64,000 nt of DNA from Escherichia phage vB_EcoM_OE5505. The notes beneath the pieces are model-generated. The model made no database searches. It was not told where the DNA came from and saw only the letters and a list, made by a program, of their open reading frames with translations. Within the stretch, counting starts at the first letter, position 1, and each line of letters begins with the position of its first letter. The position numbers were made by a program, and so were the translations under genes. The stretch lies in sequence record NC_054926.1; one strand, 5' to 3'. Below are positions 1-64,000 of this stretch, piece by piece.

Positions 1-11
1 AATTTTCCTTA

Positions 12-2189
12 TTAGGCCGCAAGGGCCTTCATAGTTTTAGCGATTTGAGAAACTTCATCATCACTTAAAGAGTTGCGATAACCGATGAAGTCGGAAACAA
101 TGCGGAATTTCTTGGTAAACTCAGCAACCATTTTATCACTGTTTTTTGAAGCATTATTTGATAATACATCAAAAAGATTAGTTACTGTCCAGATGTCATG
201 ACCAATGGTATCTTTTCCACCATTAAAATATACACCGCGCAATGAACTAACTATATTAGCGAGTCGTGTATATTCTTCAGAAACTTCATCTGTACTAAAG
301 TACTTCATCATAAAATCTAACTCAGGATACTTGATAATTTTATCAATATATCGTTGAGCTGAACTTGAATAACCTACGTACTTATCATAATCTACATCAT
401 CAAAAGCATCTACATATAAATCACGCAAAGCTTCAAAAATACATTGGCACTGACCGAGTTCTTTTACCTTTTTCTGTAAAAGCGGACGAATAACATAAAA
501 TTCATTAATGCCAATAAGATTAGCCATACGAATCAAAATATTCATAGATGGATGACAAAGAGATGTAGTACCATCCATAGAGAAAATATCAGAACGATGC
601 ATATACGCTACATAACCAGTAATTTCATCTGCTTCTGATGTGAGCGTAAATAATTCCTCTTTTTCCCAGCGCCCGTCTTTAATTTCAAACTTAAATGCTG
701 TAGCAGCTTTAGGACGAGGAGCTTTACTTTTAACTACCTTTGGAATATAGCTTTTAACTAAAGCTTCGATTTCTGACAAATAATGAATGTTAACTTCATC
801 ACTTTCAAACATCGCCATAATATCAGGAAGTAAATCAATCTGCGATTCTACTTCTGGATTAATAAACAGAAGACGCTCGTTGTGATGAATATTTAAAGTG
901 TTATTAAATTCACTATCATCTAACGCACGTGCTAATCCACGGACAATATTAACACGATTTTTAATATTATCAATAACGACATTAATTTTTGTTGTATTAA
1001 TACCAAACAGACGATAACTTGATGCAACGGCTGAAGTTTCATGGCTTTGCTTAATGCGTTTCAGTCGAGGGTCAAGATTTACTTCATACACAACTCCTGC
1101 ATTGCATAACTTACTGTCAGGTTCAAACATGCTCTGCATCTTTTTATATGACAGATTTTTAGTCGTGAATTTGACTGAATTACTAATCATATAATCTCGA
1201 GCAGAATATCCCATCTTCATCAATTCACGGTATGTGTGACGAGGAGATGTAGATTCTTTAAATCGTTTTACATCTTCATTAAATGCTTTCTCACTGAGTT
1301 CTTTAACTCGTTCAATAATATTTTTACGAGTGCGATCATCCAGTGAAAGAGCCTCGCGAGATGGAGCAATATCAAGTGAACCCATTGGAAATTTAATGTA
1401 ATTCACTTCATTGCGAATGCTTAACCAGTTACGGTCTCTAATAACACCATCGATAGGATAAACAATACCACCATAGATAGCATACAATCCATCACGATCT
1501 GGCCAGTATCTTTCTGGATTTACGCCGTAATAGTCATCAAAATCCGGAAAATAATCAATTTCGCGGTCAAGACCATTAATGATAGCCAAATCTTTGAACG
1601 GTCGCATGATATAAGAAACTTCATAAGCAAAGTTTCTAAAGTCTTTTTCTTCAACTGGAACTACGATTTCAATACCAGTTTTATCATCTGGACCCATTTC
1701 TTTTACGAATGTAGGTTTAATCTGTGGGCCATCACCATCCATGTAAGCTACATAACCACGAATTTCACCTTTATGATACGAAGTAATACTAAACGTATCA
1801 GTATAACTAAACGGAGATTTAGAACCTAAACCAAATCCGCCAATGAAATCGTTAGATTCAGCCTTAGATGAACTGAAGTATGAATTATACAGACCAGGAG
1901 AATTATCATCACCTTGAATATCAAAATCACTCATACCCGGACCAAAATCTCGACAAACAAATCGTGGGTCTAAACGTCCTGGAACTTGTATGATAAATTT
2001 TTCAGGATTTCCATTGAGAGCATGGGCATCAATCATGTTAGTAATCAATTCACGGACTACTGCGCGAATCTTGTTTGTATACAAATCAGATGATAGAATT
2101 TTAAATACTTTAGGAGATGCTGTGATGCTAAATGCTTTTGATTTAGAACCATTGCCAAGAATTGTTTCTTTTTCAGTGGTGATAATCAT
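12..2189 (-). CDS. rIIA: rIIA protein (725 aa), N-terminal GHKL-type ATPase-like region
   Basis: Length and position match T4 rIIA as recalled; start of T4-like map; followed by topo II gene. Confidence 0.85.
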
Positions 2190-2199
2190 AATTTCCTCA

Positions 2200-2403
2200 T
2201 TAATTCATATTACGTTTAATAACTTCAGCAACTTCTAGTAGTTCATCTTTAGTTGCAGTGTCGGATTGAATTTTATCTCTAATATCTTTAAAGCGGTTTT
2301 TAAATTCTTCGGCTTCTCCCATATCGAAAAAGCGTTGAATGATTCTATATTCTCGATGAACTGCTTTATCAAAAAGTTCTAAATTTACTTTATATGATTT
2401 CAT
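2200..2403 (-). CDS. rIIA.1: small protein upstream of rIIA (rIIA.1-like, 67 aa)
   Basis: ORF with correct size and position between topo II gene and rIIA. Confidence 0.5.
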
Positions 2404-2427
2404 TTCAATATCCTCATTTGCTCAATT

Positions 2428-2457
2428 AATTATACCACATCCTTGTGGTAAAGTAAA
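2428..2457 (-). promoter_or_regulatory. T4-type early promoter (GTTTAC -35, TGGTATAAT -10) upstream of rIIA.1/rIIA
   Basis: minus-strand GTTTAC at 2452-2457 and TGGTATAAT at 2428-2436. Confidence 0.6.
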
Positions 2458-4278
2458 CTATTGGCTCATCCATTCTTTACGAAGGTCAGCATTATCTCCC
2501 ATGAGCATTTCAAAAAGCTCTTTCCAGTTCTCAGGAAGTTTAACAACATCATATACTGGGTTTTGAATCATCTCACGATATTCAGATTTTTCCAAAGAGC
2601 CAAGTCCCTTAATATAACGGATGCTATGTTTAGGTAGAGCATCTTTAGCACTCTCATATTCAGCGACTGTATAAAACCATTCTTGTTTTTTACCGACCTG
2701 AGCGATGATTACAGGAGTTTTGACGAAGCGAATTCTTCCTTGTTCAAACAGTTCTGGCCAATTACTAAAAAATCCGAGCAGAGAAGGATAAATGCTTCCT
2801 AGACCATCATGGTCAGCATCAGTCATAATAGCGATATTATGATAATTCAAGTTTTCAGCTTTTTCACCAAGAACTAATCCAGTGATTGCGCAAATATCAA
2901 ATAGTTCTTTGTTTTTAAGCATATCAGCATATGACATACCCCAACTGTTGAGAACTTTACCACGTAATGGATAACCACCATGAAGTTCTTTATCACGAAC
3001 ATCAATAAGATATCCGATAGCCGAATCACCCTCAGTCAAGAAAAGAGTAGTGTCAGCATCTTTACCACAAAGATTCGCTTTAATATGTTTATGAACCTTA
3101 GCTTTAGAAGCCTTTTTAGCTGCTTTAGTTTCTGCTGCTTTTTCTGCCGCCAATTTACGAGCCAAGGCAGCTTCAATAATTGGCATCAAAATAGCTTCAT
3201 TATTTAGAATAGCGCGTGAAATCTTTTTAGCATCAAGTTGAATATGACTACGGATTTCACCAAATGGAGAAGTCAAACGCTCTTTAGTTTGAGAATCAAA
3301 TCGCATGTTTTTCATATCACGAACAAACATAACGATAGTCAAACATTCTTTAACGCGTGCTTTAGTTACATCAATTTTGAACTTGCGTTTGATTTGTGGA
3401 ATAAGGTCTTCACAAATATCATCCATAACACAGTCAATGTGATGGCCACCATTCTTAGTATGAATGTTATTGACGTATGTTAATTGACGAAAACCGTCGG
3501 GTGAACGACCAACCGCAATAGAACAATTTTCTTGTTCTTGAACGATAGCATGTTCATCATACTGTCGTGCATATTTCTTAAAATTGCCCTGAACCTTTTT
3601 ACCATTAAAGGTAAATTGAATATCAGGATAAACAACAGCAAGTGTCTGGAGACGATCTAGTGTAATGTCAAGATAAACTTGGGACAGCTCATTAGTTTCA
3701 AATGACATAAAATCAGGAATGAAAGTAACACGGGTTCCTTTCCATTTTCCAGGAATATCTTCCCATGATTTATTTTCCATGCCATTTGAGCAACGAACTA
3801 CAATATTATTTTGACCATCGCCAGTTTCACCGACAAACATCACAGAAAAAATGTTTGTCAAACTAGAACCAACACCATTCATACCGCCGGTGACGCGTTC
3901 TTTATCATCACCGAAGTTACCACCTGCTTTTGGAATAGTCCAAGCAGCAACTGGGCCAGGAATTTCTTCACCGGTAGGTGTTTTAACCATCGCTTGTGGA
4001 ATACCGCGACCGTTATCTTCAACTGTTACCTGATTATTTTTAATGGTAACATTAATTTTATTTGCGAATTTAAACTTAGTACGAATACCTTCATCTACTG
4101 AGTTATCGATAATTTCATCAATAAGCTTAACAAGACCAGGTACATACTGAACACTTTCCCATTTACCAAACAGAAAGCGCTCATGCATTTCATTAGCTGA
4201 AGAGCCAATGTACATGCCGCTACGCTTTTTGATATGTTCAATATCGCTCAGAATTTTAATTTCATTCTTAATCATCAC
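2458..4278 (-). CDS. 39: DNA topoisomerase II large subunit, GyrB-like ATPase plus TOPRIM, uninterrupted (gp39 and gp60-equivalent fused, 606 aa)
   Basis: GHKL ATPase motifs (EDNGRGIP), TOPRIM region (LFLTEGDSA, MTDADHDG); single continuous ORF. Confidence 0.9.
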   Translation of the reverse strand: MMIKNEIKILSDIEHIKKRSGMYIGSSANEMHERFLFGKWESVQYVPGLVKLIDEIIDNSVDEGIRTKFKFANKINVTIKNNQVTVEDNGRGIPQAMVKTPTGEEIPGPVAAWTIPKAGGNFGDDKERVTGGMNGVGSSLTNIFSVMFVGETGDGQNNIVVRCSNGMENKSWEDIPGKWKGTRVTFIPDFMSFETNELSQVYLDITLDRLQTLAVVYPDIQFTFNGKKVQGNFKKYARQYDEHAIVQEQENCSIAVGRSPDGFRQLTYVNNIHTKNGGHHIDCVMDDICEDLIPQIKRKFKIDVTKARVKECLTIVMFVRDMKNMRFDSQTKERLTSPFGEIRSHIQLDAKKISRAILNNEAILMPIIEAALARKLAAEKAAETKAAKKASKAKVHKHIKANLCGKDADTTLFLTEGDSAIGYLIDVRDKELHGGYPLRGKVLNSWGMSYADMLKNKELFDICAITGLVLGEKAENLNYHNIAIMTDADHDGLGSIYPSLLGFFSNWPELFEQGRIRFVKTPVIIAQVGKKQEWFYTVAEYESAKDALPKHSIRYIKGLGSLEKSEYREMIQNPVYDVVKLPENWKELFEMLMGDNADLRKEWMSQ

Positions 4279-4327
4279 TTATCCTCGTTTGGTTTCGGGA
4301 ATATTATACTCCAGTAATCATAAAGCT

Positions 4328-4345
4328 AAAGGCCCGAAGGCCTTT
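4328..4345 (-). terminator. UUCG tetraloop hairpin terminator
   Basis: aaaggcc-cgaa-ggccttt perfect stem, downstream of lipoprotein gene stop. Confidence 0.55.
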
Positions 4346-4614
4346 TATTTAAAACGGATAGTCGAATCCTTGAAGAATAGACCAGAACATACTGTTCCTT
4401 CTACTTTCTGCCCAGTAGGTCCAACAGCACGAAATCCAGTGTGTTGGAAATCATTTTCAGAGCAACCGAACCAGTTATATCCAGTGATTTCAATATTAGT
4501 AAAACCACTTGAAGATAAAACTTTGGTTGCATTATCAGCATCAGTACATCCTACTAAAGATACTGCTAATACTAATGCTGCAATAGAACGATTAATATAT
4601 TTCATAATTTTCAC
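4345..4614 (-). CDS. putative lipoprotein (89 aa), signal peptide with LVGC lipobox
   Basis: N-terminal hydrophobic signal followed by Cys; ORF in T4 39.1/39.2 position. Confidence 0.55.
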   Translation of the reverse strand: MKIMKYINRSIAALVLAVSLVGCTDADNATKVLSSSGFTNIEITGYNWFGCSENDFQHTGFRAVGPTGQKVEGTVCSGLFFKDSTIRFK

Positions 4615-4982
4615 TTAAATTTAATGGCTTGAAGAAGACTAATAATTCTCAAGCGACTTCTTTCATCTTTAACTGTAAAAGAAAGAGGGTCACCAGATTT
4701 CATAGTAATAGTACATTCAAAATCAAAATCTTCGGGAGCTTCTTCGAATAGGTCAAATTCTTCATCATAAATTAGAACATTACTCTGAAAACTGTGAAGA
4801 ATTTTTCCATCATTTCCAGATGCTGTACTAATCATTGTAACATTATTACCTTTCATATCTTCAACGATAAATTCGCTTGTAGATATTACATTACTAATAG
4901 AACCATTCCTATAAATAGCAGAAAATAGATATTTCTTTTCTTCACCTTCGCGAATACGATACTTCTTACCGATTTTAAACAT
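4611..4982 (-). CDS. hypothetical protein (123 aa)
   Basis: ORF, start overlaps upstream stop. Confidence 0.5.
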   Translation of the reverse strand: MFKIGKKYRIREGEEKKYLFSAIYRNGSISNVISTSEFIVEDMKGNNVTMISTASGNDGKILHSFQSNVLIYDEEFDLFEEAPEDFDFECTITMKSGDPLSFTVKDERSRLRIISLLQAIKFK

Positions 4983-4984
4983 AA

Positions 4985-5161
4985 TTACCCTTTAAGTAAG
5001 TCGTAAAAACCGCCATTCACATGCTTAGGAGCAGAAGGCCGACGAGTAGACAGACGATGACATTTAGGACAAACATCATTTTCTCGTTCAGAAATCTTTT
5101 TAATTTTTTCATATTCATGCCCGCAATCTTCGGATTGGCATTTATAATCATACATTGGCAT
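4985..5161 (-). CDS. small zinc-ribbon protein (58 aa, CxxC...CPKC)
   Basis: ORF below track cutoff found by hand translation; two CxxC pairs; fills gap between flanking genes. Confidence 0.5.
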   Translation of the reverse strand: MPMYDYKCQSEDCGHEYEKIKKISERENDVCPKCHRLSTRRPSAPKHVNGGFYDLLKG

Positions 5162-5163
5162 AA

Positions 5164-5589
5164 TTATTCCTTAAAGTGTGCTTTCAACATCTGATACAAG
5201 GACCATGCTTGTTCATTATTTTCAATAGTAACTTTCATGATCGGGAATTCTGTGAAATCTTCTATCTGTTCTTGCTCTTTCTCTTCCTGCTCTTGCTCTT
5301 CGGCTGCCTGGTATGGATTTTCCACTTCATTAAAGAACTCAGCTTCGCGCGCTGAAAGCCAGATAAAATCTTCATCCAAAATATCTTTACCAGAAGATAA
5401 CGCCAATTTTCCACTAGATGTCACAAGTTTAGTAGGACGACCAAGATAGTCAATATCTGTAACTCTAAAAGGTTCCATACCTAAACGTCGTGCATAGATT
5501 CCGTTATCAGTATTGTCTTTAATAAAATTTTCTTGAGCTTGTTTATTTTTAAATTGATACCATTTATTAACTTCAAATTTAATAGCCAT
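5164..5589 (-). CDS. hypothetical acidic protein (141 aa) with [11 protein letters not shown] tract; in T4 goF/cef region
   Basis: ORF; size equals T4 goF as recalled but identity not verified. Confidence 0.5.
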
Positions 5590-5804
5590 TAATAAATTTC
5601 CTTCCAGTAAGTTGTACCATCTTCAGTGATTTCACGAAATACACCGTAAATTGGTTGTTTATCCCCAACCTTTTCATACACATAAACCGAAGTCAAGTGA
5701 GTAAACTTGATGGTGTGTTCCTTTTGAACTACTACCAAATCTGGATCGAATAACACATCTTCAAATTCGTCATTAGTACAATTCTGAACAATTTTACGTT
5801 TCAT
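5589..5804 (-). CDS. hypothetical protein (71 aa)
   Basis: ORF with ATGA-type overlap. Confidence 0.5.
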
Positions 5805-5817
5805 TACAATTTCCTCA

Positions 5818-6099
5818 TTAATTGAACATTGGAGCGATGCGTTTCAGAAGAGTAGCAGCACCTTTGGCGAATTTTACATCATGAAAAACAGTTTCTTCTT
5901 CCGTTACAACACGAGCTTTAATGTTTTCACAATCCCAATTTTTGCGAACAATCTTCAAAAGCTGCAGTAAATCTTTACATTCAGCAATATCGATAACACA
6001 TCCACGAGAATCTTCCATTATCGCACGATAACCGTAAGCCATACCATAATCGTTGAAAGATTGCTCGATGATAATTAAGTTTTCCATTTTATTCTCCAA
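5818..6099 (-). CDS. hypothetical protein (93 aa)
   Basis: ORF preceded by conserved early-promoter leader. Confidence 0.5.
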   Translation of the reverse strand: MENKMENLIIIEQSFNDYGMAYGYRAIMEDSRGCVIDIAECKDLLQLLKIVRKNWDCENIKARVVTEEETVFHDVKFAKGAATLLKRIAPMFN

Positions 6100-6184
6100 G
6101 CTGTTTTCTGTATCAGTAGTTGATATTGATATAGTACCATAATCAACTACTGATGTATATAGTTTTATGAAAAAATTTTAAACT

Positions 6185-6676
6185 TTATGCATAGAGAGCA
6201 TTGCTATAGTGTTTAATCCAACTTTCAGGAATGACTTTGTATGTTCCTAAAAATACCGCGTTGTATAACTTAACGCCATCTTCTACCCATTGATCAGTAA
6301 TGTATGCACACATAGCGCGAGTACGGTTAACAACACCTTCCTCACCTTCAGTAAATTCAAACTCATAAGGAGCAACGAACTTGATAGCTTGACCAAGTTT
6401 CCACTTAAAGTCTACACCTACATGCGAAGTATCAATCGTTTCAATTCCTTTAGCGGGAACAGCTTTCAAAAACGCAGGCTCAAGAAATTTCCATCGAACA
6501 TAACCAAACTGAGGTTTAGACATTCCATCTTTAGGAATGATACGCACTTTTACTTCAGAATCTTCATCTTTAACACCATGTTTAAGCTGAATGCTTACGA
6601 CTTCAACCAATTTTCCTGCTGCCTTAGAACGGGATTTATCAGATACACGAGCAATTTCGCCGATATTAATATTCAT
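6185..6676 (-). CDS. hypothetical protein (163 aa); shares C-terminal module with 6750-7253 product; T4 motB-region
   Basis: ORF; C-terminal ...ITDQWVEDGVKLYNAV...VIP similar to neighbour. Confidence 0.55.
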   Translation of the reverse strand: MNINIGEIARVSDKSRSKAAGKLVEVVSIQLKHGVKDEDSEVKVRIIPKDGMSKPQFGYVRWKFLEPAFLKAVPAKGIETIDTSHVGVDFKWKLGQAIKFVAPYEFEFTEGEEGVVNRTRAMCAYITDQWVEDGVKLYNAVFLGTYKVIPESWIKHYSNALYA

Positions 6677-6720
6677 AATTATCTCTCACTTGTTAAAAAG
6701 GTTTTATACTCCACAGGACC

Positions 6721-6750
6721 ATTATACTCTGATCCCAAGAGTTTGTAAAC
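6721..6750 (-). promoter_or_regulatory. T4-type early promoter
   Basis: minus-strand GTTTAC (6745-6750) and TATAAT (6721-6726), 18-bp spacer. Confidence 0.5.
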
Positions 6751-7253
6751 TAGCTTACACGAACATTAATCACTGCGCTGCGAGGAACGACAGAATACTC
6801 TCCAGCATGAACTACATTAAGAAGTTCAACGCCATCTTCAATCCACTGGTCAGTTACCCAACCGCCGACCGGATTCGCGAATGGACGACGAATGTAAACT
6901 GCCTTACACAACAAATCAGTCGGGTCTTCAATTTTTTCAACTGGTGCCACATACATAGAAACTAAATCCATATCAATATGGGATTTTTCCTGTTCTTCTT
7001 TTTCAATTTCTGTCAATAGACTAAAATCTTTTTCATAAATAATAAGCGATGACACCATTCCATAATAGTTTCTAATTTCAATATACATCATGCCGATAAG
7101 AATTCCGCTATTAACACTAATAACAGTAAAAGGATATCCGCCAGTTAAAGCAAGAAGTTCACAAAACTTATTATGAGCTGTATTAGACAGTACCGGAAAA
7201 TTCTTAATTTCATCAAATTTTTTCAATTGATAAACAGCATTATTTTTAATCAT
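6750..7253 (-). CDS. hypothetical protein (167 aa); paralogous C-terminal module to 6185-6676 product
   Basis: ORF; ...VTDQWIEDGVELLNVV...VVP. Confidence 0.55.
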   Translation of the reverse strand: MIKNNAVYQLKKFDEIKNFPVLSNTAHNKFCELLALTGGYPFTVISVNSGILIGMMYIEIRNYYGMVSSLIIYEKDFSLLTEIEKEEQEKSHIDMDLVSMYVAPVEKIEDPTDLLCKAVYIRRPFANPVGGWVTDQWIEDGVELLNVVHAGEYSVVPRSAVINVRVS

Positions 7254-7262
7254 AATTTTCTC

Positions 7263-7819
7263 TTTAATCTAAGGTAATAAAGCCTTTTAATTCGGCATGC
7301 GATTTGCGGAACATTACTTGATGTCCGCCAATGATAACTTGGTCATCTGGTACTTCGTATACAGCAAGATAAAATCCTTTCGAAGCTAATTCTTCACGCT
7401 CTTCTCGTGTGAACCATCTCATCATATCATATTCGCTAGCGAAAGCAAAATGATAAAGAGCTATAAACCCATCTCATCATATCATATTCGCTAGCGAAAG
7501 CAAAATGATAAAGAGCTATAAACCATCCTGGAATATGATATTCTACTCCAACATAATCTTTCTTGAACTTAGTATTAATTACTATATTAGCGTTTTTAAC
7601 TAATAGTTTATCTTCGTGTGGTAAAGGAATTCTTTTATTATTATCGCTATGATGCATAAAATTAGGTCTGTCATAACCTACGTGTAATAGCCACTCTTCG
7701 CTCCATGAATCTATTATACTCCTGTACGGCGTTATTTGAACACAAAGATTTCGACGTATTGTTATAGCATCTTCATAATCAAGAATACTAAACGATGATT
7801 CAACACGATAAATTTTCAT
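7263..7819 (-). pseudogene. small early gene disrupted by a 55-bp tandem duplication (and apparently a further 1-bp frame change); intact N-terminal part 7436-7819
   Basis: ORF from ATG at 7819 (RBS AGGA) terminates prematurely at 7436 after the duplication; a protein-like frame continues to a stop at 7263. Confidence 0.45.
7415..7524. repeat. perfect direct tandem duplication, 2 x 55 bp
   Basis: 7415-7469 identical to 7470-7524 (catctcatcatatcatattcgctagcgaaagcaaaatgataaagagctataaacc). Confidence 0.9.
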
Positions 7820-7844
7820 TTTATTATCCTCAGTAGCTATGGTG

Positions 7845-7876
7845 TTATAATACCACAACTAACCGAGGAAGTAAAC
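7845..7876 (-). promoter_or_regulatory. T4-type early promoter
   Basis: GTTTAC 7871-7876, TGGTATTATAA 7845-7855. Confidence 0.6.
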
Positions 7877-7882
7877 AACTTT

Positions 7883-8566
7883 TTATCGTTTTGTTGGAAG
7901 AGACAGAGGATCGCACTCTTCCTCTGACGGAGCATCTTCAAGACCCATAGCGTATCGCAAAGCATACTTCATCATCAGGATGTCTTTCGCACAGTCATGA
8001 ATAGAATCATGCGCAACGAATCCATCTAAAGTTCCTTTTGGAAGAGGACACGTGGTCATATCACGAACAAGCAGAAGTGCTTCAATTCTGGTACGAATAT
8101 CACGCTGATTCCAGAATTTACATGGTTCTAACTTAAATGTGTCAAGCTCATTCTCAGAAACACCATTAAAACGTTGAATATCACGAATAAGATCGACTAA
8201 AATTGGAAAATCAAACGACATTCCACGGCACCAGCCTTGAGATTTCCAAGGATCGATATTATGTGCATTGATGTAATCATTAAATTTTGCAATACCATCG
8301 ATAGTGCTTACATCTTCATCTGATGGTGCAATATTTTTTCGAGCTTCAGGAGATTGATTCTTCCACCATTCGATAGTGCTTTTAGTAAAAAGACGATGTC
8401 CTTTTTGGCTTTTTAAATCAAACTTGATTTTAATGCCGCGTGAAACTAATTCATCAAATGTTTCAACTACTTCTGGATTAGGGTCAAAGGCAATAACAGC
8501 CAAATCAATAACAGCTGCCTTTTCACCGCTTCCCATTGTTTCAAAATCTATAATAAAATCAAACAT
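7883..8566 (-). CDS. dexA: exonuclease A (DexA, 227 aa)
   Basis: Size and position between dda and motB-region match T4; DEDD-like exonuclease N-terminus (FDFETMG). Confidence 0.8.
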   Translation of the reverse strand: MFDFIIDFETMGSGEKAAVIDLAVIAFDPNPEVVETFDELVSRGIKIKFDLKSQKGHRLFTKSTIEWWKNQSPEARKNIAPSDEDVSTIDGIAKFNDYINAHNIDPWKSQGWCRGMSFDFPILVDLIRDIQRFNGVSENELDTFKLEPCKFWNQRDIRTRIEALLLVRDMTTCPLPKGTLDGFVAHDSIHDCAKDILMMKYALRYAMGLEDAPSEEECDPLSLPTKR

Positions 8567-8808
8567 TAAATTTTCCTCGCTAAATCGCGAATTTGGCCTA
8601 CAGTATAGTCTTGAATATAAACTTTATTAATAGGTTCATCAATAAATTTTGCCATAGATTCAATATCTTTTTGCATCTCTTCAAGACTGTATATTATCTT
8701 TAAAGCTTTTTCGCGAATAGTAATATTTTCAGGACCAGAATTTTTCTCAATGACAGCTTTAACATTTGTCATAAGAGATTTAAACTGACACCAACTTAAT
8801 TCAATCAT
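8566..8808 (-). CDS. small hypothetical protein (80 aa), member of a 3-gene tandem paralog set
   Basis: ORF; sequence pattern shared with 8801-9061 product. Confidence 0.5.
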   Translation of the reverse strand: MIELSWCQFKSLMTNVKAVIEKNSGPENITIREKALKIIYSLEEMQKDIESMAKFIDEPINKVYIQDYTVGQIRDLARKI

Positions 8809-9061
8809 TAATAATCGCCTTATAAAGATAGCTAATTTCGCCTAAAATATAATCATTGATTGTAACAGTTTTCACTTCACCGCAAAAGAATTCTAACGCA
8901 ATCAAATCTCGTTCAATTTCTTCCAATTGAAGCATTAACTTGCCTGATTCAATTTTCACGTTTTTGCGATTTTTACTATAAGCTATTTCATAAATTTCGC
9001 TCACTTTATCTTGAAGCAGATAAAACTGGTCTTTAGTTATTTCCACGAATAGCTTCCTCAA
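8801..9061 (-). CDS. small hypothetical protein (86 aa), tandem paralog
   Basis: ORF. Confidence 0.5.
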   Translation of the reverse strand: MRKLFVEITKDQFYLLQDKVSEIYEIAYSKNRKNVKIESGKLMLQLEEIERDLIALEFFCGEVKTVTINDYILGEISYLYKAIIND

Positions 9062-9293
9062 ATTTAATCAGCAGCTTACAGACACTTTCATCTAATGTAA
9101 TTACCGTGTCTGTATTACTATGATATGATTGTTTTTCAATTCGTTTAATTGCTAGTATAGTATCACTTATAAGATTAAGTTTATAAAGGAGCTCAGCTCC
9201 TGTTACCATAACACTGAGGTTATCTTGCTTATCAGTATGCTTCTTTATACCATCTATTAGACGATTTAAATATTTTGAATTGATGTTAATCAT
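9033..9293 (-). CDS. small hypothetical protein (86 aa)
   Basis: ORF. Confidence 0.45.
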   Translation of the reverse strand: MININSKYLNRLIDGIKKHTDKQDNLSVMVTGAELLYKLNLISDTILAIKRIEKQSYHSNTDTVITLDESVCKLLIKFEEAIRGNN

Positions 9294-9299
9294 ATAGCC

Positions 9300-10619
9300 T
9301 CACACATAAAACACATCATAACGACCACGGGTAACACCAACATAAAGAAGCTGCTGAGCTAGTTCAGCATCTGCATAATGAATACAAGGCGTATAAATGA
9401 AAGCACGGTCTACAGACATACCCTGAGCTTTATGGAATGTTGATGCAGGAAGTGCTTTCACTTTACTAAACTGTGATTTAGCATCCCAAAAATCACTCCA
9501 CGGAGCTTTTCCACCTTTATTCCAATTTTTATAAGTTTCTGCCGTTTTACCTAAAAATAAGTTAAACTTATACAGCTCTTCATCAGATGAAATTATTTTA
9601 ATCTTTTCACGATAATATTCATCATCGCCGTAAGTTTCTACTGTTAAATCCCAATGACGAATTAGATATTCTCCAGAAACACCGCGAGCTTTAACAAATG
9701 TTGATGTATACTCTGCTTCTATAATACGAACTAATTGTCCGTTATTAAAAATAATTTCTGACACAGGCTTTCCATCAATTTTATATGTTTTAATTAATGG
9801 TTCCTGCATTACAATAATTTCACCAACGATAAAATCTTTATCAGTTTCAAAAATCTTTTTGCGAATAATGCTATTTAACTTATCAACAGATTTATTTGTA
9901 AATGCCATTACGCGATTTTCAAACAAATCGTCTAGTGATTTTACGATTGAAAAATAATTTACCATAAAATCGCGTAAAGCGGTATCACCAGTAAATCCAC
10001 GTACTCCATGGCCGTCAACAACTTTATCATAAATCCACTTACCGTTGCGAACATCAGTAGCTACATCAATAATAGGAGCATTACTGCGTTTAACTTCAGT
10101 GAGTTCACACTGATAAAAATCTTTATGTGTAAAGAATGGACTGATATAAGCAGTATTTTCTCCTGGGTCAACAGGTCTAATTTGCTTATTATCACCTATT
10201 CCAATTATAGTACACCACGGCGGGATAGTTGAAAGCAGAATTTTAAATAGCTTTCTATCATACATTGACACTTCATCGCAGATTAATACCCTGCATTTAG
10301 CTAAATCTGGTACTTCCTTCTGCTCAAAGAGGACATTTTCTTCATATGTTACAGGGTTAATTTTAAGAATACTATGAATAGTACTTGCTTCTTTCCCTGA
10401 TAGTTTTGAAAGAATCTTTTTAGCTGCATGAGTAGGAGCTGCTAAAATAATACCAGTTTCACCCGTAGATATTAAAGCTTCAATGATGAACTTAGTAAGA
10501 GTAGTCTTACCGGTACCGGCAGGTCCATTAATAGTTACATGATGTTTCTTTTCTTTAATAGCCTTCATAACAATGTTAAAGGCATTTTTCTGGTCTTCGG
10601 TCAAATCATCAAATGTCAT
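9300..10619 (-). CDS. dda: Dda DNA helicase (SF1, 439 aa)
   Basis: Walker A GPAGTGKTT; size matches T4 Dda. Confidence 0.9.
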   Translation of the reverse strand: MTFDDLTEDQKNAFNIVMKAIKEKKHHVTINGPAGTGKTTLTKFIIEALISTGETGIILAAPTHAAKKILSKLSGKEASTIHSILKINPVTYEENVLFEQKEVPDLAKCRVLICDEVSMYDRKLFKILLSTIPPWCTIIGIGDNKQIRPVDPGENTAYISPFFTHKDFYQCELTEVKRSNAPIIDVATDVRNGKWIYDKVVDGHGVRGFTGDTALRDFMVNYFSIVKSLDDLFENRVMAFTNKSVDKLNSIIRKKIFETDKDFIVGEIIVMQEPLIKTYKIDGKPVSEIIFNNGQLVRIIEAEYTSTFVKARGVSGEYLIRHWDLTVETYGDDEYYREKIKIISSDEELYKFNLFLGKTAETYKNWNKGGKAPWSDFWDAKSQFSKVKALPASTFHKAQGMSVDRAFIYTPCIHYADAELAQQLLYVGVTRGRYDVFYV

Positions 10620-10927
10620 CGTAAATTCCCTGCAATTGGTATACTAACAATACGCCCAGTATCTAAAATTCGCTGATATAATCTTTGCGTGTCTACGTCA
10701 GGCTTAACATGTTTAACTTCTATTTTATTAAACCAAAATTTACGTGGAGTCTCAACTAATCTTGGAATTCCTTTACCTAAAGCTAGTCGATACTGCTCTT
10801 TAAGAGTGGTAAATACTTTATCAGCAATCTTCCATTCAAAAAATACAGCAGGACGATGTTCATCAAGTGGAACTGGCGCCGTAAATCCGTCTTTGTCTCG
10901 GTAAACTATCGCATATACATAAACCAT
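10616..10927 (-). CDS. hypothetical protein (103 aa), dda.1 position
   Basis: ORF overlapping dda start. Confidence 0.5.
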   Translation of the reverse strand: MVYVYAIVYRDKDGFTAPVPLDEHRPAVFFEWKIADKVFTTLKEQYRLALGKGIPRLVETPRKFWFNKIEVKHVKPDVDTQRLYQRILDTGRIVSIPIAGNLR

Positions 10928-10928
10928 A

Positions 10929-11675
10929 TTATCCTCGGATAAGTTTAAAAATTGAACAATTTAGCGGGTATCCTCTTTTCAGTTTAAGTTTATCAATAAA
11001 AGACAAATTTTGATACCGCTCTACACCTTGAATAATTTTATCACACATATCATATTGCATTTCTGCTTCTGACAACTTTTTCACAATTTTCCAATCCGAG
11101 CCTTTAAGAAGAACGTTCAGTTTAACAACTTCAGCGCCTTCTGCTATGCGAGAACCATCAATACGAGCTTTAAGTGCTATAATCCTTAGCTTAATGTCAG
11201 AGGTCTGTTTTGATTTAGAAAGCTGAGAAATGTGTTCAATTCGGTTTTCACGTTTTTTCTGTATAGCTTTAATTTGATTATAAGTCTTTTTGATTTTAGC
11301 CCATTTCTTTTCATCTAAATTTAGTTTATGAACTTTTTTCGCAGATGAACGACCAATTCGCAAAGCAAATAAATCACGCTTTTCAATCAACTCTTCTAAA
11401 GTATAATCAGAACGAAATGTATTATACTTTTTCTTTACTGCAATAACATTCCCTTTAATGTATCCAACGTTATTATCAAAACGTTCTAATGATAATTTCT
11501 CTCCTTCAACACGATTATCAAAAGGTTCTCCCGAGTAAGCACAAACTTTTTGATCTAAAATGTTCTTAATGTAATTGAAGTCTAAGTTAAAATCTTTAGA
11601 ACGTCTTTTTGCAGATGCCTGAGTATGCTCTAAACGACGTTTAATTTTACGAATTTGGTTATTAGACAGTTTCAT
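10929..11675 (-). CDS. srd: Srd-like protein (248 aa), basic
   Basis: Size and position upstream of dda as in T4. Confidence 0.5.
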   Translation of the reverse strand: MKLSNNQIRKIKRRLEHTQASAKRRSKDFNLDFNYIKNILDQKVCAYSGEPFDNRVEGEKLSLERFDNNVGYIKGNVIAVKKKYNTFRSDYTLEELIEKRDLFALRIGRSSAKKVHKLNLDEKKWAKIKKTYNQIKAIQKKRENRIEHISQLSKSKQTSDIKLRIIALKARIDGSRIAEGAEVVKLNVLLKGSDWKIVKKLSEAEMQYDMCDKIIQGVERYQNLSFIDKLKLKRGYPLNCSIFKLIRG

Positions 11676-11703
11676 ATTTTTCTCACGGACGGTTAACTTA
11701 CTT

Positions 11704-11735
11704 ATACTATATCATTTTTACTTCAGCTTGTAAAC
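11704..11735 (-). promoter_or_regulatory. T4-type early promoter upstream of srd
   Basis: GTTTAC 11730-11735 and TATAGTATA -10 region. Confidence 0.45.
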
Positions 11736-11791
11736 AACTTTATGTAAAATGCTTTAAAACTTTCGTGGTATAATGAATCTAAGTCCTTCCA

Positions 11792-12394
11792 TTATAGATT
11801 AAATCCTTCAAAATCAAGAGTATAGATAGTGTATGTTGAATACTTTTTATACTCATATCTATCTGCAATTCTAAATACACTTCCAGCTGGTATCATTACT
11901 TCTTGTTCATCTGAAACTAATTCCATATTACGATAACGATGGCTATCCGGAAACTTAAAGTTTGGATTGTATTCTTTACAGCGTAGAGCTTTTATAGCAT
12001 ACTCCTGGAAATTGAATACCATAGGAGCTTTGAATTCAAAAATAACTTGTGTGTTATACTCTAAACCGGAAGCAAAATGTAGAGCTATATTTTTATCATA
12101 TGAAGCTGATACGACTTTATCAAATGTAATAATATCAATTCCTTGATTTAATACTTGCTTAGTCTCAGCTGGAACACCTCTCCAAAGAGGTTTATCGTTT
12201 GGTTCCAAACGAGATTTGATTATTTCATTTAACCAAGTATGGTCATCTGGTTTATTAGTAATACAATGAATTAAAAGTTCAATTTCAGATAAATTAAACC
12301 CTTCAGAAAGTAATTCTTCACGAATAGAAGCACGCACCGATGCATCCATTGATTTTATTTTAAAATCTTTTAGTTGCATTACTGAGTATTTCAT
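11792..12394 (-). CDS. modA: ADP-ribosyltransferase ModA (200 aa)
   Basis: R / S / ExE ART motif arrangement (LWRG, VVSAS, EQEVMIP); size and synteny. Confidence 0.75.
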   Translation of the reverse strand: MKYSVMQLKDFKIKSMDASVRASIREELLSEGFNLSEIELLIHCITNKPDDHTWLNEIIKSRLEPNDKPLWRGVPAETKQVLNQGIDIITFDKVVSASYDKNIALHFASGLEYNTQVIFEFKAPMVFNFQEYAIKALRCKEYNPNFKFPDSHRYRNMELVSDEQEVMIPAGSVFRIADRYEYKKYSTYTIYTLDFEGFNL

Positions 12395-13014
12395 TCAACT
12401 ACCTCAATATCATAAACTTTAAATGTTCCAAATGAATCGTGTAATTTTTCTTTTGAAATAGAAGTTATTCTATACTTTCCAATTGGAATCATCCATTCTT
12501 GTTCACGCACAATCATCATTAAGTTATCAGTACGCTCTGAATCTAGCCCATCAGTATCTTCATACGTGTACTTAAACTCAGTATTAGGAGAAGAAAGTAT
12601 AATATCGCTGATATGGTCAGAATAATTAAAAGCTTTATCAGTTTTTAAGCGAAATATTATTTCAGTGAAATACTCAACATAAGAAAAACCACATGCTGTG
12701 TGCAAACTAGTAGTAAATGAATCTACTCTGTTCGTTGAAAACACTTCTCCGACTTGTAAATCTTTAATGAGTTCTTCTGTTGATTTTGATATACCACGAT
12801 ATAACTGATAAGGTGATTTAGTTAAATGCTTTTTAACGATTTTATTCAACTGCCGATGAAGAGCTTCATTCTTTTTGGCTTCCATACACTGCCAAAGAAC
12901 TGACTGTTCAAAGTCAGTAAATTTTTCACAGACTTTTTTATACATATCATATTGAAAATCAACGCTTTCAGCTTTTATAGATAACTGTTCAACATCTGCA
13001 AGATTAATAATCAT
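12391..13014 (-). CDS. modB: ADP-ribosyltransferase ModB (207 aa)
   Basis: LYRG, STN, EQEWMIP motifs; paralog of ModA. Confidence 0.75.
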   Translation of the reverse strand: MIINLADVEQLSIKAESVDFQYDMYKKVCEKFTDFEQSVLWQCMEAKKNEALHRQLNKIVKKHLTKSPYQLYRGISKSTEELIKDLQVGEVFSTNRVDSFTTSLHTACGFSYVEYFTEIIFRLKTDKAFNYSDHISDIILSSPNTEFKYTYEDTDGLDSERTDNLMMIVREQEWMIPIGKYRITSISKEKLHDSFGTFKVYDIEVVE

Positions 13015-13040
13015 GATAGCCTCCGTATACTTCAGAAGCT

Positions 13041-13070
13041 ATCATATCATCGTTAGAAAGGAAAGTAAAC
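13041..13070 (-). promoter_or_regulatory. T4-type early promoter upstream of modB
   Basis: GTTTAC 13065-13070, TATGAT -10. Confidence 0.45.
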
Positions 13071-13081
13071 AACTTTTTGAA

Positions 13082-13264
13082 TTATTTTGCCCAGGGAGCC
13101 CAAGGCGGAGGGTCAAGATGGTATGAAGCTAGTTCTTCTAGAAGAGCATCTGGGGCTTCAATTCCATAATTCTGTAATACTATACGGTACTCTTTCTTAT
13201 AATCACTAGAATCATTCTGGTTATTCGTAGAATGATTATCTTCTAACATCTCAAATAAATCCAT
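13082..13264 (-). CDS. hypothetical protein (60 aa)
   Basis: ORF. Confidence 0.45.
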   Translation of the reverse strand: MDLFEMLEDNHSTNNQNDSSDYKKEYRIVLQNYGIEAPDALLEELASYHLDPPPWAPWAK

Positions 13265-13272
13265 ATTAATTC

Positions 13273-13743
13273 CTAGCGATAAAAACCAAATTGACGATTA
13301 GCTTCAATAATCTTTCTTTCTTCTTCGGACATTCTCCAGCGTAGTCCAACGTCAAAATGAGCCCAGACCATCTTAACAAATGCATTTATATCTTTAATAT
13401 CTTCAATAATGAATGTTTTACTTTTCGAAGGTTGACTCGCTAATTTAACTTTATCATCTTCAAACAGGTCAAAAAGACCATATTCATGAGCTCTTTTATA
13501 GCCTTTAATAGTTAAAGCTTCAGAAGAAGAAAACGGTGAATCAGTATTCTGCAAAATATCTTCAGTATGCTTTATAATTAGAATAATATTTTCTGGATAT
13601 TTTCTTTCTTTTATATCTTTAATTAAAAAATCCGGATTTTCTGCTAAAGGAATAATTAATGAGCATTTTTTATCAAGTGTATTTACTGATTTACCTTCTT
13701 TAGACATAAATTCTATTGAATAATGTTTTGCTACTTCAATCAT
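13273..13743 (-). CDS. hypothetical protein (156 aa)
   Basis: ORF. Confidence 0.5.
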
Positions 13744-13896
13744 GTGATTTCCTTTTGCCTACTAATGGACCATCGGGAATTTTGTTTTCCTGGATATATT
13801 TCTCATTTTCTTCCATCATTTTACTGCCAATTTTAAGAAGCAAATCCAGTGCTTCATTTGCTTTAGCTTTAGCCTCTTCCAGCGTCATATCTTTGT

Positions 13897-14100
13897 TCAC
13901 GATTTATCCCCATAGATGTCTCTCATCAATTTAAGCGCTGAGCGTTCTAATTTCTTTTCTTTCTCAGCACTAATCATTGATTTCATCCATTCTTCCGATT
14001 CGTTCTGCATTTCTTTATTTGCTTGTTCAACCCAGCCATCATCAATATACATTGAGTTTGGTCTATTGAACCATTCAAGAATCTTCTTGAGAGCTTTCAT
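13897..14100 (-). CDS. hypothetical protein (67 aa)
   Basis: ORF. Confidence 0.45.
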
Positions 14101-14572
14101 TTATTTTACCTAAAACAATAGTAGGAGCATCGTCAAATTTATGAATTTTTAGTAAATTTGGATTTAACTTATTCCATAAAGAGGTAATAAAATATGATAG
14201 CGCACTTTCGTCCGTAATTATAAATTTATTTCCTTTATCTATTTTCCAATCATATATTGAATCATATGAATAGAAGGATAACGGTTTATTATTATAATAT
14301 GCTTCACTAACATCAATATAGTTAGATTTAGTAAATGCTTGAATTGCCATAAATGGAGAATTTTGTACAGTTTCAATAATTCCGATCTTTTTAAGTTTTA
14401 TTTCAACATCTTCTGGAATTGGCATTGAAATAAAATCTTCTACTAGATACATGTTATTGTCATATCTTTTATCAATCATTACTGCTACGGTAATTGGAAC
14501 ATCCTTGACAAACGCCATACTAATACTATTGATAGACATTTCAAACAAAATTGCTTCCATAATTTTCCTCAA
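14075..14572 (-). CDS. hypothetical protein (165 aa)
   Basis: ORF. Confidence 0.5.
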
Positions 14573-14910
14573 TCACAAGATGTAGATGAACAACTAGAAT
14601 CACAAGAACTTCCACATGAATCGCCCGTCCATACATGAACAGGAACATTTGTATCATATGAATCAGAACTAGACTGTGTATTCTGTGTGTTAGATGATGT
14701 AGTAGGTGTTGACCAGCGCCAAGGATTTTTATAATATTCTTGGGCTTCTTCATAAGTCATAGTAACTGCTTCTACTGTTCCATCTCCCATATAAACATAC
14801 TCAACTACAGTTAAAGGAAGGTAGTCATTTGAAATAGGAACTACACCTTCTCCAGGAGTCGTAGAGAAAAAATCTGTAAAGAAATTTTTAAACCAATTAA
14901 AGATAAACAT
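14569..14910 (-). CDS. hypothetical protein (113 aa) with hydrophobic N-terminus and Ser/Thr/Cys-rich C-terminal tail ([15 protein letters not shown])
   Basis: ORF; low-complexity tail read directly from sequence. Confidence 0.5.
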
Positions 14911-15116
14911 TACAAAAAGCCTCTTTTGAATTCGACCTGCTTCTCACCATAATCATATCGAATCTCTGCGTTAAATTCAACAGAACCATCTGCGTACATC
15001 ATAAATGAATGCACAACAACTTCTGTAGACCATGGTTGCAATTCATATTTCTTCATTACATGCCGTGAAATGATAATATCTAAATCTTCATTTGGTTTAA
15101 TCCAACGATTTAACAT
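14910..15116 (-). CDS. hypothetical protein (68 aa)
   Basis: ORF preceded by early promoter. Confidence 0.5.
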   Translation of the reverse strand: MLNRWIKPNEDLDIIISRHVMKKYELQPWSTEVVVHSFMMYADGSVEFNAEIRYDYGEKQVEFKRGFL

Positions 15117-15142
15117 AGTGCTCTCCTCTATAAGATAATTCT

Positions 15143-15172
15143 ATTATACCATACTCATTTTGATATGTAAAC
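15143..15172 (-). promoter_or_regulatory. T4-type early promoter
   Basis: GTTTAC 15167-15172, TGGTATAAT 15143-15151. Confidence 0.6.
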
Positions 15173-15187
15173 CATTTAAATGAAAAA

Positions 15188-15207
15188 AGGACTCCTTCGG
15201 GAGTCCT
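15188..15207 (-). terminator. tetraloop hairpin terminator downstream of soc
   Basis: aggactcc-ttcg-ggagtcct perfect 8-bp stem. Confidence 0.6.
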
Positions 15208-15212
15208 TGAAT

Positions 15213-15458
15213 TTATTCACCAGTTACTTTCCACAAATCTTCATTTGCAGCAATCCATTCAGTACGTTGATTTTCTTCATATACTGTAGAATATGCTGCT
15301 TTTTCTGAAGGGAACGTCTGGTAATGAGCACCAGAAATTTTGTGAACATCAGAATAAAGAGGGAAAGCTACTGAAATTTCCTTTCCTTCAATTTTCTTAT
15401 TTCCATCTAATTTCTGCTCAAATGTTTTGATATTAACATAACCGCGAGTACTAGCCAT
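15213..15458 (-). CDS. soc: small outer capsid protein Soc (81 aa)
   Basis: N-terminus MASTRGYVNIKTF... matches T4 Soc as recalled. Confidence 0.9.
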   Translation of the reverse strand: MASTRGYVNIKTFEQKLDGNKKIEGKEISVAFPLYSDVHKISGAHYQTFPSEKAAYSTVYEENQRTEWIAANEDLWKVTGE

Positions 15459-15487
15459 GTAATTCTCCTTTTATTTAAATTACATGA

Positions 15488-15495
15488 TTATTTAT
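15488..15495 (-). promoter_or_regulatory. T4 late promoter core TATAAATA upstream of soc
   Basis: plus-strand tatttata = minus TATAAATA about 30 bp upstream of soc start. Confidence 0.5.
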
Positions 15496-15540
15496 AATAA
15501 TTCTCACGGCTTTTAAGTCGTCGTTTAAATAAACGAGCTA

Positions 15541-16059
15541 TTAATAACCTCGGTCTTGACGTGCGAAATTTTCAGCATTTTTCAGGTAATAAAGTTTAAA
15601 GATTTCTTCAGCCGTAAGACCAAGACCTTGGAACATGTTCAGAACAAAATGGAGAATATCAATCATTTCAAATTTAATTTCCAACTGGTCTTGTGGAGAC
15701 AAATCAGTAATCAAAGTTTCACGGCGTTCACCATGCTGCGACTTCCAAGGTTTCCATACAGCAGATGCATCTTTTTCGCCGTTGCTCATACCACCAAGAG
15801 AAGTCAAAAGTTCGCGAAATTCATCATCAATATAATCTTTCTGATTGCGCAGCCAATCAACAACTTCACCTGCAGTAGCCAAATCATCAGGATGACGGTT
15901 ATATTCAGGTTTATCTTTAGCTAAACGAACCTGCAAAGATTTCTGCATATCAAGCATAACCTGCAGCGGGTCTTTTTCATCACCAAGAATATCCCAGTAT
16001 TCATTTTGAGCTTTATCAGCGCCTTCGATCAGTTGACTACATTCGTTAAAGTAAGCCAT
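15541..16059 (-). CDS. 56: dCTP pyrophosphatase gp56 (MazG-like)
   Basis: Size and synteny; start taken at MAYFNEC (track ORF extends 5 codons further). Confidence 0.8.
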   Translation of the reverse strand: MAYFNECSQLIEGADKAQNEYWDILGDEKDPLQVMLDMQKSLQVRLAKDKPEYNRHPDDLATAGEVVDWLRNQKDYIDDEFRELLTSLGGMSNGEKDASAVWKPWKSQHGERRETLITDLSPQDQLEIKFEMIDILHFVLNMFQGLGLTAEEIFKLYYLKNAENFARQDRGY

Positions 16060-16119
16060 TATTTTTCCTTTCAATTCATTAATAAGTTAAATAATTATAT
16101 CATTTGATTATGTAAGCAA

Positions 16120-17459
<1,340 letters not shown>

Positions 17460-17483
17460 TATATCATCCTCAGCAATTTATTT

Positions 17484-17514
17484 TATAATACCATAACAAG
17501 CTGAGAAAGTAAAC
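17484..17514 (-). promoter_or_regulatory. T4-type early promoter for the 186-aa gene
   Basis: GTTTAC 17509-17514, TGGTATTATAA 17483-17493. Confidence 0.6.
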
Positions 17515-17558
17515 AAATTTATGAAATTTGTGATAAATATTAATTTAAAGGAGGACAC

Positions 17559-17750
17559 ATGGCACAAAAATTAATGGCACTTGTTGATGCCATAAAAGGT
17601 AATAAAAAACGTATAGCTTTTACTATTTCAGGAATTTTACTCTGGAACTTTATTTTATCACCCATTGCAATTGCACATGGTATTAATATTCCAGTAGTTA
17701 CTCTTGATACATTCGTAGATTTAGCATTTGCTTTAGTTGGGTTAATTTAA
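17559..17750 (+). CDS. small hydrophobic (membrane) protein, 63 aa, encoded on the opposite strand
   Basis: Strong SD AAAGGAGG 6 nt upstream of ATG; lies in a gap with no minus-strand ORF; stop overlaps stop of primase gene. Confidence 0.5.
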   Translation: MAQKLMALVDAIKGNKKRIAFTISGILLWNFILSPIAIAHGINIPVVTLDTFVDLAFALVGLI

Positions 17751-18775
17751 ATCTTAGCATATTTAGATAACCGCATTTTAGCCATTAACCCCTGGGCAAT
17801 ATTATTTTTCATATATTCCATAATTTGTTCAGGGGTTGCACCTTCCTTTCTAATCATATCATTAACATCTTTTGATTTCCAGGGAGATTTATCCCAAAAC
17901 ATAACCCTTTCTCCTGCATCAACTAATTTAGTCATTCGCTTAATAGTGTCAGGATGACGAGGTTCATTATCTAAAACCCACACGCGTCTATCTTTAAATG
18001 GAACAACTTCTAGGTCTAATTGACCACCCGTAATAGCTATACCATTTTCAATAAAAAGTGAATCTATAGGTCCTTCTAGAACATATACATCACCATCTTT
18101 AACTCGTTCGACTCCATATATTTTTGTTGCCTCAGGATAAGCTTTGATGGTGATATATTTTTGAGGAGCATCTTTCTTTAATGCACGTCCTTGAAAAGAC
18201 TCAGCTTTTCCGTTAGCATTATAAATTGGAATAACAAGACGAGGCTCAGGTGTTTCCTTTTTATATGTTCCTGGAGCTATACTATTAACTAATTTAGGCC
18301 ATTCGGTTGTAAACCAAAGATATTTCCATTTATCCTTTGGAATACAACGAGCTTTTACATATTTTATAATTGGATGGTCTTCCGCCAGTTTATCTAATCT
18401 AACACATGACGGAAGAGATTTAATTATTTTCTTCTCAGGATGTTTAGGAAGTTCTTTAGGTTTTTCTACTGGACGACTTTTACCTTTTTCTTTTCTTATT
18501 TCAAAGATATACTCACGATATAAATCAGGTTCAAACTCCTTTAAATATATTCCGATTGGCGCATGATAGTTACAGTTATAACAATGAATATTTCCTTCAT
18601 TATTATCACCATAATACCATCCACGCGCTTTATTTTGGTCGGTTTTTGAATCTCCACAAACTGGGCATCTAAACCGTAATTTAAAAGTTGAACTATTATT
18701 TACTTGTGTGAATTTAGGTAAATGAGCTAATGCACGATATGCAAACTCATTATCAATCCAAGCTATTGATGACAT
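17747..18775 (-). CDS. 61: DNA primase gp61 (342 aa)
   Basis: Zn-binding CPVCGDS...C..C motif, TOPRIM; size matches T4 gp61. Confidence 0.9.
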   Translation of the reverse strand: MSSIAWIDNEFAYRALAHLPKFTQVNNSSTFKLRFRCPVCGDSKTDQNKARGWYYGDNNEGNIHCYNCNYHAPIGIYLKEFEPDLYREYIFEIRKEKGKSRPVEKPKELPKHPEKKIIKSLPSCVRLDKLAEDHPIIKYVKARCIPKDKWKYLWFTTEWPKLVNSIAPGTYKKETPEPRLVIPIYNANGKAESFQGRALKKDAPQKYITIKAYPEATKIYGVERVKDGDVYVLEGPIDSLFIENGIAITGGQLDLEVVPFKDRRVWVLDNEPRHPDTIKRMTKLVDAGERVMFWDKSPWKSKDVNDMIRKEGATPEQIMEYMKNNIAQGLMAKMRLSKYAKI

Positions 18776-18778
18776 TCT

Positions 18779-18943
18779 TTACTCTTCTTTTTCTTTAGAT
18801 TCCTCTTTTTTCTTTTTAGGAATCTGTTCAGGACCTTTATTTACTACAGCACCTGATGTTGTTCCAGTAGAGATATTTTCAGGATTACCACCTGAATCTC
18901 CAGCAACCATATCTTCTTTAATAAATTCTTTATATGTTTTCAT
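18779..18943 (-). CDS. small hypothetical protein (54 aa), 61.1 position
   Basis: Hand-translated ORF below track cutoff. Confidence 0.4.
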   Translation of the reverse strand: MKTYKEFIKEDMVAGDSGGNPENISTGTTSGAVVNKGPEQIPKKKKEESKEKEE

Positions 18944-18944
18944 A

Positions 18945-19301
18945 TTAACCTCTATTCATAAAAGCATTAAAAATTTGGTCATCAATAGATGGAATAGCAA
19001 CCTTTTCGGCATCATTTAGCAAATCATTAATTTCATCAGATAGCATAACACATGTGCCTTTATTTCCTGTAATTGTTACTGCACAATTACGAACGTTTTC
19101 TTTATTAAATTTTAGGTTAATATTTTCGTAATGAAAATCCTTTAATGCTGAATATATTTTTAAAATAAAATTGTCTTTTACTACAATAAACCCAACCTCA
19201 CTATTAAAACGTGGTTCATGGAAACTGTAATAAACCTTTTCATCTATAAAATCGTATGAAATTTTTTCCATTTTTAAATATGAAAATTCAGAACTATACA
19301 T
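18945..19301 (-). CDS. hypothetical protein (118 aa), 61.2 position
   Basis: ORF. Confidence 0.5.
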   Translation of the reverse strand: MYSSEFSYLKMEKISYDFIDEKVYYSFHEPRFNSEVGFIVVKDNFILKIYSALKDFHYENINLKFNKENVRNCAVTITGNKGTCVMLSDEINDLLNDAEKVAIPSIDDQIFNAFMNRG

Positions 19302-19313
19302 ACTAACCTCTAA

Positions 19314-19607
19314 TTACTCACCTACCACTTCAGCGATGATATTTTTATTATTAAAGTTTTTATCGCAATACAGAACATAATTATACTGCATTACACCACC
19401 AGATTTAAGTTGTTTTTGCACTTCAGCTTTCATTTCAGGACGATCACGTTCAACGATATTCATAATATCCGCTTCAATTTGAATTTCAACTTCAGTCTGA
19501 TCTGCAGTCATAGACCATTCGCACAAATCTTTGTCATAACCCGCCATAGCAGGCTGAGCAGCGCAAGAAGATAAAGCAAAAATTGCAGCAAAGATAAATT
19601 TTTTCAT
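19314..19607 (-). CDS. sp: spackle-like periplasmic protein (97 aa, signal peptide)
   Basis: Signal peptide, size and position as T4 sp. Confidence 0.6.
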   Translation of the reverse strand: MKKFIFAAIFALSSCAAQPAMAGYDKDLCEWSMTADQTEVEIQIEADIMNIVERDRPEMKAEVQKQLKSGGVMQYNYVLYCDKNFNNKNIIAEVVGE

Positions 19608-19633
19608 GATAATCTCCTCAGTAGTTTATGTTT

Positions 19634-19665
19634 ATATAGTATCTCAATTTCCAATAAAAGTAAAC
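19634..19665 (-). promoter_or_regulatory. T4-type early promoter
   Basis: GTTTAC 19660-19665 with TACTATAT -10. Confidence 0.5.
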
Positions 19666-19667
19666 AG

Positions 19668-19967
19668 TTATTTTAAAACTTCTGCATAATCACATGTTAC
19701 AAACTGTTTCTCTAACTTGGCGATTTTACGAAAGTATCTTTTGCATTGACGAATCTGTCGCTTTGTAGGGCGCACAGCAAACTTAATAAATTCCACTCGA
19801 CCAAATGGAGGGCTTTCTTCTGCCGGAATATCTAATACTAATTCCCACGTATCTGCAATAAGTGCTTTGAATTGAGTATTTTTCCTGACATTATACGGAG
19901 TAGGTTTAAATAAAACGATATGCATATTATCCTCGGCAATCCACTTCACATACCTTCTTGTCATCAA
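19668..19967 (-). CDS. hypothetical protein (99 aa), 61.4 position
   Basis: ORF. Confidence 0.5.
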   Translation of the reverse strand: MMTRRYVKWIAEDNMHIVLFKPTPYNVRKNTQFKALIADTWELVLDIPAEESPPFGRVEFIKFAVRPTKRQIRQCKRYFRKIAKLEKQFVTCDYAEVLK

Positions 19968-20109
19968 TGAAAGCTTTAACTAGTGCTTTATTAACTTCAG
20001 CATATTGAGTAGTAGCCCATTGAACGTCATCTTTCATCATTGTGATCTCTTTAGTAAACATGCTTTTGTTCTTAAACCACCCCATAAAAACTACCTTTAC
20101 TAATTCCAT
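19927..20109 (-). CDS. dmd: Dmd antitoxin-like protein (60 aa)
   Basis: Sequence MELVKVVFMGWFKN... matches T4 Dmd as recalled; adjacent to gene 41. Confidence 0.75.
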   Translation of the reverse strand: MELVKVVFMGWFKNKSMFTKEITMMKDDVQWATTQYAEVNKALVKAFIDDKKVCEVDCRG

Positions 20110-20138
20110 AACAATCTCCTCATTTAACCAACAAGACT

Positions 20139-20168
20139 ACTATACCATAGTCTTGTCAGCTTGTAAAC
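20139..20168 (-). promoter_or_regulatory. T4-type early promoter upstream of dmd
   Basis: GTTTAC 20163-20168, TATGGTATAG -10. Confidence 0.55.
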
Positions 20169-21595
20169 TAAAATTTTAATTCATTTGCCAAAGCATCTAA
20201 CTGAGCTCGAGCGGATTCGTTTCTTTGATAGCGATTCTGTTCAGCCTGAATTTGCTGTGAACCTGCTACTTCGTTCACTTCAGTTGGAGTAGAATCTTGT
20301 TCAATTTCTACCCATTTCTGATTTCCTTTTTGAACACCCATCAAAAACTTATTCCATTTATTCTTATCACCGTATCGTGATTTGATTTGCTTAATGAGTT
20401 GTTGTTCAGCAGCTGCTAGCTCCTCGGTTTCAATGACCGCAAGCATAAAATCAGCTGTTGCTGGAAGACCGGCAGATTCTGCAATATCGCTCATGTTAAC
20501 ATCAGAAGAATCCCAAGCTTGTTTACCAACCTGTGCTGCAGTCCAAAGAACAGTTTCGGTTTCAACAGCAAGAGCACGTAATTCCTCTGCAATGGCTTTA
20601 ACAGTTGTGTAACTATTTTCTGAATAAACTCTGATGCGACAAGATTTACAAATACCTAGATAGTCGACAATAATGATTGTTGGAACAAAATTCTTCTTGA
20701 GCTTTAATTCATTTAAAAGTGATCGAAATGTATTAGCGTCTGCTCCACCAGTAGGATATTGCTTAACGATTAAACGACCAAGGGTAGATTTCTCACGCCA
20801 TTTTTCCATTTTTCCTTTATACTCAGCGTAAGAAATATGTCCATCATCAATATCGTCAAGAGAAACATCGAGCATGTTAGCATCAATACGTTTAGCACAG
20901 ACTTCTTCTGCCATTTCCATGGAGATATAAAGAACGTTATGACCAAGCTGCAAATAATCTGCTGCTAATGAACACAGACCTAATGACTTACCAACGTTAA
21001 CGCCAGCCATTAAAACGTTCAGTGTTCCAGTCTCAGCTCCGCCTTTAGTAATTTTGTTTAGAATTCTGAGTTTAAATGGAACCTTACGAGCTTTATTCAT
21101 ATAAGATAGCCAACGTGCTTCGTAGTCATCCATCCAATCATGACCAACGTAGCTATCAAATGAAATTGATAATGCTTGGCGCATGATGTCAGGAATAGCA
21201 CCTACATCTGGCATTTTCTTATTTCGTTTTTCCGGAGGAAGCTCAGCATTAGTTTGAATTTCGATTATTTTAGACGTAGCATTAAACATCGCCCTTTGCT
21301 GAACATATTTTTCTGTTTCTTTTATTAACCAACTGTGGTCTTCCGGAGAATCAGCCAGTTTTGAAATAAGTGTTTTTACACCAGAATATTCTGTTTCAGT
21401 AAATGAACTATTTTCTAATGCAACATTTAACGCATTAATAGATGGAACGCTATGATACTCATTGACATGAGATTTAATTAATTTGAATGTATTTTTAGCT
21501 GGACCACTTTCAAAATATTCTGAATCCATATATGGCCAAACTTTTGAAAAATAAGCTTGATCAAATATGAGATGAGAAAGAATAATTTCTACCAC
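20168..21595 (-). CDS. 41: replicative DNA helicase gp41 (DnaB-like, 475 aa)
   Basis: Walker A GVNVGKS, RecA-like core; size matches. Confidence 0.9.
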   Translation of the reverse strand: MVEIILSHLIFDQAYFSKVWPYMDSEYFESGPAKNTFKLIKSHVNEYHSVPSINALNVALENSSFTETEYSGVKTLISKLADSPEDHSWLIKETEKYVQQRAMFNATSKIIEIQTNAELPPEKRNKKMPDVGAIPDIMRQALSISFDSYVGHDWMDDYEARWLSYMNKARKVPFKLRILNKITKGGAETGTLNVLMAGVNVGKSLGLCSLAADYLQLGHNVLYISMEMAEEVCAKRIDANMLDVSLDDIDDGHISYAEYKGKMEKWREKSTLGRLIVKQYPTGGADANTFRSLLNELKLKKNFVPTIIIVDYLGICKSCRIRVYSENSYTTVKAIAEELRALAVETETVLWTAAQVGKQAWDSSDVNMSDIAESAGLPATADFMLAVIETEELAAAEQQLIKQIKSRYGDKNKWNKFLMGVQKGNQKWVEIEQDSTPTEVNEVAGSQQIQAEQNRYQRNESARAQLDALANELKF

Positions 21596-21604
21596 ACTTA
21601 CTCC

Positions 21605-21967
21605 TTAAAAGAATTTAAATTTTTTCTTTGACCTTTTATTAAATGCATCTTGTAGTTGCATTGTAATACATTTTTCTACATGAGGAGCTAACTCAGCTTT
21701 TCTTTCTTGGTCAAGAACAGCAAAGTCCATTACAACCTTTCCATCAACCCAATCCAGTTTAGTTACATACACTATATGTGTAGAACCATCTTCTAGTTTA
21801 ATGACAATCTCCTGGATAACATTTTCCATAGCAGATTTAATTATCTTAAGAGACTCATTAAAAAGACGTTCTTTTCTTTCTTCTTCCCCCTCCGAAGAGG
21901 GGGATTCATCGATAATTTCTAGATCTAAATCTAAATCATCTTTATTCATTAAATTCTTCCATATCAC
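21605..21967 (-). CDS. 40: gp40-like head assembly protein (120 aa)
   Basis: Position between uvsX and 41; contains in-frame UUCG hairpin near N-terminus. Confidence 0.55.
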   Translation of the reverse strand: MIWKNLMNKDDLDLDLEIIDESPSSEGEEERKERLFNESLKIIKSAMENVIQEIVIKLEDGSTHIVYVTKLDWVDGKVVMDFAVLDQERKAELAPHVEKCITMQLQDAFNKRSKKKFKFF

Positions 21968-23123
21968 TTAACTGTTCGAGGTCAGTTTCTAAATCAGCAG
22001 CTGATTTACTTTTACTTTCTGGAGATTTAAATTTTTCAACCTTTGAGTTAATCAATTCATCAACTTCAGCTTCAACAATTTCATTACTATCAATAGCACC
22101 TAACTGATAAGCACGTTTAATAGCATCTCGGAATGGTTGATGCTTAAATAAAGGACCCCAGAATGTAGTGCAGTTGGTATCTTTTGCACGCCAAGATTTT
22201 TCTTCGCGAATCATCTCGCCGGTTTCTTCGTCAAGAAATTCACGAGCATACCAACCATTTTTAGGTTTTACTACAAATCCTAATTCTAGAGCCATATCTA
22301 ACAATCCAGAATAAGGATCGATACCACCGTCAAATTTAACATCAATAAAGAATTTACTTTTTTCTTTAACGGTACGAGATTTTTCTACATTTAGAACAAA
22401 TTGATACCCCTGAAGATCAGAACCATCTTTAATTTGACGTTTACCGATAATGAATACAGTATCAGCCGAATACATTACGCCTGTACCGCCTGTCATCACG
22501 GTTTTACTAAACATTTCAATTGTTTCAATTGTATGGTTAACCGCAACGCACGGAATATTTTTAATGCTAAAGTAAGGAGTAACAATACGGAATAATGACT
22601 TCAGTGATTTAGCACGAGTCATATCTGCCACAGATTTTTCATTCAAGGCATCTTCCGTTTCTTTCTTGGAAGCCATATTACCAATTGAGTCGATGAATAC
22701 AATAACCTTTTCACCACGCTCAATAGCTTCAAGCTGGTTCACCATATCAATTTTCAGTTGTTCAACTGACTGAATCGGCGTATGAATTACTCGTTCCGGG
22801 TCAACTCCCATGGATCGCAAATAAGCTGGAGTAATACCAAATTCGCTATCATAGAATAGACAAACCGCGTCAGGATATTTGTTCAAATATGCCGCAACCA
22901 TAGTCAAAGACATATTTGATTTAAAGTGTTTAGAAGGCCCTGCGAAAATAGTTAAACCAGACTGCATACCGCCATCAATCGCACCAGAAATAGCAATATT
23001 AAGCATTGGAATTTTTGTACGAATTACATCCTTTTCATTAAAGAATTTAGATGTAGTCAGTTCAGCAGTCATTTTAGAAGTGGAAGCTTTAATCAAACGG
23101 GATTTTAAATCTGCAATAGACAT
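21942..23123 (-). CDS. uvsX: UvsX recombinase (RecA-like, 393 aa)
   Basis: Walker A GPSKHFKS; sequence closely resembles T4 UvsX. Confidence 0.9.
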   Translation of the reverse strand: MSIADLKSRLIKASTSKMTAELTTSKFFNEKDVIRTKIPMLNIAISGAIDGGMQSGLTIFAGPSKHFKSNMSLTMVAAYLNKYPDAVCLFYDSEFGITPAYLRSMGVDPERVIHTPIQSVEQLKIDMVNQLEAIERGEKVIVFIDSIGNMASKKETEDALNEKSVADMTRAKSLKSLFRIVTPYFSIKNIPCVAVNHTIETIEMFSKTVMTGGTGVMYSADTVFIIGKRQIKDGSDLQGYQFVLNVEKSRTVKEKSKFFIDVKFDGGIDPYSGLLDMALELGFVVKPKNGWYAREFLDEETGEMIREEKSWRAKDTNCTTFWGPLFKHQPFRDAIKRAYQLGAIDSNEIVEAEVDELINSKVEKFKSPESKSKSAADLETDLEQLSDMEEFNE

Positions 23124-23200
23124 TCATTTTTTCCATAGGCATCATTATATTTTCCTCACTGGTTAAAGATAGAGTAATTATAACACAATAAATTTAGGCA

Positions 23201-24043
23201 TTAATCAACTGCTATTGGATGAATAGCATTAAACTTATGAAATGCTTCTGATTTTTCTTTGCGCGAAACACACATGCGAAGAACCTTTAATGGCTCGTCT
23301 TCTTCACCCAACGATTTTCGTTTTTCAATATTAGAAGTTTTCCAACGAGCTTGCTCTGGAAACTCTCTATTGATTTGCTCAAGCGCTCTATTATGTTTAG
23401 AATTACTACGAATTGAACTGCACCCTCCAGGAGCTTGTGCTTTTCCAGATACAACCAGATATTTGAACAAGGCCAAATGCGGATAACCTTGATTAATTAA
23501 ATTGAGAAATGCATACATATCTTCGCACAAATCAATTTTTCCATACCCAATTTGTTCTGTCGTAAGTTTTCCAAGGTCATACCATGTATTCGTGAATCCA
23601 TATGAATTTTCACGATAATTACCCCAAGATGAAGTAATTTTAAAAATTGGTAGGCGAGCATGACCGTGATAATACCCACAATCCATGGCATCTTCGACGT
23701 ATTGAATCAATTCATAGAACTGTTCACGAGTCAATTGATTGACTTTATCCACACAACGACGATCATCTCTTTTTCGCATTGAACTCATACGAATAGTAGT
23801 ATCATCGTCAATCATCCAGATTCGTTGACCTGCATACATATCAGTAATTGCTTTACGAGTACCGGCAATTCCATTAACATCATCAGGAATAGTTACAATT
23901 TTAGCTTTAGACCCATAGGCATCATAATAAGCTTTTTCTTCATGTTCACGTACTACGATATGAGGTTCATAATCAGTCGGAAACATATCAAGGGCAGAAA
24001 CTGCCCCTACACGTTGATAGCTCGGAATTACGAATTGAATCAT
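23201..24043 (-). CDS. glucosyltransferase-position protein (280 aa), probably beta-glucosyl-HMC alpha-glucosyltransferase
   Basis: Occupies T4 beta-gt position but is 280 aa not 351; inference from T2/T6 biology. Confidence 0.45.
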   Translation of the reverse strand: MIQFVIPSYQRVGAVSALDMFPTDYEPHIVVREHEEKAYYDAYGSKAKIVTIPDDVNGIAGTRKAITDMYAGQRIWMIDDDTTIRMSSMRKRDDRRCVDKVNQLTREQFYELIQYVEDAMDCGYYHGHARLPIFKITSSWGNYRENSYGFTNTWYDLGKLTTEQIGYGKIDLCEDMYAFLNLINQGYPHLALFKYLVVSGKAQAPGGCSSIRSNSKHNRALEQINREFPEQARWKTSNIEKRKSLGEEDEPLKVLRMCVSRKEKSEAFHKFNAIHPIAVD

Positions 24044-24681
24044 TTAAGTGCCTTACATTTGTCAAAATGGTATCTTGTCATATTTGGCCCACGTCCTTTT
24101 AGTCCGCAATGCGGACATATTTTTTCTATCAAATTATGAGGTTTTCCTTTACGATTTTTAGACATCGTTTCTTTAATTATTTTAGCTTTTTCTACGCCAA
24201 AAATTTCTTCATAAGTTTTACCAGAATTTTCCTTGGCTCGATTTATAATTCCATATGCCTGCTCATTTTTACCATACATTGGATTACCTTCGCCTTTCAT
24301 TCTTTTAGAATGATCAGGACGCTTGATTCCACGAAAGGCATTTCCGCACTTATATCTTTCTTCTGGAGATAGTTTTTTACCGTACATTCCATTTAATTTG
24401 CCTGGAAAACTTCCTCCCCATGCTTCATTCTTTAAATTATATGAATCCGGACAATTAGCAGCATCTAAACAAGTTAAAATAATTTCTTCAACCTGTCTAA
24501 ACATTGGTCCTTCATATAATATTTCTTTATTAAAGAATTTTATTCCATATTTCTTTTTAGCATGTTTCCAAACTACACCCGAACCATCATAATTCGGGTT
24601 GTGACCATCATGACTTCCTATATACCACTTTTTAGTTTTAGGATGTTTATACTTATAAACATGTGGCACATTTACTTCCAT
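24040..24681 (-). CDS. GIY-YIG homing endonuclease (Seg-like, 213 aa) with NUMOD-like repeats and C-terminal zinc finger
   Basis: KWYIGS...YDGSG GIY-YIG motifs; repeated GNPMYGK / RKGKPH elements; CPHCG...C. Confidence 0.7.
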   Translation of the reverse strand: MEVNVPHVYKYKHPKTKKWYIGSHDGHNPNYDGSGVVWKHAKKKYGIKFFNKEILYEGPMFRQVEEIILTCLDAANCPDSYNLKNEAWGGSFPGKLNGMYGKKLSPEERYKCGNAFRGIKRPDHSKRMKGEGNPMYGKNEQAYGIINRAKENSGKTYEEIFGVEKAKIIKETMSKNRKGKPHNLIEKICPHCGLKGRGPNMTRYHFDKCKALK

Positions 24682-25412
24682 TTTCCAGTATAATCCTTTT
24701 TAGCAATATGAGTCTCACCGGTGTTCCACCAATGGTCAACTAAATAAAACTGATTTTCGTACACATGAAGACTTCCAACGTTCCATATAATAGAACCTGC
24801 TTTATATTGCCGCGATGGGTCGCCTGCATTCAAATCAGATACTAATTTATCTAGTACGTATTTTTGCCAAGCATAATCATTACGATAGCCTGCCCAGCAA
24901 TCATTGCTTCTCATGCTAACAACCGCATTGACTTTCTTATCACGAATCAGGTACTGTACTGTATTAGTACACATGAAATCTGACATACCATCTTTATTGT
25001 AGTCAAATTGCATGGATGGACGAGTATAAATCATGATACCACGTCGAGAATCAGGATTTTGACCAAGTTCAGCTAAACACATATCATACTGGGCATAGTT
25101 ATCTTCTGACCAAATAGCCCAACCATAATTCGAGTTAATTTCACCTTTAGAAGATGCTACCTGCTGCCAAATTTTCGGTGTTTCACCTGGAATATCTTTA
25201 ACAAACAAGCTTTTAGATTTATACCATTCAAGTTCACGCTGAATGTATTCATCATTAAGAGCGCCAAAAATAAACGGTTCATCTGCTACAAATGATGCGC
25301 CAATAATTTCAATAGTTTTAACACCAGTTTTATCAACTACGAAATCTTTTTCTTTTAATGCAAGCCCCAAATGAAGACGGATTTCTTCAACTGTCATAGA
25401 GTCACTAATCAT
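24672..25412 (-). CDS. 42: dCMP hydroxymethylase gp42 (246 aa)
   Basis: Thymidylate synthase-like fold, sequence matches T4 gp42 as recalled. Confidence 0.9.
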   Translation of the reverse strand: MISDSMTVEEIRLHLGLALKEKDFVVDKTGVKTIEIIGASFVADEPFIFGALNDEYIQRELEWYKSKSLFVKDIPGETPKIWQQVASSKGEINSNYGWAIWSEDNYAQYDMCLAELGQNPDSRRGIMIYTRPSMQFDYNKDGMSDFMCTNTVQYLIRDKKVNAVVSMRSNDCWAGYRNDYAWQKYVLDKLVSDLNAGDPSRQYKAGSIIWNVGSLHVYENQFYLVDHWWNTGETHIAKKDYTGKWK

Positions 25413-25419
25413 TTAAACC

Positions 25420-25569
25420 TCAATTGATACATTCATATTTAACTTGTAACAGTAATAAACTCCAACCTAAAATAATAGTTGGAATCATAAGAGGAACCGT
25501 TACACTATAGTATATACTTATTATAATCATCAAGATTAAAAGCAACACTGTTATAATTTTGCTTTTCAT
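25420..25569 (-). CDS. small membrane protein (49 aa)
   Basis: Hand-translated hydrophobic ORF between imm and 42. Confidence 0.4.
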   Translation of the reverse strand: MKSKIITVLLLILMIIISIYYSVTVPLMIPTIILGWSLLLLQVKYECIN

Positions 25570-25817
25570 TCCTTCTCTCTGATGATAATTACCTGGTTTG
25601 GTTGTGCAGACTTTTTAGTTTCACCCGCAATTGACCAAATAAATGTAATAAACCAACCAATAATTGACCAGTTAAACAGTAAAGATGTGAAAAAGATTCC
25701 TACTGTCGATTTTGACCCACGCATCAAGGCGATAAACCATGGAAGCATGTATATAATAATAGCCAACACACCTGAAACTAAAACCATAAAAATTGAACCT
25801 GCTACTAAAGTTTCCAT
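25566..25817 (-). CDS. imm: superinfection immunity protein Imm (83 aa, membrane)
   Basis: Two TM segments; size and position as T4 imm. Confidence 0.8.
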   Translation of the reverse strand: METLVAGSIFMVLVSGVLAIIIYMLPWFIALMRGSKSTVGIFFTSLLFNWSIIGWFITFIWSIAGETKKSAQPNQVIIIREKE

Positions 25818-25824
25818 GTTTTCC

Positions 25825-26205
25825 TCACTTAGTCAAATTTTTTACGCATGAATTATAAGAATTCACTACATACTCCATCGGAGCATTTTTACCGGTACGC
25901 CATTGGTAATTATTAGCCCAATTTGCCCAAAGCTCGGCGCAGTAGTTTTCAATTTTTTCTTCGCGTGTAATTACATCAGAATTACGATATGCTTGAGCAG
26001 ATTCATCTGGACGAATAGCCTCGTCAAAATTCGCCTGCATTTGTTCTACTGTCTGTTTTGGAGCTTCTTTATAACACTTGACATTAGGATTATAAAACTT
26101 GCTTGAACAGTTTACAATTTTTCCTACATCAGACTGATTTACTACCGGTCCTTGAGCTACACAACCAGTAAGACCTAATGCAATAACCAAAATAGCGATT
26201 TTCAT
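25825..26205 (-). CDS. putative lipoprotein (126 aa)
   Basis: Signal peptide with LTGC lipobox. Confidence 0.55.
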   Translation of the reverse strand: MKIAILVIALGLTGCVAQGPVVNQSDVGKIVNCSSKFYNPNVKCYKEAPKQTVEQMQANFDEAIRPDESAQAYRNSDVITREEKIENYCAELWANWANNYQWRTGKNAPMEYVVNSYNSCVKNLTK

Positions 26206-26215
26206 AATAATTTCC

Positions 26216-26452
26216 TCAAATGCAAGTAGTAATTACTCCAGTAGTGCTTATGCAGGTATTACCCATTTGCACACCTAAAGATCCATTTGTATTCACATGA
26301 AGATTATCATCAATTTTAACTGATATTTTACCATTAGTGTGAATAACAGTGCTAGATTCAATCACAGGTTGAGTATCATTTTCAACACTAACAAATGGAA
26401 CTGCTGCTAATGCAACTAAACAAACTGCTAAGCATCCCATAACAATTTTCAT
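26216..26452 (-). CDS. secreted/membrane small protein (78 aa)
   Basis: Start reassigned to MKIVMGCL; upstream 19 codons of track ORF are the early promoter. Confidence 0.5.
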   Translation of the reverse strand: MKIVMGCLAVCLVALAAVPFVSVENDTQPVIESSTVIHTNGKISVKIDDNLHVNTNGSLGVQMGNTCISTTGVITTCI

Positions 26453-26487
26453 TTTATTCTCCAAATCCGTATCAGTAGTTGATAGTT

Positions 26488-26519
26488 GTATAGTACCATG
26501 GAAGAACATTCTTGTAAAC
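26488..26519 (-). promoter_or_regulatory. T4-type early promoter with conserved leader
   Basis: GTTTAC 26514-26519, TGGTACTATAC -10. Confidence 0.6.
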
Positions 26520-26606
26520 AGTTTTGTGAAAATTTTTTAGGGAATTCTAAATGTCCAGAATCATCTGTTTTTCATAAGTATAGATTTATATTACTTGTAT
26601 GAAAAA

Positions 26607-26622
26607 GGGACCCGGAGGTCCC
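26607..26622 (-). terminator. hairpin terminator downstream of gene 43
   Basis: gggacc-cgga-ggtccc. Confidence 0.55.
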
Positions 26623-26635
26623 TAGATTTATTCTA

Positions 26636-29332
26636 TCAGCCAAACAGGAAGTCTAACGAAGCTTTTTCTTCATAGTCCATACCAGCCGATTCACACATGC
26701 CCGCAAGCGGTTTAACAAACGATTTTTGGAACAAAGTTGAGTAGTCAATCCAAGACAGTACGTCAGAACGAATTTCTTTTGGAAGTTCTGTACCCGACGG
26801 CCAAGCAATGCATTTGTCACCAAATGGATTTCCTTCACGCAATGGAAGAACCATTACTTTATTTCCATCCAAAATTGGAGCTACACCTAAACCGCTAACA
26901 GCTCGACGATAAGTTAGCACACCACGAATATGGAACGGACATTTAAATCCTGGCCAACCTTTATCATCATATTTCGCTATATCGTTCGCAGTTTTTACTT
27001 CAGCAATAACTTTATAGTCAAGTTGACGATATTCTTTCTCGAAGTTCTTGTAATATTCTTGGACAGACTCTTCACCTTCCTGAAGAATACGACGAATACT
27101 TTCTTCGAGAGCTTCTTGGACCGCTTTAGGCGTTGAACTCTGCTGAGTTTCCATACCCATGATTTTTAGATGTGGTTCAGCAAAACGCTTATCTTCCATA
27201 TCATAAACGTTCAGAGCATAACGCTTTTTCGCTTTCCAAAATCCACCAACGCCCTTTGAACCAAGTGGAGGGCAAGAAATAGCTTCACGGTCCATATGCA
27301 TCAGATGCTCGCGGTTATTCATATAATCACATAACTCACGATATGCAACATCAATCATAGGTTCCATCTTTTTCTTACCGAACTGATTCATGAATTCAAC
27401 TAAATCGTTCTGCTCTTTGAATCGGTCAAGACCAACTTTTTCAATAACTTTATCTACACAAACATATACCGAATCAGTATCACCTGCTGCAATGAAATCT
27501 TCGCCATTAGTTCCGCATACTTTATTCAGATATTCATTAATTTTACGAGCAATCCACTGAATACCGACTTGGCCAAAAATTGTGATAGCAGTAGCATTTC
27601 GCAAATCATAGTAACGGAAATGAATATTACCAAGAGCACCATAAAGACTGTTAATGAGAATTTTACGGTTCAGCTGATTTGTATTAGCAAGTGTAGCCGC
27701 TTTTTCACATTCTTCAATCAGACTATTGAGAACAGATTCGGTGTAATTCGACAGTTCATTTAAAAAATCATCAGTGAACTTAACATATCGTTCAACTTCT
27801 GGTTTAGTTGAACAAGACCCTGCGCCTTTCATAATAATCTTTTTAATAGCTTCGGCATTCATTTCTTCAGCGAACATTTTCTTTTTCCAGTCTTTACGCT
27901 GGAAAAATACTTTAGCGATTTCCTTTGGAATGATACCTTCTTGATGCTTATCATACATCCATCCATTCGGAGAACAAGAATATTCTTCACTTGGCTTAGG
28001 AGCTGTTCCTGCGATATATTCATGAATTGGATGAACTTTAAATTGTCCACGAATAGTCTCAGGACTAATGTTAACCTGACGAATAATGCTCGGATACAGA
28101 GACGTCAAGTCAAAACTCATAATATATCGACGAGCAATTGGTTTAGGTTCAAATACAAATGCACCCGGAAAACTCTGTTTAACGTGCGAACCTTGTTGAG
28201 GAATAACCTTATGTTCACCTTTCAATGAGTTAAAAATAATAGCATCCCAAGTTTTAATAGGACTCATTACACCAGAAAAAGGCATTTTAGCGTAATAAGA
28301 CATACTTAAAACTAGATCGATAAACCCGCGAATTTTATCAATTGCTTGAACTGATTCTACGTCAATGATGTTATAACTAATGTATCGCTGATGATTAGTC
28401 TCACGAAGTTTATTAATAGGACCGTCGTATGGTAATTTACCTTTTTTGGTTTCATTTTGAGCAACTGATTCCAAAGAGAATGACGGCAAATTAGTAAAAG
28501 CGAATTTCTTGTACAAATCTAAATAATCAAGAATAGATACGCCATCAATAGAATAAATTTCTTTGCTACCGTACATATTTTGAATTAGTTTAGATTTTAC
28601 CCGACCGATTGGAGAGAAACGTTTCATACTGCGTTCACCTAGAATCATTTTAACGCGATTCATGATATACGGAACGTCAAATCCCTCAATATTCCAACCA
28701 GTAAAAATAGCAGGTCGTTTCTGTTCCCAGAGATTGATATATTCCATGAGCATATCACGCTCATTATCAAATGGCATATAAATTACTCGGTCAAGAATTT
28801 CTTGAGGAACTTCATCGCCACCTTCACAGTCAAGCTTAGCAGCTAACTTTGCATCCCATTTTGATACTGAACCGTACATTGAATTCAAAAGGTCGAAAAC
28901 ATAAAAACGGTCATCAATTGAATCGTAATGAGTGATAGCATCAATTTCATATTCTGCTTTCATTGGGTCAGGAAATTTATCACCAGTAACCTCAATGTCA
29001 CAGTTAGCTACACGAACAAATTTTCGGTCATAAACAATTTCTGAACCATATGTATCACTGATATAAGCGAGTTTAAAATCGTTCATACCGAGAGCTTCGA
29101 GACCGATGTCTTCCATTCGTTTCATCCAATCTCGAGCATCTTTCATTGATGGAAATTTTTGAGGAGCGCAGTTTTTACCATAGATGTCTTTGTATTTTGA
29201 CTCTTCCTTACAATGCCTAAACATAGTCGGAAGATATTCTACTTCACGAGTACGTTCCTTTCCGTTTTCATCAATATAACGTTCAACAATGTTATTTCCG
29301 ACTGTTTCAATAGAGATATAAAATTCTTTCAT
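26636..29332 (-). CDS. 43: DNA polymerase gp43 (family B, 898 aa)
   Basis: Exo and pol motifs (DIE, YGDTDS); size identical to T4 gp43. Confidence 0.95.
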   Translation of the reverse strand: MKEFYISIETVGNNIVERYIDENGKERTREVEYLPTMFRHCKEESKYKDIYGKNCAPQKFPSMKDARDWMKRMEDIGLEALGMNDFKLAYISDTYGSEIVYDRKFVRVANCDIEVTGDKFPDPMKAEYEIDAITHYDSIDDRFYVFDLLNSMYGSVSKWDAKLAAKLDCEGGDEVPQEILDRVIYMPFDNERDMLMEYINLWEQKRPAIFTGWNIEGFDVPYIMNRVKMILGERSMKRFSPIGRVKSKLIQNMYGSKEIYSIDGVSILDYLDLYKKFAFTNLPSFSLESVAQNETKKGKLPYDGPINKLRETNHQRYISYNIIDVESVQAIDKIRGFIDLVLSMSYYAKMPFSGVMSPIKTWDAIIFNSLKGEHKVIPQQGSHVKQSFPGAFVFEPKPIARRYIMSFDLTSLYPSIIRQVNISPETIRGQFKVHPIHEYIAGTAPKPSEEYSCSPNGWMYDKHQEGIIPKEIAKVFFQRKDWKKKMFAEEMNAEAIKKIIMKGAGSCSTKPEVERYVKFTDDFLNELSNYTESVLNSLIEECEKAATLANTNQLNRKILINSLYGALGNIHFRYYDLRNATAITIFGQVGIQWIARKINEYLNKVCGTNGEDFIAAGDTDSVYVCVDKVIEKVGLDRFKEQNDLVEFMNQFGKKKMEPMIDVAYRELCDYMNNREHLMHMDREAISCPPLGSKGVGGFWKAKKRYALNVYDMEDKRFAEPHLKIMGMETQQSSTPKAVQEALEESIRRILQEGEESVQEYYKNFEKEYRQLDYKVIAEVKTANDIAKYDDKGWPGFKCPFHIRGVLTYRRAVSGLGVAPILDGNKVMVLPLREGNPFGDKCIAWPSGTELPKEIRSDVLSWIDYSTLFQKSFVKPLAGMCESAGMDYEEKASLDFLFG

Positions 29333-29335
29333 AGA

Positions 29336-29372
29336 TATTCCTTAGTTTATAGCCCGAGTTATTAGGCTCTTG
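29336..29372 (-). promoter_or_regulatory. gene 43 translational operator (hairpin with AAUAACUC loop overlapping SD)
   Basis: mRNA sequence GAGCCUAAUAACUCGGGCUAUAAACUAAGGAAUAUCUAUG matches the T4 gp43 operator as recalled. Confidence 0.6.
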
Positions 29373-29391
29373 ATATATTATACTCCAATTA

Positions 29392-29407
29392 AGGGGCCGA
29401 AGCCCCT
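29392..29407 (-). terminator. UUCG tetraloop hairpin terminator
   Basis: aggggc-cgaa-gcccct. Confidence 0.55.
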
Positions 29408-29410
29408 TGC

Positions 29411-29674
29411 TTAAATTAGTACTATTTGTCGGGTGAAAATTGTCAATCCATCTGCATTAATTGACTTAACGACCGCGGTAAAGTGTTTTTGTTCTGGGTG
29501 AACTAATTTTTGAAATTCTACCTGAAATTTTAGTTGAAGGTTTTCTGGTAAATCGAAAAGTGTTTCTGTTGCAGAAAGATTATATTTTTCTTTAAGAGAC
29601 GCCATGTATTCTTGCGGAGTTATAGCAGTCATATTAATTACCAATCGTATATTTAGGAACGAGTTTCCATTCAT
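29411..29674 (-). CDS. hypothetical small protein between regA and gene 43 (87 aa by track; 73 aa from ATG overlapping regA stop)
   Basis: ORF ending immediately before terminator hairpin; TAATTAATATG overlap with regA stop. Confidence 0.4.
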   Translation of the reverse strand: MNGNSFLNIRLVINMTAITPQEYMASLKEKYNLSATETLFDLPENLQLKFQVEFQKLVHPEQKHFTAVVKSINADGLTIFTRQIVLI

Positions 29675-30002
29675 GTTTTTGTTTAAAAGAAATAACTCGG
29701 AAGTTATTAGTTAAATCTTTCATAAAAGTTCTTTGACCAGGAACGATTTCAATCAGTCCCCAATCTTCTAATAGCCATGCAATCGAATCACGACGAACTT
29801 CATCTTCTTCTGTCATTTCAACTTGGCGACCATCCATACGAAGCATTTCTTTAAAATGAACGATATAGTATAGTCCTTTTTTCTGAAGAATATGACAGGA
29901 CTGATACAGAACTTTATCTTTATTATTAGCAATTCCCATACGAGTCAAAGTTTCTTTTACTTTCAGAAAATCTTCAGGTTTTTTAAGAGTAATTTCAATC
30001 AT
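29634..30002 (-). CDS. regA: translational repressor RegA (122 aa)
   Basis: Sequence MIEITLKKPEDFLK... matches T4 RegA as recalled. Confidence 0.9.
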   Translation of the reverse strand: MIEITLKKPEDFLKVKETLTRMGIANNKDKVLYQSCHILQKKGLYYIVHFKEMLRMDGRQVEMTEEDEVRRDSIAWLLEDWGLIEIVPGQRTFMKDLTNNFRVISFKQKHEWKLVPKYTIGN

Positions 30003-30003
30003 T

Positions 30004-30567
30004 TTACCATTCCAATGCTAGTTTTTTGAGTTGTTTCTGTTCTTTTACGTTCTTAGTCACTTCTTTCAAAAAATCATCCGTGACTAAACCTTTTAGTTCT
30101 TTTAATACTAAAGGAAGTTTTCCATTTTTAGTAAGAATTGATTTATAGTTAATTGCATCATTTGTATTAACTTGATACCGCTTAGCAAGTAACTTAATAA
30201 TCAATACTTCGGTGGAATCTTCAACTAGTTTTGCCCATTTACCATATCTTTTACCACAAGGAACTGCAGCCATTAGATAATTAAAATGGGCTTCATCACT
30301 TAATCCAGAACCGATTAAATTCATTGCATATACAGCTGGCATGCATTCTGGAAATTGTGATAATGCATTTTCAACCATGAATTTTGAATAATCTTTTTGA
30401 GCAATAGAGCATTTAGTTTTATTATTGATAGCTCCAATTATTTCAAAAAATTCATTTTCGGCTTTTTCTTTAAAAGAATCAGCAGCGGATTGGACAGCTG
30501 TCCAATCTTTTGAATACCAAGCAATCTGATGCTCGTTTAATTGAATATCATCTTCAAATAAGCTCAT
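30004..30567 (-). CDS. 62: clamp loader small subunit gp62 (187 aa)
   Basis: Size and synteny 44-62-regA. Confidence 0.8.
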
Positions 30568-30568
30568 A

Positions 30569-31543
30569 TCACTTCCACTGCATTTCGCACGCTAATTGAA
30601 TGAAAAGATATGCTAAATGTAATTCCGTATTAGCCGCAATTCCATGATACTGATTATTTTCGCCAACAATTTCGTACATACGAATAATACTCTGTGGTGT
30701 TACACGTGAATAGATTTCTTCGGCAAGTTTACCCACGAACCATGAATAATCAGCTGCATATTTTGGTGCTAAAGCTCTGAGTTGTTTAACATCTTTATTT
30801 TTGAGAGACTCAAGAACATCATCAATAGCACCACGATCGTTAGTAACCAGTGATAAAATACCAGCATCCAAAACACCTTTAGATGAATAACTATCGAGCT
30901 CGCCAATAGTTTTACGAAAATCAGGAAAATTCTTTTTAACCAAAGCTGCTACAACTTTCATATCAGCTATAGCAATTCCTTCATGCTTACAGATTTCAGT
31001 CAATCGACGAATCATCTGCTTCATCATTTCAATTTTATCTTCATCGGTCGGTTGACCGAACGTAATAACTCGGCAGCGTGACTGAAGTGGTTTAATAATA
31101 CCATCAATATTATTAGCAGTAATAATAATACTACAGTTTGAACTATAAGCTTCCATAAAGGAACGAAGATGTCGCTGAGACTCTGCTAGCCCTGAACGGT
31201 CAAATTCATCAATAACGATTACTTTTTGACGACCATCAAATGAAGCTGCACTGGCAAAATTAGTCAAAGGACCACGAACGAAATCAATTTTACAATCTGA
31301 TCCATTCACAAACATCATATCAGCATTTACATCATGACACAACGCTTTTGCTACAGTTGTTTTACCTGTTCCTGGAGAAGGAGAATGAAGAATAATATGT
31401 GGAATCTTACCTTTACTTGTAATAGATTTAAAGGTTTCTTTATCAAAGGCGGGAAGAATACATTCATCGATAGTAGATGGACGATATTTCTGTTCAAGAA
31501 TGTGTTCTTTTTCATTTACGGTAATCATAATTTCCTCATTCAA
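30569..31543 (-). CDS. 44: clamp loader ATPase gp44 (AAA+, 324 aa)
   Basis: Walker A GTGKTT, SRC motif. Confidence 0.9.
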
Positions 31544-31562
31544 GTTTTAGTGTAAATTATAA

Positions 31563-31576
31563 AGGGCCGAAGCCCT
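31563..31576 (-). terminator. tetraloop hairpin between 45 and 44
   Basis: agggc-cgaa-gccct. Confidence 0.45.
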
Positions 31577-31579
31577 CTA

Positions 31580-32266
31580 TTAAAAATCATGGGTAGAATC
31601 AGCTTCAAGAGCTACTACATAATTCGCATGTTCACCTTCAAATTTAGCAGCGCCTTGTTTACCTTTTGCCCAAAGCAGAAGTTTATAATTTCCTGGTTGC
31701 ATTTTCATATTTGCCATATTGATAATGAAATTAAATGTGTTTTCACCATCATAATCACCAAGAGTCAAAGAATATTTAACACGGGTCAGAGCAGAATCTT
31801 CTACTTTATTAAAACCGTTAATTACGATTTTACCTTCTTTTACTGTGATAGCAATTGTATCAATCTGCAGACCGCGAGATACACGCAACAGCTGTTGAAG
31901 GTCTTCAGCTTTAATTTCGGTAACAACAGATGCTACCGGGAATGGAATTGGTTTATTAGGAGCAACTACTGTACTCGGATCGGCTGCTGGCCAAAAAATT
32001 GTTGAACGGGCATCAGCAATTTTAATATTTCCATCTTCTGACTGGGAAATTTCTGCATCATCATTAACTAGAGACAGAATACCGAGAAAACCGTTCAAAT
32101 CGTAAATTGCTACATCAAAATCAATAGTGTCAGAAATATTTGCTTCCGCATAAGTTGTACCATTAACTGCGCGAGTCATAATAAATTGACCTGATTTAAG
32201 CATAATACCAGAGTTAATAGTAGCGAAATTTTTAAGCAGAGCAGTAGTATCTTTAGACAGTTTCAT
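31580..32266 (-). CDS. 45: sliding clamp gp45 (228 aa)
   Basis: Size and synteny. Confidence 0.85.
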   Translation of the reverse strand: MKLSKDTTALLKNFATINSGIMLKSGQFIMTRAVNGTTYAEANISDTIDFDVAIYDLNGFLGILSLVNDDAEISQSEDGNIKIADARSTIFWPAADPSTVVAPNKPIPFPVASVVTEIKAEDLQQLLRVSRGLQIDTIAITVKEGKIVINGFNKVEDSALTRVKYSLTLGDYDGENTFNFIINMANMKMQPGNYKLLLWAKGKQGAAKFEGEHANYVVALEADSTHDF

Positions 32267-32321
32267 GTAATTTCCTTCAATTCAAATGAGATTTAATTTT
32301 ATAACTAATTAAATAAAGCAA

Positions 32322-32711
32322 TTAACGATTAAAATCAGCTGCGATTGTTTCGGCAACAATTTGAGCAGCAACAATCAGACGTTCATCTGCATTGCCGCAA
32401 TATTCATCTTCAAGGCGTTCACCACATGAAGTCATAATAAATTTAGCACCGGCGTTTAGGGATTCTGTAGTATGTTTGCGCATTAGTTCAATCCATTTAT
32501 TACTTACTTCACGATCGATAGCTTCATAATACGCATGACGAGCAGGTGCAGATTTAATTTTGTTCTGAATAACTTCCATTGCGTTATCAGAAAGAGACAA
32601 AACCCATGCTCGACGAATTTTATTTTGGTTTTGTGGATTTGATTCAGAACGCACGTGTTTTGGCTGAATATCTTTTACATCAACAGTATAATTCACAGTA
32701 ATTTTAGTCAT
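32322..32711 (-). CDS. rpbA: RNA polymerase-binding protein RpbA (129 aa)
   Basis: Size and position between 46 and 45. Confidence 0.6.
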
Positions 32712-32720
32712 AATACACCT

Positions 32721-32909
32721 TTAGTCATAATAATCAGTAACAGTCCAAGCTTCATTTCTATTGGACATTATTTTTGTATATTCTGATTTAAATGCATTCC
32801 TAAGCATAGATTCAGTAACTATATGCTCTTCATTAGAAAAATTATTTCTCAGAATATATCGTTTTATTTCAGGAATAGTTAATAGATGCTGTCCAGTTGA
32901 ATATTCCAT
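32721..32909 (-). CDS. hypothetical protein (62 aa), 45.2 position
   Basis: ORF. Confidence 0.45.
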   Translation of the reverse strand: MEYSTGQHLLTIPEIKRYILRNNFSNEEHIVTESMLRNAFKSEYTKIMSNRNEAWTVTDYYD

Positions 32910-32964
32910 GTTTTTCCTCCATAGAGATTATACTCTAATAAATTAAAGCATAATCTCTTATAAA

Positions 32965-34647
32965 TTAAACCATTACAGTAAATCGACCAACTTTCTTCAT
33001 TTGAAGATGCTGACCGTATTCTTGCGGGTCATGGTCTTTATGCGAAATTATAAAGACATTAGTGTTTTTCATTGAATTTATAATATTAGCTACACCTTTA
33101 ATACCTTCGGCATCAAATGACCCGTCAAACACTTCATCGAGTATTAATGTACTAATACTAACACCAGATACAATAGAAGCAATATCACGCCAAGTAAATA
33201 AAAGAGCAATATCAATTCGTGCTTTTTCACCTTCACTAAATGAAGCATAACTAAAATCTTCACGACCACGGGATTTAATTGTCTCATTAAATTCTTCATC
33301 TAATGTAAACACATAATCCGCTTCCATTATTTTAAGATAATGGTTAATCTGCTTATTAAATAATGGAATGTACTTTTTAATAATAGCACCTTTAATACCA
33401 GAATCTTTGAGCATATCAGTCAAAATTCCTCGGTGGTATTTTTCCATTACTAAATTAGTTTTTGTCTTAACAATTTTATCAAGTTCTTCTTGAAGCAGTG
33501 CTATTTCATCAGCATGGTCAATAAACTCAGAAGATGCTTTTTCTATAGCCGCTTTAACCTTTTTAGCTTTATCTACTGTCGTGATTAGAGATTGCTTTTT
33601 ATTGCGAATATCATTTGCCAACGACTGTTGGGTTTTAATATTATCTCGGTATTCATCAACAAGAACTTTTAAATTATCACGATGTGTTGAAAGCTGTTCA
33701 AACGAATGCGTACATTCAGAAACTTTATCTTTAATTTTAGAAACAACTTTATCACCGGAACTCAATTGTGACAAACAGGTTGGACATAATCCACCTTCGT
33801 GATACATATTAATGACTTTATTATACGAGTCAATTTTTGATTTAATTAAAACTGCTTCTTGACCGATTTTATTAAATGCATCAGTCGGGTCTTCATCTAA
33901 AACAATATTAACTAATCTTTCATTAGCTTCTTCTATTTCAGATTTTAGCGTTCTAGCTTCTTTTGCCAAATCATCATACATATTTTGCAGACGAGTAAGG
34001 TTGTCACCCGTTAATTTTTTCTGGCGTTCAACGTTATCATTATATATTTTAATTTGTTGGATAATACTATCTTTTTTAACATCAAGCACTTGGTTCTGCG
34101 AATTTAATTCACGTATTAGTGCTTTATTAAGCTTATCCATTTCAGCTAATGTTCCTACCTCAAGCAGGTCTTCCACAAGCTTTCTTCGTGCAGGGGTCGA
34201 CAAACCCATGAAAGGGGTATACCCTGCTGTACCAAGGACAACAATCTGCTTGAAACTGGCATATGACATTCCGATAAGCTGTTCAAATTCTGCTTGGAAA
34301 TCTTTACTGCTGGCAGATTCATTAAGACGTGTACCGTTAACGGTGATTTCGAAAACGTTTGGTTTTTGTCCTCTTTTGATATAGTACTTTTTCTCATCAT
34401 ATTCCATCCACAGTTCAACTAAAAGTTCTTTCTTATTTGTGCTGTTTATTAATTGACCTTTCTTTACATCACGAAATGGTTTGCCAAAAAGCCCAAATGT
34501 GATGGCTTCTAACATAGTAGACTTACCACCGCCATTTCGTCCAGTAATAAGAGTTTTTTGAACCTTATCTAATTGAATGTCAATAGGATTTCCACCTACT
34601 GACATTATATTTTGATACCTAACTCGGTTTAGTTTAAAATTCTTCAC
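32965..34647 (-). CDS. 46: recombination endonuclease subunit gp46 (Rad50/SbcC-like ATPase, 560 aa)
   Basis: Walker A GRNGGGKST, coiled-coil middle with CPTC zinc hook, signature and Walker B (LILDEVFD). Confidence 0.9.
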   Translation of the reverse strand: MKNFKLNRVRYQNIMSVGGNPIDIQLDKVQKTLITGRNGGGKSTMLEAITFGLFGKPFRDVKKGQLINSTNKKELLVELWMEYDEKKYYIKRGQKPNVFEITVNGTRLNESASSKDFQAEFEQLIGMSYASFKQIVVLGTAGYTPFMGLSTPARRKLVEDLLEVGTLAEMDKLNKALIRELNSQNQVLDVKKDSIIQQIKIYNDNVERQKKLTGDNLTRLQNMYDDLAKEARTLKSEIEEANERLVNIVLDEDPTDAFNKIGQEAVLIKSKIDSYNKVINMYHEGGLCPTCLSQLSSGDKVVSKIKDKVSECTHSFEQLSTHRDNLKVLVDEYRDNIKTQQSLANDIRNKKQSLITTVDKAKKVKAAIEKASSEFIDHADEIALLQEELDKIVKTKTNLVMEKYHRGILTDMLKDSGIKGAIIKKYIPLFNKQINHYLKIMEADYVFTLDEEFNETIKSRGREDFSYASFSEGEKARIDIALLFTWRDIASIVSGVSISTLILDEVFDGSFDAEGIKGVANIINSMKNTNVFIISHKDHDPQEYGQHLQMKKVGRFTVMV

Positions 34648-34907
34648 AAAAGATTCCTTTTAATGTATCTTTTAGACCATTCTATCATATCATCATAATC
34701 TAAAAAGTATTCATCAAATTCAGCCATGCAAACAACACCTTGTGCTGCTTTTGATGTGATATAAATTATTCCAACATATCTAGAATCTTCTTCGGTGTAA
34801 TCAATATTTGCTATGAATTCATCATTAATGTCAAATGTCGAAAACTTCACAGTATGCATCCTTAATACAAGATACGGCCATATCTCGTAATGATTTAGGT
34901 GTGTCAT
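34644..34907 (-). CDS. hypothetical protein (87 aa)
   Basis: ORF. Confidence 0.45.
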   Translation of the reverse strand: MTHLNHYEIWPYLVLRMHTVKFSTFDINDEFIANIDYTEEDSRYVGIIYITSKAAQGVVCMAEFDEYFLDYDDMIEWSKRYIKRNLL

Positions 34908-35094
34908 TATCTAAAATGTTGAAGTTAAAGGATACAGCCCAGTCAGTGCAGACCGTAACCTTTTTAATACAATTATCTTCAACCTCTAGCGGTTCAAACC
35001 AATATTCAATAATTTCTTTATGCCCAATATCATCTTTTACTTCGCATTCAAAATGCTGACTCATCATAACATTTTTAAATTCATCAAAAGTCAT
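34831..35094 (-). CDS. hypothetical protein (87 aa)
   Basis: ORF. Confidence 0.45.
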   Translation of the reverse strand: MTFDEFKNVMMSQHFECEVKDDIGHKEIIEYWFEPLEVEDNCIKKVTVCTDWAVSFNFNILDNDTPKSLRDMAVSCIKDAYCEVFDI

Positions 35095-36110
35095 TGTGTT
35101 GCCTCTACATATAGCTGATTTGCATATTGAATAAGTGCTTCACGGTCAGAATCGGTGATGTCTGGAATTGCATTAATGTATTCTTCCATCAACGTCTGAA
35201 GAGATTGAACTTCAACCTCTTCGCTGTCATCTGACTCGACAGAGTTATCAATCTTTGACACAACTCGTAATGAATGCACAACTTTCTCTAGTTCAGATTC
35301 GAACTTCGTCAGATTTTTGTCTACTTCAGTTACTATAACACGTACTGATAGATTTGTAAAATCTTTATAGTCAATTTTTCCTTTAAATGGATAATGAATT
35401 CTACGATGCCAGGTAGTATTATTTGGAATAAATTCCATTCGTTCTGTTTCTGTATCAAACATCCAGAACCCACGAGGGTCATTCTCGTCACCTGCTGTTA
35501 GTGTCCATGGTGTCCCAATATATCTGACGTTAGCAGCCTCAGAAATAGTATGGAAGTGACCAGACCACACTTCTTTATAAGTCTTAAGGAAATCAGGTTC
35601 AAGACCATGAGATTTCATTCCTTTATAAAAATAAAATCCATTCAGTTCCCAGTGACCAACACAAAAAGAAGCAGATGAAGTTTTGATATGCTCAAGAATT
35701 TCACCAGTATTTTCTTCACACATCCAAGGAATTAAATCAATTAAACATCCGTCAAAATCTACTGTAGTAGGCTTATCATATACTTTAACATTAGGATATT
35801 TAGCCAAAAGCTCAGTAGAGGCATTTGGATGCATTACATTTTTATAGTGGAGATCGTGATTTCCTACAATAGTATGTAATGTGATTCCAGCACCATCAAG
35901 CATTTGAACTATTTCACGGGCAAACTCCATAGTTTTATGCGTGATTGCTTTTCGCACATCAAAAATATCACCATATTGAATCCATACAGTAATTCCATTT
36001 TTCTTAGAATATTCTATCGCTTGTTTAATTCCATCAATTTGAATACCGCGAATCCACTCATCATCAGCTTTAACGCCTAAATGCCAATCACCTAAATTTA
36101 AAATTTTCAT
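35091..36110 (-). CDS. 47: recombination nuclease subunit gp47 (Mre11/SbcD-like, 339 aa)
   Basis: Calcineurin-like phosphoesterase motifs (GDWH, GNHD). Confidence 0.9.
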   Translation of the reverse strand: MKILNLGDWHLGVKADDEWIRGIQIDGIKQAIEYSKKNGITVWIQYGDIFDVRKAITHKTMEFAREIVQMLDGAGITLHTIVGNHDLHYKNVMHPNASTELLAKYPNVKVYDKPTTVDFDGCLIDLIPWMCEENTGEILEHIKTSSASFCVGHWELNGFYFYKGMKSHGLEPDFLKTYKEVWSGHFHTISEAANVRYIGTPWTLTAGDENDPRGFWMFDTETERMEFIPNNTTWHRRIHYPFKGKIDYKDFTNLSVRVIVTEVDKNLTKFESELEKVVHSLRVVSKIDNSVESDDSEEVEVQSLQTLMEEYINAIPDITDSDREALIQYANQLYVEATQ

Positions 36111-36247
36111 ATATCAAGAACCGTCATTGAAATGCAAAATAAAATTATTGAAATAAACCCATCTGGTGTGCTAAAGAAACCAATCCAGCATGCTCTAGTG
36201 AATAGATAAAATGCAAGAAAAAGTATCACATATCCAAGAAATATCAT
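36107..36247 (-). CDS. small membrane protein (46 aa), 47.1 position
   Basis: Hand-translated hydrophobic ORF; stop overlaps gene 47 start (ATGA). Confidence 0.4.
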   Translation of the reverse strand: MIFLGYVILFLAFYLFTRACWIGFFSTPDGFISIILFCISMTVLDI

Positions 36248-36270
36248 TATATCAAACTCCGTATAAAGCT

Positions 36271-36288
36271 AAAGGGCCGAAGCCCTTT
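36271..36288 (-). terminator. tetraloop hairpin terminator overlapping a-gt stop
   Basis: aaagggc-cgaa-gcccttt. Confidence 0.55.
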
Positions 36289-37489
36289 ATTTTGTAATAA
36301 TGTCAAACTGTTCTTTAAAGCAGAAGCTTGAATCTTGATGCTGATACAAAAATTCATATGCTTTTTCTCGCTCACGGTCATAAAGAGCTCGGTCAGATGA
36401 CAGTTCTTTAATACGTTCAAACGTTGATTCCATATCATTTTCATCAAACCAAATGATACCGCTATCATGCGAGGTCAAAGGAGTATTATCAACACGGAAT
36501 TTTAAATTTTCGCCAGTAGATTTCCAAAATACCGGAATTGTTCCACATGCACCAAGCTCGAGATGAGTATATTCTAAAGAACGTTGCAGATATTTTTTAT
36601 CCAACTTACTCAACTGATAACCAAATCCGGATTTACTCATGCGTTCAAGCATTTCGCTATTTACATAACGGTCAAGAATTTGCGTTGGCAAATTAGGAGC
36701 AATTTTAATTTGGTCTACTTGATGAAGACGATAATACTCGTATGGAATTCCTTTTTCTTTAATAGGAATGAACGCTGGAGAACGTTCCAGACCTTCCATA
36801 ATAGTACTTAGTCCTGCAGGTTTAAGATGTTTTTCATGAAAATCAAACATCTGATAAAAACCTTTCCATGTAGTCGTACGACCAATCCAACGGTTGATAT
36901 TCATGTTAATTTCAGAAACATCTTTCCAGTAGGTTGACCGAACCTTCGCAATATCCATAGGAGGCTGAAAGTTATATACTGTCGGTGCTTCTTCAATATC
37001 ATCAAACAGAGAAACAGTTTCTGGATACCATTCTTTCATCAGAACTTTATTAAAATCACCATTATCAGAATGGCTAAAAATAACATCAGCTCGACGAACA
37101 GTTTCTTCTAATCCCAAATTTCGGCGTAAAGAAAGAGAAGAATGGTCATGCTGATAAACTACAACACGAACCGAAGGTTTAATGTTATCAATAATTTTTT
37201 TATAGTTATTAATTGTGTCTTCTTCGACTGAAGTAGCAGGAACTGAATTGATAATTAGAATATCACAATCATTTACCAGCTTAAGCGTTTTATCGTATTC
37301 TTTTGCCAATAAAACCGGAATTGAAAATGATTTATAATCATGTGCACAGTTACGAGTAAATGATTTATCTTTAGCATAAACCAAAGTTACTTCATGACCA
37401 TTTTTAATAAACCAATCACGCTGCTCAAGAGAAAATTTAGTTACACCACAACCTTCAAGACCTCGAGCCATAAAAATACATACTTTCAT
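36287..37489 (-). CDS. a-gt: alpha-glucosyltransferase (400 aa)
   Basis: Size identical to T4 alpha-gt; position between 47 and 55. Confidence 0.8.
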   Translation of the reverse strand: MKVCIFMARGLEGCGVTKFSLEQRDWFIKNGHEVTLVYAKDKSFTRNCAHDYKSFSIPVLLAKEYDKTLKLVNDCDILIINSVPATSVEEDTINNYKKIIDNIKPSVRVVVYQHDHSSLSLRRNLGLEETVRRADVIFSHSDNGDFNKVLMKEWYPETVSLFDDIEEAPTVYNFQPPMDIAKVRSTYWKDVSEINMNINRWIGRTTTWKGFYQMFDFHEKHLKPAGLSTIMEGLERSPAFIPIKEKGIPYEYYRLHQVDQIKIAPNLPTQILDRYVNSEMLERMSKSGFGYQLSKLDKKYLQRSLEYTHLELGACGTIPVFWKSTGENLKFRVDNTPLTSHDSGIIWFDENDMESTFERIKELSSDRALYDREREKAYEFLYQHQDSSFCFKEQFDIITK

Positions 37490-37539
37490 TTAATATCCTC
37501 TTTGTTTTGGTTTATTTTACCAAAAATTTATAAAGCAAT

Positions 37540-37559
37540 ATAGGAGCCGAAGCTCCTAT
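37540..37559 (-). terminator. tetraloop hairpin
   Basis: ataggagc-cgaa-gctcctat. Confidence 0.5.
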
Positions 37560-37729
37560 CCACATAATACGCCATACAGAGGCTCGTTAGAACTTTTAAA
37601 TTTTATGCGCTTATATTTTATAGTTCCTTCTGCTTTAGCTTTATCATGAGACTCTTTAAAGCGTCTCATCATTTCCTCTTTAGAGGAACGAATTTTATTA
37701 TAATCTATTTCAGAAGTCTGGGTGTTCAT
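37556..37729 (-). CDS. small basic protein (57 aa)
   Basis: Hand-translated ORF. Confidence 0.35.
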   Translation of the reverse strand: MNTQTSEIDYNKIRSSKEEMMRRFKESHDKAKAEGTIKYKRIKFKSSNEPLYGVLCG

Positions 37730-37732
37730 CTT

Positions 37733-37939
37733 TCACAGTTGCCACCATTTTTTGACTTGATAAGAATCAACCCACACTTTCATATTAGGGTCTGCTCTTA
37801 CAATAGGAGGATTAACTTCTTTAATTGAACTATCATGGTATTCTTTTTCAGAAATTTTCACACAAAGATGACCATTCAGAGATTCAGTAAATCCTGCATT
37901 AATTTTAAGACGCTTGAATTTTACGTGTGTAAGCATCAA
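37733..37939 (-). CDS. hypothetical protein (68 aa)
   Basis: ORF. Confidence 0.45.
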   Translation of the reverse strand: MMLTHVKFKRLKINAGFTESLNGHLCVKISEKEYHDSSIKEVNPPIVRADPNMKVWVDSYQVKKWWQL

Positions 37940-38222
37940 TCATATCCTCAATCTGCGATCTAGTAGTCTTCCAAAGAATACTAATGAGTTCATCGTTATA
38001 TGGCTGTTTTAGAATATCCCGACTTTTCTTGATAGCATATTCGTATTGAGCAAAATTATTGTTTTCAGCTGCAATCTGAGCGTGCTTATAAAGACGATTC
38101 AGTTCGCGTTTGTTTTTAGACAATAACTTATTTGCTTTTCTTTCTGCTTCAAGACGGTTCTTTTCTTCAATAGAAGAAATAAGCTTTTCCACTTCATCAT
38201 TAATTTCGGGTTTATCAGTCAT
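37905..38222 (-). CDS. hypothetical protein (105 aa)
   Basis: ORF. Confidence 0.45.
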   Translation of the reverse strand: MTDKPEINDEVEKLISSIEEKNRLEAERKANKLLSKNKRELNRLYKHAQIAAENNNFAQYEYAIKKSRDILKQPYNDELISILWKTTRSQIEDMIDAYTRKIQAS

Positions 38223-38223
38223 A

Positions 38224-38442
38224 TTATTTCTCTAATATAAAATAAAAATCATCATCTGTTAAATGATACCTGTAATTTAATTCTACACCATTAGATTTAA
38301 AAGCGGTATCATACGGATTTTCTGGATCAATATCAATGTCAAGAGCTAAAACTTCCCTGAGATACATTTTAAGTAAATAGGGAATAGCTTCAACTTCAGG
38401 TATTTCTTCCAAGAATCCGGAGAGGTTAATCGTTAGCCTCAT
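38224..38442 (-). CDS. hypothetical protein (72 aa)
   Basis: ORF. Confidence 0.45.
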
Positions 38443-38989
38443 ATAAAAAATCCAAACTAGGAGAATCGTCTACAACACTTTTCTTTTCAGCCCCCGGTGT
38501 TCTATAGGTTGATTCTTCGTAATGCGTCATTTTATCGTAGATGTCTTGAATAAAAGTTTCATCTACTAACGCAACCATATCGTCGTCACGACTGTCATAG
38601 ACATTGTGAACGAAGTAACTATATTTCTTTGCAACTTCCTTACGTTCTTTTTTAATACGCTGGACGAATGCATTAAAACAAGCTTGAGTTATATACGCAT
38701 GTGGGTTTTTATATTTCGTTTCATCAAAATTATGAAGCCCCTTAATAGAAGCTTCTATACCATCTGCAATCATTTCTTGTTTCCAAGACTGGGTGTATCC
38801 TGAAAAGTTGAAACGTTTAGATAAGCCTTCTGCAATAAGCATAATGGCTAATCCAATAGTATCATTTTGACGAACTACTTTATTTGGGTCTTTATTATTT
38901 GCTAATTCTGTTTTCCAATCAATAATAGCTTGTAAAAGCTCTTTATTGTTTACGTAATTATATTTAGGCTTAGTTTCTGACATTTTCAC
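38426..38989 (-). CDS. 55: late sigma factor gp55 (187 aa)
   Basis: Size and synteny; sigma region-2-like segment. Confidence 0.85.
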
Positions 38990-39061
38990 CTCTTAGCTCA
39001 ATTCATAGATCTATTATATCATAATATTTGAAGATCTATCTTAAAGCATAGAGGATATCAG

Positions 39062-39331
39062 TTATCTAAGTAAGCAGTATGCTTGGAACACTTTCTCCAT
39101 CATCTTTTTAAATTCATGAATATCTATATAATGACTAGTTAAATCAGCATGATATAAAAAGTCTAAAAACTTTTCATGTGTGCTAACATATTCACTTTCA
39201 TTTAATTCAGAAACATGACTTTCCCAATATCCAACACCAGTCTTATTTGGGAAAAATGAAATTTTCATGTATTGGTCAACATAGAAAATGCCATAATTTT
39301 CAATAGTAATAGAAATATTAATAAATTTCAT
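39062..39331 (-). CDS. hypothetical protein (89 aa)
   Basis: ORF. Confidence 0.45.
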   Translation of the reverse strand: MKFINISITIENYGIFYVDQYMKISFFPNKTGVGYWESHVSELNESEYVSTHEKFLDFLYHADLTSHYIDIHEFKKMMEKVFQAYCLLR

Positions 39332-39546
39332 ACATTCATCAACTTAGCCGCTTCAAGAGCTGCATCTAGTGAATCAAATTGGTCAACATATTCAATCAAT
39401 TCGCCGTAATTGGCATATAAACCACCATTGGCTAAATTCATACTCAAGGATGAATCCGTTTCCTTCAATTTGAGTTAAACCAATGCCATTTGTATTTACT
39501 TCATATCCAGCAAGACGCAAATCGTTAATAAGAGCTTCGTTCATAA

Positions 39547-39873
39547 TTATACCTTAGTAATTTTCAGGTCTGCAAATTTTTTCTTGCGTTGATTTTTCAT
39601 GCGACGAATAGTTTTATCGGAAATTTCATGCTTTTGATAAGCTTTAGATTCTACACCAAAAGCTTTAACATCAAATTCTGACAAGATATATTGAACCAAC
39701 AATTCACGGACAGTATTGCGTCCAATCTTCTGATCATTCTGTTTCATCGTCTGATGAAGCTCTTTTTCCCATTTATCCAAAATTTGAGGAGTTACAATAT
39801 CGCCTTTTTCTAGCAAAGAAACTACTTTATCATATGCGTAAGAATTAATGACGTTTTTAATTTGAATAGTCAT
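39547..39873 (-). CDS. hypothetical protein (108 aa)
   Basis: ORF. Confidence 0.45.
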   Translation of the reverse strand: MTIQIKNVINSYAYDKVVSLLEKGDIVTPQILDKWEKELHQTMKQNDQKIGRNTVRELLVQYILSEFDVKAFGVESKAYQKHEISDKTIRRMKNQRKKKFADLKITKV

Positions 39874-39912
39874 TACATTATCCTCAATTACGTTAAAATT
39901 TTATTATCCAAA

Positions 39913-39928
39913 AAGGGCCGAAGCCCTT
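39913..39928 (-). terminator. tetraloop hairpin
   Basis: aagggc-cgaa-gccctt. Confidence 0.5.
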
Positions 39929-40127
39929 AGCTAAACTTTTTGGCACCCTTCCAGCCTTCGTACATCATTGCGGCTGATATTAATATTGCTCCTGAGCAAC
40001 TTGAATATTTGTGATTCCAAAACCAGTTTAGAAAAACTTCATCATCAATACCTTGGGCTATCATATTTTCAAAGAACTGACGACGAGCTTCGGCAATTCG
40101 CTGCGATAATTTAGATTCAGGATTCAT
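39927..40127 (-). CDS. hypothetical protein (66 aa)
   Basis: ORF. Confidence 0.45.
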   Translation of the reverse strand: MNPESKLSQRIAEARRQFFENMIAQGIDDEVFLNWFWNHKYSSCSGAILISAAMMYEGWKGAKKFS

Positions 40128-40343
40128 TTAAATTTTCCAGTTACCATTTTCATCAATAAATTTAATCCAGTCATTTACTGACCACTTAGTTGTATCACCT
40201 TTTGGAGTAACATTTAAAGTGTATAACCCCTGCTTAAAAAGTATTCGTTTGATATTCATAATTTCCTCAGCTGTAACGATAACACTCGTTTGATTTACGT
40301 TTAGCAACTCGTTGAGAAGTATTATAATCAAAATCATCGTCAA
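40128..40343 (-). CDS. hypothetical protein (71 aa)
   Basis: ORF. Confidence 0.45.
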   Translation of the reverse strand: MTMILIIILLNELLNVNQTSVIVTAEEIMNIKRILFKQGLYTLNVTPKGDTTKWSVNDWIKFIDENGNWKI

Positions 40344-40560
40344 TGTAAACTGATTTTTTCAACTTTCTTACTTCACCGCGTAATTGACGATTTAACTCAT
40401 CTTTAACTTCTGAATCAATGCCTTTCATTCTACGCCATTTATCTGAGCGAAAAATGTTTTCAACCATATCTTTATGACTTACACCGTCTGGAGCTTTACG
40501 CTTTCCAAAATAGTCATAATCACGAACTTTCAAGTCTTTACGACGATACGTTTTACCCAT
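40267..40560 (-). CDS. basic hypothetical protein (about 97 aa)
   Basis: ORF; start taken at internal ATG overlapping upstream stop. Confidence 0.4.
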   Translation of the reverse strand: MGKTYRRKDLKVRDYDYFGKRKAPDGVSHKDMVENIFRSDKWRRMKGIDSEVKDELNRQLRGEVRKLKKSVYIDDDFDYNTSQRVAKRKSNECYRYS

Positions 40561-40735
40561 GGAGTTTAATTTCCTTAGCAACTGAACTAAATACAGCACG
40601 GTCACAAATCATCTGTTTATGTAACTTGAGTATAATATAGCAAACTTCAAAACTATTTACATGAGTAACACGAACAGCATTACCATTAATGAGATAATAC
40701 TGTCCCTTTTTAATTTCTTTATCAACCATAACCAT
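40553..40735 (-). CDS. hypothetical protein (60 aa)
   Basis: ORF preceded by early promoter. Confidence 0.45.
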   Translation of the reverse strand: MVMVDKEIKKGQYYLINGNAVRVTHVNSFEVCYIILKLHKQMICDRAVFSSVAKEIKLHG

Positions 40736-40763
40736 ATCAATTCCTCAAAGGCAATTCATATGT

Positions 40764-40795
40764 TAATAATACCACAGTTTGAGCTCGTTGTAAAC
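40764..40795 (-). promoter_or_regulatory. T4-type early promoter
   Basis: GTTTAC 40790-40795, TGGTATTATTA 40764-40774. Confidence 0.6.
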
Positions 40796-40893
40796 AACTT
40801 TGTGAAAATTATTTTAGGGAATGATAAGAAGGGAACGATAGCTTAGAATGGTAATATACAGAATGTGAGAAAGAAGGACCCAGAGGGCCCGTC

Positions 40894-41217
40894 TTAGTCT
40901 TCTATGATATCTCTATCATATCCAAGTGAAATGAGAGTTTCTTTGAAATGTTTAATGTTCTTTTGTCTAGAATCATTAATGAAAATGACTGGATAACGAA
41001 TGTTAAGAGATGTGAATCCGGCGCGTTTAGCAAGAGATACAATCAGTGGACGATCATACTCAATCTTACCATTATTTGTAAGAACTTTATAGAAAGTAAA
41101 AGGAGCATTGAGCTCCTTTAGAAGTTTTGTAACTGATTGACATCCAGGACAACGACCTACTTCTTCGGGGATGCCATAGATTTCAATCTTATTCTTTAAG
41201 TTCGAGTTTTGTTCCAC
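40894..41217 (-). CDS. nrdH: glutaredoxin-like protein (NrdH-like), probable GTG start
   Basis: Thioredoxin-fold signature ...IEIYGIPEEVGRCPGCQS...; AGGAA 9 nt upstream of in-frame GTG; track ORF N-terminus overlaps neighbouring gene. Confidence 0.55.
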   Translation of the reverse strand: MEQNSNLKNKIEIYGIPEEVGRCPGCQSVTKLLKELNAPFTFYKVLTNNGKIEYDRPLIVSLAKRAGFTSLNIRYPVIFINDSRQKNIKHFKETLISLGYDRDIIED

Positions 41218-41500
41218 GAGAAATAATTCCTTGATAAGCCCAGTATGGCGGGTTAACAGAATCCTCACCAGAGTTTTCTTCAGGAAAATAAACCTGGATA
41301 ACGAAGCCGGATTCATCAAAGGTGAAATAAGTAGTAGGCAGTTCACCTAACAAATCGGCACGAGCGTTGATTTCTTCGAGGTCTTGTTCACGTCCAGCCC
41401 AGAAGCTTGGGTTCAGACTACATTCATAGAAATAATAGTCATTACCGAACATATCAAAACCATTCCAACTCTCTACTACATACCGCTCAAAACTAATCAT
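41189..41500 (-). CDS. hypothetical protein (103 aa)
   Basis: ORF. Confidence 0.5.
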   Translation of the reverse strand: MISFERYVVESWNGFDMFGNDYYFYECSLNPSFWAGREQDLEEINARADLLGELPTTYFTFDESGFVIQVYFPEENSGEDSVNPPYWAYQGIISRGTKLELKE

Positions 41501-41502
41501 AA

Positions 41503-41718
41503 TTAAGCCTTTTTATCAAGAACAGCATTCAGCTTGTTAGTAATTTTATCCAGACGCTCATTAAACTCACTAGAAGATAAGCCCTTTTCTGGAGAAATTA
41601 AACTAATCACGAAAAATATAGCAATAAAAGGAATAAGGAAAATAGCTCCAACTGCCATAAACAGAAAGAATGTTACAGTTGTAAGAAAATCAGCTAAACC
41701 TTTACGAAATTTATACAT
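41503..41718 (-). CDS. small membrane protein (71 aa)
   Basis: Hydrophobic ORF. Confidence 0.5.
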   Translation of the reverse strand: MYKFRKGLADFLTTVTFFLFMAVGAIFLIPFIAIFFVISLISPEKGLSSSEFNERLDKITNKLNAVLDKKA

Positions 41719-41833
41719 ATTTTACCCTTAATTAATTAACCAAGCATTGATAAGCACTAAACTATATTGGGAATAAAATTCTGGACCAAAATGAAAAATC
41801 ATATCATTTATAGTATCCATAATGTAATTCAGT

Positions 41834-42304
41834 TTAATCATGTTTCCACACCCCATCGGTATTTGACCAAAGTCGCTGATTATCTGATCCTCGCCACAGC
41901 TTTTTAGTCGGAAGATTTTTCTCATACTTCCCATCAATAATAACATCAACATATTTAAGCATTTCTAGCTGTTTAATATCTTCAAACTTATATCCTGTCC
42001 ACAACCAAATGCTTTTATTGGGATAAAGATTTTTAATAGTTTGAACCACAGAGTGAATCACGTCTCTGTTATCAGGATAAAGAGGGTCACCTCCGGTTAT
42101 AGTTAATCCTTCTATATAATCATTATTCAAACATTCAATCAATTGTTCTAGTGTTTCACCAGTGAATGGAATACCATTTCTAGCATTCCATGTTGATTTA
42201 TTATAACACCCTTCACATTTATGCAAACAACCTGTAACGAAAAGAACGGTCCTGCAGCCAGGACCATTAACAAAATCGCAAGGATAAAATCTATCATAAT
42301 TCAT
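41834..42304 (-). CDS. nrdG: anaerobic ribonucleotide reductase activase NrdG (radical SAM, 156 aa)
   Basis: CxxxCxxC cluster (CLHKCEGC); adjacent to nrdD. Confidence 0.9.
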   Translation of the reverse strand: MNYDRFYPCDFVNGPGCRTVLFVTGCLHKCEGCYNKSTWNARNGIPFTGETLEQLIECLNNDYIEGLTITGGDPLYPDNRDVIHSVVQTIKNLYPNKSIWLWTGYKFEDIKQLEMLKYVDVIIDGKYEKNLPTKKLWRGSDNQRLWSNTDGVWKHD

Positions 42305-44118
42305 TGGTGCTTAACCCTATGCATGATTTCTTTATTTTTGCCGAGATTAAATCCGCGTTCGTTCGGATTTCCCAAATAACCACATGTTCTTCTTATTGTG
42401 TTCATCTTTTTAGGATCAGTTTCTCCACAAATAAAACAAACAAATCCGTTTTCAGTAGGAGTCATTTCATGGGTACTTCCACATGTAAAACATTTATCTA
42501 CTGGCATATTAACACCAAAATAATCTAAATGTTGTGCAGCATAATCCCAGACAGCCTCAAGACCTTTTAGGTTATTTTTCATATCAGGAAGTTCAACATA
42601 AGAAATGTGACCACCTGTCGCAATGAAATGATATGGCGCTTCACGAGAAATTTTTTCAAACGGAGTAATATTTTCTTCTACTGAAACGTGGAAACTATTA
42701 GTGTACCAGCCTTTATCGGTAACATCTTTTACACTTCCATATTTTTCTGTATCAAGTTTACAGAAGCGATAACAAAGGTTTTCAGCAGGAGTCGAATATA
42801 AACTAAAAGCAAACCCAGTTATTTCAGCCCACTGTTTAAGACGAGCATTCATTTTAGTTAAAATTTCTTGTCCAATATCACGACCGACAAGAATATTCAA
42901 TTCATGAATACCAATGTATCCTAAAGACACTGAACTTCTACCGTTTTTAAATAACTCAATTATGTCGTCATCAGGTTTAAGACGAACCCCGAATGCACCT
43001 TCTTGGTAAAGAATAGGAGCAACAGTCGCTTTAACTCCTTTTAAGGAACTAATTCTACACATCAAAGCTTCAAAACATAAATCCATTCGCTCATTGAACA
43101 ATTCAGTAAATTTCTGTTCATTGAACTGTGTTCCAATATAAGAATCCAACGCAATACGAGGAAGATTCAGTGTTACAACACCAAGATTATTACGTCCATC
43201 AAGAATTTCATTACCGGTTGAATCTTTCCACGCACTCAAGAAACTGCGGCAACCCATTGGAGAAACAGGAATAGATGAGCCGGTGATAGCTTTATTGTTC
43301 TTAGCTGAAATAATATCAGGATACATCCTTTTGCTTGCACACTCTAGAGCAAGCTGCTTAATATCATAGTTCGGATCGTCTTTATAAAGATTAACACCTT
43401 CTTCAACGAACATAACAAGCTTAGGGAAAATAGGAGTTATCCCATCACGACCGAGACCTTTAATACGATTTTTCAGAATTGCTTTCTGAATCATTCGTTC
43501 AGTCCAGTCAGTTCCCGTACCAAATGTAATTGTTACAAAAGGAGTCTGTCCGTTTGAACTAAAGAGAGTATTTACTTCATATTCATAAGCTTGGAATGCA
43601 TCGTATACATCTTTTTCTGTTTTAGATTGAGCATAATTTAACGCATCAGCGATTTGCCATTTTTCTGCATCCTCAATATGTTTTGCATAGGTGCGTTTAA
43701 CATAAGGAGAAAGTACTTTATCTACATTCGCAAAAGTCGTTCCGCCGTATTGGTGAGAAGCAACTTGCGCAGTAATTTGTGCCATAATTGCAGTAGCAAC
43801 GCCAATTGATTTAGGAGTTTCAATCTGTGCATTACCAAGCTTAAATCCGTTTTCAAGCATTCCTTTTAAATCTACTAAACAACAATTAGTAAATGGAAGA
43901 GCAGGGGAATAATCAATATCATGGAAATGAATAATTCCGCTTTCATGCGCTTTCATAATAAAAGACGGGACCATATTTTTGGCAATGTGTTTAGACACAA
44001 TACCAGCCATAAGGTCCCGTTGAGTTGGAAAAACACGAGAATCTTTATTAGCATTCTCGTTTAAAAGGTCTTTATTAGTTTTATGAATCAATCCTTCAAT
44101 TTCTTTTTCAATTGTCAT
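42301..44118 (-). CDS. nrdD: anaerobic ribonucleoside-triphosphate reductase NrdD (605 aa), intron-less
   Basis: Glycyl-radical C-terminus, CxxC zinc ribbon; continuous ORF. Confidence 0.9.
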   Translation of the reverse strand: MTIEKEIEGLIHKTNKDLLNENANKDSRVFPTQRDLMAGIVSKHIAKNMVPSFIMKAHESGIIHFHDIDYSPALPFTNCCLVDLKGMLENGFKLGNAQIETPKSIGVATAIMAQITAQVASHQYGGTTFANVDKVLSPYVKRTYAKHIEDAEKWQIADALNYAQSKTEKDVYDAFQAYEYEVNTLFSSNGQTPFVTITFGTGTDWTERMIQKAILKNRIKGLGRDGITPIFPKLVMFVEEGVNLYKDDPNYDIKQLALECASKRMYPDIISAKNNKAITGSSIPVSPMGCRSFLSAWKDSTGNEILDGRNNLGVVTLNLPRIALDSYIGTQFNEQKFTELFNERMDLCFEALMCRISSLKGVKATVAPILYQEGAFGVRLKPDDDIIELFKNGRSSVSLGYIGIHELNILVGRDIGQEILTKMNARLKQWAEITGFAFSLYSTPAENLCYRFCKLDTEKYGSVKDVTDKGWYTNSFHVSVEENITPFEKISREAPYHFIATGGHISYVELPDMKNNLKGLEAVWDYAAQHLDYFGVNMPVDKCFTCGSTHEMTPTENGFVCFICGETDPKKMNTIRRTCGYLGNPNERGFNLGKNKEIMHRVKHQ

Positions 44119-44588
44119 TTTAAACTCTTTCTAAGCTGCTTCTTAAATGAAGCTATTAATTGTGTTTTGGTGTCAGATTCATTATATTCAAATCCTCTTT
44201 GAAGCATCTCAGCCATCATTTCCTCTTTTCCTAAACGAGAAAATTCCTTTGATTTATCTCCAACAAAGTTAGGGTGAATATTGTTTTGGGTGTAATCGGA
44301 TTTTAAATAAGTAAGTAAATTTTCTAACCATTCAAGATAATCAACACCTTGTCCCTTTAAGCCAGAACGATTAAATTTATGTTTCATTTGACCTTCTGCC
44401 GCATTACAGAGATTACAGAGCAATCCACGTACCTTTCCAGCTTTCGGTCCATTTAATTCATGGTCATGGTCAAGATGATTAGCTTGAACATCAGGATTTA
44501 ATTCTCGTTGGCAAATTAAGCATTTACCATTTTGTGCATTATAAAATTTTTGTTTTTCTTCTTTGTATAATTTGCCAGTCAATAACAT
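44115..44588 (-). CDS. 49: endonuclease VII gp49 (157 aa)
   Basis: His-Cys box / zinc-binding motif CLICQ...HLDHDH...C..C; size matches. Confidence 0.85.
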   Translation of the reverse strand: MLLTGKLYKEEKQKFYNAQNGKCLICQRELNPDVQANHLDHDHELNGPKAGKVRGLLCNLCNAAEGQMKHKFNRSGLKGQGVDYLEWLENLLTYLKSDYTQNNIHPNFVGDKSKEFSRLGKEEMMAEMLQRGFEYNESDTKTQLIASFKKQLRKSLK

Positions 44589-44806
44589 AATAAAACCCTT
44601 ACCTTAAATAGATAAGGGTATTTATTATTTTCAAGTATTGTAAAACATTCGATGCAATCGCTTATATTGCCGAATCATCTTTTTAGTAGGACGAGAATAA
44701 GTTCCTACACAAGTGGTCATATTAGGGTCTGTAGAATTTCCTTTAATAAAAAGTTTCCAAACCTTACCACCATTTAACTTTTCAGTATAAATCAATTCAG
44801 TTTTCA

Positions 44807-45253
44807 TTAAAATGCTCGGTCAGAAAAAGAAATTTGAGTTTCAAGCCATTCAATATATTCTGCCGCAGCTTGCATCAAATTTCCTTCATAACCATCGTTA
44901 TTTTCTTGCGCAGCCAATTTAGCTAATGCATATGAAATGCGTTCACCTTGAAAAGCGGCTTTAGGTTTATGAATAGCTTGATCAACTCGTTCTACAACTT
45001 CTTCAATTTCGCCATTTTCTACTGATTCAGTATTCCACAAGCACCAATACGTAATTGGCTTATCATAGATGTTAATAATCTTTCCGTCATAAAGTTCAAT
45101 TTCAATAATTCCAGTATCAGGTTCTATATCATCTTCGCATTCTTTTGCAAGTTCACGAACTTTAAAGACAGTACCTGCACTAAGTTCCGGCCAGTAATTA
45201 CACAGCCCTTTATCAGCACGATTAATTCTAAACCACTTATCTACTGTAATCAT
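44807..45253 (-). CDS. hypothetical protein (about 148 aa)
   Basis: ORF; track start appears non-ATG, first ATG used. Confidence 0.45.
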   Translation of the reverse strand: MITVDKWFRINRADKGLCNYWPELSAGTVFKVRELAKECEDDIEPDTGIIEIELYDGKIINIYDKPITYWCLWNTESVENGEIEEVVERVDQAIHKPKAAFQGERISYALAKLAAQENNDGYEGNLMQAAAEYIEWLETQISFSDRAF

Positions 45254-45376
45254 GTCCCATCTCCATATCAATTATGTCATTTATTGTAGGTTCATTATAT
45301 ACTGTTTCTTCATCAGTGTAAACCGGTTCTTCCGGCTCTGGCTCTACAGTTTCCCATCTAGCCGCCCACCAGGGTT

Positions 45377-45685
45377 TTATAGCGTAATCCATTCTCGTAT
45401 TGTCTGAGTTACTACACGTTCACGGGGTTCGACTAATTCAACAGTCGGAACTGCATAATACCAGTCAGAATGATAAGAACCTGAACGGCATTCATTTACG
45501 GAAACATGTACATTATGTTTTGGGCTAAAATAAACACATTGCCGATATTGGCATTTGCCATCTTGTACCCAGTCTTCTATTTCGATAGGTTTAAGATAAT
45601 CCGAAAAATCGAAATCATAATTTTCTGAAAATGCATCATGGTCTTCGATTATTTCGCTCAAAACTGCATCAACATCGTAAATCAT
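45377..45685 (-). CDS. hypothetical protein (102 aa)
   Basis: ORF. Confidence 0.45.
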   Translation of the reverse strand: MIYDVDAVLSEIIEDHDAFSENYDFDFSDYLKPIEIEDWVQDGKCQYRQCVYFSPKHNVHVSVNECRSGSYHSDWYYAVPTVELVEPRERVVTQTIREWITL

Positions 45686-45687
45686 AT

Positions 45688-45903
45688 TTACCCCAATTTA
45701 ACCATGCAATCGCCATATTTCCATTTAGAAATAGACTTTTCACCGTTAGAATAATAAACTTCGAGTTTAGCGCGGCCATTTTTAATTTGAATAACCTTTG
45801 CTGTCATCAAAGTTCCATACCCATAGTAAACTGCAACCTCATCACCCACATATACCGCGCTTCCGCGGTAGTCATGGATATAATCAGTTCCTTCAAGCAT
45901 CAT
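45688..45903 (-). CDS. hypothetical protein (71 aa)
   Basis: ORF. Confidence 0.45.
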   Translation of the reverse strand: MMLEGTDYIHDYRGSAVYVGDEVAVYYGYGTLMTAKVIQIKNGRAKLEVYYSNGEKSISKWKYGDCMVKLG

Positions 45904-46163
45904 TTAAAGTATTCCCGCAATTGGTCAAATCCACCAATATGACTTCCATCAGGAGCAAATACCTGAGGCATCGTCAATCCGATTTGAGTATCACGACCCA
46001 GTTTAGTCAGAAGCTCAGCGATTTTCTCATCATCAAAAACACCTTTTTCCGGCATAATATTGATAAATTCAAACGGCTGTTTCTTCACAGTCAAGAGACG
46101 TTTTGCATTATCGCAATACACACATTTGTGGATGTTGCTATCATAACCATATACTTTAAACAT
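45900..46163 (-). CDS. nrdC: thioredoxin/glutaredoxin NrdC (87 aa)
   Basis: CVYC active site; sequence matches T4 NrdC as recalled. Confidence 0.85.
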   Translation of the reverse strand: MFKVYGYDSNIHKCVYCDNAKRLLTVKKQPFEFINIMPEKGVFDDEKIAELLTKLGRDTQIGLTMPQVFAPDGSHIGGFDQLREYFK

Positions 46164-46164
46164 A

Positions 46165-46455
46165 TTATTCCTTAATTCCTAGTACTTGTTTAAAAATCTC
46201 GTCATAATCAAGACTTTGGCCCGTTTGTTCTTTATGTTTGTATATAATATCACTTACTTCTGATAGCATATTTTTATATGAACGAGTTAAAGCAGATTTA
46301 AGAACGCTATATCTATCAGGAAATTTACCATGTTCATTATAATAAGCTATTGCTAATTCACGGACTGCTTTTTCAGCAATCTCCATATATTCTTTACGCT
46401 TGGTCATTTTCTTCTCTCTCAAATCGGTGTTTGCAATGACGACATTTATATTCAA
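46165..46455 (-). CDS. hypothetical protein (96 aa)
   Basis: ORF. Confidence 0.45.
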
Positions 46456-46711
46456 GCTCTGGTTTACGCCAGTTAATCAATTGTACCTGTTCAGTACCAC
46501 ATTTTGGACAGTTCGGAACATTCTTAGAAGCTCTTTCGCGGCGTTCAACCATAACCATAATGGCATCCCAAGCAGGAGGTTTAAAGTCTAGATCGTCACA
46601 GCCATGAATCTTTCCACGCATTTCCAGATCGTCTTCTTCGCCAGCCATAATAATTTTAATTAGACTAGAATTACTTGAAGCTGCAATATCTTCTAATAAG
46701 CGCTTTTTCAT
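46394..46711 (-). CDS. zinc-ribbon protein (105 aa)
   Basis: CPKC...CRHC motif. Confidence 0.5.
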
Positions 46712-47637
46712 TTCAATACCTCAATAGCATTACGTAAACCATTTGCTTTTGCATTAAGAGCTTTTAACAATTTAGTGTGTTCGGCAATCTGGGCTTCAAC
46801 TTCAATCAAACGAGCATTGAGATATTCGCGTTCTTCGCTCAGGTTATCAACCTTTTCTACTTTAGGTTCTTTTACAACTGGCTTATATGTATTAGGGTTC
46901 TTCAGTTTAATTAGAATGCGTGAACTGTATAACATTGAACCATTATCTTCGGTTTCGTCATACATTTCTACTACGTCCATAATTTTTAGCATCATGCGGA
47001 GTTTATAAGACAATGAACGAATAGTTTTGTTGTGCTTATTAATTTCTCTAGCGTTCATGGTGCCGAGATTACGTGAGTAATAATAAGGAACCTGGATATT
47101 AATTAATACTGATGAACCACCTGGCTTGTGTGTTACTTCATCAGCAATAACCCAGTCCTTAACATGAACTGTATTTGTACGGTCATCGCCCGCGGTAAAT
47201 AGTTTGCGAGCATGCTTAAAAAGCATATTCACTTGGTCATTGAATTGACAAGCAAATTTATCAGCAAATTTAGTTTCAGGAATGGTAGAAAACCAATCAG
47301 CCAAATGAGTCTTTTTAACATCATTAACAATAGTAAATTCAACCAAATCGGTTATAGATGTCTCAGATTTAATGAAGCTCGGCTTCATAAAGTTTTTAAT
47401 GTTCTCATGAGCTACAGTAGAAGATAACATACGAGAACGTTTAAACCATTCAAGCAAATTGCCTAACGAATGAGAATAAGCGTTTTGAGTATCTTTACAG
47501 ATATGATTTTCCTGACCAACATATTGAAGGAAATCACGAAGAATATTATTGATTACTGCTCTGTGCCCGATCTGATAATTACGGTGTTTAGTAATAAGAC
47601 TGTCAAAATAATCAATATAATGTTTACGAGTTTTCAT
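46708..47637 (-). CDS. hypothetical protein (309 aa) with C-terminal coiled coil; member of 4-gene paralog array
   Basis: ORF; shared YMDVV-type segment and C-terminal heptad-like region. Confidence 0.55.
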   Translation of the reverse strand: MKTRKHYIDYFDSLITKHRNYQIGHRAVINNILRDFLQYVGQENHICKDTQNAYSHSLGNLLEWFKRSRMLSSTVAHENIKNFMKPSFIKSETSITDLVEFTIVNDVKKTHLADWFSTIPETKFADKFACQFNDQVNMLFKHARKLFTAGDDRTNTVHVKDWVIADEVTHKPGGSSVLINIQVPYYYSRNLGTMNAREINKHNKTIRSLSYKLRMMLKIMDVVEMYDETEDNGSMLYSSRILIKLKNPNTYKPVVKEPKVEKVDNLSEEREYLNARLIEVEAQIAEHTKLLKALNAKANGLRNAIEVLK

Positions 47638-47689
47638 ATTCTTCTCACTTGGTTAATGGTTTATACTCCGAGCCATCCTTGGCTTTAAA

Positions 47690-48691
47690 TTACTTAATTA
47701 ACTGTAAAGCTTGTTCAAGACGATCAAGACGATTAACGGATTCTTCCCAAATCTTTTTAGCCTGCTCATATTCTTTCTGCGCTTTATTAGAAATTTCTAG
47801 AACTTCTTTATAAGCTTTTTCTAGTGCAATAACTTCTGGACGAATTTCTACTGGTTCAGGCGAATCGTCAAGACATTCCATTAGTTCCTCAAGGGTAGTT
47901 TCTTCTTTAGGAGTATTCACAATTTCATCACATTTTTGTTGGTAAATTTCTTTATCAGTCGGTGAGTACGCACACTTTACTTCACGGAGACTAACTACAA
48001 TTTTATATCCTTCCCAACCGCATATATTCTTAAAAGGATAAGTATGAATATTTTCTACTGTTTCCATACAAAGTAATGCGGTCTCTAACTGACGAGTTAT
48101 ATCGCTAGCAATTGAGAAAAATTTATTAATGTTCTTTTGATTAGCTTCTGGTGTAAAAAATTCATAATTCACAAAAATAGCTGCTTTATTTTTATCAAGC
48201 TCATATTCTTTTATGATAATCATATCAGAAGCCCAAGGATGGATTTGACGATAATCACCATAGCATAATTTAGAAGCTGATTTTAGAATTTGCTTCTTGA
48301 AAAGTCTAAAATTACTAATCCAACGACGAGTAAAAATATTCTCAGGGTCTTCTTTATTATTAAGATGATAAGAATTAACATCACCGAACCAACTGTATCC
48401 TACTACATCTTTAGTTCGTTTAATTTCTTTCCCAAATTTACCAAGAATATCTTGATTAACTAAATATGAAAGAAGACGAGAACCTTTAAAAGTTTCCTTA
48501 ATATCATCTTTATATTCGCGACTAGAAATTTTATGAACTTCATGAATAAATTTGCTTGAAGAAACAATACTTGCATCAATATTATTGAGCCATTGATTGA
48601 TAATGGAAATAACACTATTCTGACTAAACACAGGTTTAACTTTATCATTAATAACGCTATTGAATGATTTGATATATTCGTTACGAGTCAT
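47690..48691 (-). CDS. hypothetical protein (about 333 aa) with C-terminal coiled coil; paralog array member
   Basis: Start reassigned to MTRNEY; upstream track residues are promoter. Confidence 0.55.
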   Translation of the reverse strand: MTRNEYIKSFNSVINDKVKPVFSQNSVISIINQWLNNIDASIVSSSKFIHEVHKISSREYKDDIKETFKGSRLLSYLVNQDILGKFGKEIKRTKDVVGYSWFGDVNSYHLNNKEDPENIFTRRWISNFRLFKKQILKSASKLCYGDYRQIHPWASDMIIIKEYELDKNKAAIFVNYEFFTPEANQKNINKFFSIASDITRQLETALLCMETVENIHTYPFKNICGWEGYKIVVSLREVKCAYSPTDKEIYQQKCDEIVNTPKEETTLEELMECLDDSPEPVEIRPEVIALEKAYKEVLEISNKAQKEYEQAKKIWEESVNRLDRLEQALQLIK

Positions 48692-48720
48692 ATTAATCTC
48701 CTCAGTAGAAAGTAAGAACA

Positions 48721-48749
48721 TTATACCACATCCTTGTGGCAAAGTAAAC
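48721..48749 (-). promoter_or_regulatory. T4-type early promoter
   Basis: GTTTAC 48744-48749, TGTGGTATAA -10. Confidence 0.55.
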
Positions 48750-49768
48750 TAGTTTAGTGCATTTAGTGCATTGTTCAGTTTAGAACGTTGCTTCGTAAGA
48801 TTTTTGACTTTTTCTTGAGCTTTTTCTAGCATCTTTTCAGCTTCTAGCACTTCATTAGTTGCTTTAACGAGTTCATCATCTACTGCCTTGATAGACTTCT
48901 CAATCGCATCCGCGTGCCATTTTTCAACAGGTTTAAGACTCGGATTTTCAATAGAAAGAAAATTCACTTTATTGAATTTCCATGCATCTTTATTACCTGA
49001 GCTATACATCCAAAATTTAGGATCGTTTGATGAGCAATTAGATAAATTTAAGTTATCTTGCACTTCCTGCTTTTTCTCTTGCGGGACTTCGTCCTTTCTC
49101 AAAAAATCGTATTTAAATGAAACGATCATATCAAGTTCATACGTTGTTGTATGTTCCCAATTTCGCTCAAAATGAGGTAAAATCTTAGACTGAACCGCGG
49201 CAACTACATCCATATACTTAAATGCTTCTGTCAACTGTGATTTAAGGCATTCACAAATTGAAAGAGAATTTTTTGTATTAGGTTTAAAGCTAATTCGTGC
49301 AGTTCTGTTATTTTCTTTTAATGGTCTTACTTCCATCTGAAGAGTATAACCATCAAATTTCAGATTCTTTAAGTTAATATCAGAACCTTTTAATCGACTA
49401 GCCGTCGACAAAATTTGCTTTAATTGTTTACGGAATAGAGCAATAAATCTCCATTCAAGACGGTAATGATTTGGATTAAAAAATCCTGTTGATAAATCAA
49501 CCTTACTCTGACCAACGCCTTGAACAAATAGAGGATTTTTATAATCAATAGTTTTACAGAAATCGGTGAGCTGTTCGCGAGCAGTCATTTGCGTAATATA
49601 TCCAGCTTTATCAAAATGTCGCAGCCATTCACTGCTATTCATATACTTAAAGTGAATGGAACTATTAACTCTATCAGGGTCTAAATTATTTTGGCACAAA
49701 AATGTCATAACATCACGAGTATAGCTGGCATTACGAACCATATCTTCAATTTGAGAACGAGTTTTCAT
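48749..49768 (-). CDS. hypothetical protein (339 aa) with C-terminal coiled coil; paralog array member
   Basis: ORF; KQLKQILSTASRLKG segment shared with neighbour. Confidence 0.55.
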   Translation of the reverse strand: MKTRSQIEDMVRNASYTRDVMTFLCQNNLDPDRVNSSIHFKYMNSSEWLRHFDKAGYITQMTAREQLTDFCKTIDYKNPLFVQGVGQSKVDLSTGFFNPNHYRLEWRFIALFRKQLKQILSTASRLKGSDINLKNLKFDGYTLQMEVRPLKENNRTARISFKPNTKNSLSICECLKSQLTEAFKYMDVVAAVQSKILPHFERNWEHTTTYELDMIVSFKYDFLRKDEVPQEKKQEVQDNLNLSNCSSNDPKFWMYSSGNKDAWKFNKVNFLSIENPSLKPVEKWHADAIEKSIKAVDDELVKATNEVLEAEKMLEKAQEKVKNLTKQRSKLNNALNALN

Positions 49769-49776
49769 GGTGTTCC

Positions 49777-50679
49777 TTAAGATTTAAGTAAATCGACAAT
49801 TTTAATTAACTTTTCACGCTCAGATTTAGCTTTACTACTCAGTCCAGATAGTCTGAAAATTTCATCATCATATTGTTGAATAGAAATATTCAGCTCTTCA
49901 ATCTGTTTATTAAAATAATCAATTTGTTCAGAATGTTTTTCGTTACTACGAACTGGTACAGGTTTTGTAGGCAATTTAGTTGAACTGGATTCATCCGGGC
50001 GATAAATTAAAATACAATTTGAACCAATCGGGCATTTAGCACCAGACACATATTCTAGTGTTCCAGCTTCTTTTAAAACTTCAAAAGCTAAACAGAGATG
50101 ATGACCCATATTGACATAATCTGTAGAGTGAGCTCTGATATAATAATCATCTCCACGAGTACTAAATTTAAAGCATTTAAGGTCTTCTGTATTATTAGTT
50201 TTAAAAATCATTTGTTTATCTAGACCTTTAGCTAATCGAGCACCTAATGCTAATAATCGTCGTTGATTTTCCCATAAATCCGCAATCATTTGATCGAATG
50301 ACAATTTCGGCATTAGTCGACCATAAAGGTCATATCCTTTATTATAATTGCGAAGAATTTCACTCGCGTTAATACGAGACAACGCTCCAATTTTATTAAG
50401 GGCTTTCATGATGCGATTAGATAAACTCATTCCAGACCCGTTTGTTCGCTGTAAATGTTTTTCTAATCCAAATCCAATATCAACTTTAAATTTATCTAAA
50501 ATTTTGGCATGAACATCTCTGTCAATAACATTCAAATCCAAAGTTGGGTTAAATCTATGAAAAAATTTATCTGGCTCTCCACGACGAAGTACAGTCCATT
50601 CATTTAATTTTTTATTAACTAAAGATTTAATTACTGCGTTGATATTATTAATTACTACTGACATATTTTCCTCACTCAA
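49777..50679 (-). CDS. hypothetical protein (300 aa) with C-terminal coiled coil; paralog array member
   Basis: ORF. Confidence 0.5.
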   Translation of the reverse strand: MSEENMSVVINNINAVIKSLVNKKLNEWTVLRRGEPDKFFHRFNPTLDLNVIDRDVHAKILDKFKVDIGFGLEKHLQRTNGSGMSLSNRIMKALNKIGALSRINASEILRNYNKGYDLYGRLMPKLSFDQMIADLWENQRRLLALGARLAKGLDKQMIFKTNNTEDLKCFKFSTRGDDYYIRAHSTDYVNMGHHLCLAFEVLKEAGTLEYVSGAKCPIGSNCILIYRPDESSSTKLPTKPVPVRSNEKHSEQIDYFNKQIEELNISIQQYDDEIFRLSGLSSKAKSEREKLIKIVDLLKS

Positions 50680-51080
50680 TTTTCAATTTTACTAAATACA
50701 CAGAATATGATGGAAAGGACTATATAAGCACCGCATACAGATTGAACTAATACCATTCCAAAGAACCAAACAATATTATCAAACAATGTCTGTTTTACGT
50801 CGAAAGGACGTAAACTTACAGTAATATTATCACCTTTTTCTATTGATGAATACATCTCTGGTGAAATATATTCACTAAATCTATAACCGTCTTTGAGTTC
50901 ATATACGGCAATAAACGATAAACTAGACCCCTTTCCTTGAGTTCCTGTAAGGGTATTAACTACAGTAACATCATAATCTTTATAATGCATATAATCATTA
51001 ATTGCGTAATAACCATATGCAATTACTATACATAAACAACATATCAATAAATTCAATCTTTTAATTATCAACTGTTTCAT
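50676..51080 (-). CDS. membrane protein (134 aa)
   Basis: Two hydrophobic segments. Confidence 0.5.
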   Translation of the reverse strand: MKQLIIKRLNLLICCLCIVIAYGYYAINDYMHYKDYDVTVVNTLTGTQGKGSSLSFIAVYELKDGYRFSEYISPEMYSSIEKGDNITVSLRPFDVKQTLFDNIVWFFGMVLVQSVCGAYIVLSIIFCVFSKIEN

Positions 51081-51135
51081 AATAATCTCAATTAAAAGGG
51101 CTTAGAACCATTATACCATCCTTGGTATAAAGCGG

Positions 51136-51663
51136 TTATGCGAGTACCGTCTTTAACCGTTCTTCAAACTTCCGAAGAGTATTTTGGCGTTCAGCTCTTT
51201 GCTTTTTGTAAGTTTCAATACGCTCTGAAATGAGAGTGTATCGTTCATTTACTGATTCTTTCATAAAATCAGGAATTTCACGAGAAGCTTTAATCTCATC
51301 AAATTTATCAATAACAGCTTGCTCTTCAGCAATTAAGTTATCATACATCAAAATATCTTTCTTGATGAACTCAATATCTTCTTGAGTTACACGAGATAAT
51401 TTAGATGCTTTATCCTTTTTGTACTGTTCGTTAGTATCACGAGACCAGTGTAATGTACGATTTTTATTCGTATTCTTGTAAATTTCTACAATACCAATCT
51501 CATCGATAATAACGATCCAATTCCAACGAGATTTGTAAATTTGTCCTCCGTCAACCGTGATTTCACCTCCGATTGAGATGTCATTAAAGAACTTGCTTTG
51601 TGCTTCTGATTTAAATTTACCATCGTTGTAATTTACCAAGTTGAAAATATCTTTAGCGTTCAT
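51136..51663 (-). CDS. hypothetical protein (about 175 aa)
   Basis: Start reassigned to MNAKDIF downstream of early promoter. Confidence 0.5.
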   Translation of the reverse strand: MNAKDIFNLVNYNDGKFKSEAQSKFFNDISIGGEITVDGGQIYKSRWNWIVIIDEIGIVEIYKNTNKNRTLHWSRDTNEQYKKDKASKLSRVTQEDIEFIKKDILMYDNLIAEEQAVIDKFDEIKASREIPDFMKESVNERYTLISERIETYKKQRAERQNTLRKFEERLKTVLA

Positions 51664-51690
51664 TTTCTGTTCCTCCGTAGTTGATAGTTG

Positions 51691-51721
51691 TATAGTACCA
51701 CAGAGGAACGGTCTTGTAAAC
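51691..51721 (-). promoter_or_regulatory. T4-type early promoter with conserved leader
   Basis: GTTTAC 51716-51721, TGGTACTATAC -10. Confidence 0.6.
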
Positions 51722-51723
51722 AA

Positions 51724-52038
51724 CTAAAAGAAACTTCTTTCACAATTTTTTCCACTGAACCACGCGCTCACTGCTTTCTTAGTCTCAGGAGCAGTGTTAT
51801 CCATAAACCATTCAAAGGCAGCCTTTTTATGATTCTGGAGGGCTTCTCGGGCTTTAATCTGCTCACGGTCTATTAACACTAACATATGAGCCTTTCTTGT
51901 CACCAGGGGCTTCTTATGATTTTTTGAATACTCCCAATCATTTGTCCATCGCATCGTTGTTGCGAACTGAAATACAGCTTCTTTAATTTTAGTTTCGTAA
52001 ATTTCACGAGCCTTTGAGTATAACATCACTACCTCCAT
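51724..52038 (-). CDS. hypothetical protein (104 aa)
   Basis: ORF. Confidence 0.45.
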   Translation of the reverse strand: MEVVMLYSKAREIYETKIKEAVFQFATTMRWTNDWEYSKNHKKPLVTRKAHMLVLIDREQIKAREALQNHKKAAFEWFMDNTAPETKKAVSAWFSGKNCERSFF

Positions 52039-52127
52039 TTACCAGTTTAATTCTAGTCATCTTTTTGATGGCAGTCCATATAATCTATTTCTGAACTGTC
52101 TTTTTGTCATAGAAGGCCTCTCATGAA

Positions 52128-53096
52128 TTATTTCAGAAGAGTAACCTCAGCGATTTCTTCCCAACCGTTTTTGTCGGTCATAATAAAGTCAGCAAGATAA
52201 AGTGCAGTACGCAGTGAAACATTGCGTAAACGATTAACATTGACTTTCATCCATGATAATGCTTTATAAGTTTCTTCATCAGAAAGACCGCGTTTTTGCA
52301 TCATGTCAGTTGAAAGAATAACATCTTCAACCCTGACCATAATTTCTTCATTAGTGTGAACACCCAAATCTAAATAAACTGAGCGGGACACTAATGCTTG
52401 TAAATGTGGAGCAAGTTTAGTACCACGATCTAATTCGCGGTCAATATCAACGTTTGTGATAAAAACAATCGTTCCTTTAAATTCAAACTCACGCTCAATG
52501 CCTTTTTCTTCTAAGTAAGAAGATGCGGTGCTCCAGCAGACTTTACGGGTCTCTCCGGTGTCCAGAGCAGCTTTCAGAAGATTAAGAATGTCCATATCAG
52601 AGAAAACATCCACATCATCAATCAAAAGGACAGAATTCTCTTCACGATTATTCCAAAGCTGTTCATAAAGACCGATACCAGAGATTTTACCATTAATGCT
52701 TTTATATTCAATGTATCCAATATCATTTGCTTTATTTAAAGCTTTATCTAAAGAATACGTTTTACCAATACCTGCCGCACCAGAGATAATTAATGAACGA
52801 ATGTTTCCGTTAATAATACCATTCGTCATCATTCCCATAACATTAAATCTTTTATTAATGCGGGTTTTCATATCTTCATACGATTCTTTAACTTCTTCAA
52901 CTTTTACACCATCATATGAAATGTCTGATTTGTAAACCCAAACACCGCGACGTTTACCGTCAATTTCAACAAAAACTTTACCATCTCCTTGTGCATCTAC
53001 CGGAGCATTATCTGGGAACCATTCGCCTAAGAGCTCAAAAGTTCCAGAGATTTCTTTACCGAAGTAGATACCCTTATTGATAGTTACAGTTTTCAT
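52128..53096 (-). CDS. P-loop ATPase (AAA-like, about 322 aa)
   Basis: Walker A GAAGIGKTY, Walker B LLIDDVD; start reassigned to MKTVTINKG. Confidence 0.6.
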   Translation of the reverse strand: MKTVTINKGIYFGKEISGTFELLGEWFPDNAPVDAQGDGKVFVEIDGKRRGVWVYKSDISYDGVKVEEVKESYEDMKTRINKRFNVMGMMTNGIINGNIRSLIISGAAGIGKTYSLDKALNKANDIGYIEYKSINGKISGIGLYEQLWNNREENSVLLIDDVDVFSDMDILNLLKAALDTGETRKVCWSTASSYLEEKGIEREFEFKGTIVFITNVDIDRELDRGTKLAPHLQALVSRSVYLDLGVHTNEEIMVRVEDVILSTDMMQKRGLSDEETYKALSWMKVNVNRLRNVSLRTALYLADFIMTDKNGWEEIAEVTLLK

Positions 53097-53130
53097 TTTA
53101 TTCTCCAAATCCGTATCAGTTGATAGTTGT

Positions 53131-53160
53131 ATAGTACCATAAAGCTTTATGCTTGTAAAC
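53131..53160 (-). promoter_or_regulatory. T4-type early promoter with conserved leader
   Basis: GTTTAC 53155-53160, TGGTACTAT -10. Confidence 0.6.
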
Positions 53161-53190
53161 AGTTTTGTGAAAAATTTTTGAAATAAAAAA

Positions 53191-53210
53191 AGGGAGCCCG
53201 AAGGCTCCCT
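53191..53210 (-). terminator. tetraloop hairpin terminator
   Basis: agggagcc-cgaa-ggctccct. Confidence 0.55.
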
Positions 53211-53211
53211 A

Positions 53212-54225
53212 TCATTTATAATAACTTCGGTGGTTTTCAAGATAGACCTTCTCAAGGAAGTCATCCCAGAAACTCATGTCTACTGTTTTAGGCATACCAT
53301 TCTTAGAAGCTTCAGTAGATGCTGCTTCTACTTGATCGACCACATCTTCCAAAAACTCTTGAACTGTTTTAAATGGATGTTTACCCAACTTCACGTCGAG
53401 AATAAATGGAGCATCTTGGAGTGGATAAATCAAGTCGCCAGTTTTGTAAATTTCCAATAGTTGAAGTCCACCACGACAAGCATGACTTAGTGCTTTCCAA
53501 TCAATACCTTCATTAGCTTCGGCCTTACGAGCACGTTCACCATATTCAGCATCTAATTTGTTCAGTGACTGCTTAAGCTCAATAAGAGAAAGCGTTGTCT
53601 GATATTTACGACCCAGCACTGTATAGAACGTTTGTGGACCTGTTTTCTCATGATTATGGAACACCCATTCACAGAATTCGTTTTCTGGAAGACGATGCTT
53701 AATATCTTCAACTTTAGTACGACGCTGCTTAATGGAACCGTCTTCTTGGTAATCAACCCATTGCTCAGGGATTTGATTAACTACTTTCAATACATCACGT
53801 AATGCAGCCAAACGAGAACCCTTGACGCCGTATTTAGAAGCTTGCTTGCGGACATATCCTAAATAGGATTTCATGTTAGTCGTATAAAAACGAGAACGGT
53901 TGTCTTGAATAAACTTCCACACATCAGGCAAATCAGATTTAACCACTAGTTCAGGTGGAGTGTGAAGCATATCCAATGCTACAGTTTCACCATCTGCTGC
54001 TAATTTAAAGAAATATTTAAGACTGTATAGTTCATGGTCAATATCATCTTTAGTGTTTTTAGATGATGTGTTGTTAGTGTTTTTACTCATGTGCTCTTTG
54101 ACATTTCCGATAAGAATATCACGAGCAGGAGGAACAAAAATTTCTTTAAAATCTACATCAGATTCTGGGGTAGAAGTTCCATAAAGATGACTACCAAAAT
54201 AGCTTTTCATTACTGTTTTCATCAT
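53212..54225 (-). CDS. predicted nucleotidyltransferase (Pol-beta superfamily-like, 337 aa)
   Basis: GSHLYGTSTPESDVD matches GS...D.D nucleotidyltransferase signature. Confidence 0.55.
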   Translation of the reverse strand: MMKTVMKSYFGSHLYGTSTPESDVDFKEIFVPPARDILIGNVKEHMSKNTNNTSSKNTKDDIDHELYSLKYFFKLAADGETVALDMLHTPPELVVKSDLPDVWKFIQDNRSRFYTTNMKSYLGYVRKQASKYGVKGSRLAALRDVLKVVNQIPEQWVDYQEDGSIKQRRTKVEDIKHRLPENEFCEWVFHNHEKTGPQTFYTVLGRKYQTTLSLIELKQSLNKLDAEYGERARKAEANEGIDWKALSHACRGGLQLLEIYKTGDLIYPLQDAPFILDVKLGKHPFKTVQEFLEDVVDQVEAASTEASKNGMPKTVDMSFWDDFLEKVYLENHRSYYK

Positions 54226-54692
54226 TCAGCCTTATATTCAATAACAGGACATACTTTAGCTTTACGAGCTTTTAAAAATTCAACGATAATCGATTTCTTG
54301 GGTTGAATAGGAGGTAAACCTTTATACGCCCTATCAATATTTTCTATGTGTAAAGCATAATCCTTTTTCCATTTATAATCTTTATAATCTTTATATTTTT
54401 CATGCAAATGCGCAGGAATAACAAATGAACCGATAATAAGTAAAACAACCAAAAGCGCAAGTATAAATGCTGATGGAAGAAGAGTCCATAAACTACCGAA
54501 AATAAGCCAACGTTGTAGGCTTTCTGCACAAATAATTGTTAGACCTGCGAGTATAGTACATCCGAAAAAAGAAACGAAAAATGTAGGGATAACAATAGAC
54601 CAAAAGTATGCACACAGTGTCTTAGGTCGTTTCCATTCGTCGTTAAACAGTTTGAATAATTTATAGTGCCAAGAGTTTTCATTAATAATCAT
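54222..54692 (-). CDS. membrane protein (156 aa) with KYKDYKDYKWKKDY tract
   Basis: Three hydrophobic segments. Confidence 0.5.
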   Translation of the reverse strand: MIINENSWHYKLFKLFNDEWKRPKTLCAYFWSIVIPTFFVSFFGCTILAGLTIICAESLQRWLIFGSLWTLLPSAFILALLVVLLIIGSFVIPAHLHEKYKDYKDYKWKKDYALHIENIDRAYKGLPPIQPKKSIIVEFLKARKAKVCPVIEYKAE

Positions 54693-54694
54693 AA

Positions 54695-55216
54695 TTATCC
54701 TTTCATTGAAGGTGTAACAGTTGTTAAATACTTAATCATAGCTTCAGCTTCTGATTTTGATAATGAAATTTCTTCATTGTTTTGACGAATAGAAATAAAA
54801 TCCGGATGACGGTCACCACCAGCTTTTAAAACACACATATAAGTATCAGCTTCGCCTTCAATATTTGAAATGATTGAAGCAGTTCCACATGAATGCGGTT
54901 TTTGATAAATCAATACAGCTTTTCTTCCACCATTTGACTGTTCATAGGCTTTTAATACATCAAGCAAATCAGTTCTTTTATCAATAGCTAAGATGTTATT
55001 TTCATCTTCAATATTAAATCCTTCGGATACTTCATAAAGAGTTACCCATAAATCACCGATGTCAATAACAGCATTTACTTTTCCACGGCTTTCAAGAGTA
55101 TGACAAATTTTCTTGATTTCGTCATAACTCATTTTAATAATATCATCTCCTTGACTAAGGAAGATGTCATTTTTAAATTCAACACGAATTAAACCACTTC
55201 CACTTGAAATAAACAT
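54695..55216 (-). CDS. hypothetical protein (173 aa); tandem paralog of 55223-55777
   Basis: Shared GFNIE and C-terminal SEAEAMIKYL-type segment. Confidence 0.5.
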   Translation of the reverse strand: MFISSGSGLIRVEFKNDIFLSQGDDIIKMSYDEIKKICHTLESRGKVNAVIDIGDLWVTLYEVSEGFNIEDENNILAIDKRTDLLDVLKAYEQSNGGRKAVLIYQKPHSCGTASIISNIEGEADTYMCVLKAGGDRHPDFISIRQNNEEISLSKSEAEAMIKYLTTVTPSMKG

Positions 55217-55222
55217 ATTTCC

Positions 55223-55777
55223 TCACTTTGAAATCATAATTGGAATGACAGAATCAAGATAAGTCTTTAGCGCAATAGCTTCGTCTTTGGTAAATGTGAC
55301 AATATGTGCTCGAAAATCGTCAATTTGACGAATAGATACTACATCTCCCTCTTCATAGCATTTTGACACATTTAAAATAGTTTCATCATTCTGATTGCAA
55401 GCGTTAGTAATAATAGCATTGCAATTTTTAAACCATTTTAAACTGTGTTTTCTTTCATTAGAATAATAAAAATATTTAATCTTATCTATAAAACTATCCC
55501 AATGGATAACTGATAAGCATATTGACTCGCTTTCAATATTAAATCCTGGGCATGAAGAATAAAAATGAATTTTATGCTCATCATTAATGCTTACAATTTT
55601 ATCAGTATAAGGATTTTCAATTTGGGTTAAATGAATGATTTCACTAGGCGTAAAATATAGCATATCGTCTTCTTGTGTCAAACGATACATATTATTTACT
55701 TTTTCTATAGCCAATTCACCAAAAAGTGAACTAACTTCTAATACTAATCGTTTCATATTAATCCTTTTTATTGGCAC
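55223..55777 (-). CDS. hypothetical protein (184 aa); tandem paralog
   Basis: ORF. Confidence 0.5.
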   Translation of the reverse strand: MPIKRINMKRLVLEVSSLFGELAIEKVNNMYRLTQEDDMLYFTPSEIIHLTQIENPYTDKIVSINDEHKIHFYSSCPGFNIESESICLSVIHWDSFIDKIKYFYYSNERKHSLKWFKNCNAIITNACNQNDETILNVSKCYEEGDVVSIRQIDDFRAHIVTFTKDEAIALKTYLDSVIPIMISK

Positions 55778-56036
55778 GAATTTGTTCTAAAATTTTAGAG
55801 TATTCCTTTGTATCAGATTTACGTACAATCGATACACTATACGGCATACTATCGGTGTCTTTTATAAAGCGTTCCAAATGACACTCTAATAAAATTTCTG
55901 GATTATAAATCGTGTACATCAAATTACCTGTTGCTCCACGATATTGACAGATTTCTACTGATTGAACACCATTCCATAATTTTGTTAAGACCAAATCACC
56001 TACTTCTAATTTAGGAAAGCCCATGTTATTCACCAA
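55758..56036 (-). CDS. hypothetical protein (92 aa)
   Basis: ORF. Confidence 0.45.
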   Translation of the reverse strand: MVNNMGFPKLEVGDLVLTKLWNGVQSVEICQYRGATGNLMYTIYNPEILLECHLERFIKDTDSMPYSVSIVRKSDTKEYSKILEQIRANKKD

Positions 56037-56211
56037 TTAAAGTTTCAATATAAGAATCAAGATTTACTTTAGCTTCTTCCATAAGAGTTTTGTATTTAAT
56101 CTTGTTAGCATGTCCGGAGAAAGCTGATTCATCAATAACTGTTGATGTATGAACAGCTCTACTATACGTCTCAATTAATTCTCTTAATTTAAAAGCCTGC
56201 TCACTTGTCAT
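56026..56211 (-). CDS. hypothetical protein (61 aa)
   Basis: ORF. Confidence 0.4.
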   Translation of the reverse strand: MTSEQAFKLRELIETYSRAVHTSTVIDESAFSGHANKIKYKTLMEEAKVNLDSYIETLIGE

Positions 56212-56342
56212 TACATACTCCTTTGAATCATATCAATAATATTGTTCACCAGATTATAGGTAAACATTGGGTAATTATATTGAATCATCACATATATAAC
56301 AAACAAAACTTTCATTCTCTTCTCCTTGACAGTTGACAAGAT

Positions 56343-56373
56343 TACTATACCATAACCTTGCCAACTTGTAAAC
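56343..56373 (-). promoter_or_regulatory. T4-type early promoter
   Basis: GTTTAC 56368-56373, TGGTATAGTAA -10. Confidence 0.55.
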
Positions 56374-56547
56374 CGTTAAATGTTGTTTTCAATAAAATTC
56401 TGAAGCTTTGTGTGAGCATCAACCATGATTTTCATTTCTTCTTTGGCGAAAGCTGTACCTCTTTCCCGAGAAGAACACTCATAGTCAGAAACTGCATTAG
56501 CATATTCTTCAATTAGCTTCATTAAAAACATCTGCTTTTCAGTTTTC
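56374..56547 (-). CDS. small hypothetical protein (57 aa)
   Basis: Hand-translated ORF. Confidence 0.35.
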
Positions 56548-56733
56548 ATTATTCCACCTAATCATTTCAAGATATTGAACTAACTTAGCTTTAGATTTAT
56601 CCAAATCCTTTTTAGCTGCTTCTATACCATCGTATGAATATCCTTCACAATGCTCAACTGCTAATTGATATGAATCTATTTCAATATCACGTGCTAATTT
56701 AATGATTTTTTCAAACTGTTCGCGTGTTAGCAT
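56539..56733 (-). CDS. hypothetical protein (64 aa)
   Basis: ORF. Confidence 0.4.
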   Translation of the reverse strand: MLTREQFEKIIKLARDIEIDSYQLAVEHCEGYSYDGIEAAKKDLDKSKAKLVQYLEMIRWNNEN

Positions 56734-56735
56734 AC

Positions 56736-56975
56736 TTACACTCTCGTATTATGATCGATAATTTCATCAAGAAACATATCTAACGCTTCTATAGCATTAT
56801 CCACTTTAGTTTCAAAGTCTTTAATGCCTTTATTCGAAATACCCGATGAATACCAAGCAAAGTCAATCAGCTCTTCATCTGCTTTACGAATTAAAGCTAC
56901 CAATTCCTTAATTTTATCTGCTTGTTCAATTCTAGTCATTATTCCACCACATATGAAAGAGAGAATATTGCACAC
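56736..56975 (-). CDS. hypothetical protein (79 aa)
   Basis: ORF. Confidence 0.4.
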
Positions 56976-57127
56976 GCCATATGAGTTGCAGCTTCATCAC
57001 ACATATCATAACGTTTCTTAAGAAGTTCTACAAGTTCTTCACTAGTAACTTCATCCATGTCGACGAAAAAATCACCATTAATGATGACGTAGATATTTCC
57101 TTCTTGATTAAGTGCTTCAATTTTCAT
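56939..57127 (-). CDS. hypothetical protein (about 62 aa)
   Basis: Start reassigned to MKIEALNQ downstream of early promoter. Confidence 0.4.
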
Positions 57128-57152
57128 GATGTTCTCCTCTTTATTCGATGGT

Positions 57153-57185
57153 TGTATAGTACCACAGCTCAAACGGAAAGTAAAC
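57153..57185 (-). promoter_or_regulatory. T4-type early promoter
   Basis: GTTTAC 57180-57185, TGGTACTATAC -10. Confidence 0.6.
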
Positions 57186-57200
57186 CGGTAAAATGAAAAA

Positions 57201-57218
57201 AGTCTCCCGAAGGAGACT
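57201..57218 (-). terminator. tetraloop hairpin terminator
   Basis: agtctcc-cgaa-ggagact. Confidence 0.55.
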
Positions 57219-57222
57219 AATG

Positions 57223-57609
57223 TTATTCGAGGGAAAGAAGATATTTACTCTGGTAAAACATCCCAGTAATATCATCTATCGTGCTTTGAATGGCTGGAGG
57301 CATTTCTTTATAAATGCTGTTAGATTGGTCTAGTATGCGATCAATCATTTTAATTGTGTCGGTAGGAAGTTTACTGGCATCTGGAATAGAAGGCGTGTAT
57401 TTTCTACCAGAATACCCCAAATATTGCTCACCAAATTTATCAATCAAATCTGGCAACTCAGAGAAAATAAAATCGTATGCTTTGTGTCTAGCATAACTTT
57501 TAGTTTCAAAATGCGCAGAATGAAAATAAGCTTGTGCAGCCATTAATAAACCTAAGTATTCATCTGCCTTTGAAGGTTTTCCACTTTGTGAAAAGTCGCT
57601 GAATTTCAT
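57223..57609 (-). CDS. hypothetical protein (128 aa), rI.-1 position
   Basis: ORF. Confidence 0.5.
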
Positions 57610-57899
57610 TCAGTCTCCAATTTAATGTTCATAATTCTAGCGTATGATTGTGCCATCTCCGCGCCTCGCTCTATACATTCAAAATCGGAAGAGCACGGGT
57701 CATTTTTATAAGTCGTTCGCATAAAACTATAGAACTGTTCAGATGATTCTACGCTTTTGTTTTCAAAAAGCATATAAACGTGTCTAATACCAGATTCCAT
57801 AAATTTATCAAAATGAGGATCGACATTCGCTTCAATTGGTGGAGATAAAGCAAACGCTAATCCTAGCATGGCAAATAGTTCCGTTGCTTTTAAGGCCAT
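57606..57899 (-). CDS. rI: lysis inhibition regulator RI (97 aa, signal-anchor)
   Basis: N-terminal hydrophobic segment; size and position next to tk. Confidence 0.7.
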   Translation of the reverse strand: MALKATELFAMLGLAFALSPPIEANVDPHFDKFMESGIRHVYMLFENKSVESSEQFYSFMRTTYKNDPCSSDFECIERGAEMAQSYARIMNIKLETE

Positions 57900-57911
57900 A
57901 AAGGCCTCCTA

Positions 57912-58124
57912 TCATTTTTGTCCTGTATTTACTTTATGCCGATGCACGGCCTTAACTTTATCAAGGTATTTTTCAAAATTTCGCAATCTAGTATAGTCTG
58001 CCGGAGATTGGTTGAGTGATACTTCTCGACGCAAAGCTGAAATGATATTTCCAACTTCCCTACGAATTTCATCTAATTGAAGAACAGTAAGATTGCGAAG
58101 TTGCTTTTCAGTTAATTGTAGCAT
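57912..58124 (-). CDS. hypothetical protein (70 aa)
   Basis: ORF. Confidence 0.45.
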
Positions 58125-58166
58125 ATATACCCCTTTAGTTAGATAAACCTATTTATAACTTTTGCA

Positions 58167-58748
58167 CTAACCGAGCTTTTTAGTTAATTCATTCCAATGT
58201 TTTCTACACAAAGAAACATAAATTTCATCACCAATACAGATTTGATTACCTTCTTTAACTGGTGTTCCATCTTCCGTTAATCGAGCTGTCATAATCGCTT
58301 TTTTACCGCAATGACAAACCGCCTTTAGTTCAATAAGTTTATCTGCAATCGCTAAAAGTTCTTTAGAACCTTCAAACAATTTTCCAGCGAAATCAGTCCT
58401 TAATCCATAAGCCATAACAGGAACATTATATGTATCAACAATTCGACTTAATTGATGCACCTGTTCAGTTTTTAAAAACTGGGCTTCATCTACAAATACG
58501 CAATGAATATCTTTTTGTGCTTCAGCCCATTTATAGAACTCGAAAATATCCATATCATCTGTAATAATATTCGCTTCCTGTTTAATTCCAATGCGAGAAA
58601 CAACTTCACAGACAGAATCGCGAGTATCAATAGCGGGTTTAAGAACTAATACACTCATTCCACGTTCTTTATAATTATGTGCGGCAGTCAAAAGAGAAGC
58701 AGATTTTCCAGCATTCATTGCTGCATAAGTAAAAATTAAACTCGCCAT
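58167..58748 (-). CDS. tk: thymidine kinase (193 aa)
   Basis: P-loop NAGKSAS, zinc-ribbon CHCG...C..C; size matches T4 Tk. Confidence 0.9.
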   Translation of the reverse strand: MASLIFTYAAMNAGKSASLLTAAHNYKERGMSVLVLKPAIDTRDSVCEVVSRIGIKQEANIITDDMDIFEFYKWAEAQKDIHCVFVDEAQFLKTEQVHQLSRIVDTYNVPVMAYGLRTDFAGKLFEGSKELLAIADKLIELKAVCHCGKKAIMTARLTEDGTPVKEGNQICIGDEIYVSLCRKHWNELTKKLG

Positions 58749-58757
58749 ATCACCTTC

Positions 58758-58943
58758 TTAAAGCGTATTCACATAAGCTATTAATTCGTTTTCTTTCTTA
58801 TCAAACCGATCAGCAAATTCTTCTTGCTGATCGGGAGATAGCGGGCCGTATTCATCATAAAAGGTGTTTGCTTCTGTATGCTCATCTAGAAGTTCATGGA
58901 TAAGCTCAAACAATTTATCTTTTTGTTCTTTACTCAGACTCAT
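58758..58943 (-). CDS. hypothetical protein (61 aa)
   Basis: ORF. Confidence 0.45.
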   Translation of the reverse strand: MSLSKEQKDKLFELIHELLDEHTEANTFYDEYGPLSPDQQEEFADRFDKKENELIAYVNTL

Positions 58944-59109
58944 ATATTAATTTCCAGGAGTTTTAAAATAATTCGCTTTTGCTTAAATATTTCCATAGTT
59001 AAATGACCAGTATCTTTTTGACCGATTCCAATGGCAAAACCTTTATTGACAGCGAGTTCAATTAAATTATCAAGCTCACGTAACACTTCATACTGTAACT
59101 CAAAACTAT

Positions 59110-59337
59110 TCATTTCGGTTTACCTTCTTTAACGAAATCAGGATAAGGATAAAATCCTGAATAAAATCCTTCACCTTTATGATTGATGCATCCTTTATTA
59201 GAACAATAGCACCAATAATCGAAATCACAAGCCATTTCATCATTACATAAAGCAAAAACAACTGGCCATTCACACTTTTCGCAGTGGGCATTTTTAAGAA
59301 TACTAGTTTGGCTCATAACCATGTAACCTTTAAACAA
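59110..59337 (-). CDS. Cys-rich small protein (75 aa)
   Basis: ORF. Confidence 0.4.
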   Translation of the reverse strand: MFKGYMVMSQTSILKNAHCEKCEWPVVFALCNDEMACDFDYWCYCSNKGCINHKGEGFYSGFYPYPDFVKEGKPK

Positions 59338-59525
59338 TATTCTTCTACATGTTGTTTACGACCTTTCCTATCAATAAAGGTATATTCAACGAATGTTCCA
59401 ATATAGTCTTTATCTACATCATGTGGACTATTAATTGGGCATTTAGTACGGCAAATGCGTTCCCATTGACGAATAATTTCCACTTTGTTTTTAGGATCAA
59501 ACGGATGCGGGTAATGTACTTTCAT
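59313..59525 (-). CDS. hypothetical protein (70 aa)
   Basis: ORF. Confidence 0.4.
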   Translation of the reverse strand: MKVHYPHPFDPKNKVEIIRQWERICRTKCPINSPHDVDKDYIGTFVEYTFIDRKGRKQHVEEYCLKVTWL

Positions 59526-59976
59526 AATCCACCACTATTAAATCAATATCAGGAGTAAACATGTCGATTAATTTAGAAACCTTATCCCAATCGCCGCCAG
59601 CAATACCGCAACCTATGCGTGGAATGTAAATTACTGGTTTAAACAAAAGGGTTTCTGCCTGTAGATTTAATTCTATCATGCAGTTTACTAAAGCACCATA
59701 ATCAAGATTAGGACCCGGTTCGTATTGTGTATACAGGTTATAGCATATACCAAATCCCGTAGGACTATGTTTAAAAACAATAGACATATCGCCTAATTTA
59801 TCACGAGAACCGTACTCGGTAGTGGTTTTATCTATTTCTAAAATTTTGGGATAGGCTCTTGCTAATTGACCCGCTACGCCAGAGCCCATTGTGTGGAAGC
59901 AATTGCACCCGTGCGCAATAATATTACCTTGAAGAAATAGGGCGACAATATCGCCCTTGATATATTTTACAATCAT
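59497..59976 (-). CDS. macro domain-like protein (159 aa), putative ADP-ribose binding/processing
   Basis: GDIVA...IIAHGCNCFHTMGSGVAGQL resembles macro-domain N-terminal signature. Confidence 0.55.
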   Translation of the reverse strand: MIVKYIKGDIVALFLQGNIIAHGCNCFHTMGSGVAGQLARAYPKILEIDKTTTEYGSRDKLGDMSIVFKHSPTGFGICYNLYTQYEPGPNLDYGALVNCMIELNLQAETLLFKPVIYIPRIGCGIAGGDWDKVSKLIDMFTPDIDLIVVDYESTLPASV

Positions 59977-60314
59977 CTAGTACTCAATCCTCGATTATAA
60001 GAATCTACTAAACGGTCAACCATTGAATGACAAGCGGCTTTATCTTTCTCCTCCGCAACTGAACATTCTAAGGTATTCCACTTTTTAGCATATCGTTTTA
60101 ACAATGTATCATTTTTGTATCTGCTTGATTTATCTCTTTCTCCGTCTTTATATGCATATATTAATTTCTGCGCAAATTCAGCTTGGCATGCTTTATTTTT
60201 CCCGCAATAATCCGCTGCAGTACGGTTTACATACTCTCTAATTTCAGTATATGATGTATCTGCTAACACAGAAAATGAAATTAATCCTATACATAAAACC
60301 AAAATTTTAGTCAT
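59973..60314 (-). CDS. vs: secreted protein (113 aa, signal peptide), vs position
   Basis: Signal peptide; position between tk cluster and regB as in T4. Confidence 0.4.
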   Translation of the reverse strand: MTKILVLCIGLISFSVLADTSYTEIREYVNRTAADYCGKNKACQAEFAQKLIYAYKDGERDKSSRYKNDTLLKRYAKKWNTLECSVAEEKDKAACHSMVDRLVDSYNRGLSTR

Positions 60315-60852
60315 TTACTATTTCCAAAAGTTTATTATTTTTAAGGTAATTAGCCTTTTCTAGGACTTCAGAAGCATATTTAGAACCTGCTTTAACATTC
60401 CATCCCGAATTATAAGATGATATTGCTTTTCTTATATCACCCTTATGTATATTTAACCAATAAGAAAGTTCAATGTACGCCCAGGAAGCTGAATTGGACC
60501 GTTTATTCAACATTCTTTTTATTTCAGCATCGGTCATATTATAACCAAGTTCCTTGACTCTCGCTCGCATAGTAGGCAAATAATTTTGGAACATTCCATA
60601 GGCATGATGCTTTGGTTTAGATTTTAAATTAACTCCGGCAGAGCTTTCTTGCCACAAAATAGCAGCCATTATATGACCTAATCCGCTCTTATGGATGTTT
60701 TTGTGTGTTTTATATTTTCCATCCTTAGAAAATTGTTCCCCGAATTGATACGCGTAACGCATGTTATCGAGTTGGACATTACTGAAAGTATGCTCGGAGC
60801 TATGTGCCATCATTGAAATGGCCAATAGACCAGCGAGTAGTGCTTTTCTCAT
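60307..60852 (-). CDS. secreted lytic transglycosylase-like protein (SLT domain, 181 aa)
   Basis: Signal peptide; WQESSAG catalytic-type motif. Confidence 0.55.
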   Translation of the reverse strand: MRKALLAGLLAISMMAHSSEHTFSNVQLDNMRYAYQFGEQFSKDGKYKTHKNIHKSGLGHIMAAILWQESSAGVNLKSKPKHHAYGMFQNYLPTMRARVKELGYNMTDAEIKRMLNKRSNSASWAYIELSYWLNIHKGDIRKAISSYNSGWNVKAGSKYASEVLEKANYLKNNKLLEIVND

Positions 60853-60859
60853 GCTTACC

Positions 60860-61321
60860 TCATTGAGTTTTAATTACTGCTTTAGAAGCCTTTCCTGGTA
60901 AACGACGACTATTGATAATTGCCATCCTGCATTGAAGCGACGGGTCTTTGAACTTCGCATTAGGTTTACAAACTGTAAATCCAAGCCAAAGATTTCCATC
61001 TGTGATTTCTAAACGTCCAGGACGGTATTCAACCCCATCAATAAAATCCTCATCAATGTCAGGACGCGGAGGCATACTCAGGAATTCATTAACTTCTAAA
61101 ACATGGTCTTTTATTTTGTGGAATAATTCAAAAACATATGTCTCATCAATCTCCCGTTGAATTGCACGATCAAGAAGATGTTGAGAATATTTTAGATGAA
61201 ACGATGAGACCCCTGCTGCTTTTGATGCCTCACGAATCTCATTGTTAATTTGACGAAACTCCGACTCAAAGTGACGACGAAGCTTATTTCGACGGATAAA
61301 AACTTCTGTATTGATAGTCAT
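60860..61321 (-). CDS. regB: endoribonuclease RegB (153 aa)
   Basis: Sequence MTINTEVFIRRNKLRRHFESEF... matches T4 RegB as recalled. Confidence 0.85.
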   Translation of the reverse strand: MTINTEVFIRRNKLRRHFESEFRQINNEIREASKAAGVSSFHLKYSQHLLDRAIQREIDETYVFELFHKIKDHVLEVNEFLSMPPRPDIDEDFIDGVEYRPGRLEITDGNLWLGFTVCKPNAKFKDPSLQCRMAIINSRRLPGKASKAVIKTQ

Positions 61322-61349
61322 GTTATTCTCCTCTTAACTGATAGAAAAA

Positions 61350-61378
61350 TTATACCACAGTCAAGAGGAAAAGTAAAC
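61350..61378 (-). promoter_or_regulatory. T4-type early promoter upstream of regB
   Basis: GTTTAC 61373-61378, TGTGGTATAA -10. Confidence 0.6.
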
Positions 61379-61380
61379 AG

Positions 61381-61701
61381 TTATTCTTTAAATCTAATCA
61401 ATTTATTCATAGACTTTGAAACTTCTGCACGAACCTCATGTAGATTTTTGAGCTGTTCAAGACGCTGCGTATAGTAAGCAATTTCATCTTCTTCGAGACA
61501 GTCCTGTGAATCTTCTTTAAGATACCGTGCATAGTCCTGGAAAGCGTTACGGACTACTTCCTGGAAGTCATCAAGACTTTGAATTTTCTTAGGAGCAGCA
61601 GACACACGACGAGGGGCAGTATAATACTCATAACCAAACCCTGCGCTTAATTGAGCCATTAGTATTTTTCCTCTGGTTGGAACACAGCACGACAAGCCCA
61701 C
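61381..61701 (-). CDS. hypothetical protein (106 aa)
   Basis: ORF. Confidence 0.45.
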
Positions 61702-61961
61702 ATACTGGCTTCTTTGAGTTTCGTTTTAGCAATAGCTAACTGATCGAGGCTTTCAGCATAATTCTTCGCGAGTTCAAAGTCTTCGCAATCGTCCCACGCT
61801 TCCCAGAATTCATCATATAAAGCATCAAAGATAAGTCCTAAACGAACTTCAGCGTCTTTAATAGCATTTACTTTACCGATTTTTTCGTCGGTATGTGGTT
61901 TATAACCCTTAATATCTTCAATCATATTTGACTTCCTCACCAGTGCATAAATCGTATTCAA
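61659..61961 (-). CDS. hypothetical protein (100 aa)
   Basis: ORF. Confidence 0.45.
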
Positions 61962-62139
61962 CTAAACGAATAGGTTCATGAATGCCATATCCCTGAACAG
62001 AAATTTCTGTCGTAGGATAAATTCCATCAATATCACCCATATTCCAGGCTTCATTAAATTGCTGTTCGCCTGAATTACTAAACCACTCGGCGAAAGCATT
62101 TAGCACATCTTCAGAACCTTCAATAATTATCTTTGCCAT
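61918..62139 (-). CDS. hypothetical protein (73 aa)
   Basis: ORF. Confidence 0.45.
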   Translation of the reverse strand: MAKIIIEGSEDVLNAFAEWFSNSGEQQFNEAWNMGDIDGIYPTTEISVQGYGIHEPIRLVEYDLCTGEEVKYD

Positions 62140-62501
62140 TACAAACTCTCGGTAAAGGTACGAGCGATAACGTCGCGCTGCTGTTCCGGAGTCAGAGAGT
62201 TAAAGCGAACTGCATAACCGGATACACGGATGGTCAGCTGCGGATATTTTTCCGGATGCTTAACTGCATCTTCCAGAGTTTCACGACGCAGAACGTTAAC
62301 GTTCAGGTGTTGACCACCTTCAATTTTAACTGTAGGCTGTTGCTCAATTTCAATTTCACGGGCATGCAAACCATAGAAAATTTCTGGGTCTACAAAAGAG
62401 TCCTCTTTAAAGGTTTTAGAAACGATAATTCGTGCTTGAATACCATCTTCAAAATAAATAGTGCCTTTGTGTGTGCCTTCAAGAATTTGATATGCTTTCA
62501 T
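62139..62501 (-). CDS. autonomous glycyl-radical cofactor (YfiD/GrcA-like, 120 aa)
   Basis: C-terminal [29 protein letters not shown] glycyl-radical signature; visibly higher G+C than flanks. Confidence 0.8.
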
Positions 62502-62508
62502 ATAAACC

Positions 62509-62889
62509 TCAATTAGAAAATAAATTTATCCAAGATTGTTCTTTAATTAAAAACGGCTCAGAATCATATGCCATTAAACTTTGCGTAATTAATCCTTTAA
62601 AAGGTCCATCAATAAATTCCATGGTAAAATACGGAATTTTATTCATTAATCTTGCATTAGGAGCAGTGCACAAAACTCTGCATCCTTTGAATACACCTTT
62701 TTGTAATTTGTATTGCTTGGGATAAAATTCGCTCAAAATGTTATTATTTGCTAAAATTTCAAAATGATTCACCAATTTATTTTTAATAGTTTTTGGCGAA
62801 AAATAAAGATATTCGAAAAGCTGAGTGTCTGTCATCATTGCATTCCGATTACGAAAAACTGTGGACGAGTAATACCACCAATGCAACAT
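62509..62889 (-). CDS. hypothetical protein (126 aa)
   Basis: ORF. Confidence 0.45.
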
Positions 62890-63374
62890 TTACTATTGCA
62901 GCAGTGTTGCACAGTTTCAATATGAATATCGTAAATTTTATCCATATCAGGAGATTTAACAGGCTCATCAATTATATACAAAATTCGTGAAAGCGATAAA
63001 CCTCTGAACTTGCTTCCTTTATTACCAATAAAACTGCGCACAGAATCAGTAAATAAACGAAAACGTATATCATCATTAGAATAACGCGAAAATTCCTTTT
63101 TAATGTTATTTGCAGAAATTTTAGCGTAAGCTGAAGTATTAGAAAGAACAATAACTGTTCCGCCATCATACAACCAATTAGCAGCGAAGTTAGTCACAGC
63201 AATTGATTTACCGGATTGACGTCCACCATCTAGTCGAAGTGTGCAATACTGTTTAAGTAAGTCTTCAAATGGTGGGATATAATCGTTTTTACAAATTTCT
63301 TCTACTCTAGCATCAGAATGGTGTGTAAAAGCATTCATCAGGGATAGATAAGGACCAGTTAAAAATGTTCTCAT
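62835..63374 (-). CDS. P-loop protein (about 179 aa)
   Basis: GGRQSGKS Walker A-like; start reassigned to MRTFLTG. Confidence 0.45.
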   Translation of the reverse strand: MRTFLTGPYLSLMNAFTHHSDARVEEICKNDYIPPFEDLLKQYCTLRLDGGRQSGKSIAVTNFAANWLYDGGTVIVLSNTSAYAKISANNIKKEFSRYSNDDIRFRLFTDSVRSFIGNKGSKFRGLSLSRILYIIDEPVKSPDMDKIYDIHIETVQHCCNSKCCIGGITRPQFFVIGMQ

Positions 63375-63527
63375 TTTATTCTCTCTAAATTTGGGCCATT
63401 CCATGGCGCATGAATTGTCCATTTCTGTATTTACCCATTACCGCACTCAGGCTCGACCTTATTACAGGTTGGCGGGAATCCCTCATAGAATCATGAGGTC
63501 CAGTTTGTTCCCATATTTCTTATTTGC

Positions 63528-63926
63528 TTATTTGAACGATTTAACGTACTGAATAGAACCTTTACTATTTACAAAGGCAATTTTACCATTTTTATTATAC
63601 ATTGTAGCAGTACGTTGATAGCCATAAGTTTGTTTACCAGATTGATAACCAACTAATGCAAAATTATCTTCACCCATTTTATTCTGTTTAGCGCGAATGC
63701 GTTCATGACCATGTGCCATAAGAACCTTAGCATCACCAGTTGCAATGGATCGACGAGTTTTTTCATCTTCAACTGTATTAACAAAGTCGTCAAATGAATC
63801 AAATTTAGCATGAGATTTATTATACAGTTTTCCATCTACTGCATAATTATATCCCTGTACATCCATCTCAACTTCTGTACCATCATCCAATACAGCAGTA
63901 ATTTTTTGACCTTTTTTAAATTTCAA
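63528..63926 (-). CDS. hypothetical protein (132 aa)
   Basis: ORF. Confidence 0.45.
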   Translation of the reverse strand: MKFKKGQKITAVLDDGTEVEMDVQGYNYAVDGKLYNKSHAKFDSFDDFVNTVEDEKTRRSIATGDAKVLMAHGHERIRAKQNKMGEDNFALVGYQSGKQTYGYQRTATMYNKNGKIAFVNSKGSIQYVKSFK

Positions 63927-64000
63927 AAGATCAGTAAAAGATTCAGCAATAATTTGAGAATTAATAGCTGCTTCAGTGATAAATTCTTGATATGTTTTCA

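Follow-up and report, generated by a model that had tools for sequence, protein, structure and literature searches.

Does the perfect 55-bp tandem repeat that interrupts the motB.2 homologue of Escherichia phage vB_EcoM_OE5505 represent a mutation carried by the phage, or was it introduced when the genome sequence was put together? The window examined here, i.e., the whole 64,000-nt stretch of record NC_054926.1 that was analysed, contains no other strong tandem repeat. Positions 7415-7469 are identical to positions 7470-7524 over all 55 bp (100%) in head-to-tail arrangement, as the preliminary description of this DNA had reported and as both direct comparison and the TRF call (7414-7524, period 55, 2.0 copies, 100% matches) bear out. 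Identity extends beyond the unit by one base only, the C at 7414 matching the C at 7469, and an exact repeat of 55 bases cannot have arisen by chance. The copies meet at 7469/7470, where GCTATAAACC is joined to CATCTCATC, and the internal junction at 7466-7474, AAACCCATC, carries one extra C (AAACC-C-ATC). Each copy also contains a perfect 12-bp palindrome, UUCGCUAGCGAA (= TTCGCTAGCGAA), located at 7432-7443 and 7487-7498 and found as well in relatives with a single copy of the unit; at 7432-7443 it includes the CTA/TAG that is the premature stop in the shifted frame.

The consequence for the gene was established by translation of the minus strand from the ATG at 7819 (Table 1). The copy that comes first in the mRNA is read in frame, the second is entered one base shifted, and the reading frame proceeds through ...HFAFASEYDMMRW into ten aberrant residues and the stop, giving a product of 127 aa, in agreement with the earlier statement that the duplication shifts this frame to a stop at 7436. 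Deletion of one copy yields an uninterrupted frame of 166 aa, ending ...MMRWFTREEREELASKGFYLAVYEVPDDQVIIGGHQVMFRKSHAELKGFITLD, also given as ...ASEYDMMRWFTREEREELASKGFYLAVYEVPDDQVIIGGHQVMFRKSHAELKGFITLD, before the TAA at 7264-7266. The preliminary description had held that the frame still terminates early once a copy is removed, that a further C/G near 7380-7381 would also have to be lost, and that the intact protein would have about 179 aa. None of these three points was upheld, as one copy fewer is sufficient for the full frame, the tail is a single ORF (7264-7425) with no second lesion, and the restored size is 166 aa. Its placement of the gene's end at 7263, 10 bp before the next gene, was correct as to the 10-bp distance from the motB.1 start at 7253, while the stop codon itself occupies 7264-7266.

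Table 1. Coordinates of features at the motB.2 locus, given as positions in the window.
Feature	Position	Strand	Description
motB.2 homologue as deposited, interrupted	7264-7819	-	556 nt; 501-nt, 166-codon ORF with one copy removed
Shortened reading frame	7436-7819	-	117 native residues plus VYSSLSFCFR, then TAG 7436-7438
Orphaned 3' part of motB.2	7264-7425	-	MMRW plus 49 C-terminal residues, single frame to TAA 7264-7266
Repeat copy 1, 55 bp	7415-7469		Promoter-distal in the minus-strand mRNA, read out of frame; exact identity to 7470-7524
Repeat copy 2, 55 bp	7470-7524		Promoter-proximal in the mRNA, native frame; exact identity to 7415-7469
AACCATC, left member of 7-bp direct repeat	7412-7418		Straddles left unit boundary; members 54 bp apart in single-copy form
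AACCATC, right member of 7-bp direct repeat	7521-7527		Right unit boundary
Shine-Dalgarno GAGGAU of motB.2	7826-7831 (site 7820-7834)	-	With A-rich tract (AAUAAA), 6 nt before ATG; from sequence
Promoter-like site upstream of motB.2	7847-7875	-	TTTACT, 17-nt spacer, TATTAT, TG before -10 (extended -10); consensus match only

The identity of the gene follows from its neighbours and from the restored protein. The window is from a Tequatrovirus (T4-like), with Yersinia phage PYps5T as best match over the first 20 kb (97.3%), and the gene order cef, motB, motB.1, motB.2 homologue, dexA is that of T4. T4 motB.2 is a 501-bp hypothetical protein gene between motB.1 and dexA, a length equal to that of the restored ORF. 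The restored protein matches phrog_1106 (function unknown) over its full length (residues 1-166, E = 1e-55), and PF26820 (Phage_T4_Y00F) is marked on homologues at the motB.2 position in ten independent contigs; scanned against a Pfam copy without PF26820, the restored protein had no match. Full-length similarity and the position between motB.1 and dexA thus place the protein in the T4 MotB.2/Y00F family (PF26820; phrog_1106). A PDB sequence search with the restored protein returned nothing meaningful, i.e., no related solved structure. The two genes downstream of motB.2 (6185-6676 and 6750-7253) are MotB paralogues. In MotB the match to PF17613 spans the whole protein (E = 2e-98); in MotB.1 it is confined to the C-terminal 40 residues or so (E = 6e-8). 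The motB.1 gene encodes 167 aa here, as against a 360-bp CDS in T4.

The expression signals of the motB.2 homologue are normal. The ribosome-binding site does not vary among the 11 sequences of the alignment, and upstream of it lies the promoter-like site listed in Table 1. In T4, the RegB endoribonuclease is reported to cut only two intergenic GGAU sites, that of motB.2 among them (PMC1702504).

Comparison with relatives was undertaken with an alignment of ten of them and the window, two of the ten being strongly diverged in the 5' half. All ten (10/10) have a single copy, the 55 extra columns occur in the window only (MAFFT puts them at one of the two equivalent copies), and an intact ORF of 166-170 aa is kept throughout; alignment to related genomes, which had been proposed earlier as a check, therefore reveals homologues encoding an uninterrupted protein. 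Among the matches listed, the best of 493 matching phage records align 646-649 of 701 query nt, which corresponds to a single copy. When the 55 bp are left out, motB.2 is nucleotide-identical to the gene in four independent assemblies, namely VEc20 and three metagenome or Logan contigs (ERZ27246190, ERZ28584318 and Logan ERR9384898). A 70-nt probe across the duplication junction was uninformative, as BLAST joined its halves onto single-copy genomes, and a 34-nt probe was used instead; it found no match in 50,697 phage records, and the 55-bp duplication junction is absent from IMG/VR, JGI metagenomes and GTDB genomes as well. It had been suggested beforehand that relatives might share the 2 x 55 bp arrangement and a conserved short ORF with its end at 7436; they have neither, and the anomaly is private to this record. 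The exact products (the 127-aa, 140-aa and 53-aa ORFs, and the Dda of the same phage) have no entry in the public protein collection; since neither the shortened products nor the exact Dda is on record, no independent assembly of the same phage was found.

Substitution patterns indicate what the interruption would cost. The dN/dS of motB.2 is ~0.10 relative to T4 and ~0.15 relative to slur14; for the repeat together with the C-terminal segment it is ~0.20 relative to the most divergent homologue, and the orphaned segment at 7264-7425 is likewise conserved (dN/dS about 0.06-0.2). With an intact ORF in all relatives and dN/dS of ~0.1-0.2, motB.2 is functional and constrained by purifying selection, including in the part that would be lost.

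An exact repeat that is absent from relatives, and whose removal by one copy restores normal gene structure, directs attention to the assembly. Its length, 55, equals a default k of SPAdes and metaSPAdes, and 55 is the largest default k of these programs on short reads. Contigs built from de Bruijn graphs of circular or circularly permuted replicons start and finish with the same k-mer, and T4-type genomes are circularly permuted. The record has also been re-oriented: base 1 of the window is base 1 of T4 (NC_000866), the first 80 bases differing by a single SNP, and several related records begin within 11-12 bases of the same point. Rotation of the contig thus followed assembly, and the ends it had originally must now be somewhere within the record. 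This combination of a permuted replicon re-oriented after assembly with copies that are 100% identical over 55 bp suggests the following course of events. The circularly permuted genome would have been assembled as a "circular" contig that began and ended with the same k-mer, with k = 55. The submitter would then have rotated the contig to the T4 reference origin, and the old end and old start would have been joined with the overlap left in, creating a perfect internal 55-bp tandem repeat that by chance fell in motB.2. Joining of two graph-adjacent contigs without trimming is an alternative route that would have an equal effect. The assembler used and the failure to trim are what we infer in this account.

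Overlaps and errors of this kind have been described. Contig ends "overlapping by 55 bp" were reported from SPAdes 3.15 in meta mode (PMC8851603). According to the Phage Annotation Guide, circularisation is a common assembly artefact, and submitted genomes more and more often contain terminal repeats in internal positions and assembly errors that shift reading frames (PMC8785237). Taken together, the most probable interpretation, to which a probability of about 0.7 is assigned, is that a de Bruijn overlap of k = 55 was left untrimmed where contig ends were joined, and that the second copy is no part of the real phage genome. If so, the phage itself would have a single copy, and its 166-aa MotB.2 would be intact.

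Record quality elsewhere in the window bears on this interpretation from both directions. Comparison was made at base level for 1-19 kb and 47-63.5 kb, and by ORF length for 19-47 kb. The first 19 kb are collinear with PYps5T, the 55 bp being the only gene-breaking indel there; in 47-63.5 kb there are no gene-breaking indels, those at 50.68 and 59.5-59.8 kb leaving their ORFs intact; and 79 of the 88 PYps5T CDSs have ORFs of the same length in the window. Length mismatches to PYps5T at 18.9, 21.9, 24.0 and 44.8-45.5 kb were considered as frameshifts and set aside as mosaic or annotation differences. At 24040-24681 the window and VEc20 have one 642-nt ORF where PYps5T (24353-24995) annotates two overlapping CDSs of 354 and 333 nt; the frameshift or mis-annotation belongs to PYps5T, and the window is unaffected. 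Judged by these comparisons, the rest of the window is otherwise clean and collinear with relatives and the record is not generally sloppy, which argues against an assembly artefact at motB.2.

A second private lesion was nevertheless found among these comparisons, a 1-nt insertion at 39419-39421 (AAA on the plus strand, a short T run), where the coding strand reads GGTGGTTTATATGC, the PYps5T sequence being GGTGG-TTATATGC. A 71-aa gene at 39328-39544 on the minus strand, uninterrupted in PYps5T and VEc20, is thereby divided into two ORFs of 50 and 46 aa that overlap. A 71-base probe of the site matched 0 of 503 related phage records at >=99%, the top matches listed spanning 70 bases at 98.6%. 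Either the sequence is in error at this insertion or the gene is a second real pseudogene. The presence of two private frame-breaking changes in the same record hints at incomplete polishing, or equally at real mutations, and so discriminates only weakly between the explanations.

A finding that speaks for a natural origin is at the boundaries of the repeat. Slipped-strand tandem duplication between short direct repeats is a classical class of T4 duplication and frameshift mutations, and the unit here is bordered by AACCATC on both sides (7412-7418 and 7521-7527), that is, GATGGTT on the coding strand, derived from two xGA-TGG-TTy codon triplets. When 55-bp segments are drawn at random from the window, a comparable flanking repeat accompanies only 0.16% by a strict and 0.64% by a generous count, and this rarity favours biological slippage as the origin. 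The duplication would then be genuine and very recent, produced either by slippage on GATGGTT/AACCATC that left an imprecise +1 junction or by an event without homology, and motB.2 would be a pseudogene whose product retains 117 native residues, adds 10 aberrant ones and loses the conserved 49-residue C-terminus. That the copies have not diverged at all fits a recent event, motB.2 is small, accessory and of unknown function among the early genes, and the second frameshift at 39419-39421 makes real private lesions in accessory genes plausible.

The details of the junction fit such an event poorly. Precise slippage on the 7-bp repeat, with its 54-bp spacing, predicts an in-frame 54-bp duplication with the junction CTATAAACCATCTC, whereas the observed unit is 55 bp, with an extra C. 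Microhomology in the actual 55-bp register is only 1 bp; exactly 1 bp is found at 28% of random positions, so that a cut at an arbitrary place would account for it. Neither phage records nor IMG/VR contain the precise 54-bp product. Two JGI metagenome matches to the 54-bp junction probe were rejected as chance matches, being unrelated sequence without a tandem repeat; they came from a degenerate 24-mer matching two sibling contigs (L017, 11500-11523; L018, 4032-4055). With the 54-bp product unseen in phages and IMG/VR, and the metagenome matches unrelated, the site is not a visible slippage hotspot. A genuine duplication must also contend with a length that exactly equals a default assembler k, with a single copy in 10/10 aligned relatives and in every top match listed among ~490 phage records, and with the purifying selection on motB.2. 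It is accordingly regarded as possible but rather unlikely.

The 54-bp spacing of the 7-bp repeats could be accommodated more closely if the real event were an in-frame duplication of 54 bp (18 codons) by slippage, with the 55th base (CC to CCC) a homopolymer sequencing error; the other private +1 in a short homopolymer run, at 39419-39421, offers a parallel. Such an error would have to strike one specific run among thousands in a sequence with one other candidate error in 64 kb, the match to k = 55 would then be by chance, and the 54-bp junction has never been seen in relatives, so that this combination of events is highly improbable.

A different class of explanation treats the repeat as a functional recoding element through which full-length MotB.2 is made by ribosomal bypass or +1 frameshifting. 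In T4, gene 60 lies within a few kb and has an annotated 50-nt bypass region; in the motB.2 homologue a CGC codon stands immediately before the premature UAG, the native frame has a CGA codon 31 nt further downstream, and folding is somewhat better than in shuffled controls (z = -2.3), owing to the 12-nt palindrome present in every copy. This palindrome is shared with single-copy relatives, however, and the relatives encode the protein directly while the insert is private to this record, so that no recoding signal can have evolved. The in-frame copy has no stop codon to trigger take-off, and neither a nascent-peptide signal of the gene-60 type, nor matched take-off and landing codons with a stop after take-off, nor conservation was found. 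A gene-60-like bypass was rejected for these reasons, and the chance that the repeat serves recoding is close to nil. It is also very unlikely that the duplication is real and was selected because loss of MotB.2 helps on the propagation host, e.g., by relieved toxicity or escape from a host defence that senses MotB.2, or, alternatively, that a ribosomal hop from CGC-UAG to the CGA 31 nt downstream rescues a low level of full-length-like protein.

The choice between the two leading explanations, an assembly overlap and a genuine duplication, is therefore one of weighing coincidences. An untrimmed overlap leaves the 7-bp flank at both boundaries as pure coincidence; a natural duplication must accept, also by chance, the length of 55 and an imprecise junction. 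It is this weighing that leads to the probability given above for the overlap and to the clearly lower standing of a genuine duplication, and both gradings are matters of judgement and not of computation. The preliminary description had offered, as one of two readings, a recent duplication plus a 1-bp indel. No such indel is needed, as one copy fewer restores the gene, and the duplication itself is retained as the less probable origin. The alternative it had mentioned, that the assembly has errors here, is the better supported, given a length equal to a standard k-mer of 55 and a record that was rotated after assembly.

The repeat is thus present in the sequence, yet most probably is no real feature of the phage, and its main value is as a quality flag. 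If it is an artefact, the deposited record wrongly shows motB.2, which is a conserved early gene, in a broken state and is itself 55 bp too long, and trimming of one copy would mend both. If the duplication is real, it would amount to routine recent pseudogenisation of an accessory early gene, informative only if tied to a phenotype. If it is real and also selected, or if the protein is rescued by a hop, it would provide a first way into the function of a T4 early gene that is conserved but uncharacterised.

Three known systems offer points of comparison. T4 gene 60 resembles the present locus in having a non-coding stretch of ~50 nt that interrupts an early gene of a T4-type phage. Its 50-nt gap is annotated as a bypass region with defined signals, whereas the motB.2 insert simply repeats the coding sequence next to it, lacks a take-off/landing pair matched around an in-frame stop in its first copy, and occurs in one record only. 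Slipped-strand duplication shares with this locus the head-to-tail arrangement in a coding region, the short repeats at the boundaries and the resulting frameshift, and differs in the unit of 55 as against a spacing of 54, the extra base at the junction and the lack of recurrence in relatives. The remaining system is that of the artefactual DTRs of SPAdes (55, 77 or 127 bp), k-mer-length end overlaps of both 55 bp and 127 bp being documented in the literature. As in those cases, the motB.2 repeat is exact, direct and of a default-k length (55), the genome is of a circularly permuted type that assembles as a circle, and none of the relatives has the repeat. That model does not predict the 7-bp microhomology at the boundaries, and the motB.2 copies are adjacent and internal rather than at the ends of the record, a structure that rotation of a contig without trimming produces.
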